Of a stretch of DNA of 64,000 nt, positions 1 through 64,000 are shown piece after piece. Made by a program: the position numbers and the translations under genes. Numbering within the stretch: the stretch's first letter is position 1; the number at the start of each line of letters is the position of its first letter. A model generated the notes under the pieces. That model saw only the letters and a list, made by a program, of their open reading frames with translations. It was not told the origin of the DNA and searched no databases. Origin of the DNA: Octopus vulgaris (Eukaryota); the NCBI GenBank assembly GCA_951406725.2, contig OX597822.1, forward strand, positions 62,868,001 through 62,932,000. The letters are read 5' to 3'.

Positions 1-2860
1 ACAGACCGCTCAGTTCGTTATCGTCAACGCCTAGAGTTTCCCCGAGAACGTCGTCGCATTTTTCCTCCACTAACCCTCTATAGAACGCTAGAGTGGAGCT
101 GAAACCGATCGCATTGCCCGCCTGGCGGAGGGCGGAGAGAGCTTGACGGCACTCGAGGTGCCAAGCGCCCTTTCTCGGTCTACGTTTGATCCAGGTCTGC
201 AGCTCTGTCAAAGAGACGAGCTGCGGAAAGTCGCGTCTGACAAAAGACGACCACACCTGTTCACCGTCTAGGAAACGCTTGAGATGTCGCAGCCTGAGCG
301 CATGTCTGCGCATCAGTAACCACGGCATTCCAAGGCCTCCGTTCAGCGGTCGTTGACAGCAGATGGATCGCCTGACCAGTGGCACCTGACCCTTCCACAA
401 AAAGTCGAAGAGCAGGCGTACAAGCTTGGCCAACCAGCGGTTGGGACAAGGGACGACGGTCAAGCGGTAATAGATGACGGATGCGATGTACGCATTCGCC
501 ACCTCCGCTCGACCTTTCAGGGACAGCTTCCTCTCGGCCCATTTCTGGGTGAGACGTGCCACCCTGCTCGTCACCTCTTCCCAGTTTTTATCCACCTGGA
601 GGTCCGGACCGAACCAGACCCCGAGCAGTTTAACGGGTCCGTCTGTCCAGCGCCCTACGACGCTGTTGGACGGCATGGGCTTGCCTCTCCAGGTGCCCAG
701 TTGCAAGCCCACAGACTTTTCCGCGTTAATCTTTGCCCCTGTCACCGCTTCGTACTCGTTTAGTGTCTCGCCAATCAGGCCAATGTGCCTGTGGCTCGAC
801 ACCATCACGGTGACGTCGTCGGCATAGGCAGACACGCTGTTTCCGCCTCCTAGATCGCGCGGGATACCCCTCAAAGCCTCCAACTTGCGCAGTAATGGCT
901 CGAGAGTCAATATGTACAAGAGGGAGGAGAGAGGGCATCCTTGGCGGACCGAACGCGAGATGTCGAACGGTTCCGAAACGTGACCGTTCACCCGTATCAC
1001 CGAGCTGTATAAAGCAGCGATCCACCCGCGGAAGACTGGACCGAAGCCGGCTGCCTTGAGAACAGCTGCCAGGTACCGATGGTCGACCCTATCGAAGGCT
1101 TTACTCTGATCTAAGTTGATCAAAGCCCCACCCGCGCCAGCGTCGTTACCCACCCTCTCTATGATGTAGCGCATGAGATGGAGGTTGTCGTGTATCGACC
1201 TGGTCGGCACGGCGCATGTCTGCGTCTTGCCGACCAGCTTGTCCACGACAAGCGCCAATCTCTTGGCTAGCACCTTGGCCAAAATCTTCAACTCTGCATT
1301 GAGCAGAGTGATGGGCCGAAAATTCCCTATAACGTCCCCCTTGTTTGGGTCCTTTTTTAGCAAAGCCACCACCCCTCGACAGACAAAAGCAGGAATTCTC
1401 CCGTTTTGCTGCCAGTTGCAGTAGACGTTTGCCAACAGGCCCGCAAACAAGTCTGGCATTGAAGTGTAAAGCTCGTAGGGCAGACCATCCAAACCCGGCG
1501 ATCTACCTCTCGTGCAACTCTTCATTGCTTCCTCCACTTCCCAGGCAGATATCGGTCCTTCGCAGCACTCTGCCTCGCTGTCCGAGAGTTGCGGTAGGCC
1601 GTCCAGGTACACACCGAAGTCTGCACCATTGTGCGTTCCACCGCTCGTCCCAAACAGTTGAGCAAAGTGCCGCTGAAACACCGTACACATCTGCTTCGGT
1701 TCGGTAACCTCGCGCCCGTTCTGGTCCACCAAAGACCGAATGGTTGCTTTGTTGCCTCGCTTCGCCTCCGCCACGCGGGCCCATCGAGCGGCTCTAGTCC
1801 CCTCCCCGCTTAGCGAACGTGCCTTAGCTCTGACAACGCAGCCTTCGTGTTTGGCGTCAAAGTGTTGGTCGAGGGCCAACCTTGCCGCCAACACGTTGGT
1901 CGCGATGCCAGTCTCAAGAGCCTCGTCTAGTTTCTTAACTAAATCCCGCTCTCTCTTCCTACGTTCAATAGCTAGAGTCTTACTAAACCTAATCGACTCT
2001 ACTCTAATTGCTCTCTTGAGGGCAAACCACCAGTTGTTGTTGATGATTGCCCCCGTGAGCGCCCGCTTAACTAGTAAACTAATCCGGTCTCTGTAAGCTT
2101 TGCACGCCGTTAACGACGCGTTCAGCTTCCAGTAGCCGGGTCCCTGTCTATGTAGCCTATCTAAGTCGACCGTACAGATCATGAATTTGTGGTCCGTGTA
2201 GTCGACTAGGTGGAATAGTGGACACCCTATGCTGTCCTTATCCGCTGGCCTACAAAACACTCTAAGTACGATGCGATTGGTCCAAGTCCACATTGGCACA
2301 TTCGGGTTGTCTAGTCGAAACCTGTCGGACAGCTGAAAGCGTCCGAGTAGGTTGGCGAGGCTCTTGCACCCTCCTCTCCTATCAGACGCTCCCCTGCCCA
2401 CCCGATCGAAACGTTCGTCTAAGACAGCGTTCCAATCCCCAACTAGCACTAGAGTGCGTGACGTTCCCAGGAAAACTTCCAGACGTTTGAAATAATCCGA
2501 CTGCCCTGCTCCTGTCGGAGCGTAGGCAGCCAGCAGTCTGAAAGCACCGCCGTCACTACCGTCTACGTCGAGGACCACCAACTTACCTTCCGGATCCAGG
2601 AAGACTGTCCTTATTTTCAAGTCCAGGCCCTTCCGAAACAACACCGCAGTACCACCACCGCCCGCTCCCGGCCGACACGGAGATAGAAATATCTCGTATC
2701 CGCCGAAAAGGGCTGCGAGTTCCTGCGGGTCGGAGAGCCTGGTTTCACTGATGGCTGCTACATCCACATCATGAAACCTCAGGTCGTTTAACAGGTGACC
2801 CTGTTTCCAAGGTGACCCGAGGCCTCTCACATTCAAGCAACCGATTCTAAGTTTTGCCAT
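1..2860 (-). CDS. ORF2 (APE endonuclease + reverse transcriptase), open to the window edge, 953 codons visible
   Basis: Manual translation: MAKLRIGCLNVRGL...AISETRL...AYAP...VGDWNAVL...YTDHK...PGYWKLN...SPGLDGLP...FRPITLLNAELKILAK...LDQSKAFDRVDH...VRQGCPLS...AYADDVTV. I found no stop from 2860 to 2, and the frame arithmetic is consistent. Confidence 0.9.
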   Translation of the reverse strand, partial: MAKLRIGCLNVRGLGSPWKQGHLLNDLRFHDVDVAAISETRLSDPQELAALFGGYEIFLSPCRPGAGGGGTAVLFRKGLDLKIRTVFLDPEGKLVVLDVDGSDGGAFRLLAAYAPTGAGQSDYFKRLEVFLGTSRTLVLVGDWNAVLDERFDRVGRGASDRRGGCKSLANLLGRFQLSDRFRLDNPNVPMWTWTNRIVLRVFCRPADKDSIGCPLFHLVDYTDHKFMICTVDLDRLHRQGPGYWKLNASLTACKAYRDRISLLVKRALTGAIINNNWWFALKRAIRVESIRFSKTLAIERRKRERDLVKKLDEALETGIATNVLAARLALDQHFDAKHEGCVVRAKARSLSGEGTRAARWARVAEAKRGNKATIRSLVDQNGREVTEPKQMCTVFQRHFAQLFGTSGGTHNGADFGVYLDGLPQLSDSEAECCEGPISAWEVEEAMKSCTRGRSPGLDGLPYELYTSMPDLFAGLLANVYCNWQQNGRIPAFVCRGVVALLKKDPNKGDVIGNFRPITLLNAELKILAKVLAKRLALVVDKLVGKTQTCAVPTRSIHDNLHLMRYIIERVGNDAGAGGALINLDQSKAFDRVDHRYLAAVLKAAGFGPVFRGWIAALYSSVIRVNGHVSEPFDISRSVRQGCPLSSLLYILTLEPLLRKLEALRGIPRDLGGGNSVSAYADDVTVMVSSHRHIGLIGETLNEYEAVTGAKINAEKSVGLQLGTWRGKPMPSNSVVGRWTDGPVKLLGVWFGPDLQVDKNWEEVTSRVARLTQKWAERKLSLKGRAEVANAYIASVIYYRLTVVPCPNRWLAKLVRLLFDFLWKGQVPLVRRSICCQRPLNGGLGMPWLLMRRHALRLRHLKRFLDGEQVWSSFVRRDFPQLVSLTELQTWIKRRPRKGAWHLECRQALSALRQAGNAIGFSSTLAFYRGLVEEKCDDVLGETLGVDDNELSGL

Positions 2861-2906
2861 GTTTCAAAGGTGGAAAGAAAAAAAAAATTAAAGGAGAAAA
2901 AAGGCT

Positions 2907-4378
2907 CTACTTACTGTTGTTGGTGGTGGGGGTGGCTCCCTTGTGCTTTTGCACGGGTGCTTCCACAATATTTTTATATAGTTTCTTTGAGAAACTTTTC
3001 CCTAACGATTCCACATCGTTAGGGAATATTTGTTTTATGTCACTGTATGTTGTTGCGTTGATTTTTATTGTGAGAATGTGTGCTGGTGGTGTGTTGTGTG
3101 TTGGTATAACGAAATCTGTTATGTTTGTACTTGTTTTGTCTTTTAGGTATGCAACTAGTTTTTCATTCTTTGTGTTTATTGATGTAATTGTGTCTGTTGG
3201 TGTTGGTGTGTGTGGCAGTGGCAGTAGTGGTGTCGAAAGTGTTGTTGTTGTTTGTTGTTGTGAGTGTGTGTTGTTGTTGTTGATTTGGGGAAGCACTATC
3301 TGTTCGTGCTTCCCCTGTGTGTTCTTTTGTTTTTTCCTCCTCTTCTTTTTTGGAGGCACTGTGTGCCATTCCCATTTCTCGGTATCAGTGCTCACACAAT
3401 CCGAGCTGTCTTGATCCGGAAAGAGGATGGCTGTCGGATCCGCTTCAGCAGCAGGGCGAAAAGTTTTTGGTTCTGCTGGTAGCGGTGGTGTTGCTGTATC
3501 TGTTGGTGATGGTGACGGTGTCGGTGAGTTTTCCTCTTCCTTTTGTTTTGTTGTTGATTTTCTAGGTGCTGGGGTTGGTGTTGGTTTGGTGGTTGTTGTT
3601 GGAGGTGGTGTCGTTCGTCGTCGTCGTGGTGAAGGTGTTGGTGGTGTGGCAGCCTTTGGTGTTTCGTGCTGTTGTTGTTTCTGTTGTTCTTGTTGTTTCT
3701 GTTGTTCTTGTTGTTGTTGTTGTTGCTGCTGCTGCTGCTGCCTCTTGCCGTTTGCCTCCATTCTTTTTTTGTGAATGGGGCAGTCCCTCTTTAGGTGGCT
3801 TTCGCTGCTGCAGAGGTAACATTTTGGCTTTCGCCCCTCCACAGTAACATGCAGCCTGGTTCCATCTGGTAAATTTACCGAGTCAGGTATAGCATTAATG
3901 TTTACCTGCTGGATTTGTACCAGCAGTTGAACTCGCATACCTGACCAGTTTTTCTCCCTCACCCTTCGTACATCTAGAATAGTGGCAGTGTCCTCTATGT
4001 CATAGAGGACAGCCGCCACCAGCCATGATATACTCAGTTCGGGTGGTACTGTGTCTATTTTTATTTTTTGGACCCTTCACCCGAGGTATGATGGTACCAG
4101 GAGCAAACTTTCATTTTGCATGGGCGAAATAGCATGCGCCCTTGCATCCTCTTCTGTTCGAAAACGAACCTCCACGGTTCCAAAACGCTTCCCTCTAGTT
4201 ACGTAGCTCTTTTGGCCCATATGGGCTTCAGAGCTATTTCAATTGTTGGGGTGTTGCGTTCGTCACTCTTTTGATTTTTTTGTCAAACACCTTGTAAATT
4301 ATTGTTTTCTTGTTTGTACCATTTATGAATTGTTGAGGTGTATTGAGGAAAATACTGTCAGATCATTTATGTAGCCAT
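2907..4378 (-). pseudogene. ORF1 (gag-like, zinc knuckle CYLCSSESHLKRDC, polyQ and Pro/Thr-rich tail), disrupted in its 5' part
   Basis: Track ORF 2907..4019 continues upstream through TGA at 4079..4077 (...VPSYLG*RVQKIKID...), with further stops and frameshifts toward 4378. Confidence 0.8.
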
Positions 4379-4549
4379 ACTAAATGTTGAGTGCAAAGAG
4401 GTTGAAAAAATCACCAAGCTTGAAAGTTGAAATTGGAATAGAAAGTTGAAATAGGAAGACTGTATGCTCTATGGCTCTCTCTCTCTTTTATCTTTTCCTT
4501 TCCCCTCCACTTCTGGGCAAAAGAATCTCAAGTGGCCTGAAATATAAAA

Positions 4550-5800
4550 CGTGTGACAATTGGATCGTCTACCCTGTACTACCAGCCTAAGTGACCTCTT
4601 CTGCATTCCTGAAATTGCGTACATTTCAAAGATAACCTTGAGAAAATTGGAGTCATTACAACTCAGACGTTCTTCTAGATATCACCCGAGCGCACGTTGC
4701 TGCACGTTACCTCTGCACTAATTGCTAGTCTATACCTCACCCCTCTCCACCCAGATGTGAGGACAATCCAAAGTTCGACGTGTGTGCAAATAGCCCTGGT
4801 GATAATTATAGTATTCCCGAGACCTATGTACTCAAAAATTAGATTAGTGGCAGATATATGATTCACTAGCTTTATTTCTTATCATGCCTTGTGCGCCGTC
4901 TTAAAATGCAAGCATTATGCTCGTTTTTATATACCTTTCCAAACATCTTGCCACACATCAGCCAAGGCTTCTTGCAACTTTTCTTTGGGGGGTATTAGAG
5001 AAAAAATGATATATTCATGGGGTAAATCCGTAGTGTCTTATATGAAATACACCGCAGTTTCGCTGATGCAAATATCGTGGTTGAATATACCACTCGTCCA
5101 CTGCTTCTCCATTTGAGGTAACTCGAATCCAGATAATCTTTCTGAAGCACAACGTGCGTGCGTGTTTGTAACCAAAATCCTTAAACCATAATCGTCAGCA
5201 CATTCTCTCGCCCATATCATCAATCACTCCAATGTAACACCGACCAATTTTCTCGCGGCCTTCTCTCTCATAACCCTCATCGCATTCTCTATTTCCTCAT
5301 TTACTGCAATCATCTCCTCATATACTCACTGTGTCCATCTTTTAACCTGTTCAGTTCTTTCATTATTCTCTAGCCTGTTTTAATTCACTAAAGTTTTTAT
5401 ATTCATTAAGTACCTTTGTCCAAAATTTTAGAGGTTTTTTCCACTTCACACGGCAATCAAACTTACAAATTACTGTGCTTTATTAGTTCTCTTTACTTCA
5501 TGTATTTCTCTAATGCGAAGGATGATTTTCATCCCCATACTTATAAAATTAAATAAGTATAAAAGTGAACTGCAAATAAAACAAAAAGGACATGATCGTT
5601 TCGATCATGCATATATCAAAATGGTATCTGCAACAATCCCCATGCGTGAAGAAAACGGTACACATATAATTACATTCTTCTTCGGATTTGGCACAACGGT
5701 GACAATAATTTGATTTAAAAACATCTCCGTATTATTGAAACACGAAGAGCAACGAGATCGATATAGCAAATGTTTAGCTGACACGCAACGATAAATGTGA
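4550..5800 (-). mobile_element. Heavily decayed L1/Tx1-like relic
   Basis: Minus frame YNYHQGYLHTRRTL...CRGNVQQ...FLKVIFEMY resembles the C-terminal zinc-binding region of L1/Tx1 ORF2. Many stops. Confidence 0.3.
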
Positions 5801-6374
5801 TAACGTATTAACCCTCATGAACCCGTCTAACATTTAATATCTAACCAAATGAGAGTCGTTTTGCAGGTTATTAAATATCAACCTCATTCTTCAAAATATC
5901 AAACCTTATATTCTGAATTTTGTCATTCATATTCATTGGCGTCAGAATTTTGTCACTTTCTCCATCATTTCCAAACGAGCCAAAAACTCAAGATTTCATA
6001 ACGTTAATATCAATGTATTTAAATGGTGATGTGCACAACATTTTAAGAAATGGTACTTTGAATGCTCACTCTTAGCATTCAAAGTCATTCAATATACACC
6101 TACGAATTTTTTTCTTTGTTTTGGTCGTTCAAGTTCACTCATTTTTACCAACTGCAGTTTTTGTGGCTGACACTGCCAGATTGCAGGATATTATCATATG
6201 TATCGAAATGTTGATGGTATTTGGTTGGTTACGATGGACAACTGGACTTCTCCACCTCTATAATGTGTATATCTTTTCCTGTTATTTCGTATGTTCCTTT
6301 GTCGACCCTCTACGTCAGATTTTTAGTTATATATATATATATATACGTCATAAAAATCTGACATATATATATAG

Positions 6375-6500
6375 AGATAGATACATACATACATACATAC
6401 ATACATACGTGCATACATACGTACATACATACATGCATACATACGTGCATACATACGTACGTACATACATACATACATACATACATACATACATACATAG
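6375..6500. repeat. (TACA)n microsatellite
   Basis: Direct observation. Confidence 0.95.
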
Positions 6501-6509
6501 CAAGTAGTT

Positions 6510-7690
6510 AGCAATTTTGTCTTTGATTGGGCAGCTGGGCAAAGTACATATAGCTTTGTTTTGTCTTGGCCCGTTTAGTTACGAGTTTCCTCGGGGAGGA
6601 TGTGGAGTAGTCCGGAGAGTGTATTCAATTCCTCCCTACAAATCACGTGGAGGATTGCAGTAGCTGTTTATCTGTTAAAATGTGAGTTTTGTTAAATGTG
6701 AGTTTTATTAAGTAATCTGGTGATGCCCTGGCATTTAGTGAAAGAGTATGGTTACCCCTCCATTAGGGACTTTCCGGAATTGTATGGAGTTTGAGTTTTT
6801 TTTTTATCCTGCCTCACTGCATTAACTGAATATTCTGGTAAATCTCATTTCTAATGTAGGCTACTTTAGCTCTGATGGACTGCAACAAATAGGGTCCTGC
6901 AGGCCGCTTTTCTTTAAAAGATGATAGAGATTGTTTTGTGATTTTGAGTCCAAAATCAAGCAGAGATAAGGAAGCGGACTTATCGAAGTGCTCCACTTCC
7001 AATTTTATATATTCATCGATATTGTTGAACATACTGTATTATTTTACCAGCCTCCTCTCGATATGATACTATTACGGGGATGTCATCCACATACCTGGCG
7101 AAAATGCAGGAATGACGTGTGAAGATTTCCCTGCGTTCCAACTGGTTCATGGATATATTGACCAGTAGGCCTGACAAAGTTGACCCCATCGGCAGTTCAG
7201 AGATCTGATTGTAAATGGACCCTTCGAAGGTGTCGTCTGTTATAGTTGTTAAGAGTTCATAGATATCTGGAGTAGTCAGCCCAAAGCGGTTAAATTGTGA
7301 GAATAGGCAACGTGTTAATTTAGTAAGTTGATAGCTGGAGTTGCAGAGACAGAACTGTATAGCGAAACAACGTCTAAGCTAAAAGGGTTATTATTTTTTC
7401 TATCTAAATATGGATGGGTTGAGATCTTTCGATTTGTAGACGACATCTGTGGAGTTTTCAACATGTTTCATCTGATAAAGATATCGATATCTTCATCTGA
7501 TGATATGGTTTGCTTTATAAAAAGACCATTGAAATATTTGTAATGAAGAACTCAGAATATGAGTAACTTACATTTGGAGCTCTTCTTACAACATTATAGC
7601 CTGAATCCAAATTTATGCAATCTTATACAATGCATTATAGGAGTTTGGGAGTAAAATGTGGGTCGAATATTGAGCCCTAATTCAGTAACA
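6510..7690 (-). mobile_element. Penelope-like element (PLE) RT relic
   Basis: Minus-strand motifs PFSLDVVSLYSSV, YNQISELPMGSTLSGLLVNISM, FARYVDDI and FNNIDEYIKLEVEH..LSLLDF match PLE RT motifs. Frameshifted. Confidence 0.8.
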
Positions 7691-7746
7691 TGTGCATTTT
7701 AGCACAACACTAAGTATATTTTCATACATCCACGCACGCACACACA

Positions 7747-7781
<35 letters not shown>

Positions 7782-8889
7782 GCATGTATGCATGTACATA
7801 TGTCTGTGTGTATCTGTATGTATTTATATGTATATGTCTATCGTAAGAATTTAGAAACTTCGCTAGAACGTAAAGTAATTCGTCTTTTAACTACTGAACT
7901 TGAGATAGATAAAGCAATAAATATTATTTTTGATCCAATATTCACATGCTAATATCTATACTTTTATCTACTTCGGGTTCCACAGTTAGAAAGAAATTAT
8001 ATATACCAGCAAACGCACCTGTCCTTTAGACGGTTTAAGTTGCTTTGATAGTATTTTTTTTTTCACCAAATAATTGAACTACCTAAAGGTTTATGAGTAG
8101 ATCGGCAACCTATATTTCTTCCAATTAACCTAGAAAGGCAAATGAAATTGAAAGCTGGTTATTGTGGAGATCGTTGCACTTTAATGATCATAGACCATAT
8201 AAGTTTGCAAGCGATGCAAATTAGAGCTACTAAATTGTTTTGGGAGTAGATTATGAATAATGACTACATGAAAGTGAAATTTCTTCTCAGAAACAGCTAC
8301 ATAAATAAATGGTGTAATGAAATTGAAGGAAGACTTTGAAACTTCCCCTCTGCGAGTTTATTTTTTTCAACAGAAAAGGGAGCTATTTTTTCGGAAAGAT
8401 AAGCTAACAAAAGCCACTTAATTCTGTCTTCCCACATAACCTGCGCGTAAACTAACAGGGAATGCGGCATAAAGTTAAATTGGCATGGAGCTTTCTTAAA
8501 GATGCGTAAAGCTTTTGCTAGTGAAAGAAAAACTCTTATTTAAAGGTTGATTGTTTGGGACGAATCATATGTGATAGTTTAAAAAGGGCTAGAACGACGA
8601 TGCTAAAACATATTTGAAACAATGGACACCAGTCAACATATCATAATGGATGGGTAAATAAGCATACTTAAAGTGAAACAACGGTATCAAAGGCAAATAA
8701 CGGTATCAAAGGCAAACAAGAGTATCAACAAATATAAGAGAGGGAAGGGAGCATCACCTTTCAAGTAACTCAGAATAGGTAAAAGTAAGCTTGCAAAAGT
8801 TTAATGCAGTTTAAAGATGTAGATTAAGATAGTTTGGTATTGGATATTCATTGTATACAGTGTTTCTAATCAACTGAATCTCGGTCGTA

Positions 8890-9385
8890 AGTGGACAGTG
8901 GAAGTAAATAGACAAAATCCTTTCACTTTTATAAAAAAGAAAGGTTAAAAAAATATGGAAGACCCTTCATGCAAAAAAGCTATGTCCACTTACGTCCAGT
9001 TACGCGGGATCTCTGGGCAAAATATTATAGTGCATGACTATCGTTGGAACATAAGTGATGTGTGTGTAAAGTATGTTGAAAATCGGTTGGGAATTGTAGA
9101 AATGTAAGCATTAGTCATTATACACAAAAATACCGTGATTTATATAGGTGGAGAGTGGAAATAAAAGGATAAAATCCTTTCATTTTTATGAAAGATAAAT
9201 AAAAGTATGGAAAACCATACGTGCAAAAAACTATGAATATTTACGTCTGTTTTCGCGGGAGCAGTGGGCAGAACGTTATAGGGCATGACCATTCTTGGGA
9301 CATATTTAATGTATGCAAAGGTTTGGTGAAAATCGGTTGAGAAATGTGGAAAGTATGCGTTAGTCATGATACACACAGAGACAGC
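8890..9385. repeat. Diverged tandem dimer of about 255 bp, Helitron-like non-autonomous sequence
   Basis: AAAATCCTTTCA..TGCAAAAAA..GGGCA..GCATGAC..GAAAATCGGTTG..TTAGTCAT occurs twice in tandem. Confidence 0.6.
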
Positions 9386-9451
9386 TACCGAAATGTCTTC
9401 TAATCGAAATAAGCGAAACGGAGGTTAAAAAATGAGGTACCTTTTGACAAG

Positions 9452-9554
9452 TCACCTGACCAGACACATCTGCACCAATGATACACCACAACTATTTGTA
9501 CAGCATCTCGTCCGCGAGGAACCGATGGACGATGGGTCGAAGCAATCGTAGTGA
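9452..9554 (+). ncRNA. Degenerate type-I hammerhead ribozyme motif (PLE-associated)
   Basis: TCAC-CTGACCA-GACACATC...GATGGGTC-GAAG-CAATCG-TA/GTGA, followed by AATAAA. Two core substitutions. Confidence 0.6.
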
Positions 9555-10023
9555 TGAATAAAGAATCTAGTGAATTCCATTTTCTTTCTCTTTCTCTCAT
9601 ATTTTATAAACTCTACAGACACTAAAGAATTCTTGAAAGAAATCCAATGCCATTTAAAGCCATACTGTTGATGATATCAGGTTTCCGAATACAGCGAACG
9701 GGCTTTAAATGGCATACAACAAGGTATATACCCAAATTAAAAAGTTATGTGTGTGTGTGTACGTATGCATGCATGTATGTATGTGTGTATGTGTGTTTGT
9801 ATGTATGTATGTATATCAAGATTGCATTAGTTTAATTATTTGGTCGCTAGTTATAAATGTTCCAAATGCTATATTATAGACTGGAGAGGAAAATATGGCT
9901 CGATTGTGGCCTTAAGATAGCTTTAAACAGTAATCAAAACTAAGTTACGTAACATTTTCCCGTTAAAAGAAACGTGTTTATAGATAGATAGATATATATG
10001 ACTAAAGATGAATCCCACGACAT

Positions 10024-10058
<35 letters not shown>

Positions 10059-10060
<2 letters not shown>

Positions 10061-10450
10061 CGCAGGAGTGGCTGTGTGGTAAGTAGCTTGTTTACCAACC
10101 ACATGGTTCCGGGTTCAGTCTCACTGCGTGGCACCTTGGGCAAGTGTCTTCTACTATAGCCTCAGGCCGACCAATGCCTTGTGAGTGGATTTGGTAGACG
10201 GAAACTGAAAGAAGCCCGTCGTATATATGTATATTTGTGTTTGTGTGTCTGTGTTTGTCCCCCTAGCATTGCTTGACAACCGATGCTGGTGTGTTTATGT
10301 CCCCGTTACTTAGCGGTTTGGCAAAAGAGACCGATAGAATAAGTACTGGGCTTACAAAAGAATAAGTCCCGGAGTCGATTTGCTCGATTAAAGGCGGTGC
10401 TCCAGCATGGCCGCAGTCAAATGACTGAAACAAGTAAAAGAGTAAAAGAG
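10059..10450 (+). mobile_element. tRNA-derived SINE, family A (octopus OK-like), full length
   Basis: A/B-box head GGCGCAGGAGTGGCTGTGTGGT..GGTTCAGTC, CORE-like CCTTGGGCAAGTG, internal microsatellite, tail GGCGGTGCTCCAGCATGGCCGCAGTCAAATGACTGAAAC-(AAGAGTAA)n. Confidence 0.9.
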
Positions 10451-10734
10451 TAAAAAGAGAGTATATAGATATAGATATATGGGTCTTTACATGTAATATA
10501 TATTTTTATGTAGATTGTTAAACTAAGATAAGTGATACAAATTATAGTAACTTGAGGCGAAAATAGTCTAGCAAATACATTCGTTTTAAATGGTTCTTGT
10601 TACTAGATAGTGTATCTTTGAAGAGAGAAAAAAAATAGTGAATTGCCGGCTGGGGTCGGTGGAGAGCTCACCGACTAAGCAGAAGGTTAAGGATCAGTTG
10701 CTAAATTTTAATTAAATCTGAAAACTAATACTGA

Positions 10735-10909
10735 CTAATGATGACGGTGGTGGTGGTGCTGCCATATCTGGCGGCGGCAGACGCTGTCATCGTCGAAGTT
10801 GTCGTCGTTGTGGTGCAGATAGGGATAGAGTCGTCTGCCGTGGAGATTGAGTGGGTAATGGTGCGAACAGTGGATTTGAAGGAAATGGGTTAATTTGTCA
10901 TTAAATGTG
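10735..10909 (-). CDS. Candidate terminal exon (STFNDKL...QHHHHRHH*)
   Basis: Non-repeat, GC-richer segment, phase-compatible with candidate exon 11723..11878. The acceptor (ATATAG) is weak. Confidence 0.2.
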
Positions 10910-10982
10910 CTATATATCTGTGTTCTTGTACAAAAAAATTTGAGATGCGCGTGCCGGAACGTATCGCTATGTTTAAATATTG

Positions 10983-11193
10983 CTACACACACACACATAC
11001 ATACACACGCACACGCACACAAACGCACGTACAGATACATGTACGCACGTTCACAGAGAGTCACACTCGCATCTTCACACACATACGCACGCTCATCCAC
11101 ACACAACATTCACACACACCGGCACAGATATACACGCACCAACGCATACACACACACCAATACTTACACACACACACACACATACACACGCAC

Positions 11194-11229
<36 letters not shown>

Positions 11230-11505
11230 GTTCACAGAGAGTCACACTCGCATCTTCATACACACACCGACCGAAACACAAACACACGCTCACCCACACA
11301 CAACACTCACACACGCCGTCACACCTATACACTCGCCAACACATATACACAGACCAATACATATACACACACCAACACATACACATGCCGACACACACAC
11401 ACCAACACTCACATACATACACTTTCACAGAGTCACACTCACATATTCGCGCACACACAAACACGGACACACATACATGCACACCGACACATATGTACGC
11501 GTGCA
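10983..11505. repeat. Cryptic (CA)-rich low-complexity tract with an internal duplication
   Basis: GCACGTTCACAGAGAGTCACACTCGCATCTTCA occurs at about 11045 and 11226. Confidence 0.9.
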
Positions 11506-11722
11506 TGCTTGATTCTGTTTGTGCGTTTGTCCTTATATGGGTTTGTGTGTTCTTGCGTTGACCGAATGAGTTTGTGCCTAATCTGATATCGATTCTACGC
11601 TGTATAGAAAAGAAGCGTATAGAGTAATTTATGAAATCAAGACAGTAAGTCAATTTTAATGTCTTTTGTAAAAGCAAAATGAACTTTCATGGCACTTTCT
11701 TTTATTCAATTAGGATCTTTAC

Positions 11723-11878
11723 CTCCTTAAGATAAGTGATGAAATGTCTTTAATCATTACCAATGACGACGATGAAGATGGCGACCCATAATTTGTGAAT
11801 GAGACACAAAACCGGTCAGAAATGTGGACATTGACACTAAAAGAAAACGATGACTGAGCCTCTTCTTTGTCGCTCGTC
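11723..11878 (-). CDS. Candidate internal exon, 156 nt, phase 2/2 (TSDKEEAQSSFSFSVNV...SLILR)
   Basis: Acceptor GTGTTGCAG|, donor GAG|GTAAAG, open reading frame. Confidence 0.35.
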
Positions 11879-12245
11879 CTGCAACACGCACGCACGCACG
11901 CAAACACACACATACACACATTCACACAGCCAAACCGACTGAAAAATAGGCAGACAGAGAGCTAAGTACGTAGTAGGTAGGTAGGTAGGTAGGTAGGTAT
12001 GTAGGTAGATGCGTGGATACACACCCATACCTACATACATATATATATATGTATGTGTGTATGTATGTATGTATGTATGTATGTATACCCCTATATGTGT
12101 GGTTATGGTGGTTGTAAGGCAGATAATTAAAGTTGGGGTTGATACATATATTTTCATAGAACGAAAGAATTATAGGTAGTCGCGTGTGTACCGTTGGCGA
12201 TTTTTTTCCTCCGTCTTCCCTTCTTTGGATCTTTCCTTTTCCTAT

Positions 12246-12280
12246 GTTTCTGACGAAGAGCTCCGCTCGAAACGTTAAAC
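12246..12280 (+). ncRNA. Minimal hammerhead motif in a PLE-type insert (about 12155-12382) next to (TA)n
   Basis: GTTT-CTGACGAA-GAGC-TCC-GCTC-GAAACGTTA-AAC: core, 4-bp stem II, palindromic AACGTT stem III, short stem I. Confidence 0.7.
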
Positions 12281-12377
12281 CCTCCTTCTTTCCTTCCTTC
12301 CTGAGCGTCCAATAATACTATACTTGTTCCACATCCTCGCGTTGTTGTGTTTTCTTTTTGTGTTTTCATGTTTGGAT

Positions 12378-12430
<53 letters not shown>

Positions 12431-12642
12431 GGATATATAAAGAGAAATTGTGAAGGCTTGCTCCGACGGCTGTTTCAAGATGCCCAGAGATACTAATGAC
12501 CATAATTTACATGTGATATGTGTGTAATATCATAAGAATGCAAGCGATGGCCAATCCCGATGACGTTATTCCTATAAGTCTGGCTTCCCTTTTGGTATTT
12601 GTCAATCTTTTCTTGATATCTTCTCCGACATTATGCACATAG

Positions 12643-12825
12643 GTGCAAACGTAACTGTGTGGTAAGCTGCTTGCTTTTCAACCACATGTTTCCAGGTTCA
12701 GTTCCAGTGTGTGGCACCTTGGTCAGGTGACTTCTAGTATAGCCTTGGGCCGACCAAAGCCTTGTGAGTGAGTTTGGTAGACTGAAGCTAAAAGAAGCCT
12801 ATCCTATATATTTGTGTGTGTGTGG

Positions 12826-12861
<36 letters not shown>

Positions 12862-12995
12862 GTGCGTGTATTTATATGTGGCTGTAGAAACCGATAGAAT
12901 AAGTCCTGGCGTCGATTTTTTCGACTGAATCTCTGTAAAGCGGTGCTCCAGCATGACTGCAGTCAAATGACTGAAGCCACTAAAAGAATAAAAGA
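12643..12995 (+). mobile_element. SINE family A, diverged
   Basis: Same head, CORE-like region and tail as 10059..10450. Confidence 0.85.
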
Positions 12996-13189
12996 GTATA
13001 CACTCTTTTCATTTACCTTACTCCCTCTATTGCAGCTCGATTTAGTTTTCTCTTATAGTCATTTTTATGCTGTGGATCTTGCACTGGAGGAATTCGGAGT
13101 TTAACTTCACATTCATTTGAACACTACCGTGTCCGTGTGTTATCCATGCTGACCTTATTTGACTCTCACTAATTCACTATATGTACTTG

Positions 13190-13247
<58 letters not shown>

Positions 13248-13414
13248 ATTAAATAATAAGGGTAGTAGAAATTGATATTAATAAATTAAAACCTGTTACT
13301 TAGCATATTTAAAAAATCCGAAGATTAAAAGTTGTGTTACATACAAAATTAAGAGGAATGACCATTAAAGTGGACACCTAATATGCAAAACATAGACGTC
13401 AAATCGCCATTACC

Positions 13415-13464
<50 letters not shown>

Positions 13465-13613
13465 GGTTAAGTAATTGAGATTCAAGTGAATTCTAAAGAA
13501 TTCACATGAATATGGTCCTTAACTAGGATGCACCGGAAATCTATATGGTGTTAACCATACGACAAGTGGGGTGATTACAAATAGGAAAAAAGCAACAAGA
13601 ATGGATTAAAATC

Positions 13614-13697
13614 TCGGTACGATCGTTTCGTACGAGGACATCTTTAATAAGCTACAAAAAATGCAGTGAATACAGATGGCTCGTACTCGTCAGCCGA
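13614..13697 (-). ncRNA. Canonical-core type-I hammerhead ribozyme
   Basis: Minus strand: TCGG-CTGACGA-GTACGAG...CTCGTAC-GAAA-CGATCG-TA/CCGA. All core nucleotides intact, GUA cleavage triplet. Confidence 0.85.
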
Positions 13698-13770
13698 AAA
13701 AACATCAGAGAATTCCCAAACATCAAAAGGGGTAGATACAAAAGAGGTTGTAAGATTAACTGCATTGAAG

Positions 13771-14174
13771 AAAGTTCGATTCATGGAGATCCGATGAAAG
13801 GTTTTAAACTTACAGAATTTGTGCATGTCTACATATAGCTCATATTGAATTTTTAATCAAGTTGTGTGAAGAAATTTTCGGATACAGTCATGCAAAATTT
13901 CTGAAAATCCGAGTAAGAAGCAAAGTGACTGTCATATCATGTAGGGGAAAGTCTGAGTAAAAGCAAAGTGACTGTCATATCGTGTAGAGGAACAGATTGT
14001 TATTGAAATTTACAAGAATCGCAGATAAGTTCGATTCTTGGAGATCCGATGAAAAGTCTTGAACTTACAGAATATGTGCATGTCCTTATAGTTCATAATC
14101 CAGTTTTGTGAAGAGATTTAGGGTACAATCATGCGAAAATATCAGGGAATCCGAATGAGAAGCAAAGTGACAGT

Positions 14175-14176
<2 letters not shown>
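13771..14176. repeat. Tandem repeat of about 255 bp with a nested duplication of about 42 bp, adjoining the hammerhead insert
   Basis: AAGTTCGATTC..GGAGATCCGATGAAA..ACTTACAGAAT..GTGCATGTC occurs twice. AGCAAAGTGAC occurs three times. Confidence 0.8.
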
Positions 14177-14216
<40 letters not shown>

Positions 14217-14218
<2 letters not shown>

Positions 14219-14323
14219 CCTGCTCGCTTAGCCAGCGGGGTGGCGTCGTTCGAAGGCTAAAACAATGCAAAACGCATTGTGACCAGCGATGTGTAGCAAC
14301 ATCTGATGGTCTGGTCGGTCACG

Positions 14324-14328
<5 letters not shown>
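14217..14328 (+). mobile_element. 3' part of SINE family B (OR-like)
   Basis: CGCATTGTGACCAGCGATGTGTAGCAACATCTGATGGTCTGGTCGGTCAC matches the 3' end of 31575..31810. Confidence 0.8.
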
Positions 14329-14382
<54 letters not shown>

Positions 14383-15033
14383 CAATCCCCATATGGATGG
14401 ATAGATGGATGGATCGTTCGTTCGATCGATGGACGGACGGGCTTGTTGTTTGTGTGTATACTCCGACATCGTGCATGTAATGACGTAGGTACGTATTTGC
14501 GCCTTCGAAGTTTTATGTAATGTAGAACTGAGTCAACTCCACTTAAATGTATATAGAACTCCGGTTATATATATACACTTTTTTATGCAACCTGCACCAC
14601 GAATTTTGAGATGCGCGAATTTTGCAATGACTCTCAAAAACTCCTTCCAGCTTGGTTGTATTTGGACTGAAGTCTATTTCCAAATTTCCTTTAATTTGGC
14701 GTCGTTTCTGTCAGTTGCTAACTCAAGTTGAAAAGACTCTCTTTTAATTAATCAGTCTTTTTTACGTTACAGTTTTATGTCCCTAGCTTCTGTTCTTTTA
14801 GTCTTTAGATTTAACTTCGTTCTACTCTGTCTCCTACCCTCACTCTTTACAGATACATGATCGCGTGGTTTCCAGTGTCGAAATAGTAATGACTCTAGAT
14901 GAAAAAAAAAACCAGGCTGTCGAATTGCTTTTATTAACTTCAGTTTATTATACTTTCTATTGATTCCCATACACATCTTTCACTAACACATATATACAAA
15001 CATGCATATATATATATATATTATATATATATA

Positions 15034-15066
<33 letters not shown>

Positions 15067-15091
15067 CATTATTATTATTATTATTATAAAA

Positions 15092-15510
15092 ACGCAGGAA
15101 TGGCTGTGTGGTAAGTAGTTTGATTACCTACCACATGGTTCCGGGTTCAGTCCCACTGCGTGGCACCTTGGGCAAGTATCTTCTGCTATAACCTCGGGCC
15201 GACCAAAGCCTTGTGAGTTCATTTGGTAGACGGAAACTGAAAGAAGCCCGTCGTATATATGTATATGTATGTATGTACGTGTGTGTGTATGTTTGTGTGT
15301 CCCCTCCCCCAACATCGCTTGACAACCGATGCTGGTTTGTTTACGTCCCCGTAACTTAGCGGTTCGGCAAAAGAGACCGATAGAATAAGTACTAGACTTA
15401 CAAAGAATAAGTCCTGGAGTCGATTTGCTCGACAAAAGGAGGTGCTCCAGCATGGCCACAGTTAAATGACTGAATCAAGTAAAAGAGTAAAAGAGAGTAA
15501 AAAAGAGTAA
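15092..15510 (+). mobile_element. SINE family A, full length
   Basis: Near-identical to 10059..10450. Confidence 0.9.
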
Positions 15511-16317
15511 ACATACACATTTTTAAGTATATACATACATACGCACGTACATGCATATATCCTGGGGTTTAAAGTGAATAAGAAAATGTTTTATTAAGAC
15601 CCTGATTTCGGCGGAAGATTGTTTCATTTGAGAATACGACAGGGACAAACATCTTATATATCTTATAGCTGAGAAAATGCATTAGAACAAATGACAAGTA
15701 ACAGAATTTGATGATAACGTTCATATCGATGACGATAGAACAAATAAAGAACGCGAAAATACAAATCGGAATATAAAAGTAAGAATGAATAATTAAACGA
15801 ATACTGGTACACGTAAATAAAACGAGACAAAAAAACAAAAATTAAAAGTTGGATGAAAAATAATGCAGAAATATCAAGTTTAAGTATAGATAAGTAAATA
15901 AATGGAAAGAATGAAATATAGGTGAGTGATAATGGCGATGATTATATTTATGACAAAGATGGCGGTGATAACAACTAGGACGACAATAATGACGAAGACG
16001 ACGACGACGACAATGATGATTATGATGATGATGGAGGTGGTGATATTGGTAGTCTGGCGGTGATGAAGATGATGATGATGATGGTGATCAAAGACGGAAA
16101 TAATAATAATGAGACGGTAATAAAATATACATAGAAAGTAAAGCTAAACACAGACAGATACTTATGGTCCCTCGGGGATAACATTTCCATTTTAGTCAAG
16201 TAGCGTTGGACAGTTCCATGGGCCCACATAAACAATCATGCTCAAAGGAACTCAAATATGTGTGTGTGTGCGTGTGTGTGTGTGTGTGTGCATTCATCAT
16301 ATATATATATGTATATA

Positions 16318-16828
16318 GGCGTCGGTGTGGCTGTGTGATATGAAGCTTGCTTCCCGACCACTTTTCTGTCGTTCTGTCCATTTATTTGTTTATGCTTAAA
16401 CTTGATTTTTGTTTAGTATTTTTCTCGCTCTATTTACGCGGAGCTGTATCCATTCAGTTATTCATGGTTCCGGGTTCAATCCCTCTGCGTGGCACCTTGG
16501 GCAAGTGTCTTCTAGGATAGCCTCAGGCAGACCAAAACCTTGTGAGTGGATCTGTTAGACGTAAACTAAAAGAAGCCTATCATATATGTATATGTGTGTG
16601 TGTGTATGCCTGTGTGTGTGTGCATGTTTGTGTGTGTATCGCACCAACGCTTGACAACCATTGTTGATGTGTTTACGTCCCCGTAGCCTATCAGTTCGGC
16701 AAATGAGACCGATAGAATAAGTACCAGACTTATTAAATGCTGAGGTTGATTAATTCGACTAAAAATTCTTCAAGGCGGTGCTCCAGCATGGCCGCAGTTT
16801 AATGACTGAAACAAGTAAAAGATAAAAG
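16318..16828 (+). mobile_element. SINE family A with an insertion of about 100 bp in the head
   Basis: Head is interrupted at about 16362-16463; tail intact. Confidence 0.8.
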
Positions 16829-17242
16829 TCATGTATATATATATATATATATATGAAATACAAAAATGGGACAAGAACACAAAACATCCTGACAGACGAT
16901 GCAAAATAATCAAGGATAGGTCATCCGGAGTTTACTTTCCTCAGTCGAGTTCCAGATTATCTTTGCAATTTCGGTTGGTTATACTCGAGATTGCTCCAAT
17001 CTGGCAAGCCCAAAAGAAAAACTAGGCTAAGCGCACTAGATTCCTTGGAAGAAAGCCGCGAATGTATACGAAAACAAGGACGTAAAAAACGGAGAAATGT
17101 TACACAAATACAAACAGCAGGACATTAACAATGAGTGTCTTTCGACTAAGGACGAAATAAATTAAGCTGGCGTGTGTGGAAGTAAAGCCTTACGGCAGGG
17201 ACATAAGATTTGACAGGCTCATGGAGGAATATTTATACATAT

Positions 17243-17330
<88 letters not shown>

Positions 17331-18100
17331 TGTAAAAATAAATATATAAGTATGCATATATGTATGTGTGTACAACGGCCTTCATTCAATATCTGGCTTA
17401 TGGAGTTTTATTCTATCGACCACTTTTATTGGCCCACTATGTTGCAGGAACATAAACAAACTCCAGTCGTGAACCAGTGGAGCGACAGAAGAACACACAC
17501 GCACATGCATGTAATTATGTATAAATATATATACAGCATTATGGAGAATTAATACAGAACTTACAACTCTTGTACTCTGACTATGAATTCTCATGTGTAC
17601 TTATCATCATAGGTGCATTAGGTTATGTTCTGACAAATTTGCACAAAAAACAAGAAATACTCGGTTTCACAGAGAAAGAGAGAAAGAAACTATATCACTA
17701 AATACCGAGAACTCTCTTAACTCAAAAAGATCGTCGCTTTGTTGGCGACTGGCTTAAACTCCCTCGAGAAGAACTCAAAGAAAAATCATGCATACGGGAA
17801 TACTTACATTTGAACATTTACGAATCAGCCTGTTTTTCTTCGAAATTCATCCGTAGCATATACCTTCAACATATCACAGTATAGCACAACAGCTCCTGAT
17901 GTAGATATTAAGAATCACTATCGTCAGAAAAATTCACTCGAACCTCCGGCATATTCTTTTGATTTGCAAAACCAAATACCTTTTCGTCGTCTCAATAAGT
18001 GCCAGTCTGTAGATTTTATCTGTTAATGATTTTATCTCTCTGTTTCCAAGTCACCTTATAGTCTTTCCTTCGTCTTCGCAACTTTTTTTTTATATTCTTT

Positions 18101-18134
<34 letters not shown>

Positions 18135-18739
18135 TTGTTACCTATATCGTTTATATCTTTGTTGTACTTCATTTTATCCTTTCATTGCCTTTATATTATT
18201 TATCCCTCTGGGTTGTATACATTTTTTATTGCATCGTTTTTATTTCATTGCACTTCTTTCACATTTATTCTTTATGGTCTGTTTCATCTTACTTTATCGT
18301 ATTTCCGAATTATCTGTTCTTATGTATAATCCGTTGACTTGGTACCACTTAACCTAAACTTTGCTACACTTGCTTTGATATACTATTTATTACTTGTCCT
18401 ATTATTGTTCTGTTTTCTTCTTGAATGAAACATTATTCCCTTGAATATATAGAGAGAATAATGTAATGGGTTTCATATTTCGATACCGTCATCCAATGAT
18501 ATGATCGGTAATCGATATGAATATTGATTATTTGAAGGAATATAATAATGTTTCTGATACATCAATAATTTATATTCTGTATTCTTTTAAACTACATGTA
18601 ACTTATTATTACATAATAACCTCAATTTATATTGCTGCTTCATTGACTGCAATTATAAGGGCGTGAGAGTTTAGCATAGCAGATAACTGAACCCTAATTA
18701 TTCATGGCAACTTCCCCCAGTCTGCGCATCAGTAACAAC

Positions 18740-18802
<63 letters not shown>

Positions 18803-18829
18803 ACTTTATATATATATATATTATTTTAT

Positions 18830-19353
18830 TCTTTTATTCAGTTACTTGTTTCAGTCATTTGACTGCGGCCATACTGGAGCACCGCCTTTAGTCGAGCAAA
18901 TCGACCCCAAAGTGACGGCGGCGAGCTGGCAGAAACGTTAGCGCACCGGGCGAAATGCTTAGTGGTATTTCGTCTGTCGTTACGTTCTGAGTTCAAATTC
19001 CGCCGAGGTCGACTTTGCCTTTCATCCTTTCGGGTCGATAAATAAAGTACCATTTTCGCAATGGGGTCTAAGTTACGGGGATGTAAACTCACCAGCATCC
19101 GTTGTCAAGCGATGTTGGGCGGGGACAAACACAGACACACAAACATATACACACACATACATAAATATATAAGCATATATATACATATACGACGGCCTTC
19201 TTCCAGTTTCCGTCTACCAAATCTACTCACAAAGCTTTGGTCGCCACGAGGCTATAGTAGAAGATACTTGTCCAAGATGCCACGCAGTGGGACTGAACCC
19301 AGGACCATGTGGTTGGTACGCAAGCTACTTACCACACAGCCACTCCTGCGCCT
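18830..19353 (-). mobile_element. SINE family A carrying a nested family-C SINE (about 18913-19052, + strand)
   Basis: Family A tail at 18838-18908 and head at 19070-19353 flank GGCGGCGAGCTGGCAGAAACGTTAG...CCTTTCATCCTTTCGG. Confidence 0.85.
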
Positions 19354-19536
19354 ATATATGAATTTTGAGTTAGAGGTTATGTAACCGTCTAAGGGATAAA
19401 TGTATCCATAAGCACTACTGGTGTATTACTTATGTATAGGCCTTGCTATAGACTTAACAGTCGTTGGTAATTCAAATGGTAAACTATGGTTTAATATATC
19501 CATTTCTTATCTTATCTGAATATATATGGTGTGTAC

Positions 19537-19780
<244 letters not shown>

Positions 19781-19824
19781 ACCAGAAAAGCAAACAAAGA
19801 AAGACTTTAGCACATCTTTAATGA

Positions 19825-19932
19825 CCAGTTACAGTTGTTTCGGTAACACTGTCCCTTAAGGCAAAAGTTCAATGGGCAAATTCACGTAATATTTGCCGTT
19901 TTACACATTAGAGTGGCACTTCATCAGACTTG
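19825..19932 (-). ncRNA. Type-I hammerhead motif with a long stem-II insert
   Basis: Minus strand: CAAGT-CTGATGA-AGTGCCACT...AGTGTTACC-GAAA-CAACTG-TA/ACTGG, with an internal GGCAAAT/ATTTGCC hairpin. Confidence 0.7.
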
Positions 19933-19999
19933 CATCAAAAGGTGCGCTCTTACCTTATGTATACATACATACATACATACACACACATATATATATATG

Positions 20000-20182
<183 letters not shown>

Positions 20183-21129
20183 GTGTGTGTTTCCATGCAT
20201 GTGGGTAGATTTATGTGTATTTCCGCATATTTAATATGTTTGTGTGTATATATATATCCGTATGTATGTATGTGCATAAGTATTCTGATTCCATATTGGT
20301 TCCAATAGAAGTGTTTCTAAGTATAATAACTGCTTGAATGTAATTTCTGCTTCATAACCTATCACGTTTTTGATCTATATCACAGATTATTTTTGTAGAT
20401 TCTTCAAAAATAGCTGAACACTTCAAGTAATGTTTTTGAGTCATCGGTCCTTTAAACACCTTTTCATTCACTTCCGCCTTCTGTTTTACCGCATGAAAGC
20501 ATTCGCGGCCGACATGGAGAAGAACCAGGAAATATGTTTATATGTTTAGTACAATACCAAAGAATGAAATAGCTTAAATGCATACACACCAAGTTAAGAG
20601 GCTGTTCAGTCCATGGAATGTAACGAGTAAAATAGTTGTTACTGAAAATATGTGCTTGAAGTTCTTTGTAGTACTTTGATATGTTTGATGCGCCGTTATC
20701 ATAGTGTTTTTTTTCTTTTAATTTGTTACGTCGATTCTATTTTGTTCAAAAAATTTCCACGGCGATGTTTGCATGAGCTTCTGAGTGACTTGCAAAGGGA
20801 ATGAAAGTAAGAAAACAGCCAATAACCTTTTGATCTGATTTTCTAACATGGTGAATAACTAGTCAACTGATCAATCTGAGATTTTCCTGGTGTTGAATAA
20901 ACACTTAGAGAAAAAGTATGTCGCTTCTTTGATTTCTTCTCCAATTTAAAAAAAAAGACTGTGATAACAACGCATCAAAATACTACATAGGACTTCAAGC
21001 ATATATTGTCAGCATCAACTATTTTACGCATTACATTCCATGTACTGAACACTCTCTTAACTTGGTGTAAATGCTTTCAATACTTTGTTTACATTACTTC
21101 TATACCTTCCTCGGATATTTTTGAAGATA

Positions 21130-21970
21130 CGAGGTCTGATCAATAAGTATCCGGACTGTGGCCATAGTAACACATCTAAAACACGCAGAATAAAGCCGCT
21201 TGACCTTGAGCTCTGCTGTGCCTGCGCACGCAATTTTAACGTTCTAACTCACTTTCGCTGTTTGCAGCAGTGCTTGAAAGGAAGGTGTGTAGCGTGTGAT
21301 CGTCGCATTGACTATGACAGAAGAAGTTGTCATGGCGATACCTGCTCAGAGGCCAACGCAAAGTTGTAGAAAGTATATGGATAGGAGTGTGTGAGTCGCA
21401 CACAACGTAGCCGAAAAAATGTCGATAGTGACGAACATTCTAGGAGACCCGCAACCAGCAGAACTGAGAAAAATATCGCAGATATGCGTGCACCTGTGAG
21501 AGGAAATCGTTGAATCACCATCCGAGATTATCAGAACTTGTGCCAATTAGTTACGGTTCAGTTCGATCCATAATCATTGAAGATTTGTGTATGAGATGCG
21601 TGTCTGCCAGGTTTGTACCAAAACTGCTTTCAGCTGACCAAAAAGACAGTCGAGTTTCAGTTGCATAAGATCTTGTTTGTATCAAGAACGATGAAAACTT
21701 TTTGAAAACTTTGCGTAAGCCTCTTAGCAGGTATCGCCAGCTTTTGGCAAAATTTGATGCAGATTCTCTGCTCAACTTTCTCTGTCATAATCAATGCGAC
21801 GATCACACTCTACACGCGTTACTTCCAAGCACTGCTGTAAACAGCGGAAGTTAAAACTTAGTGCGCATGCACAGCAGAATTCAAGGTAAATCCGTGCCAA
21901 GTGGCTTCACCCTGCGTGCTTTATCTTCGTTACTGTGGTAACAGCCCGGACTCTTATTAATCAGACAACG
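21130..21970 (+). mobile_element. Non-autonomous mariner derivative with long inverted arms and TA target duplication
   Basis: TA|CGAGGTCTGATCAATAAGTATCCGGACT ... AGCCCGGACTCTTATTAATCAGACAACG|TA. Decayed N-terminal transposase (SRRPATSRT..ITIR..ISYGSV..SARFVPKLLS). Confidence 0.85.
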
Positions 21971-22134
21971 TATATTTGAAGATTTCCCTTGTAATTAACT
22001 TATTTTTGCTGTATGAGAAATAAGAAAAGCTCATATTTAGTAAATGGTTGTTGTCATTCTGTTAAGAATTAAGTGTTTCAGTGTCATCAAAAGATGAGAG
22101 AAACTTTACAGTCAAAACTATTCTTTACATTACT

Positions 22135-22305
22135 TTTGTCCCAGATGAACCTACCTCACGGCAAGAGGTGCAAATGAGGGTAGCTACATCAAACTCCATT
22201 CTTCACTAAGTACCACATATTGGAGGAGGCTCTCAGTAATAACAGTGTAGCAAAATGGCGGTGCATCAGTATGGCCGCAGCTTTGAGCTGAAACTAGAGA
22301 ACAAA
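22135..22305 (+). mobile_element. 3' fragment of the same CR1/L2-group LINE family as 41165..44060
   Basis: PDEPTSRQEVQMR codons and tail GGCGGTGCATCAGTATGGCCGCAGCTTTGAGCTGAAACTAG. Confidence 0.85.
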
Positions 22306-23584
22306 AATACTCCATTCCTTTTATGAATGAGATTTCGTTCATTGAATCAATTCACGTTATGTTACAGATCCGATGTCCAGAACTGCTATCATGTTTTGTA
22401 AACAATATACAGGTGCTATTTAGGAAAAACTGGGGTTTTAACCTATGTATGCCCTCGAAGACAATTCAAACCGATCAATATATATTTCCTATTGAATGGG
22501 AGAAAATACATTACTCATTCCCTTTAGATATCCTCACTAGTCATGTGCTTCTGGAATATCAATGAATGATATCTTCTCTGGTCAGAGTGTTTCGAAATAA
22601 GAGAAATCATTATCATGGTGCCACCGAGAATTTATTTACATCACAAATCACTCAATTCCTGCATTATATTGGAGTTTCGTCATCCCCTCATCATCAACTT
22701 TTGTGACATTCGTATCATCACAGATAACTTGAACTCTTAGTGCCTCTTTAATATTGCCATAGCAATCATTAGATTCGGATATCTTTGGTGACCAGTTTAA
22801 TGTTTTACTGCTGCCTTGCATTTGAGTCCTAGAACTCGCATTTACTGAGAATTTCTTCATGCTTCCACACCGAAATCTCTTTTTCTCCAACCTAATTAAT
22901 TTGAATGAGTCGAAAATAATTGCTAAATATTGATTGAAGAGTAGTAACATTATTGTAGAAAAAGACAGCATAAGCTTTTGGCCTAATTAAGGAGACTTGA
23001 ATTATTTTGCATGAATCACTTGGTCTCAGGTTAATTACCATTTGCATAAATAGATATTTATGTTACTATACCAATAACTAAAAATTCATAGAAATAAAAT
23101 TTAGCAAAAAGTGAAAGGTCGACCGCCTTCGTTCCGATGATATTTTAGGAGATTCCCAGTGATAATAAATTTATGTAGTTTGGACAAACACATCACACTT
23201 GCTTTAAGCCGTTTTGTTTTCCTTTCTTTTGTTACAAAGTCAAACAACTCCAATTTTAGGGTGAATCAAAACTAGGTCGTAAGCTCCAAACCTCAAATCA
23301 ACGGGAGAATTATAACTGTCAGAATTATGGACCATAATAATACTGATTAGGGAAGGTTAAATGCACATCGTTAATACGCAAAAACTGACTCACTCCTACA
23401 AGACATGGTAAATAGTATCGATTTTTTTTTCTGTTGATCTTTACCATTGTAAATATCTTCCGTTGATCTTCACCATTGTAAATATATTCTGATTAATTGT
23501 TTTCTGTTCACTGCCTTTCACTCAGAACTTTCGAACCATTTTTACTGTCGTACTACGTTTATTACTATATTACTATGTTAATAA

Positions 23585-23956
23585 TCTATATATATAAAGC
23601 TGAAGTTGTGTGTGTGTGTGTGTATGTGTGTGACAGGTTTGATAGCCTTCAACTAACTCTATCTCCTCCGAGACCCTGCGGTGCAAGTTGACCGAAATTG
23701 AGAGTATGATAGAAGGCTTGCTCTTCATTCCGTAGAAAAACAAATTCAAATCGGACCATGTTAGGACCAAAAATTATTTACATCAAAAAGGTGCTTTTTT
23801 TCTATGAAAATCCCTAGTTTTTACGATTTTTTGACTGTTGTGTTCACTTAAAGAGAATAACAAGCTACATAATGCAAATTTTTTACTTTTCAAGAATTCC
23901 AATTCTAAAGGGTCGAAAAGAAAAGAAACCCGAGCAATACCGGGCTATACTGCTAG
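23585..23956 (+). mobile_element. Non-autonomous Helitron
   Basis: A|TC 5' end, subterminal hairpin CCCGAGCAATACCGGG, CTAG|T 3' end, no target-site duplication. Confidence 0.85.
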
Positions 23957-24591
23957 TACTGTCACTATATTAGTATATTACTATTTTATTATAATAGTAG
24001 TATATGTGGAGTGTATTAACTTGCCCCTTTTTAAAGATATAATCTAGATTACTTTCTAATCTGCAACTGCGTTCACAAATTAATTCTCAATCAATTAGCC
24101 ATGCAAGTGTTCAATAAAATCAATGTTTTCGAGCTGTGTTTCATCGTCTAAATGTACAAAACATTTTCGAAGCTTGAGTGTAGCAGAAACACGATTCGGA
24201 TCGCAGTGATATAGATCTAGCTGATATCATGCTTAGAATGGTTTATAGCTCTTAAACAATATATAAGCTGCCATTTGTGATTATCTGTTTCGTATATGTG
24301 GTCATTTAATCCTATGAATAATAATAAAAGAAAATACTGTTGAATAAAGGACTCATTTATAACATAGTAGAGAATTGTATCATATATATTATATTGGCTA
24401 AAGACTATTATTATTTACTTATTTACCAGGGAGCTCCGGTTTCGTCTTTCAATTATTTCAGGGTAATAACAAAAAGACTTAACAGTATATGTTTGTGTTT
24501 GTCGGTTTGTATATATGTGTGTATGTGTGTGTGCGTATAGTGTGTGCTTATGAATGAATTATTCTTATTATTATTGTTATTGTTGTTGCTG

Positions 24592-25170
24592 AGGCGGCGA
24601 GCTGGCAGGATCGTTAGTACGCTGTACGAAATGCTTAGCGGTATTTCGTCTGCCGCTACATTCTGAGTTCAAATTCTGCCGTAGTCGACTTTGCCTTTCA
24701 TTCTTTCGGGGTCGATTAAATAAGTACCAGTTACGCACTGGGGTCGATATAATCGACTTAATCCGTTTGTTTGTCCTTGTTTGTCTCCTCTATGTTTAGC
24801 CCCCTGTGGGTAGTAAAGAAATATGTATTTCAACCGTCGCTACGTTCTGAGTTCAAATTCCGCCGAGGTCGACTTTACCTTTCATCCTTTCGGGGTCGAT
24901 AAATTAAGTACCAGTTACACACTGGGGTCGATATAATCGACTTAATCCGTTTGTCTGTCCTTGTTTGTCTCCTCTGTGTTTAGCTCCTTGTGGGTAGTAA
25001 AGAAATAGGCATTTCGTCTGCCGCTACGTTCTGAGTTCAAATTCCGCTGAGGTCAACTTTGCCTTTCATCCTTTCGGGGTCGATGAATTAAGTACCAGTT
25101 GAGTACTGGAGTCGATGTAATAGACTGTTCACCTCCTCCAAATTTATGCCTTGTACTTATAACAGAAAGG
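24592..25170 (+). mobile_element. SINE family C (Meta-domain-like) with a tandemly triplicated internal unit of about 185 bp
   Basis: TTCTGAGTTCAAATTCCGCCGAGGTCGACTTTGCCTTTCATCCTTTCGGGGTCGAT..AAGTACCAG three times, then an (ATT)n tail. Confidence 0.85.
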
Positions 25171-25250
<80 letters not shown>

Positions 25251-25479
25251 CATTATTATTATTATTATTAATTGAAATAGAAGTAGGCTAATGGCGAAAA
25301 AATACAAAAGGGGGAGTCATGAATTATATGATTGTTTTGTGATAAAACGTTCTTAGCGTTGGTACTTCATTTATTAAGAGTGAGAGACGACCTTAAGTAG
25401 TGATGAATGGGAACAGTACATATGTATATAAACCAGAGTATTCAAGGGTAAAGAATAGGTTGTTTTTTATATTATTCTA

Positions 25480-25930
<451 letters not shown>

Positions 25931-25944
25931 ATCTTCTTATTTAT

Positions 25945-26345
25945 TTATCTCCCACAAGGGGCTAAACATAGAGGGGACAAACAAGGACAGATAAAGAGAT
26001 AAAGTCGATTACATCGACCCCAATGCTTAACTGGTACTTGATTTATCGACTACGAAAGGATGAAAGGCAAAGTCGACCTCGGCGGAATTTGAACTCAGAA
26101 CGTAACGGCAGACGAAATACCTATTTCTTTACTGCCTTCAGGGGCTACACACAGAGGGGACAAATAAGAACAGACAAACGGATTAAGTCGATTATATCGA
26201 CCCCAGTACGTAACTGGTACTTAATTTATCGACCCCAAAAGGATGAAAGGCAAAGTCGACCTCGGCAGAATTTGAACTCAGAACGTAACGGCAGACGAAA
26301 TACCGCTAAGCATATTGCCCGGCGTGCTAACGTTTCTGCCAGCTT
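25945..26345 (-). mobile_element. SINE family C, tandem dimer
   Basis: Reverse complement of the unit at 24592..25170, present twice. Confidence 0.85.
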
Positions 26346-27307
26346 TTTACACTTTACAAAGGATTGTTAGTACGCAATGTTTCAGTATTAGAGAAAGTAT
26401 AGTTATCCCTGGCGTATGGACGGTAAGAGTTAACCAAAGTTCAAGATTTCATTTGCAATTAAGATTATTGTGAATAAATAAATAATAAGAATAACGACGT
26501 GCATAATAAACAGTAAAGGTATATAACCGAGCCAGAAGGAATATATGAATTCAGTCTCTTTCTAAGTGACTTTTAAATAATGATGTACTCATAGTTGAGA
26601 GTAAGGATGTTTGAATAGTATGATTAACGAACGATATTACAAAGAAGCTAATTAGTGCTGAAATGAATAAAGGAACAAAAGATTCTCCAAGTAGATTTAC
26701 AAAATCAAAGCATAGGGAGATAAATGCAATTAATATGTAAATAAAATATAGATAAAAATAGCCATCTGTCTATCATACTAAATGCAACTACATTACGAGA
26801 GGCAAATTAACTGCAGTATTGTCTGAATATAGTATCTCTTGTGGACTTGTTAACGTATTTTTAGAAATAGACTATTAATAGGAAAAGTTACGAATGTGAA
26901 TAATTTTACTAAATAGTGTTGAGAATAAATTCATAAACATTCGTTAATAATAATTATTTTGGTTAATTACTAGAGGTATGAATTTAAAAAGTTTATATAT
27001 ATATATATCGATAGGTGTCTCTAATTATGTATACGTGTCTGTATATATGAAACATAGAGGTCCTCATGAATAATGTTAAGGCAAAGGAGAAAAAAGTATT
27101 TTCAGCAAATTTAATTCATACTTTGAGGAAAGATTTTTATAAGCTGGTCAGATAAATACAATAAATAACAAGTGTAATAAGGAAGTTTGCGTTAGGGTTA
27201 GAAAACTGTAGAATCCGCAAGTTATTGCAATAAACAAGAAGGGGATCAACTGCCATGGCTGATTGAGAGATTAGGGAAATGTAAAACAAAGAAACTTTTA
27301 AGAAATA

Positions 27308-27474
27308 GGCGCAGGAATGGCTGTGTGGTAAGTAGCTTGCTTACCAATCACATGGTTCCGGGTTCTGTCCCACTGCGTGGCACCTTGGGCAAGTGTCTTC
27401 TACTATAGTTTCGGGCCGACCAAAGCCTTGTGAGTGGATTTGGTAAACAGAAACTGAAACAAGCCTGTCGTATG

Positions 27475-27547
<73 letters not shown>

Positions 27548-27748
27548 TTGTGTGTGTGTATGTTTGTGTGTCTGCGTTTGTTCCCCCAACATTGCTTGGC
27601 AACCGATACTGGTGTGTTTACGTCCCCGCAACATTAGCGGTTCGGCAAAAGAGAACGATAGAAATAAGTCTTGGGGTCGATTTGCTCGACTAAAGGCGGT
27701 GCTCCAGCATGGCCACAGTCAAATGACTGAAACAAGTAAAAGAGTAAA
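27308..27748 (+). mobile_element. SINE family A
   Basis: Head and tail intact. Confidence 0.9.
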
Positions 27749-28186
27749 ATGTATGTAAAAAATAATACGAAGTCGAACGCTGTTAGTTAACCCTTTGGTT
27801 GTCCAAAGCCTTTCCATAAATTTACCCTAAGCGTCCGTACATGTTTTCAGGCTTTTAGTCAACCCTTGATTCATATGTTCTGAGCAATATTACCCATTCC
27901 TTTCATATCATATGCAGGGCACGCAAATTGTTAAACCATATAATAGATTTTAAAAAGTAGTTAACCACATTGCAAGATATAAATTAGAGAGTTCAGCTGT
28001 TCAGCATTGTTGAAAGATTATAAGTTGGTATTCATTTGGGTTTAGAGAACAAACTGTTAATTGTTTATATTGGGGCAACAAAAAAATTTTGTGATATACA
28101 AAAATGTTGTGTATTGTCATTGGTATTTTGGATGGTAATGTACAAAAGAGAATTACTTATCAAATTTCAACATTGTATAGCATAAA

Positions 28187-28480
28187 GGTGGTGGCACATG
28201 GCCTAGTGGTTAGAGCAGCGGTCGAGGGATCGCGGGTTCGAATCTCAGACCGGGCGATGTGTGTGTTTATAAGCGAAACACCTAAGCTCCACGCGTCTCC
28301 GGCAGAAGGTAATGGCGAACTTCTGCTGACTCTTTCGCCACAACTTTCTCTCACTCTTTCCTCCTACATCTTGCAGCTCACCTGCGACGAGCCGGCGTCC
28401 CGTCCAGGTGGGGAACCTATACGCCAAGGGGACCGGGAAATCGGCCCTTATGAGCCAGGCATGGCTCGAGAAGACACAAG
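28187..28480 (+). mobile_element. tRNA-derived SINE with a V-domain-like body (related to family B)
   Basis: GGTGGTGGCACATGGCCTAGTGGTTAG..GGTTCGAATCTC head; CCTGCGACGAGCCGGCGTCCCGTCCAGG..GACCGGG. Confidence 0.75.
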
Positions 28481-29090
28481 CAATAGTATAAAGGGATATG
28501 TTACAATTCAGAAGCAATTATGCATTTCTGGATTTTACGTAAATTGTAAATGGGTATTTTAAACTACGTGTCTAACTAGAAGGTAGAGTTCAGTAAAAGA
28601 GGTATCATTCGAACTTTAGTTATATGGATGAGGAAAAGTAGCATAAGTCAGAAGTTAGATTTGGGCTATGTTAGGAAGTAATGGTGTTGTAAGTTTGTAA
28701 GAGATTTAAATATAATCTAGCTACAAGTGATGTGCTCTTACTATATAACTAAATGTAATTTGGAAGCAATAATTCGGTGGAGATAGAGTTTAGGGTAAGT
28801 TGGAGATAGGGGTAAGTTTAGGGTTCCTTCTTTGAACAAGGTACTTCGTTTCGCGTTGCTTCAAAGGGTTTGGGACAAATATGGTCGCCACCTACAGGTG
28901 AGAAGTTTAACTATTCAATGGCGTGAAGTTTCACTATGGACTCGCAGCTACATATTGACCCTGAAAACTGAGAGAAGCTCTGGTCTGATAAATCTGTAAG
29001 TTCAAGCCAGACTTTCACCTATCTTTCAATGTTTCAATTTAGATAGATAGACAGACAGATGTGTGAGAGAGAAATAGATAGAAACATATA

Positions 29091-29191
<101 letters not shown>

Positions 29192-29411
29192 GCAAACATG
29201 TGTGTGTGTGAGAGAGAGAGATATCATGTATAATATATCATTTATTTATTCATTTAAATTCCAGACGCTTACAAAGAAAGAAATTGTCAGCTGCTTTTGG
29301 ATACGTTTGAGGTAAATAATGATGTACACTTCAGTAATTCTTCCACTTTGTATTCTGTTATTCTGTTACATTACTGCCCGTCTGTGTATAAATAAAATAA
29401 ATTTACACATA

Positions 29412-29473
<62 letters not shown>

Positions 29474-29641
29474 AGAGGGATATGTATACGCATGTATATA
29501 TGTATGTATATATATATGAATGTAATTGTTACAGTGATTTTTCATTTGACGTTTTTTTTAAATATATTTTGACAATAATTTGCAGAGATCTTCAAAGACA
29601 AATATCTATACATTTGTTTGGGTGCGTATGTGCGTGTCATT

Positions 29642-29732
<91 letters not shown>

Positions 29733-29962
29733 TTATGCTCATACACATAGCTCAAGGTTTACATAGGCAAGAAATTAATGTTAAAAATGTGCTATTGAAC
29801 TGTTCATTTAACGAGGGTACAATGAAAAACTGAAAGACCTTGTTACTCGTTGCTAAACAGTATTTAAGAAGAAAAAAACGGTGCAGCTTCTGTATAGCAA
29901 TTAAATTTTATCACGAACGCTTAACGTCGTATATATATATCATACATTATACACTATGATTA

Positions 29963-30026
<64 letters not shown>

Positions 30027-30090
30027 GGAGTAAACACATAAATGTGAAACAAGATGGAAAAAAGAGTACTCAAATACCAGGGGTAGAGTA

Positions 30091-30280
30091 ATATGCTTTA
30101 TTTAAAGCAGCAGAAATTCAACAAAACCTGTTACTTGGAGTTTCACGTTCCCGTTCGTCGGACAGTTTTTGTTAAAATATTTTAACAAAGTATTTTAACG
30201 AAAACTGTCCGACAAACGGGAACGTGAAACTCCGAGTAACAGGTTTTGTTGAATTTCTGATGCTTTTAAATAAAGTATAT
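30091..30280. repeat. Fold-back with arms of about 89 bp, each carrying a hammerhead motif (30128..30165 minus, 30205..30242 plus), embedded in (TA)n
   Basis: CTGT-CCGAC(G/A)A-ACG-GGAA-CGT-GAAA-CTCC(G/A)AG-TA/ACAG in both arms. Confidence 0.85.
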
Positions 30281-30534
30281 ATATATATATATATAATATG
30301 TATGAGAAAGAGAGATTACTGTGAAGATCCATGATTCAGTGGTTAGGGTGTCGGGTTTACAATCGGTGGCATGGAAAGATGCTAGTATAAATGTGCGACT
30401 GCTGGTCTTCCACAATCTTGCCCGGGCTTATATATATCATGACGGGTAGTCATGATGGGTATATTGAGCTTCGTATATTTTATCCCAGTATCACTTTGAT
30501 GGCATGCACCGCTCTCTCACTCAATAATAATGAT

Positions 30535-30880
30535 AATCCTTTCTACTAAAAGCACAAGGCCTGAAATTTGGGGGAGGGGACTAGTCGATTATATCGACTC
30601 CCGTCCGTAACAGGTACTTAATTTATCAACTCCGAAAGGGTGAAAGGCAAAGTCTACAACATTGTAAAAAGGATTATTATCATTATTAACGGCAGAGAGC
30701 TGGCAAAATCTTTACCACGCCCGACAAAATAAGTAGCGGCATTTCACCCGTTTCTACGTTCAGAGTTCAAAATCTGCCAAAGTCGACTTTGCGTTTCATC
30801 CTTACCGGGGAGTTTAAATAGGTATCAGCCAAGCAGCGGAGTCGATGAAATTGTATAGACCCCTCCACCTAAAAATTTCA
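30535..30880. mobile_element. Two family-C SINE pieces in opposite orientation
   Basis: Minus piece at about 30535-30660, plus piece at about 30688-30880. Confidence 0.7.
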
Positions 30881-31512
30881 GGCCGTCGTCGTCGTAGTTG
30901 TCGGTGGCGTTGTTGTTTTTGCTACGGCTGTTGCTATTTACTGCAAATTTCAATCAACCACATATTTCATCTCAATTCTGTTCAAGGAAACCTACTAACT
31001 TTATGAAAGCAATAGACTTAACATTACAAAAGCTTAAAGATTAATTTGCTTTTCAATTTTTGACCTGAACACATTAGGTTGCCTTTTATTACTGTCTTCT
31101 TTTTTATCACTTTCATCCTTCAACAAAATGAAATCATGTGTCTCTGACCTAAGTCATTCTTATTTATTTTTTTCATTTATCGTTAAATTCCTCAAACCCC
31201 TTTGGAATTTCATTGCAATTGAAACAAAAACACTATCAAGAAGTCAATAATGATTGCTTTTCTTGTGTTTATTCTTTTATACTTTTTTACATTTTGTCTT
31301 TGTTTCTCTCTTCAATCTTGTAGTAACACTAAGGATTCGGAATTTATAAAAGATAATGTTAAGATTGCTTCCCCATTTCTATACTATATATTCAGAAACT
31401 AAAACCGCAATATCACATTAGTTTGAAAATACCGTAAGTACCGTAAACTGAAAACATGCTGCAATTTGTATGTATGTTAATACACGCGCGCGCACACACA
31501 TGTATATGTATT

Positions 31513-31572
<60 letters not shown>

Positions 31573-31574
31573 CT

Positions 31575-31810
31575 TAGTATCACATGACCGACCAGACCAT
31601 CAGATGTTGTTACACATCGCTGGTCACAATGCGTTCGCATTGCTTTAGAGTGGTGAAAGAGTACAGCCGTGATGACCACCCCCTGCCGGAGCGTCGTGGA
31701 GTTTTTAGTGTTTTGCTCAATAAACACTCACAACGCCCGGTCTGGGAATCGAAACCGCGATCCTGCGACCGCGAGTCCGCTGCCCCTAACCACTGGGCCA
31801 TTGCGCCTCC
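31575..31810 (-). mobile_element. SINE family B (tRNA-Arg-like head, octopus OR-like)
   Basis: Minus strand: GGAGGCGCAATGGCCCAGTGGTTAGGGGCAGCGGACTCGCGGTCGCAGGATCGCGGTTTCGATTCCCAG. Confidence 0.85.
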
Positions 31811-31816
31811 ACACAC

Positions 31817-32164
<348 letters not shown>

Positions 32165-32217
32165 CTGTTTCAACACACGACTTCACATAAAAAATCTTGC
32201 ACAACAAATATTTAAAC

Positions 32218-32303
<86 letters not shown>

Positions 32304-32452
32304 TAAATATGGCTAGGGTGTTAGAAGTCCATTACAGCATTTTAACTCTCATTTCTAGCCATGTAGAAGTGTCTCTAACACCTTAGTCGTATTTAATGAA
32401 ATTATAGGTTTCCTTTTTGGTAAAGCATTACACAATTCTGTCTATATTAATT

Positions 32453-32544
<92 letters not shown>

Positions 32545-32646
32545 CTTCTTGGAAGAGGATGCGTGGCGTTCAATCATATAATAATATAAATAGTATATAT
32601 ATATATGCATATATACGTACGTATATATACATACTTACATCTATAC

Positions 32647-32704
<58 letters not shown>

Positions 32705-32707
<3 letters not shown>

Positions 32708-33720
32708 TATGCGGGTACAGGACGTCACGAAACGTGTACAACAAAAAATATACGAAGCCCAAGAACATGGAACATAAACTATTCTTTCGAACAACAAAAG
32801 ACACAAATGGAAAACAAAACAAACAACATAAAGAACTACCCTTCATCTGTTGCTGGCTGTTTTTCTAGTCTCGTTATTTCGAGCATTTAACAACAATATA
32901 CGCTTTCGATAAAACAGTTGCTCTTGCAAAGCAAATTAAATAAAATTAAGATTTTGCGGAGGGTCACAAACATGACTGTGAAAACAAGCAGGAAGAGCTG
33001 CTAAGCCTAAACGAGGTTGTGGTGGCGAACGCGTAAATCAAGCTAGGACAGGATACAGACAAGAACACGTCTTCCTTGTTCCAGCTACAACGAAGAGAAA
33101 GAAAGAAAGATGGCCGATGCTCACGTGAGAGCCACGTGAGCAAGGGATCAGGAATAAGGGAGAGAGAGTGACAGAGTAATAGCATAGAATAGTCGGAGAA
33201 GGGGCGGTAAAAGAATGAGAGAGAGAAAAACGAAAGAGTAAAAAGATCGTATAGAGTGCGCATCAGAATTATTAAGATACATTGTCAAACTGATCTCAGG
33301 CAGTGTTGTGCTGTGTGATTCTATATGTAAGAGATTTGGGTGTCTGGGAGTGAGGTTGGGGTTTGTTAGTGAGTGGGGTAGTGAAGGAGTGTTGATGAAC
33401 AAGAGCTGAAAGAAAATAGTGAATAGTAAAAGAAAGATAATCCATTGAGAGTGTAGTTGGAAGCGGTGGGGTGTTCAAGCAATGTTTTACGAAGGGCTTA
33501 TGAAAGAGAACCTCCTGCTGGTTCCATTTGAATAGGTGGCCTTTAGTGAAAATATTATGGTTACATGTTTTTCAAATTCCTCACTTATGGCTGAATCAAC
33601 TATCTTAATTTTATAAAGAGAAACTTCAGTAATTTGCTATGTTAAAATGAGTTTAGGTTTGTGTCTGAGGAGGTGGTGTTAATGAGATGTAAGATACATG
33701 TCTTTTCATAAAAAAGGAGG
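32705..33720 (-). mobile_element. Probable PLE 3' end / pseudo-LTR relic
   Basis: Decayed GIY-YIG C-terminus-like coding near 33490-33700 and a CAGATGAAGGG core-like remnant near 32838-32850. Abuts (TA)n. Confidence 0.4.
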
Positions 33721-33864
33721 TGATTAAAAAATGGGGTTGATTTTGGAATGCTTGTTGATAGAAATGTATTTTTTATATTGGTTTGGGAAGGAGATGAGTG
33801 AGATCATGCTAGTTTACATATTTACTTCCCTACATATAAATATACAAAAATGTATACATACATT

Positions 33865-33919
<55 letters not shown>

Positions 33920-34093
33920 TCATATATATATATACATATACATATACATAAATATGTACAGCCGTGATGACTACCCCCTGCCGGAGCATATATATATTCC
34001 AGTTCATACCCATATACTTGCTCATGCATTCACACCTGCGTATTTATATATGCCCAGATACACCTGCATACGCACTAGATCTACCTGTATATG

Positions 34094-34157
<64 letters not shown>

Positions 34158-35250
34158 CTAGCAGTATCGCCCGGCGTTGCTCGGGTTTGTGAGGGAAATA
34201 ACTATATAAGCATTTTTAGTGAGTTATAGCAAAAAAATAGCAAAAAATGCATTAAAAATGGAATAAAAAATGATGGTAATTCTTTTTTAAATCGTTGACT
34301 CATCGTAGACATTTTTTAGAGAGTTACTTCCCTTATATAATAGCGAAAATGCATTAAAATGGAATAAAAAATGATGGTAATTTTTTTTTTTAATCGTAGA
34401 CTCATCGTAGATGCGCGCTAATACCCAGAAGGGCTCGATATGAATCACGACTATAAGATACCCGGTTTTGGTTACACTGCACCGCAAAATGTGGGAGTAG
34501 TTAGGAATCTAAATCGTAGGAGACAGACACACAACCTTACTTTTATATATAAAGATTTGTGCAACAACTAAAACATTCGGTTGTGCAAATTGTTTGCACA
34601 GGAAACCTGCCCTGTGTGGCGGTAATTGCCGTTTTTGTGGATCTGTTTCAGCTTTTTTTAGCGATTTCTGTTTTGGCGACTTCAAGCCATGAAGTCGTTG
34701 TTCTAAAAGAACGCTGGTCTCCTTGACAACGCATTACGACGTTGATTTCCTTACACTCCCTTCCTCACAGCTTCACGAGGGAGGGAAGAAGGAGGAGAAG
34801 CAACACAGGTGCAGATGTGAGCATGAACTCCGCCGCCATCGACACACGAAAAAATATGCATTAAAATGGAATTAAAAAAATGATGTTAAATTATTTTTAA
34901 AATCGTAGACTCATCGTAGACGCGCGCTAATACCCAGACGGGCTTGATATGAATCACGACTATAAGACACCTGAATTTGGTTAAACTGCACCGCAAAATG
35001 TGGGAGTAGTTAGGAATTTAAATCGAAGGGGACAGACACTCACACAACTACAGTTTTATATATATAGATTTCAGCTTTTTTAGCGATTTCTGTTTTAACG
35101 ACTTCAAGCCATGAAGTCGTTGTTCTAAAAGAACGCTGGTCTCCTTGACAACGCATTACGACGTTGATTTCCTTACACTCCCTTCCTCACAGCTTCACGA
35201 GGGAGGGAAGAAGGGGGAGAAGCAACACAGGTGCAGATGTGAGCATGGAC
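34158..35250 (-). mobile_element. Non-autonomous Helitron 34158..34555 followed by tandem partial copies (34645..35068, 35070..35250)
   Basis: A|CTAG end with CCCGGCGTTGCTCGGG hairpin; TC ends at 34555 and 35068; shared internal blocks. Confidence 0.85.
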
Positions 35251-35812
35251 GCAGTTTGCCAGAAACAAGAAAATATCTTTCCCTCTGAAACACGACCAGA
35301 ATTCCATCATTCATAATGCGATCAAAGAATGGAATGAACAAAATCTGGCAAAAGAAGCTTTTAAGAAAATAAACCTTATGAAAAATATTTGGAACCAATT
35401 ACAAAGTCAGAGAAAACAGGCATACTGGAAAGCCTTGAGGAATGAAAACCTTGCAGACACATACAAGATATGGTGAAGTAAGGAACAAGTCGTCTTCTCA
35501 AGAAAATTCTATATTAAAGATATAACATTGGAACCAAACGAAGAAACCAAAATACGATTAAATCTAGTACTCAAGAAACTTGAGACTGAAATCACCCTCC
35601 TCCATCTAAGAGTGCCAAAATTCAAAGAAAAATTTGAAAAGTGCGACAGCATCATTCGAAAAGAAATAAACAAAAGAAGTAAGAACAACGTGTATGAAAA
35701 ATTATTTGACCTATGGAAGACCGATACAACTCGAGAGGAATTAAAATCGAAGAAAATCTTGGAGCTAAGAACACAATGGCTGCAAGAATATGAAAAGAAC
35801 TATAGGAAAGGT
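35250..35812 (+). pseudogene. Decayed coiled-coil ORF, probably a LINE ORF1 fragment
   Basis: Continuous frame NAIKEWNEQ...RKQAYWKALRNENLADTYKIW*SKEQ...EYEKNYRK with one internal stop; flanked by other TE pieces. Confidence 0.4.
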
Positions 35813-35819
35813 CAAATAA

Positions 35820-36030
35820 AACTCAGAAATTTCGATTGACGGTCTGGCCCTGGGGGAATTATTCTCGATTCGATGCACAATACCATGGATGTCGAAGAAT
35901 ACAATGAGAATGCTCTTGATTGAGCTGCGGCTCTGTCATGCCTTCTTCGGTCGTGGAGATGAAGGCGTCTTCCATTGTGACAACTGCTGCTTCATTTCAG
36001 GGTCGTACTCGAAGACCCAACTCTCGTCAA
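35820..36030 (-). mobile_element. Mariner transposase catalytic-domain fragment
   Basis: DESWVFEYDPEMKQQLSQWKTPSSPRPKKA..SIKSILIVFFDIHGIVH..GQTVN. Confidence 0.85.
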
Positions 36031-36121
36031 GGGTGCTATTGAAATACGTTGACTCTATCATTAATAAGGAGTTCACTTTTCACATCAACTTGTTTGCATT
36101 AGTGTATTCAGAATGTGCGCT

Positions 36122-36169
<48 letters not shown>

Positions 36170-36172
<3 letters not shown>

Positions 36173-36660
36173 GCAGTATCGCCTGGCGTTGCTCGGGTTT
36201 GTAAGGGAAATAACTATATAAGCATTTTTAGAGAGTTACTTCCCTTATAAATTCGGGCTTTCTTAGCCATTTTTGTTTTGGTGTCTTCAAGCCATGAAGT
36301 CGTTGTTCTAAAAGAACGCTGGTTTCCTTCACAACGCATTACGACGTTGATTTCTTTACACTCCCTTCCCCACAGCTTCACGAGGGAGGGAAGAGGGAGA
36401 AGCAAACAGGTGCAGCTGTGAGCGTGGACGCCAACTCCGCCGCCATCGACATACGATGCATTTTATGCATTAAAATGGAATAAAAAATGATGTTAAATAA
36501 TTTTTAAAATCGTAGACTCATCGTTGACGCGCGCTAATAGTCAGACGGGCTCGATATGAATCACGACTATAAGATACCCGAATTTGGTTAAACTGCACCG
36601 CAAAATGTGGGAGGAGTTAGGAATCTAAATCGAAGGGGACAGACACTCACACAACTAGAG

Positions 36661-36668
<8 letters not shown>
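36170..36668 (-). mobile_element. Non-autonomous Helitron, same family as 34158
   Basis: Same hairpin and internal blocks; terminal CTAG mutated. Confidence 0.8.
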
Positions 36669-36733
<65 letters not shown>

Positions 36734-36736
<3 letters not shown>

Positions 36737-37960
36737 GGTGCGATGGGTAAATTGTCGCCATTTTATATTTTAAATTTCGCATATACGCATTGTTTGTTTT
36801 TGATCTTGTCGACTACACAGTATAGTGGGGTCAGTTCGGCACCGTTTGTGACACAAACAGCACCATGCCGCAATTCACTCTGCCAGAAATTTGGAAACGA
36901 CATGCTGTACTGCTTGGCATTCCCACCTGATGCTCCAATACGAACATTTCAGAGAGTTTGGGTGTCAATCTGAGGAGAGTGCAGAAGATTTAAAAAGCGT
37001 TGAGTGAGTTCAATAGTGATGACGAAGGTACGGCTTCTCGGAAAACACACTCTGATCGTTCTAATAAGAAAATAAGCTCTGAATTTGTTGGTGAGATACA
37101 GGCCATGATTGACAACGATCCCTCCAAGCCAGTCAGGTCCATCACCAAGGAGTGTCTGAGTTTCTTACCAGACAGGTAGTGCATGAAGACATTCGGTATT
37201 CCTCATAAAAGATGAGAAACGGCCAACTTTTATCCCAAGCCATCAAGGACAAAAGGAAAGACTGCGCTATGAAGCTTTTGAACAAACTCAAGCATCTTTC
37301 CCCCAACCGAAGATGATTTGGTTTTTCGCAGGCGAGAAAATGTTCTGCCATGATCAGATGGTGAACTCACAGAACAACCGTTGGCTTGCCGTGTCTCCAA
37401 AACATGTACGATAGTGATAAAACCAAACATCCAATCAACATCATGGTGTTTGGAGTGATCACTAATGATGGCGACGTTATTCCACCATTCATCTTTCTCA
37501 CACGGCTCCACACTCAAAACGGAGGTTTACATCAAGTGCCTGGAGGAGGTAGTGATGCTCTAAGTCAAGAGAGTGGCTGGTGGAAAACTCTACGTTTGGT
37601 GACAGGATTCTGCACCATGCCACACAAGCAGTAGAATCCAGTTATGGCTGTCAGACAATTATTACGACAACATTATCCCTAACATCTGGCCACCTAACTC
37701 CCCAGACTACAACCCTCTTAATTATTATGTGTGAGGCGCAGTTGAGTAAGAGACCAACAAGACCGTCCAGAAGAGCTGTAGGAGATTCCGAAGTCGTCCA
37801 GAGGCCGTAGTTGAAACCAATGGCGATTTTATTGAATAAATTTAATCTTTAGTATTTCAAGATATTTTTATGCAACTTTAGCAAATATATATTCTAAAAT
37901 GAGATGTCAGTGTTATTTTCATTTTTGCGTTATTTAGACGACACTATATACACCGCACCC

Positions 37961-37962
<2 letters not shown>
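36734..37962 (+). mobile_element. Tc1/mariner element, maT (DD37D)-like, full length with decayed transposase
   Basis: TIRs CAGGGTGCG...CGCACCCTG; motifs KTKHPINIMVFGVITNDG, QDSAPCH, WPPNSPDYNPL in shifting frames. Confidence 0.85.
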
Positions 37963-37964
<2 letters not shown>

Positions 37965-38025
<61 letters not shown>

Positions 38026-38188
38026 CATACATATGTATACATATGTGTGTGTATGTGTGTGAATGTATGTATGGTATATATATTTATATATGTATGTATA
38101 TACATTTATATATGTATGTATATATATATATGTATGTAAATACATATATATATATGCATATACATATACGTATGTATATATATATATA

Positions 38189-38239
<51 letters not shown>

Positions 38240-38403
38240 CATACATATGTATACATATGTGTGTGTATGTGTGTGAATGTATGTATGGATATATATTTAT
38301 ATATGTATGTATATACATTGCGCATACTATATGTATATATATATATGTATGTAAATACATATATATGTATGCATATACATATACGTATGTATATATATAT
38401 ATA

Positions 38404-38459
<56 letters not shown>

Positions 38460-38734
38460 TAATACATACATATGTATACATATGTGTGTGTAAGTGTGTG
38501 AATGTATGTATGGATATATATTTATATATATATGTATATACATTTATATATGTATATATATATATGTATAAAATCATATATATGTATCGGTATACATATA
38601 CGTATGTATATTATATATATATTTCATATATATATATAATATATATACATATATGTATTTGTGTGTATATATATATATATAATATATATATATATATATG
38701 CATATATATATATATATGCATATATATATATATT

Positions 38735-38776
<42 letters not shown>

Positions 38777-38838
38777 TAATACATACATATGTATACATAT
38801 GTGTTTGTAAGTGTGTGAATGTATGTATGGATATATAT
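37965..38838. repeat. Higher-order minisatellite (unit about 215-320 bp) built from TA/TATG microsatellites
   Basis: TAATACATACATATGTATACATATGTGT..GTGTGTGAATGTATGTATGG recurs at about 38021, 38235, 38460 and 38777. Confidence 0.85.
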
Positions 38839-38867
38839 TCATAATTTGAAACTGACTTATTGAAGTC

Positions 38868-38909
38868 CACCTGAAGATTGTCGATCAATCACAAGAAACG
38901 ATTGTAGTT
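38868..38909 (+). ncRNA. Type-I hammerhead motif with weak stem I
   Basis: CAC-CTGAAGA-TTGTCGATCAATCACAA-GAAA-CGATTG-TA/GT; core intact. Confidence 0.7.
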
Positions 38910-39025
38910 TTTTTGACTATTTATTAAAATTCTTATGTATTGTATGCGGCAAAGTCTTTCCTTTTTTAAGCCCTTTTATATAATATATATATTATATGTA
39001 AATCATCTATATAATATACATATAC

Positions 39026-39107
<82 letters not shown>

Positions 39108-39120
39108 GATATATATGCAG

Positions 39121-39162
<42 letters not shown>

Positions 39163-39611
39163 ACATAATGCACGTGTGTATGTATGTATTATGCGAGCCT
39201 GGATGAGATGACAGGGGAATGTTGCGTTGCACTTTTTAGGATGCAGTTATTCCAATTATACATTTCATTTTGCTGTTTTTATGCTGTGTTATGTTACTTA
39301 TTCATTTTTTTTTTTTATTAACTTAAACCTATTTCAAAACACACGAATGTTTATACCTTTTTGCTATGATTTCCCTACAGAATATGAAAAAAGAATAACA
39401 TTACAAACACAAAATATTCTTGGAAAATATAACTAATTCAGTGAGGTTCAATGTATTTTATTGAAAGGTACGCTTGTGAACTTACAAATTATCTACACTT
39501 GAAAATGTCAGCAAAATTTCGTGAAAAACTTTTGAAATTATTTCATTATCCACAAAGAGAATACGGAGTGTTTATACATACATTTATGTGAATATGTATG
39601 TGCGTTTGTGT

Positions 39612-39657
<46 letters not shown>

Positions 39658-39727
39658 GTATATATATATATATGTATATGTATATATATGTGTATATATA
39701 TGTGTGTGTGTGTGAGCATATTTAAGC

Positions 39728-39799
<72 letters not shown>

Positions 39800-39897
39800 T
39801 GTCTGTATCTATACGATATATACACACATATATGCATGAATATAGGCGTGTATATGAAGACGCGTGTGTATGTGTGTGTACATATACACCTACGTGC

Positions 39898-39988
<91 letters not shown>

Positions 39989-40473
39989 TACACATATGCT
40001 ATATCTTGTGGTTATGCGCTTATGCTTGTATTTGTGGATTAATGTTTACGTGTTTTTTAAGCCGTTTCCAATGTTATGTTTCGTGACGTCTATATCCTTC
40101 ATACTCTTCCTTTCGTTCGTTGAACTACAATGTTGCATATCATCAAAACTTGACATGCACTGAAACTCGCAATTTCATGAAGCTAAATAAAGAAATGTAG
40201 AGGTTTTAGAAGGCATATCTATTTCAATACTGACTGAGTTTAGATTTTCGTGCAGTCAAAAGAGTTAACAGTTTCATATTTAACATCTTTAAATATCATA
40301 TCATTTATGATCATTTAGCTTCTCTGTAATAAAAACATTACGTACTTTCCGGCATTTTTTATCACATATTATCACCTCCAGACATATGTTACGCATACAC
40401 GCGCACACACACACATGCATAAATATATATGTATGTATTTATGGTACTTACAGAGAATCATATGCATGTATAT

Positions 40474-40525
<52 letters not shown>

Positions 40526-40554
40526 ACAGATAGATGCGAGCGTGCTCATATATG

Positions 40555-40605
<51 letters not shown>

Positions 40606-40608
<3 letters not shown>

Positions 40609-41010
40609 TATATATATAAAAGTAAGGTTGTGTGTCTGTCTCCTACGATTTAGATTCCTAACTACTCCCACATTTTGCGGTGCAGTTTAACCAAACCGGG
40701 TATCTTATAGTTCGTGATTCATATCGAGCCCTTCTGGCTATTAGCGCGCGTCTGCGATGAGTCAACGATTTAAAAAAAAATTTACCATAATTTTTTTTCC
40801 ATTTTTAATGCATTTTTTGTATTTTTGGCTATAACTCTCAAACACCTGCACCTGTGTTTGCTTCTCCCCCTTCTTCCCTCCCTCGTGAAGCTGTAAGGAA
40901 GGAAGTTTAAGGAAATCAACGTCGTAATGCGTTGTCAAGGAGACCAGCGTTCTTTTAGAAGAACGACTTCATGACTTGAAGACACCAAAACAGAAATGGC
41001 TAAGAAAGCG
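40606..41010 (+). mobile_element. Helitron copy of the 34158 family, 3'-truncated
   Basis: A|TCTTATATATATAAAAGTAAGGTTGTGTGTCTGTCTCC start and shared internal blocks. Confidence 0.8.
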
Positions 41011-41164
41011 TTTATATATATATATATATATATACTAGCTTTATATAAAAAAGTATATATAACCAAAACCGGGTATCTTATATATTAGCGCGCGTCTAGG
41101 GTTACAATTTTAAAAATTTATATATATATATATATATAACGATTTTTATTTATTTTTTTCCATT

Positions 41165-44060
41165 TTTTATCTAGTTTCAGCTCACAAGCTGTGGCCATGC
41201 TAGGGCACCGCCATTTGGTGTTGCTACATGATTTTACTTCACGAATGCTTTTTAGCAATTGCCATTTGGTGCATGAGAGAGTTCGATGCAGCTGCCCTCA
41301 TCTGCACCTCCTGCCTTGAAGTTGGTTCATCTGGGATACCTGACAAGAAGAGATCCAGTTTCATTTTAAAGACATCTGCATCCACCCCATGCAGGTCTCT
41401 TAGGTTCTTCGGGAAGATATTGAAGAGCTGTGGGCCTCGGAAGCCCAGGCTATCACAGTATGTTGTCCTACATCTTGATGGCAAATTTGGAGTCCTTGGC
41501 ACTATGCAGTGGCGCCCAGTTCTGGCATTTGTGTAACTCTCGATGCCAAAGTTTGGGACATTTCCTTCTAGGATCTTCCAGATGTATATTATGGCATATC
41601 TTTCTCGCCTAGGCTCTAAGGAATAGAGTCTGAATCTCTTGAGTCTTTCCCAATAGCTTATATGCTGCACAGAGGCTATCTTCTTCGTGTAGCTTCGTTG
41701 GATCGCCTCAAGTTATGTGATTAACTTGACACTGGATGGTGACCATAGCTGAGAGCAATAGTCAAAGTGGTTTAGGACAAGTGTCCTCCAGAGGACCATC
41801 ATGGTTTCCTGGTCTCTTGTTCTGAAGGTTCTAAGAATCCATCCGGTCAGCCGCCTACATTTCATTGCCAATTTAGCAACATGCACATGAAAAGTTGCAT
41901 CATCACTCATGTAAATACCCAGGTCTAGCACTGATTGTGCCTCTGGGATTGCAATCCCTCCAGGTCCAGTGTATTTATTGGGTATTGCATTTAGTTTTGC
42001 ATGCTGATAGCATAAAGCTTGAAACATTTCAGCATTGAACTGCATGCTATTCTTTTCAGCCCACTTGTATATTTTGTCCAGCTCACATTGCAGGTGCTTA
42101 GTGTCTTCAGGGTTCTGTATTGCCTGTGAAACTTTTGTATCATCTGCATAACTTGTGATCGTGGTTCTCTGGGTGGCTGAGGGCATGTCTGAGAGGGCCA
42201 TTATGAACAGTAGTGGTCCCAAAACAGTGCCCTGCGGAACACCGCTCACTATTTGCGTGTTAGTGGCTACTACCACCTGACTTCTATCCTTCAGAAAGTC
42301 ATGAAGCCATTCTCCCAATTTTCCAACTATGCCAAGATCACGCAGTTTGTGATATAGCATTCCATGATCGAGTTTATCAAAGGCCTTTGCAAAGTCGAGA
42401 TATATCACTTCCACATTTGAGTGGTTGAGCAGTCGTTTCAGCACCCAGTCATAGGAGCTGAGTTAAGCAGCTTCTTCCTGGTCGGAAAACATGTTCGGTG
42501 TCAGGCAGCAAGTCATTTTCTTCAAGGAAGGCGATTAGTTTTCTTCTGACTATTCGTTCCATGACCTTGCTGATGTGCGAGGTCAGAGAGATAGGTCTGT
42601 AGTTCTTGGCCTCCGCTCTGCTACCTCCTTTATAAATAGGGCATATTTTAGCTTCCTTCAGTTTTCTTGGAAGTTTGCCAGTTGCAAGGAAGCTCTGAAA
42701 GAGGAACTGCAGTGGTCTTGCTGGAACTCTCTTACATACTTTTAGAAGGATTGCTGGGAATCCATCTGGGCTAGTAGCTGAGTTTGTTTTCATTTCATCA
42801 ATAGCCTTTATTACATCGTCTTCCTTTATATTGATGTAATCAATCATCGTTGCCTCCGATTTTATATCTGCAGTGGTAAAGAAGTCAGTTGGATTGCTGA
42901 CTTGAAAATGCCCCAGGGGTGGCGTGAAAATACTCTCATTGGATTTCCTGTGAGTGTGCCATCCTTTTCAAGGAGTGGCCCTATCCTACAGTGCACCGTA
43001 GCTGTTTCTTTGACATACCTGTAGAAAGCTCTGGGGTTAGATTTTATATTGTCTATAGCCCAGGCTTCTTTGTCTGCTCTTTCTTTTTCATGGGAGAGTT
43101 GCAGACATTTTTCAATTACACAGTTTTATTTTCTGGCGGACTTTTCACTGCTTTCAATTTGTTTGTTTAGGCGATTTGAAACTTTTGTACGCCGACTCAT
43201 TAGAATTTTCCTCTCTCCGGGGATTTTGCTCTTGTGTACAGTGGCCTTTCTCTCTGGGACACATTTGTAGCATATGGCTTGCATTACAGACATGAATTGT
43301 TGAAGTTTCATGTCGATGTCTGGCGAGGATAGACATTCAGGCCAGTTTTGTTTGAGGATCTCTTTCTCAATTTGTTTCCAGTTTGCCTTATGGAAGTTCA
43401 AGCTAGAAAGATTCTGAGAGTTTCTTGTAGGCTGCATGTCCATGCTTTCCTTGACCCGTACATGGTCAGCTCTACCATGTTGTGATCCGAGAGTAGTGTC
43501 GGTGTCACTTTCACATTATGGATAAGATCCATATTATTTGTGAAGCAGAGATCCAGTATGTTACCTGCCCTGGTTGGTTGTAGTATTATTTGCTCCATGT
43601 ACAGAGTGTTGATGAGGTTCAGGAGGGACCTCGCCTGTCCTCGTTCACATCGTGTCATTCCTGGGAGAGAAAGGTCCTCGGGCCATCTGACATTGGGTAG
43701 ATTGAAGTCTCCCATAAGAAGTACACTTATGTGTTGTTCTAATGTGACTAGAACTTCTATTTTTATAAGGCAGTCTTCAAACTTGCCTACATGGGTTGGG
43801 GCATCTGGAGGGCGATATGTAGCACATATAACTACACCAAGTTGCCTTATATGTACAATTAGTGTGTCACACACCGAATTTGAGTATGACAAAAGGACCT
43901 GGGGTGTGAGGTCCTCACGGATGTACATAGCAACTCCTCCGTGACTCCTTTCTTTTCTGTCGGTCCGTAGTACAACATACTGTGGTATGTGTATTTCCGC
44001 ATCTGCTATGTCCGGTTTCAGGTGTGTTTCCGTAAGTGCTATGCATAAGGCTTGATTGCA
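41165..44060 (-). mobile_element. CR1/L2-group LINE, 5'-truncated, with frameshifted EN+RT ORF2
   Basis: [70 protein letters not shown] and YSLEPRRERY spread over five ORF pieces; intact 3' tail. Confidence 0.9.
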
Positions 44061-44082
44061 TATATATATAGGCATATATACA

Positions 44083-44114
<32 letters not shown>

Positions 44115-44213
44115 CGAATATATGTATATGTATATGCATATATATGCATATATGAATATATATATATATAAATATATATATATAAATGCATATATATGAA
44201 TAAATATATATGC

Positions 44214-44272
<59 letters not shown>

Positions 44273-44408
44273 TATATATGAATGTACATATATATGTTTT
44301 AAATATATTATCAAAAAATATTATAATTATTCTCAGTGCATTTTCGACTTCTCTTTTTCTTATATTTCTACCCGTGCGGAATAAAATAACTTTGTTTTCT
44401 ATCTATAT

Positions 44409-44505
<97 letters not shown>

Positions 44506-44587
44506 TAGAGAGAGAGAGAGATGCATATGTTCCTATATGTGTGTGTTTGTGTGTGTGTATATACACTCACCCTCCACACACATACAC

Positions 44588-45270
44588 ACATGGTATTCGG
44601 GCTAAATTTGACAGTTTGCATTAAAGGAAACGGAAACACAAATACCGTCTAAAAATAAAGGTACTTTAAGATGTCGGAAAATATAAACTAGGTTATGGCT
44701 GGGAGTTAACATTTCACTCCAAGTAACCGCTCTCAGTTTCTATCACTGTCTCAAGACTTGATGCATGCTCTCCTCGCTGCATCCTTGGGAATATCTTCAA
44801 ACACCTTGATCTTGGCCGCCAGCTCGGCCTTGGTGTTTCAGGCACAGTGTTCAGTGTCTTTCTCAAGAGAGCCCCAAACATACTGATCCATAGGAAGGCA
44901 ATCAGAGGAATTAGGAGGCTAGAAATTGGCTGAAGTGATACAATTTCTCTGACAACCTCTTTTGACTCTTTCCTAAGTTATGGCAAGGAGTCAACTCCTA
45001 CTGCCACACATATGGTCTTCCAGGAGCAACCCTCAGCAGAAGCTTCACACAACCGTCTGAATTAAGCCCCAGGCCCTTCTCGAAGAAATGGGGCGATACG
45101 ACATCACTCTCACTGGAGACACACTCAAGTACATGCTGGCCACAGTTTGATAGTTTCCGATGCAAGTGTCCATGTCATGTCTCATGGACTTTACATTATT
45201 CACAGAGCTTTGAGTAGCCGTCATGTTGACGGTATTTTGATGCCTGGTGCGAATTATTATGATACAGGTA
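44588..45270 (-). mobile_element. maT/Tc1-like transposase relic
   Basis: Minus strand NF*PPNSSDCLPMDQYVWG..NTKAELAAKI, homologous to the 36734 element. Confidence 0.7.
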
Positions 45271-45291
45271 AAACATTTCTAAAATTCAGAT

Positions 45292-45485
45292 GACAAGCTG
45301 GCAGAATCGTTAACACATCGGGCAAAATGCTTAGCCGTATTTTGACTGTCTTCACCTTCTGAGTTCAAATTCCACCGCGGTTGACTTTGACTTTCATCTT
45401 TTCGGAATCAGCAAAATAGGTATCAGCTGAGCACTGGGGTCGATGTAATCGACTACCAACCCACCCAAATTTCAGGCATTGTGCC
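45292..45485 (+). mobile_element. SINE family C
   Basis: AGCTGGCAGAATCGTTA..GAGTTCAAATTCC..CTTTCATC. Confidence 0.8.
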
Positions 45486-45530
45486 TCTGTGTATGTGTGT
45501 GCGTGCGCACACACACACACACACACGCGC

Positions 45531-45581
<51 letters not shown>

Positions 45582-45591
45582 CATACATACA

Positions 45592-45995
45592 TTCTTTTAT
45601 TCTTTTACTTGTTTCAGTCATTTGACTGCAGTCATGCTGAAGCACCGCCTTCAGTCGAGCAAATCTAGCCCAGAACTTATTCTTTGTAAGCCTAGTACTT
45701 ATTATATCGGAATCTTTTTGCCGAACCATTATGTTACGGAGACATAAACGCACCAACATCTATTGTCAAGCGTCAGTGGGAGGATAAACACAGACACACA
45801 AATGCACATACACACACACACACACACATGTATATTTATATATATATATATATATATATATACGACGGGCTTCTTTCAGTTTCTGTCTACCAATTCCACT
45901 CACAAGGCTTTGATCGGCCCGAGACTATAGTAAAAGACACTTACTCAAGGTTCCACGCAGTGTGACTGAACCCAGAACCATGTGGTTGGGAAGCA
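45592..45995 (-). mobile_element. SINE family A
   Basis: Reverse complement of the family A sequence. Confidence 0.85.
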
Positions 45996-46619
45996 GAACT
46001 GCATGAGTGCATTGGAAGGTAAGTTAGAGCGATATTTATTTCGGCTCTTTACATTCAAAGTTCAAATCCAACCACAGTTAAATCTTGCCTTTCAAATTTT
46101 CGGAGTCGGTAAAATGAAGTGTTAGGATCGATTTTATCGACAGCCGCTTCTCGTCAAAAATTGCTATTCTTGAACATATAAAAGAAACAACTATTTTCTT
46201 TATCATTAAACATATATCTTTAAAAAATCAAAATTAGTAGTTTCCTGCCAGCAGAAACATTAATAATTTAAAGACTATAAAGAAACTTTGAAGTGAATAG
46301 TTTGTTTGTTTATTCTATTTTGCTGCTGCTGCTGCTGTTGTTGTTGTTGTTAAGCAACACGACGGATAAGGGTGATTAGGTGATGGTCTAGGGCTTAGGG
46401 GTGGGAGACCCCAGACCTTGGAAAAAAAAACTTTGGTCGTCTTGTTGTAGTCGAGGGGTCTTCGTCGACGCCCGACACCACTTGGTGGTGGCACTCGAAG
46501 TCGCTGGAAATGGAGATCTCCAGGTCCAAATTCTTGAACGGCTGCTGCTGCTGCTGCTGATCCTGTCGCTGCTGATCCTGTCGCTGCTGCTCTGGTTGTG
46601 TTCTTGTTGTCTTCTTCTT

Positions 46620-46760
46620 CCAATCAGGACTCACGCCATTAGCCACAAGGAACAATCTCTAATTCGAGCCTACTCTAAGCTACTAAGAATGCGTGTGGCA
46701 ACTTGAAGATCCACCCACCACACGCGATAGATTGGCGGTTGCACGGGCGCGAAAGATACG
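46620..46760. promoter_or_regulatory. Candidate (bidirectional) promoter with a minus-strand first exon ending ATG GC|GTGAGT
   Basis: CpG-rich non-TE island; CCAAT boxes at 46620 (+) and 46731-46735 (-); E2F-type TTTCGCGCC at 46746-46754 (-); ATG at 46639..46637; consensus donor at 46634..46629. Confidence 0.45.
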
Positions 46761-46904
46761 TTTTTTTTTCCTCATTCCGTAAACGGTGGCTTTTAACAGG
46801 TGGAGAGCTGAACCATCCAGGGGTACAAATGATGTGCAATCTAGACTAGCGTCTGAAAGTTTACCACACTATAGCGGGTTACACCATGGTTCTTCTGCTT
46901 TGAG

Positions 46905-47099
46905 GCAGAAGTAGGAAGAAAGAGTGAGAGAAAGTTGTGGTGAAAGTGTACAGCAGGGTTCACCACCCTCCGCCGCCGGAGCCTCGTGGAGCTTAGGTGT
47001 TTTGGGTCAATAAACACTCAGAATGCCCGGTCTGGGAATCGAAACCGCGTTCTTACGACCGCGAGTCCGCTGCCCTAACCACTGGGCCATTGCGCCTCC
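46905..47099 (-). mobile_element. SINE family B, 5' half
   Basis: Same head as 31575..31810. Confidence 0.85.
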
Positions 47100-47496
47100 A
47101 CTGTTGTTGCTGCTGTTTGTTGGGAAGAAATTACAAATGATACTGTTTAAAAATCTCAGTAGATCATAAAATAATCTTGTATTATTGGCTGGTTTATAAA
47201 TCTTGAGTTGACGGTAATAGCAAAAAGGAAACAAATTCACAGCGTATTATATTTGATAGCGTGATAATTTTTACCGCTGTACGTCTTGTCTTTGTCCTGC
47301 GGCGAAGCTGGAGCAGAGCTTTCAAAGGTTTTAGTCGATTATTTCGACTTCTGATTTATTTGTCTGGTGTTTAGATTAGCGATTATGTCCTGTGCCTCGC
47401 TGTAAAAGTTTAATTAATACAGAAGAAATACTACAATATAATTTTGCTCCAAACATCAACACTCAGTCAGTTACACACACACACACACACACATAC

Positions 47497-47527
<31 letters not shown>

Positions 47528-47529
47528 CA

Positions 47530-47564
<35 letters not shown>

Positions 47565-47644
47565 GTGTGAGTGTGTGTATGTGTATATATACAGACACAT
47601 ACACACACTCGCATTTTGAAATACATCATACTTATATTTTGTTA

Positions 47645-47845
47645 TTCTTTTGTTTGGTTCAGTCATTTGACTGTTGCCATGCTGGAGCAACGTCTGTAGT
47701 CGAACACATCGGCCCCAGGACTTATTCTTTCTATAGTACTTATTTTATCCGTGTCTTATGCAGAACCGCTAAGTTACGAGGAAATAAACACACCAGCATC
47801 GGCTGTCATCAAGCGACGGTGGGGAGATAGACACACAAACATATA
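47645..47845 (-). mobile_element. SINE family A, 3' half
   Basis: CAGTCATTTGACTG..CCATGCTGGAGCA tail. Confidence 0.8.
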
Positions 47846-47850
47846 CATAA

Positions 47851-47921
<71 letters not shown>

Positions 47922-47951
47922 CATACATACATACATACATACATACATACA

Positions 47952-47983
<32 letters not shown>

Positions 47984-47999
47984 GATATGCTCATATATA

Positions 48000-48770
48000 T
48001 TTAAATGATAAACTTCTGGAAAGTTTTACAGATTTTTACAGTTCCAGTTATGGACTTGATCTCTAGTCTTCGTATTAGCTTTCTCCTTTCTGGTTTTGGG
48101 AAGCCTAATTTCTCAAGATTGGTATTTAAGCAGTGCATTACTTATTCCAGACCCCCAATAATTACAGATACAAACCTGAACTTGTAATCTGAATATAGTA
48201 ACTGTAGATTTCTCAATAATTCAGCAAAGGTATTCTCTTTTCCACTGATCTTCAGCATTATGTTAACATTCGCTGGGCAGCTAATTACCACAACTGTGCA
48301 CAGTTTCTATCCTCTATCTAAAGTCATCATATTAGGTATGTTGTGCTTACATTCTTTTGAGGTCTTCACTGGTACATTCTACCAATATTCCTTTTTATTA
48401 TGAGTGGCTATGGCTTCTACAATATTGTGGGTTCTTGCTTCTTTGTCTTCGGGATTATCCTTCCGACGGATTTCATTATAGAGTGTCCTAGGTACAGCAT
48501 CATGTCTCATCGGTAGATAATACCGGGATGACAGTTTCTGACAATTGCTTATGATATGCGTGATATCTTCAGTGTGAACTCCACAAACTCTGCATCGGTT
48601 TTCATATTCTACTGCTTTTCCTTCGTCTTTATCCCTTTTGTGCATCAGGTACTTCATTGATATTTCCTGTTCCTGAATTGCAAACGCATACCCTTCAAAG
48701 TGGAAGGTAGTAATCCGGCTATTGGTCCATGATAAATTGCTTTGATGAACTCTTCGCTATCTCAAATCAT
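48000..48770 (-). mobile_element. R4/Dong-like (restriction-like endonuclease) non-LTR element, 3' fragment
   Basis: FEGYAFAIQEQEI, CRVC..EDITHIISNC knuckle, RHD, KHNIPNM, ISCP, KENTF..L, IIGGL motifs with stops. Confidence 0.85.
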
Positions 48771-49194
48771 TATATGCATGTAAGTATGCAGGTATGTACG
48801 TACGTGTGTATGTCATTATTCAATTTAATTTCAAGATTCTTTGCCAATAGAGAAAGAGCAGGTTGGTTTCTAACCTAGATCCCAGGCTCCTTTATTGGAA
48901 TGTCAACATCAATAACAGGTTATGTATGTATGTATGTATGTATGTATGTATGTATGTATGTATGTATGTATGTATGTATGTTCTCTTTCTCTTTCTAATT
49001 TAGAGTAAATTTTGACCCGCCACCTCTTGGTAGCAAGGTTGCAAAGGAAAGCATCTTGTTCTAACCATCATTCTTTAAATCTTAAGAAGGCCTTGCAGAT
49101 TTTTTATAGTCCCAGACATCATGATCATTTGTGGTAGTGTATGAATTGAGGATTTGCTTTCTCATCCCAAGTATGTATGTATGTACGTATAGCG

Positions 49195-49291
<97 letters not shown>

Positions 49292-49750
49292 GGCAGGAAG
49301 GAAGGGTTGATGGATATGCACATATATGATGGTACACGCAAAAATGCACACACAAACTTACACATGCATGAATTTTATACATATTTATATCTACTCTCGT
49401 GGCTTCGTCCAAATTAATTTTACATAATATTATATATCGAAATCTTCTTTCTGATATATAGCATTTTCATATGCAGCATCTGTAAAAGTTCCGTCTCATT
49501 CCCATATATACATGGAGAGTTTTTAAACGCAACACGTCTACAGGGTAGATTATCTCCAGGCGAATACCACAGTAAATTTTGTGTACATGTATTTGTCTAT
49601 GTTGTTCAAATACATGCTGTAGCACGCTTTGAGTTGTTTCTCATCTTTGTTTAAATTATGCAGATTACTTAGTCCATCGCTGTGGTCTACTTCTTTTTGT
49701 ATAAGTCTAAATCCTTTATATACTGAAGATAGCGTCGGACCATTGACGTG

Positions 49751-49959
49751 ATGATGATGGAGCCAAACATTCTTCTCCACAACTACCCTCTGATTTCCAG
49801 GCAAGAAGACTGCCTTTTCCTGAATGGTGTGTCAGCTGTCGAGAATTGTTGATCCTCATCACATTATCTCACCTTCTCAAGTGGATCAAGTGCCATTTGG
49901 CAATTATGATTCACCTTCAAGTAGCAGAGATGATTTTAATAAATCAAGAATGTTGTATG
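49751..49959 (+). CDS. Candidate first coding exon of an unknown plus-strand gene (two overlapping frames)
   Basis: MMMEPNILL...AVENC* (49751..49852) overlaps MVCQLSRIVDPHHIISP...KSRMLY (from 49824), which ends at donor G|GTAATT in phase 1. Confidence 0.4.
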
Positions 49960-50009
49960 GTAATTCATATACCTGTATTTCTCTCTGTCTCTTTCCGTCT
50001 TTCTATCTT

Positions 50010-50102
<93 letters not shown>

Positions 50103-51515
50103 ATATATATATATATATACATTCGAATCTCTAGTTAGCGATTTTTAGAATATTAGTAACTATTAGTAGAATATTAGTAACTCTCGTTTGGGATATTTAG
50201 GATATGAATGTCACAAATTGCCACAAGGTTTATTAAAAAGTTATACCGACAGAAGCAGTACTAATACCAAAATGTAATCTTGATCTCCAACTCAGCGTAA
50301 GGGTTGTGTTATAACACAAAATAATGCAGCATTCTGTGTTCTAAAATAACTCCCACTTGCGATTTTCTAGGAACTAGGATATGTTCATGCAATATTTGTA
50401 GCTGAGGATAGAGAGCTCACACAATATCGTACACCCTGTATATGATTTACGTTAAAAGTACATGAATCTGTAAAATATTCAACCTCTTACACTATAATAT
50501 AGCGAGTATGTAATTGTGTTGATCGAAAAACTGGAACTATCATTCGTTGACACCGACACGAGAGCCGTTCATATATGGAATCGCGTGTGTAGATATTCCA
50601 TTATCTTTTTTCTTTGTGGAATGGGGGCAGTTGACTTTTGAAAATAGTTAACATATATTGTGAACGTGGTTCCAACCAATACTTCCAGCTTAATTTAATC
50701 TTTCTTTCGTGTTAGAGTTTATTTTATGTACCGCTGCTTGTATATGTTTGAATTATTGCCTTGTGTGTCGCATTTTCATCAATTTCTCTTCTTGTCACTT
50801 TCTATCTATCTATCTAACCGAAATTGATTCTATGCATGTGCACATATGTTTATTTTCAACATAGAAAGAAACACTAAAACTCGGTAAAACAGTTATGGTG
50901 TAAGTGAAAACAATACATATCAAAATAAAAACAGTGTAAATGCCTATATTGAAATCGTTAGTTATTTTATTTTGCTCAGTCTTTTATTAGTTTTTTTTTC
51001 TGTTACGTGGTATTTCTTTTATTGTAATTCTTTAGTGTGTGTGGGAGTGTGTGTTTGTGTGTGTTTACAATGAAGACAGGAAATGAACATTATTATAATG
51101 CATTGTTCTAAAATTCTTCAAGCATGTTTTTATAAACATCAATGTTTCATAATTTTTTTTAGAAAGTTTTATTCAAATGTTGTTGAAAGATAAAAATACT
51201 AAAAGCCGTTTCCAATAAAAAAAAAATTTGTTGTGTCGACACTATTCCCATCATCATCACCACGACCATCATTATTATTGATGTCATCATTATCATCGTC
51301 ATCATCACAATCACCATCATCATGGTGTTGGGATTGCAGAATCGTTTCAGTGCCTGACAAAATGCACAGCGATATTTCTTCCAGTTCTGAGTTCAAAGTA
51401 TGCTTTGCCTTTCAATACATGGCTATGATGCTCCCCCAGTACTTCTGCTCGTGATCAGAGATGCACATATCGTCAGACACTAAGGGACATGCTCAACTGG
51501 TTATGGTCAAGCAAC

Positions 51516-51549
<34 letters not shown>

Positions 51550-51699
51550 AGTTCAAATTTCACCGAGGTTGACTTTACCTTTCATCCTTTCAAGGTCGAT
51601 AAAATAAGGACCAGTTGAACACTGGGGCCCGTGTAACCCACTCATCCCCACTCCCAAAATTGCTGCCCTTATGGTAAGAATTGAAACCATTATTATTAT

Positions 51700-52060
51700 T
51701 ATTGTTACATCACGGTTTTGGTGTTGTGCCCGGTTTAAGTATGTTTGCTATGGAACTACACCTCGTGGACTAGAATGAAAAGCCTATTGTACTTTCTATA
51801 TAAAAGTGCTTTTTCTCCATTTTGATTTTCGTATATCATCTCTATAAATTGTTCTTCATCTTGTTTTTATTATGCATTGAGGACTTCCTTCATAAATCTT
51901 ACTGAACCAAGTAGACATATTTACTACGCTGTCTCCATTACTGCATTAAGATTAAGTTTTCCTAAGTTTGCTCTCAAATACTTTGTCACTGTTCCCAGAG
52001 CTCCAATGATAGGTGGCATGATCATGACCGTGTTAATTTCTTCGTTCCAGCGTTTGAATA
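51700..52060 (-). mobile_element. Second R4/Dong-like 3' end
   Basis: PIIGALGTVTKYL..L..LN..CLLGSVRI followed by a (TAA)n tail. Confidence 0.7.
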
Positions 52061-54601
52061 TTTTATTCATCAAATATGTATAATATTCTACTATTAAGTC
52101 TGGTATAAAATAGACATTTCATATTACTATACATAGATTTTTTTCTTCTTCTCATCAAATGGCAGTGGTAGTGGAGGTGGCAGTGGTGGTGGTGGTTGTG
52201 GTGGTGCTGGTGCTGGTGCTGGTGCTGGTGCTGGTGCTGGTGCTGGTGCTGACGGTAGTTAAGTAATGTTGGCTGGCACAAATTGTTAGAAAGTCGGACA
52301 AAATACTACTCCTTAGTTTTTATTTTGTGAGTTCAAATTCAACCAAATTTAAACTTAACATTCGTGCTTTCGAAGATGATAAAATAAGTACCAGGTAAAT
52401 ATTGGTGTCCATTGTTTAAACTAAACCCCTCTTCTCGAACTTGTTGGTGTTGTACTTAAATTAGAAACAATCATTATTATTGTCATTGTTGCTGTTGTTG
52501 TTATAGATGCCTGTAGCCTAGCGATTAAGATGCTGTGTTCAAGCTGTTAAGACCATCGGGTCCATTCCTGGAGTGGGCAGCGCGAGCGAAACACATTGCG
52601 CTATCCAACTCACAGGAAAAGAGTACTAACTTAGAGTCGATGCAAGCTTCTCTCCACTGAACTATCACAACACTGGGTCAAAGGTAGGAGAAAAGGATTG
52701 ACAGGGTGTTCATGGTTACTCACACCCAGTACTTTTAACGAAAGTACGGTAATGCAACCATGTCATCTTGGATTTTGTGTGATAGTCGGCACTTAAAAGG
52801 ACAGACAAAATATCTTGTATTTATTCCCGCTCTTTTGAGTTCAAGTTCGCCCTTGAGATTGATTTCTTTCGTTCATTTTACCGGAGTCAATGAAATAAAC
52901 CACTAGCTATGTAGTGGGGTTGTTGAGTTTCCATATGCCCATCAAAGAGGAGTTGGAGGAACCTATGGCAGACGTTGCAGGATGTATTTACCTTCAAGTA
53001 GATCAGGGTGTATGGAAGCGTCTGCCTAGTCTTTAAGATTAAGAATTAGGTTAGGAGACAGATATATAGAGATTATATACCACATACTTGCCCCCAGACC
53101 GGTCGCACAGTACATGGGTTTAAGGAATACAAAGATTGGAACCTAAAATATTGGTATGTGCATTAACCCTTCATTTATGAAACTTGTGCAACGGTACGAG
53201 TATTCATTCATTGAAGAAGTACCAATCAACAGTATGTGATCGCGTGTGTCTACATGGATCCTTTCTCCCTAGGAACTGTTAGTTCCTGTTGTCACAGGAC
53301 TCTCCATCAGAAGCTGTTCTGAAAGGGCGTGTGACAAGATGGGAAGACTGAATGAAATTAATGCTTCCTCTTCCTTGGTGCACTTTGATCACGTGTAGCA
53401 TAAGAGCTTTGATACCTGGTCTTTTATATCACTACGCTTTTGGCGCATTCAAATTTCGTAACAACCTAATGGATGTGACTACTTTTACTGCAGGTTTTTA
53501 GGAGGTAAACCAATGGGTTACAGAGAATTAAGAAACTGTTAGTTTACAGCACCTTTAATGTCAACTACTATGTCGAGTGACTGAACTTGTACCTGGATTA
53601 GACCTGCACCTTTGTACTCGTTAGAAGATGGTAACACTAATATCCTGTATAATGTCACCTGTGGAAGCCGGATGGTACATTAAGAGCTCCACTCTTCGTT
53701 TCTGTATTTCTATAAGATGATGGGATAAATTTTAAATAGCCTTTCTTAAGATGTGTTGATGTTTATTGGGGTATTTTTTCGGAACTGTTTATAATTTAAC
53801 ATCATCAATCTGTGCGTAAATTGGTAATTCTGTCTCTTTTATGCAAACCTTTAGCTAACTAAGCTGCTAAAGTATCTCTTTCAAGTTCAACTCTCATGCG
53901 GAGAAAAATGTAGGTTCAGATAGGAAGATTATGACGGTACCTATGTTCTTAGATTTATCTCTGAGATCATAAGGTGCCTTTGTGTATATATTTATATACG
54001 ATTTCCAAGAAGTTCCCATCTACAAATTTCCATCCCAAAGTAATGGTAAACAAGGGATATAAGTGAGAGATTCTTGACCAAGGTGGCACGCAGTGGGGCA
54101 GACACGCAGAAACCAGTATTTTCTAAGTAAAAAACTTAATTAAGTGGCCACTTAAAATAGTCGATGCAAAACTTATTGCAGTCTTTAATTTTGTCCTTTT
54201 ATGTCATATGGCCAAATCCTGTGAGTAACAATTTGATTTTGCTCCTTCAATGATGCTCGCTGCAAATTTAACTGTGGAAAACTAGGTTCTATTAAATTGA
54301 CTCGTATTGTTTCTTAAAGTTCGTGTAATTACGGCTCGATATAGAAATTCTTATGGTTTTTGAATTGGCATTTTCAAAATATTTTTGTGGATGCTTAATG
54401 TTGCCATATGGCTAAGAAGTGGGATTGGCAAGCACACAGTTCCAGATTCGATCCTACTTCATGGAGCTTCGAGCAAATGTTTTCTATCATAGCCTCGAGC
54501 CAACTAAACTTCTCTCGGAGAAATTTAGCATATAAAAACGTTGTTCGAAGCCTATCAGGTGTGTATGTATGTGTGTATGTAAACATGTATGAATGTATGT
54601 A

Positions 54602-54658
<57 letters not shown>

Positions 54659-54692
54659 AAAGATAGATAAATAGATAGATATATAGATAGTA

Positions 54693-54834
54693 TGTGGTAA
54701 GCTTGCTTACCAACCACATGGTTCCGGGTTCAGTCCCACTGCGTGGTACCTTGGGCAAGTGTCTTCTGCTATAGCCTCGGGCCGACCAATGCCTTGTGAG
54801 TGAAATTGGCAGACAGGAACTGAAATAAGCCCGT

Positions 54835-54879
<45 letters not shown>

Positions 54880-55082
54880 GTTTGTGTATCTGTGTTTGTC
54901 ACCCCAACATCGCTTGACAACCGATGCTGGTGTGTTTACGTCCCGGTCACTTAGCGGTTCGGCAAGAGAGACCGATAGAATAAGTACTAGGCTTACAAGG
55001 AATAAGTACTGAGGTCGATTTGCTCGACTAAAGGCGGTTTTCCAGCATGCCCGCAGTCAAATGACTGAAACAAATAAAAGAA
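54693..55082 (+). mobile_element. SINE family A
   Basis: Matches 10059..10450; head slightly truncated. Confidence 0.9.
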
Positions 55083-55083
55083 T

Positions 55084-55115
<32 letters not shown>

Positions 55116-55202
55116 TCGTGCGTGTATCGGTGAGAGATAACCGAAAGAAATCAGTGTGTCAAAGAAGACTTTGAAGCCTTTTGCTACCTTTCTTTACAAC
55201 AG

Positions 55203-55292
55203 TTAAGCACGTACGGAAGACGATTTGGGGTATGTTTCAGTGTTATTCGACATCCTCAGAGAAGCATAGACTCCACCGTACTTACCAAAGCA
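55203..55292 (+). CDS. Candidate internal exon, 90 nt, phase 1/1 (VKHVRKTIWGMFQCYSTSSEKHRLHRTYQS)
   Basis: Pyrimidine tract CCTTTTGCTACCTTTCTTTACAACAG| and donor |GTGAGT; open in the frame inherited from 49959. Confidence 0.5.
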
Positions 55293-56639
55293 GTGAGTAA
55301 AAAATTACTTAGTGTACAATAATAATATTCACTTTTCGGTATACAAAATCAGGAATATTGAGAGAATATTTTATTTTTATATGCTCTATCTGCATGAAGA
55401 AACAATACTTTAAATAGTGTTAAAATATTTAGTGTAGGAAGCATTAAAAATGTTTACTAGAACAGCCTTGGGCAGCATTGTGAGAAATCAATATTGCAGT
55501 TATTATTTTGAAATGTTTTCTGAAAATACAAGTTATTAAAAAAGTGATTAATTTAACATTTGATTGTAATAAGGATTTCGATTTTTAATGTAGGCCCAAC
55601 CTCATCGAGATTGTAAGGTGGGATGGTCGATTATATCGACTTAGTATTTGATTTGTATTTTATCGATCTCGAAAAGATAAAAGATAGAACCGACTCTCAC
55701 TAAATTTGAACTTGCAGGAATGCATGAAGCGTGAGTTTTCGAATCAATGACGGAACTTCAGTGTGGTCGCTTGACTTGATAGCAACAGCAGCTAATTCTC
55801 CTCTCAAATCACACCCTACCTTTTATAAAGGTATGACATATTGGATTATGTAATCGTAGACATACGCTATGTGAAAATTAGATGGGACTGTCACAGATGG
55901 AAAGCCTTTCATCCTAAGTCTTACTGAGCGAAAGTTACCTTACACGCGTTTTCTTAGTGTTCTTCACGTTGATAAACAATATGTTTTAAATTATTAAGAT
56001 TTAAATTTAGATTCCATCGATTTAATGAAAGGAAAATACGAACATTGGAAAATCTAAACTGAACCCATAATTTCCTGTTCGGAGAACGAACTAAATTTTT
56101 TGCTATTGTGCTTATCGAGGAGGAGGAGGAGGAGGAGGAGGAGGAGGAGGAGGAGGATTAGCAAACAAACCTGTTTAAAAGCGTTCCAGCCATCCGACAA
56201 TCCTTTTCCCGAGCATGACATTACCTCGAAATACATTATGCCCTAAGTACATTTCCTTTACCCTTTTCAATACGTTGAGAGGAAATTCGATTTCTTGAAG
56301 TTCAAGAGACCAGCTAAAGACTTATTCATTGCTCGAAAATTTGGAGATGAGCCTGTCATTATGATAATACAATAGAAGTTGTAGGCAAGTTACTAGACAT
56401 TAATCTTCTAAGTCATAGCACGTCCCATGGGTAAACGCTTTTATATAATGTCGGTAAATGAGCTACGAATTGATTTAAATAAACACGAAAATTTTAACAT
56501 TAAACTCAAAATAGACATCGTTTTTTAAAAGAAATCAATCACAAACAGAACAAAATTGTAGCCAAAACTTACATTTATACGTCTTGTATCTTATGTTAAC
56601 AACTGAATCTTTTTGAGTTAACTTATGAACAATTTCATT

Positions 56640-57850
56640 ATTGCTGCGATTATCCTGTTAGTTATATCGAACCACCAACAATTCTTCAACCTTATCTCCT
56701 CCTGCTATGAAAATAAATCTCACTTCATCTTTTTCCGAAGTCATCGTCTTTGGTGACTTCAGTGCTTATATCTCACCTAATACTGGTACTTCTAGAGTAG
56801 AAACAAATTTTGGCCGTCCTTAACTCTCTACACATACTTGTTTTCTATCGCCTACACGCATCCCTGAAAGATAAACAGACACCTCAGGCACACTTGATCT
56901 ACTCCCCACCTCTGATCTCAACCTCTGCCAGACCATAGCTCTCCTTAAAATTATCACATCGTCCGGCCACTATCTTGTGACTATCCAACACATTTCTACA
57001 TCCACTCCACCTACAACCGATCCCTGTCCTGTGGTACTTCAAGTTAGCTGACTGGTGGAAGTTGCGACCAGGAAATGTGCTAAATTCCAAACCAAGCAGA
57101 AACAATTTTGGGTACAACTGGAATCACTCTCTTAGACATTTGTCTTTACATTCCTTACACAATAAAAGTTCAATGCTCTAGGTACCACAAATTAGTCATC
57201 CATTGCTGCGATGCAACACTTCCGATAAAGAAAATCCTACAATGACTAGAGAAATTAACTCACTTCTAACAAAAAGAGGTGTTTACCCAGTACTCACTTT
57301 TTGTGACAAACCACTACCAGAACTGTAAAGGATTGTTCCATACAGCCTACAACCCTCAAGTTCTAATACCTCTTAACTGCAACCAATTCATTTGGTACTC
57401 ACCAAAGCCCCCTCACTAAATTTGTAGAATCTTCTTTTCCTTCTTTTCGTAACCATAGTTCTGTGAGCAGTTTCCTGTGAGCAGACCTTCACCTTCGCTA
57501 CCAGCTTTGTATTCAACACTACACTGTACACAGTTGGTAAATCTCCTCCAAATCCATCTGCTTCCACAACACCAGGATCAACAACTTGCAATAAATACAT
57601 AACCTATTAGAAAATATTTCAGGTCGTTTCAAACCAAAAAGGCCTCCTAATTTCAAACAATGAACTTCAATACTAACACCTGTACTCAACAAACACTTTA
57701 ATTTCTCCATTTCTGCAGGGATTACCTCGATCTTTGGATCTTTAGGGAGTCTGTCCCTTCTGAAGGAGAGCACCCACTCTGGCCTTGTCAACTATTGTTC
57801 TACTTACTTTCACTATCTTTAAACAGCCATTAACAACAACGATCTCCAAC
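56640..57850 (+). mobile_element. Old APE-type LINE ORF2 relic (endonuclease plus start of RT)
   Basis: EVIVFGDF, PTRIP, TLDL, WYFKLADW and LTPVLNKHFNFSISAG remnants. Confidence 0.6.
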
Positions 57851-57862
57851 ATCACACACACA

Positions 57863-57924
<62 letters not shown>

Positions 57925-58619
57925 AAATAGTTTAAGCGGTACGTTAATAACTTCAATCTCACTGATCGCTGTGGGTCTGCGAAGGCCGTGTGTACTGCTT
58001 TTTGGTCAAAACCAGTAGTTAATATAGGCCTTTAGAGGCGTTGTGAACATATAAGCGGATAGCAAATGTCAAGGGTGTATTATGGAGTGGTCCTGGGTGC
58101 TTAGAGGAACCATGGTTTGTTTTAGAAGTAAAATATTTAAACCAAGGACAAGGGTTAAAAAAACATGCCCAAAATCTCGAGGCAGGGGGTTAATTAATTA
58201 CATTCACTCCAGTATTGAACTAGCACTTAGTTCATCGATCTCGAAAGTATGAAGAGAAGAATTCGAACTCAAAGCAAAGCAGGAATGGCATTGCTCGAAC
58301 TCTTAATGAAAGCAGGAATGGCATTGCTCGAACTCTTAATGAAAGCAGGAAGAAATGCCGAGAGAGTAGAAACATGACTGCTTCAATTATAAAACAATCA
58401 ACCATTAGTTATTTTACAATTAGTAAATATTGTTTTCGGAACAATGTTGTTTAGGAATATAATGAGCTGTTAAATATCTTCAATTATTATAGATTTGCTT
58501 TCCTTATTATGGTTATTATCTTTTAAATAACACAATACATATATGCGTTTGATTCATTAAGTTTAATAGTGTTTTAAATAAAATATAAATTGTATTATTC
58601 TTTGTTCTAACATTTCATT

Positions 58620-58990
58620 TACGTGTGTTGATTGAGGAACCTGAGAACATAGCGGCAAGACCATATAGCGGCTATAGTGGCAAGACCATATGACCACTGA
58701 AGACATTCTAAAGGGAACCAACAAAAGACCACTTAGCGAAAATATCACAGAACGTAGATCAAAATTAACAGATCGATGCTTTCGTCTACCAGAACAATGC
58801 CATTCTAAAACAGCTTTCAAATGTACATTACCGGAGGGAGAAGAAAGTGAATATTGAAAGTACCCTGGTATAGAATATTTATGACTAATATGAGTGAGGT
58901 TAATATAAGGCTGGATATAGGGTGAACCGCAGCCTACAGAAACCAATGGTGTTAATTTGCTGCCCAATGTTCAGGAAAGCACAGGAAGAT
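58620..58990 (+). mobile_element. RTE-clade LINE 3' fragment
   Basis: WQDHMTTEDIL..LSENITERR..CFRLPEQCHSKTAF resembles the RTE C-terminus. Confidence 0.6.
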
Positions 58991-59077
58991 ATGAAGCCGG
59001 ACTGATACTGAAATATAATTTCATGTTATACATTCCTTGCCTTCTTTAGCATTTTCAATAAAGCATTAAATATACAT

Positions 59078-59440
59078 GGCGCAGGTGTGGCAGTGTGATA
59101 AGAAGTTTGCTTCCCAACCACAAAGTTCCAGGTTCAGTCCCACTGCGTGACAACTTAAGCAAGTGTCTTCTACTACAGCCTTGCCCTACCAAAGTTGTGA
59201 GTAGATTTGATAGACGGATGTTGAAAGAAGCTCGTTGTGAGTTTGTATGTGTGTGTCTTGGTGTCTTGGTGTCTACATTTGTCCCCTACCACTGACAACT
59301 GATGTTGGTGTGTTTACGTCCCGTGATATAGCTGTTCTGCAGAAAAAAAACGATAGATCCCGTACCAGGTTTAAAAAATTAAAAAAAGTACTGTCATTCG
59401 ACTAAAAATTCTTCAAGACTAAAGCAAGTAAAAGATAAAA
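59078..59440 (+). mobile_element. SINE family A, diverged
   Basis: Head GGCGCAGGTGTGGCAGTGTG and CORE-like region. Confidence 0.8.
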
Positions 59441-59505
59441 TATAAAATATGGCACTAATCAAAAGGGAGAGACATGCACTGGGAGAAATACTTTAAGAAA
59501 ATATG

Positions 59506-59972
59506 AGGCGTAGGAGTGGCTGTGTGGTAAGTAGCTTGTTTACCAACCACATGGTTCCGGGTTCAGTCCTGGGTTCAGTCCCACTGCGTGGTATCTTGGG
59601 CAAGTATCTTCTACTATAGCCTCGTGGCGACCAAAGCCTGGCACCAATGGGCAAGTGTCTTCTACTATAGCCTCGGGTTGACCAAAGCCTTGTGAGTGGA
59701 TTTGGTAGACGGAAACTGAAAAAAGCCCGTCGTATATATGTATATATGTATATGTATGTGTTTGTATACATGTTTGTGTGTCTGTGCTCCCCCCCCCCCA
59801 CATCACTTGACAACCGATGCTAGTGTGTTTACGTCACCGTAACTTAGGGGTTCGGCAAAACCGACCGATAGAATAAGTACTAGACTTACAAAGAATAAGC
59901 CCTTGGGTCGATTTGCTCGACGAAAGGCGGTACTCCAGCATGGCCACAGTCAAATGACTGACACAAGTAAAA
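59506..59972 (+). mobile_element. SINE family A with two short internal duplications
   Basis: GGGTTCAGTCC and GGGCAAGT..CCAAAGCC each occur twice. Confidence 0.9.
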
Positions 59973-60531
59973 GTGTAATAAATCGCTGCATAAAAATTAT
60001 CTTCTGTTTTCATTGATATAATCGGCTGCTTTCTTACGTGGGGCGGAGTAAACTGTGAACAAAGGGCGTTTATAAAAGTCCACTCAGCAGAAGGTTGAGA
60101 ATCATTGGTCTCGACCAAGCAAATATAAAGAAGTATTAATAAAAGAAAGTATGACTATATCAGTTTCTGTATTCTTAAATAGTGGAGGTTGTTTCTTTAA
60201 TCCCCACCCATCGTCTTCTCTAATGGGATTAAATTTCTCAAACACAGACATTAATGTCTCTGTACATACAAACACTAATGAATGTATACATGTAGATATA
60301 CATGCGCGCGTGCGTGCGTGTGTGTATGTGTGGGGGTGTCTATGAATGTAATATTTCGAGATATATATGGAGAGAGAGGGGGGACTGGGGGAGAAACAGG
60401 CTGGCAGGCAGGCAGATAGGGAGCGAAAGAAATAGATAGATTAATGGATTAATGGATCGCTTGATTGATTGTGTACTTGCTTGATTGAGTGATTGACTGA
60501 TTCATAGACTGTCAGATATACACACAGACAT

Positions 60532-60565
<34 letters not shown>

Positions 60566-60601
60566 TACATACAAACATTGATTCACACATACGCACACGT
60601 G

Positions 60602-60649
<48 letters not shown>

Positions 60650-60650
<1 letters not shown>

Positions 60651-61066
60651 TCTTTACTCTTTACTTGTTTCAGTCATTTGACTGTGGCCATGCTGGAGCA
60701 CCACCTTTTAGTCGAGCAAATCGACCCCAGGACTTATTCTTTGTCAGCCTAGTACTTATTCTATCGGTCTCTTTTGTCGAACCGCTAAGTTACGGGGACG
60801 TAAACACACCAGCATCGGTTGTCAAGCGATGTTGGGGGACAAACACAGACACACAAACACATACACACATACACACATATATATATATATATACACATAT
60901 ATACGACGGGCTTCTTTCAGTTTCCGTCTACCAAATCCACTCACAAGGCTTTGGTTGGCCCGGGGCTATAGTAGAAGACACTTGCCCAAGGTGCCACGCA
61001 GTGGGACTGAACCCGGAACCATGTGGTTGGTAAGCAAGCTACTTACCACACAGCCACTCCTACGCC
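60650..61066 (-). mobile_element. SINE family A, full length
   Basis: Reverse complement of the family A sequence. Confidence 0.9.
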
Positions 61067-61096
61067 TATATATATATATATTTATATTTATACTCC

Positions 61097-61135
<39 letters not shown>

Positions 61136-61394
61136 ATATATACACACACACATATATAAACACATACTATATACACACACATTCACACACAAACACACAC
61201 AAATACATACATACACATTACAAACATTTTCAAGTACAGCCATTCAATTATTAGAAATGCGACCAGACATAGAAAGTACGTGATTTTGAATGATTTTATT
61301 TAGGAACATTAGAAAAGTTGTTGGTGAGGAGTGTGATGATGGGGGCTGGGGGAGAGTCTTTTTGTTGGTGTTGGTGTTGTTGTCGTCGTTTAGC

Positions 61395-61990
61395 TCCAGG
61401 TTAGTCCAGATCATAGATCAGTCCTATGATGAAAGTGTAGTCCGATTAACCTTGTCACGTCTGTTTGCATATCTGGAAACTGTATTTTTTAGACGATTGG
61501 ATTTGATCTGAGGAAGGGAAATTTAGAAGCTTCTTCTAGAGGGACAAACTACAAATTAGGAGGCTCTTCCATTGGTTTCACTTTTATGCTTTTTGTTGTT
61601 TTTTGCGGTTGTTACTGTTTGGTCCCAGACCTGATCGAGTAGACCCATACTCGAAGGCGTTCCAATCTCTCTCATCTCACCTTTTTCTGTATCAAGGATT
61701 AAATTATCCACTAGAACTTTCATTTTATATATAAAATACTTCAGAGTGTAATTTAAAGGGAACTTGATTGCTATTTGTAGCAGGCGGATTGACCACTTAT
61801 AAGTCACCCTCTTTCTATTCTTTTATTTTGCTAATTTATAAAGTATAGAAATAGGTTCAGCCCTGGTCCATCAGACATACAATAAAAATGCGTTCCAACT
61901 GTGACTATGTCTACATTGTTCAATGTGTCCTTTTTTTTAAGATGTTTTCATGACTCTTTGAGGGAAGTTTGCCTACTGTTTTTAGCGGGT
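61395..61990 (+). repeat. Three diverged direct copies of an old dispersed repeat (also about 63135-63300 and, inverted, about 55765-55930)
   Basis: Recurring CCAG..GATC..AGAC..AT..AAAG..TTCCA...TTTGAGGGA..TTG..T.CTA pattern. Confidence 0.4.
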
Positions 61991-62127
61991 CCCTCGAGAG
62001 AGTGTACAGATTTCTTTCTGCGTAGATGGATAGGTTTGTTTTTACAATGACCTGGTCTCGTTGTTTACAATGGAGATGCTTGTTTTGTCATTGCAACGAA
62101 ACTTTAGCCTTTATTATCATCGCATTA

Positions 62128-62693
62128 TTGGGTTGTCCGGAAAGTTCGTGCTGATTTATAGTAGCTTAACTTTCATCTTATTTTAGAACAATGCTTGAAT
62201 CCATAAAATAGGATTTGACTACACCTCCATTTAGAGCACAGTTTAAGCTATCTTTTCGTGGAAGAAGGTTTATGTTCCTATAACCTGTGTTAATTTTGTA
62301 ACCCTTTAAAATAAAAGATGAGAAAGTTCATTTTGGGCACTTGATGCTTTGGGAACCAGACAAAAATGCTGCAGCTCGGCTGGGATGTGTTACCCCACCC
62401 TCCATATTCACCAGATATTGCTCTTTCGGATTTCCACTTAATCAGGTCTCTGCAGAATAGTCTTAATGGTAAAAATTTAAATTCCTTAGATGACGTAAAA
62501 AGATACTTTGATGAATTTTTTGCCATGAAACCACCTCAATTCTGGGAAGAGGGTATTTTCAAGTTAAAGGAAAGATGGAGACGCATTGTGCAACAAAATG
62601 GTTCATATTTGGTTGATTAAAAATGTAATGGCAAGTATTTATTGACCTTTTTCTCTCCTTTAAATATCGGCACGAACTTTCCGGACAACACAA
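62128..62693 (+). mobile_element. Internally deleted mariner with TA target duplication
   Basis: TIRs TTGGGTTGTCCGGAAAGTTCGTGC / GCACGAACTTTCCGGACAACACAA; N-terminus MRKVHFGHLMLWE joined to C-terminal LPHPPYSPDIALSDFHL...QNGSYL. Confidence 0.92.
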
Positions 62694-62737
62694 TAGTTTA
62701 CTGCTTGTTATATGTTACACATCATGTACCTGTCTAA

Positions 62738-62955
62738 TAATCCTTTCTCCTATAGGCACAAGGCCTGGATTTTGTGGAGAGGGGGATATCCGATAACACT
62801 GACCCCAGTACTCAACTGGTACTTAATTTATCGATCCCCAAAATGATGAAAGGCAAAGTCGATCTCGACGGAATTTGAACTCAGAAAGTAAAGACGGACG
62901 AAATGCTGCTAAGCCTTTTTGCCCGACGTGCTAACGATTCTATCAGCTCGCCGCC
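62738..62955 (-). mobile_element. SINE family C
   Basis: Reverse complement of the family C sequence. Confidence 0.85.
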
Positions 62956-64000
62956 CTTGTACCTATTTGATAATGATGACAGTTAGTAAACGTACACATG
63001 TTAGATTTGATAATAACATCTAGACAACATCAATACGATGAAATCTGGAATTATGGCTGTCACTACTGTTTTTGCAAGTGATTTTTATGATATTGCTATT
63101 GTTGGTATTACCGTTCTTCTGTACCCGGATGTCAGCTCTGGCCGAGTAATATGTCGATCAAAAAGAATCTAGACGTGACTGCTACTTTATTTTTTTGACA
63201 CACTTATATCTAAAGCCTCATTAATACAATGTGCATTTCCTACTGTTTTTCCAAGATATTAAAACATGATTTGAGGGAGATTGTCTACTAATTCAAAAAT
63301 AGCATGCCATGCGACATACAGATTATATACATTTTCCTTCTTTTTTTTTCTTTTTTTTTTCTCTTTGCTTGTTTCTTTTTTTTTTTTTTTGCGGGGATAG
63401 CGTCAGAGGTCAAATGCTTTTATTAATGTCAGTGAAAACATTATTTCCTTGTTGCTTTGATACCTCTGACATCCGGAATCTCTGAAAAATTTCCGATGTT
63501 AACTAATTTGTATAAGGAAGCTCAAGAAAAAAGAACGAAATGATAAATAATTGTTTAAATAAATCAAAACAGAAGTGTTTATCAAAAAGTATCATCTTTG
63601 ACTTCTCATAGATTAACAAAATAATTTGATAGAAAACAAATAGTTGCCTTCGAGAGCTAAGATGCCAATTGTTATTTTTTACCCCCATGGGGCACGTCAT
63701 TTACTCTAACATAAAAAACTATCTTCGTTTGTTTAGTTATTTTATTTGCTATGCATTTGTTTATCTTCGAAATGCAATTCAAGTAAATGGCAGGCGATGA
63801 TATGTTTAACATAGAAGAGTTAATTATTATCTGAATAGTGTAAAATAAATAAAAAGAAAAGTCAAGAGAAAAAAATTGTAATTGCAAAAACAAAAACAAA
63901 ATGTTAAAAAGAAGAATATTAAGAAGATAAGAATTGATCCCTGAAGGAAAGTGATATTTAATGGAGTAATCATTGCCATATAGTAAATATGAAGGAAAAC

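Follow-up and report, generated by a model that had tools for sequence, protein, structure and literature searches.

The hammerhead and the element copy that carries it

The window, by which we mean the whole 64-kb stretch of octopus DNA analysed here, contains a type I hammerhead motif on its minus strand. The motif lies in a repeat copy of about 715 bp that is flanked by two (TA)n arrays. The features are as follows:

13464..14181, minus strand: 5'-truncated copy, about 715 bp, of a putative Hydra-clade Penelope-like element (PLE), by BLAST against fetched loci
13772..14179, minus strand: imperfect internal duplication in the 3' UTR (14027-14179 against 13772-13947, about 74-78% identical)
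13903-13992, minus strand: 43-bp tandem repeat in the element 3' UTR
13612..13699, minus strand: type I hammerhead, by descriptor scan, folding and pair counts over 13 copies
13693-13687, minus strand: hammerhead core CUGACGA
13686-13680 with 13636-13630, minus strand: stem II, 7 bp
13678-13674 with 13643-13639, minus strand: stem II extension, 5 bp beyond a 1x2 internal loop
13629-13627, minus strand: hammerhead GAA
13619..13626, minus strand: stem III, 8-nt palindrome ACGAUCGU, by cofold and duplex energies and stem III variants
13618, minus strand: A17, with the predicted cut between 13618 and 13617
13582..13617, minus strand: +1 to +36 downstream of the cut; the nearer of the two usual 3' ends of copies lies at +34/36
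13464..13581, minus strand: 118-nt tail, +37 to +154, terminating at the second usual 3' end
14177..14215, no strand: (TA)n target array on the 5' side of the copy
13417..13463, no strand: (TA)n target array on the 3' side of the copy

An earlier note on this DNA had described the motif (minus strand, 13697-13614) with an intact core, a 7-bp stem II extended by 5 bp, a palindromic stem III and a cut between 13618 and 13617. The letters agree, direct reading recovers each of these parts, and A17 at 13618 places the cut correctly. Stem I, given there as 4 bp, is indeed a helix and is 6 bp long with one G-U pair, and loop 2 of the extended stem II additionally contains a 5-bp hairpin that the note had passed over. 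The sequence and helix pattern of a type I hammerhead was found, namely CUGANGA, GAA, A15.1-U16.1, H17, three helices and an open helix I. The core is perfect, G10.1-C11.1 is present, and the core halves are 57 nt apart, separated by the stem II arm with its inner hairpin.

A loose hammerhead descriptor matched three times in the 64 kb, and only in the 13612..13699 motif was stem I at least 4 bp long. A strict descriptor matched once in the real window and never in 300 first-order Markov replicas, and the 111-nt region around the motif has a folding z of -3.3. Rfam returned nothing at gathering score and no hammerhead among 20 matches up to E=10, a miss that is likely caused by the long stem II insert.

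The window copy consists of the 3' UTR end, the hammerhead and 154 nt from the start of the 5' UTR, that is, a pLTR with a long tail. In full-length copies the tail runs on into the 5' UTR, with an ATG at +209. The 5' junction of the window copy shows TA-rich microhomology with the target. A coding role of this copy was ruled out by a six-frame check, which found no long open frame. By BLAST, the copy is 98.7-99.0% identical to the closest copies checked and 96% identical to the ORF-bearing copy L034.

Copy number and orientation in the genome

The 141 nt around the motif are found in at least 43 listed places in the 2.8-Gb genome, at least 40 of them at 100% identity over the full length (40 scored of 1022 candidates). 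An exact 24-mer spanning the cut occurs 352 times. With the loop left free, the motif has 951 matches, of which 479 are forward and 472 reverse; the reversed control gave 0 in both searches. About a thousand intact hammerheads in this genome are thus overlooked by Rfam. Since the element inserts into (TA)n in either orientation (479/472), the sense position of the window copy near a candidate exon needs no explanation. The earlier note had treated the hammerhead as a feature of the neighbouring gene; it is instead a piece of a high-copy, (TA)n-inserting retrotransposon.

On contig C1, which bears 48 copies, 14 pairs of neighbours lie less than 10 kb apart, and all 14 are divergent, with 0 convergent and 0 same-strand. 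A non-LTR retrozyme, in which hammerhead-bearing non-coding units of 150-450 nt follow one another in tandem, was considered for the window and rejected, as the window has a single copy and no same-strand neighbours under 10 kb were found among these 48. The two element ends 6.2 kb apart in L035, also on C1, were considered as a full-length pLTR pair and rejected, being a genomic tandem duplication. This 6.2-kb duplication also includes an uninterrupted 221-aa dCMP deaminase-like frame (L035:3370-4035, Pfam PF00383).

The parent element and its clade

The longer copy L034 has an intact ORF of 1072 aa with a reverse transcriptase (RT) and, C-terminally, a GIY-YIG endonuclease. A second intact ORF, of 1071 aa, is in L105, where the 3' end of the element falls in an assembly gap. 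The element unit measures 4722 bp in L034 and 4650 bp in L106, which exceeds the size tendency of the Hydra clade (<3 kb), and the excess consists of a low-complexity insertion and the long 3' UTR. The ORF motifs are RWR (RWK in a sister family), ADKT, YRDD, CNCRIKSKC (CxCx5C) and CQLC..E..N..CIH, with no CCHH.

The 50 homologues found are mostly about 700 aa long and 33-45% identical; a weak search among longer proteins found none. An alignment of 11 proteins (the two octopus families and nine of the 50 homologues) contains the motifs and a GIY-YIG-like IY..YVG, together with two Asn-rich insertions that are specific to the octopus proteins and absent from the ~700-aa homologues. ESM Atlas neighbours of the two domains carry RVT_1 (16-48% of members) and GIY-YIG (33%). 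A Pfam search with the ORF and a PDB sequence search with the 11-protein profile gave no significant match. Over part of the query, identity reaches 92% and 66% in two Octopus sinensis proteins that bear wrong names. Annotations in that species (P0017 and P0025) place kinase-like and ankyrin-repeat labels on pieces of the element ORF, and in P0025 about 200 element residues are fused to ankyrin repeats, probably as a gene-model artefact.

The sister family is larger and 70% identical in the endonuclease; its ORFs have lengths near 950-960 aa, and many of its copies are almost identical. A comparison of the two families across their first 480 codons gives 166 codons with synonymous-only differences and 87 with amino-acid-changing ones.

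The published marks of the Hydra clade are the RWK motif, DKT in place of DKG, a CxCx5C linker, CxxC/CxH around E and N, and the lack of CCHH (PMC8557442). Two further properties of the clade were also found here: insertion into (TA)n, and a hammerhead in the pLTR, with a ribozyme flanking the ORF on both sides in L106, L108 and L115, and a 5' half-ribozyme plus a 3' ribozyme in L034. The assignment is based on motifs and on a comparison by eye with the Hydra reference proteins. A Naiad PLE was rejected: Naiad elements have an N-terminal endonuclease, DKA and no canonical hammerhead, whereas this element has a hammerhead, DKT and an endonuclease at the C-terminus. On sequence comparison, the hammerhead in the window almost certainly belongs to the terminal repeat of a young Penelope-like retrotransposon of the Hydra clade that targets (TA)n and is present here as a truncated copy.

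Judged by its motifs, the element is a new family in a known clade. In the literature searched we found no description of this family or of the arm rule described below. A repeat annotation of octopus from 2026 gives 31 Penelope-like families with recent activity; its main text mentions neither ribozyme, hammerhead nor Hydra, and its supplement may hold this family (PMC13282606).

Conservation and predicted folding of the ribozyme

In all 13 aligned copies, drawn from both families, the core is unchanged except at N7. Pairing is found in 93.2% of 351 cells, compared with 30-54% in slid controls. Both sides have changed in six of 27 pairs, spread over stems I, II and III with two in stem I, and this covariation represents a few subfamily-level events rather than independent sequences. 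In the sister family the outer three pairs of the stem II extension are register-shifted and the inner hairpin is kept. Among the first 100 stem III loops listed there are 49 GAUC, 48 AAUU and 3 GAUU, all 100 of them self-pairing, and the mismatch intermediate AAUC is absent from the same 100. The central palindrome pair is broken in two of the 13 aligned copies, both older (L115 and L116). As stems I-III covary across subfamilies, the fold is likely to have been kept by selection acting on the element.

The energy model gives the monomer a best fold of -27.2 kcal/mol, in which four core bases pair with the 3' half of the palindrome (a decoy helix). The active monomer fold, at -22.8 kcal/mol, is predicted to lie 4.4 kcal/mol above it, with a core-open fraction of about 0.1%. 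In the predicted minimum-energy fold of the dimer (-60.4 versus 2 x -27.2 kcal/mol), both cores are open and an 8-bp intermolecular stem III is formed. With the natural flanks of the window copy, the modelled pairing probability of stem I is 0.1-0.4; in a full-length copy the downstream 5' UTR is predicted to fold on itself, with stems I and II staying formed. No loop 1/loop 2 tertiary contact is recognisable in these folds, which come from a method without tertiary-contact modelling. On inspection, the sister family has a weaker decoy helix at the core, so we make no claim of a conserved switch.

Related ribozymes differ in how they cut. The minimal hammerhead of a Schistosoma PLE showed no monomer cleavage and weak dimer cleavage (PMC4209133). 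The ribozyme of the anole element PAc (Poseidon) cleaved only with protein and was unnecessary for priming; ribozyme mutants left in vitro insertion unimpaired, and the main substrate was uncut RNA (PMC11167929). Retrozyme ribozymes of coral and mussel with a 2-bp stem III cleave well as monomers, at 0.1-0.8 per min (PMC7229834). Taken with the energy model, the PLE precedents suggest that cutting in the octopus family is probably gated by dimer formation or by protein. The window copy itself is likely a weak cutter. The earlier note had called it the best candidate for an active ribozyme in the window, and it is the sole complete hammerhead there; for this copy the wording is too strong, given the predicted core-open fraction and stem I pairing.

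Ends of copies and two-armed insertions

The 3' ends of copies are concentrated at two positions. The distinct arms number about 134: 67 have their end at +29 to +46 (43 of them at +34), 60 at +147 to +164 and 7 elsewhere; de-duplication was approximate and the anchor is blind to ends before +26. One sister-family arm ends at +16. Two-armed insertions join one long to one short end in 34 of 35 cases (p=2e-9). The pattern corresponds to the one-ended tail already published, which Frangieh et al. tied to two internal start sites. Of an initial 37 pairs, L083 was dropped as a repeat of the L031 locus, and L106 and L108 because of a false anchor within the ORF; L108 was then re-entered, which gives 35. 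Without the five pairs from loci picked for their long tail, 29 of 30 are long plus short. The sole short-short pair, L034, has an identical flank on both arms and, from these flanks, looks like a later inverted duplication.

No accumulation of ends was found at the cut itself. A genome search for copies ending at the cut gave 0. The ORF start is present in 30 rows. Of these, 15 reach 50-1174 nt past the cut on its upstream side, 10 have their beginning at +23 to +200, and five, representing three insertions, are internally deleted; no row starts within 20 nt of the cut. (TA)n is joined directly to +1 at two loci, against four at a control TA at -13 and none at a control TA at -66. Hence no pile-up of 5' ends at the cut was found, either in the ORF-start rows or in the (TA)n joins relative to the two control sites. 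In the first 100 listed copies of +1..+25, 75 match the cut-spanning 24-mer by eye, and the remaining 25 all begin upstream of the cut; the closest start is at about -5 to -7, a single event that occurs twice. Copies therefore run through the cut site, and their template was either uncut or re-ligated.

In the small sample of ORF-bearing copies (L031-L034, L106-L109, L111-L115 and L117), no second ORF was found beyond the 3' repeat. Four putative-RNA contig sets cover mainly the element ends, with little of the ORF and no joints; such contigs cannot show ends or strand, and the lack of joints carries no weight. Three sister-family copies (L142, L143 and L150) have 5' boundaries at -255/-256 from the cut, which could reflect a preferred stop, a transcription start or shared descent.

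The 5' UTR fold, deletion junctions and a possible copying cycle

The region from +1 to +213 is predicted to fold as a domain (z = -7.9) whose closing helix pairs the AUG. In this model both start sites fall inside unpaired linkers or on their border, with a hairpin following about 10 nt later. Fifteen copies retain the helices, but both sides have changed in only 3 of 54 pairs and the register of the central hairpin is uncertain. The fold is complete at the 5' repeat alone, whereas cDNAs that include the ORF must begin at a site with the 3' UTR upstream; this is a hint in favour of a circle.

A second indication comes from deleted copies. One identical deletion junction occurs three times over both arms of L135, with a unit of about 380 nt, and another occurs twice in L125, with a unit of 540 nt. 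Such repeated junctions fit a circular or multimeric RNA template, and it is possible that they arose instead from tandem masters or from tandem duplication at the DNA level. We consider a circular RNA template about evenly balanced, leaning slightly to the doubtful side. It may be added that L125 and L135, as deleted tandem copies with one hammerhead per unit, are possible retrozymes in the making.

The cycle that we propose builds on observations (repeat-family membership, a parent ORF, the (TA)n target, two fixed 3' ends and copies that pass the cut), and we infer its steps. A full-length transcript would carry two ribozymes, one per terminal repeat, with about 4.7 kb between them. The two ribozymes would pair via their palindromic stem III and release a unit RNA, which would be ligated into a circle in which the lone ribozyme would be inactive. 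The RT/endonuclease would nick both (TA)n strands, and one cDNA would start at +34/36 and the other at about +154, in the unpaired linkers of the folded 5' UTR. Copying would pass the restored ribozyme and stop early; the products would be solo stubs, two-armed insertions with divergent arms, or copies longer than one unit that have pLTRs. The window copy would then be a solo-stub by-product. In its broad form, an element hammerhead whose cutting would need pairing or protein and would yield a circular copying template, we hold this to be very probably the best explanation as a whole. The specific version is put forward tentatively: a dimer-gated hammerhead makes the circle, two cDNAs (one per target strand) start from two sites 118 nt apart in a 5' UTR fold that hides the AUG, and deleted circles are copied repeatedly into retrozyme-like tandems.

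Alternative explanations

The same element could instead be copied from uncut read-through RNA of tandem or partial-tandem masters, with the ribozyme acting at release from host transcripts, in translation control, in turnover, or only once bound by protein. This is rather unlikely, and part of the evidence speaks for it. Copy ends are not in excess at the cut, and an uncut multimeric RNA predicts their absence equally well; the anole ribozyme cuts only with protein and is dispensable for priming (PMC11167929); and the AUG is predicted to be paired in the 5' UTR fold beside the ribozyme. However, that fold is complete at the 5' repeat only, the small sample of ORF-bearing copies contains no 3' repeat leading into a second ORF, and the repeated deletion junctions are simplest on a circle.

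It is improbable that the ribozyme is active as a monomer and cuts any sense read-through transcript, including host pre-mRNA at the locus. The perfect core with G10.1-C11.1 would allow it, the 2-bp stem III with a tetraloop is of the invertebrate type that cuts in mussel and coral retrozymes (PMC7229834), and the long stem II arm, kept across subfamilies, could provide an unrecognised tertiary contact. Against these stand the 4.4 kcal/mol predicted for the decoy, the weak stem I predicted in the window context, the Schistosoma precedent (PMC4209133), and a palindrome conserved beyond the need of a monomer hairpin.

That the window copy is a domesticated intronic ribozyme regulating a candidate minus-strand gene is very improbable indeed: it shares the strand of a single-copy stretch with splice-site-like borders 1.7 kb away, but it is about 99% identical along its whole length to dispersed copies, which makes it recent and its intactness a reflection of youth, and the family lies equally on both strands. 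The stretch in question, candidate exon 11723-11878 (minus strand), has AG/GT borders and one open frame, no Pfam match, and no cover in the four putative-RNA contig sets, a blank that carries no evidential weight. Nothing observed links the window copy to this stretch. The hammerhead likely serves the copying cycle of the element rather than the nearby host gene.

Comparison with known systems

The closest relatives are the Hydra-clade PLEs described by Craig et al. 2021 (PMC8557442). They share a single ORF that joins RT to a C-terminal GIY-YIG domain, has RWK-like, DKT and CxCx5C motifs and lacks CCHH, as well as the (TA)n target, a hammerhead near the 3' end, an inverted 5'-truncated partner and a one-ended tail. 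Hydra-1_Obim of Octopus bimaculoides (2507 bp) differs, by eye, in its N-terminus and ribozyme. The present family has a unit of 4.7 kb, compared with 1.1-3.0 kb in the published Hydra table; a stem II plus loop of 57 nt, compared with at most about 25 nt in 26 Hydra rows; and a tail of 118 nt, compared with the published 30-40 bp (PMC8557442). Its ORF of 1072 aa, with the two Asn-rich insertions, also exceeds the ~700-aa homologues. Long loops are known from spike-moss PLE-X ribozymes (PMC8557442 table).

The metazoan PLE hammerheads of Cervera and de la Pena 2014 (PMC4209133) share the type I architecture, a 7-bp helix II, a short helix I, a palindromic helix III and the position in the pLTR, and dimer activity with a circular template was proposed for them, as here. 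The octopus motif differs in its 8-nt palindrome, in a helix II that is extended in two tiers and in lacking an extra base between 9 and 10.1. PAc of Anolis carolinensis (Frangieh et al. 2024, PMC11167929) likewise has two internal start sites below the ribozyme that define a tail, an AT-rich target and copies crossing the cut site; its start sites are adjacent and inside the ORF (111-118 nt in), whereas those of the octopus family lie in the 5' UTR with 118 nt between them, and each arm uses one.

Metazoan non-LTR retrozymes share a type I hammerhead in short repeats (PMC7229834; bioRxiv 10.64898/2026.07.22.740005), and retrozymes derived from PLE repeats have already been described (bioRxiv 10.64898/2026.07.22.740005). 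L125 and L135, with their short units, resemble them. The window copy, in contrast, is a solo truncated piece of an autonomous element, and retrozymes are tandem non-coding arrays.

Significance and other features of the window

The finding at the locus is ordinary, as hammerheads in PLE terminal repeats, including one in an octopus Hydra element, are already published. The role of PLE hammerheads is an open question (PMC8557442, PMC11167929), for which this family is useful. It is young, has at least two intact ORF copies and a larger sister family, and its start sites are unusually widely spaced (118 nt), which makes the one-long/one-short rule easy to count. If the dimer-gated circle and two-site cDNA starts are true, the intact ORFs make the role of PLE hammerheads directly testable. 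For intact hammerheads that look intronic in such genomes, copy number should be checked first.

Other retroelements are present in the window. At 2-4076 (minus strand) there is a LINE with an open 954-aa endonuclease/RT frame that runs off the window (Pfam RVT_1, Exo_endo_phos) and an upstream 389-aa frame with a CCHC-type knuckle; it is likely young. Broken RT-bearing pieces (RVT_1) are found at 7013-7378 and 41239-44402, both on the minus strand. Short tandem arrays at 24652-25126 and 25957-26304 have a 183-184-bp unit that may resemble a common octopus SINE. Outside the window, at L116:1632 (minus strand), a sister-family copy has as its inverted partner a hammerhead of another family, with a 12-bp stem II, a long loop 2 and a palindromic stem III; long arms on stem II may be widespread in this genome.
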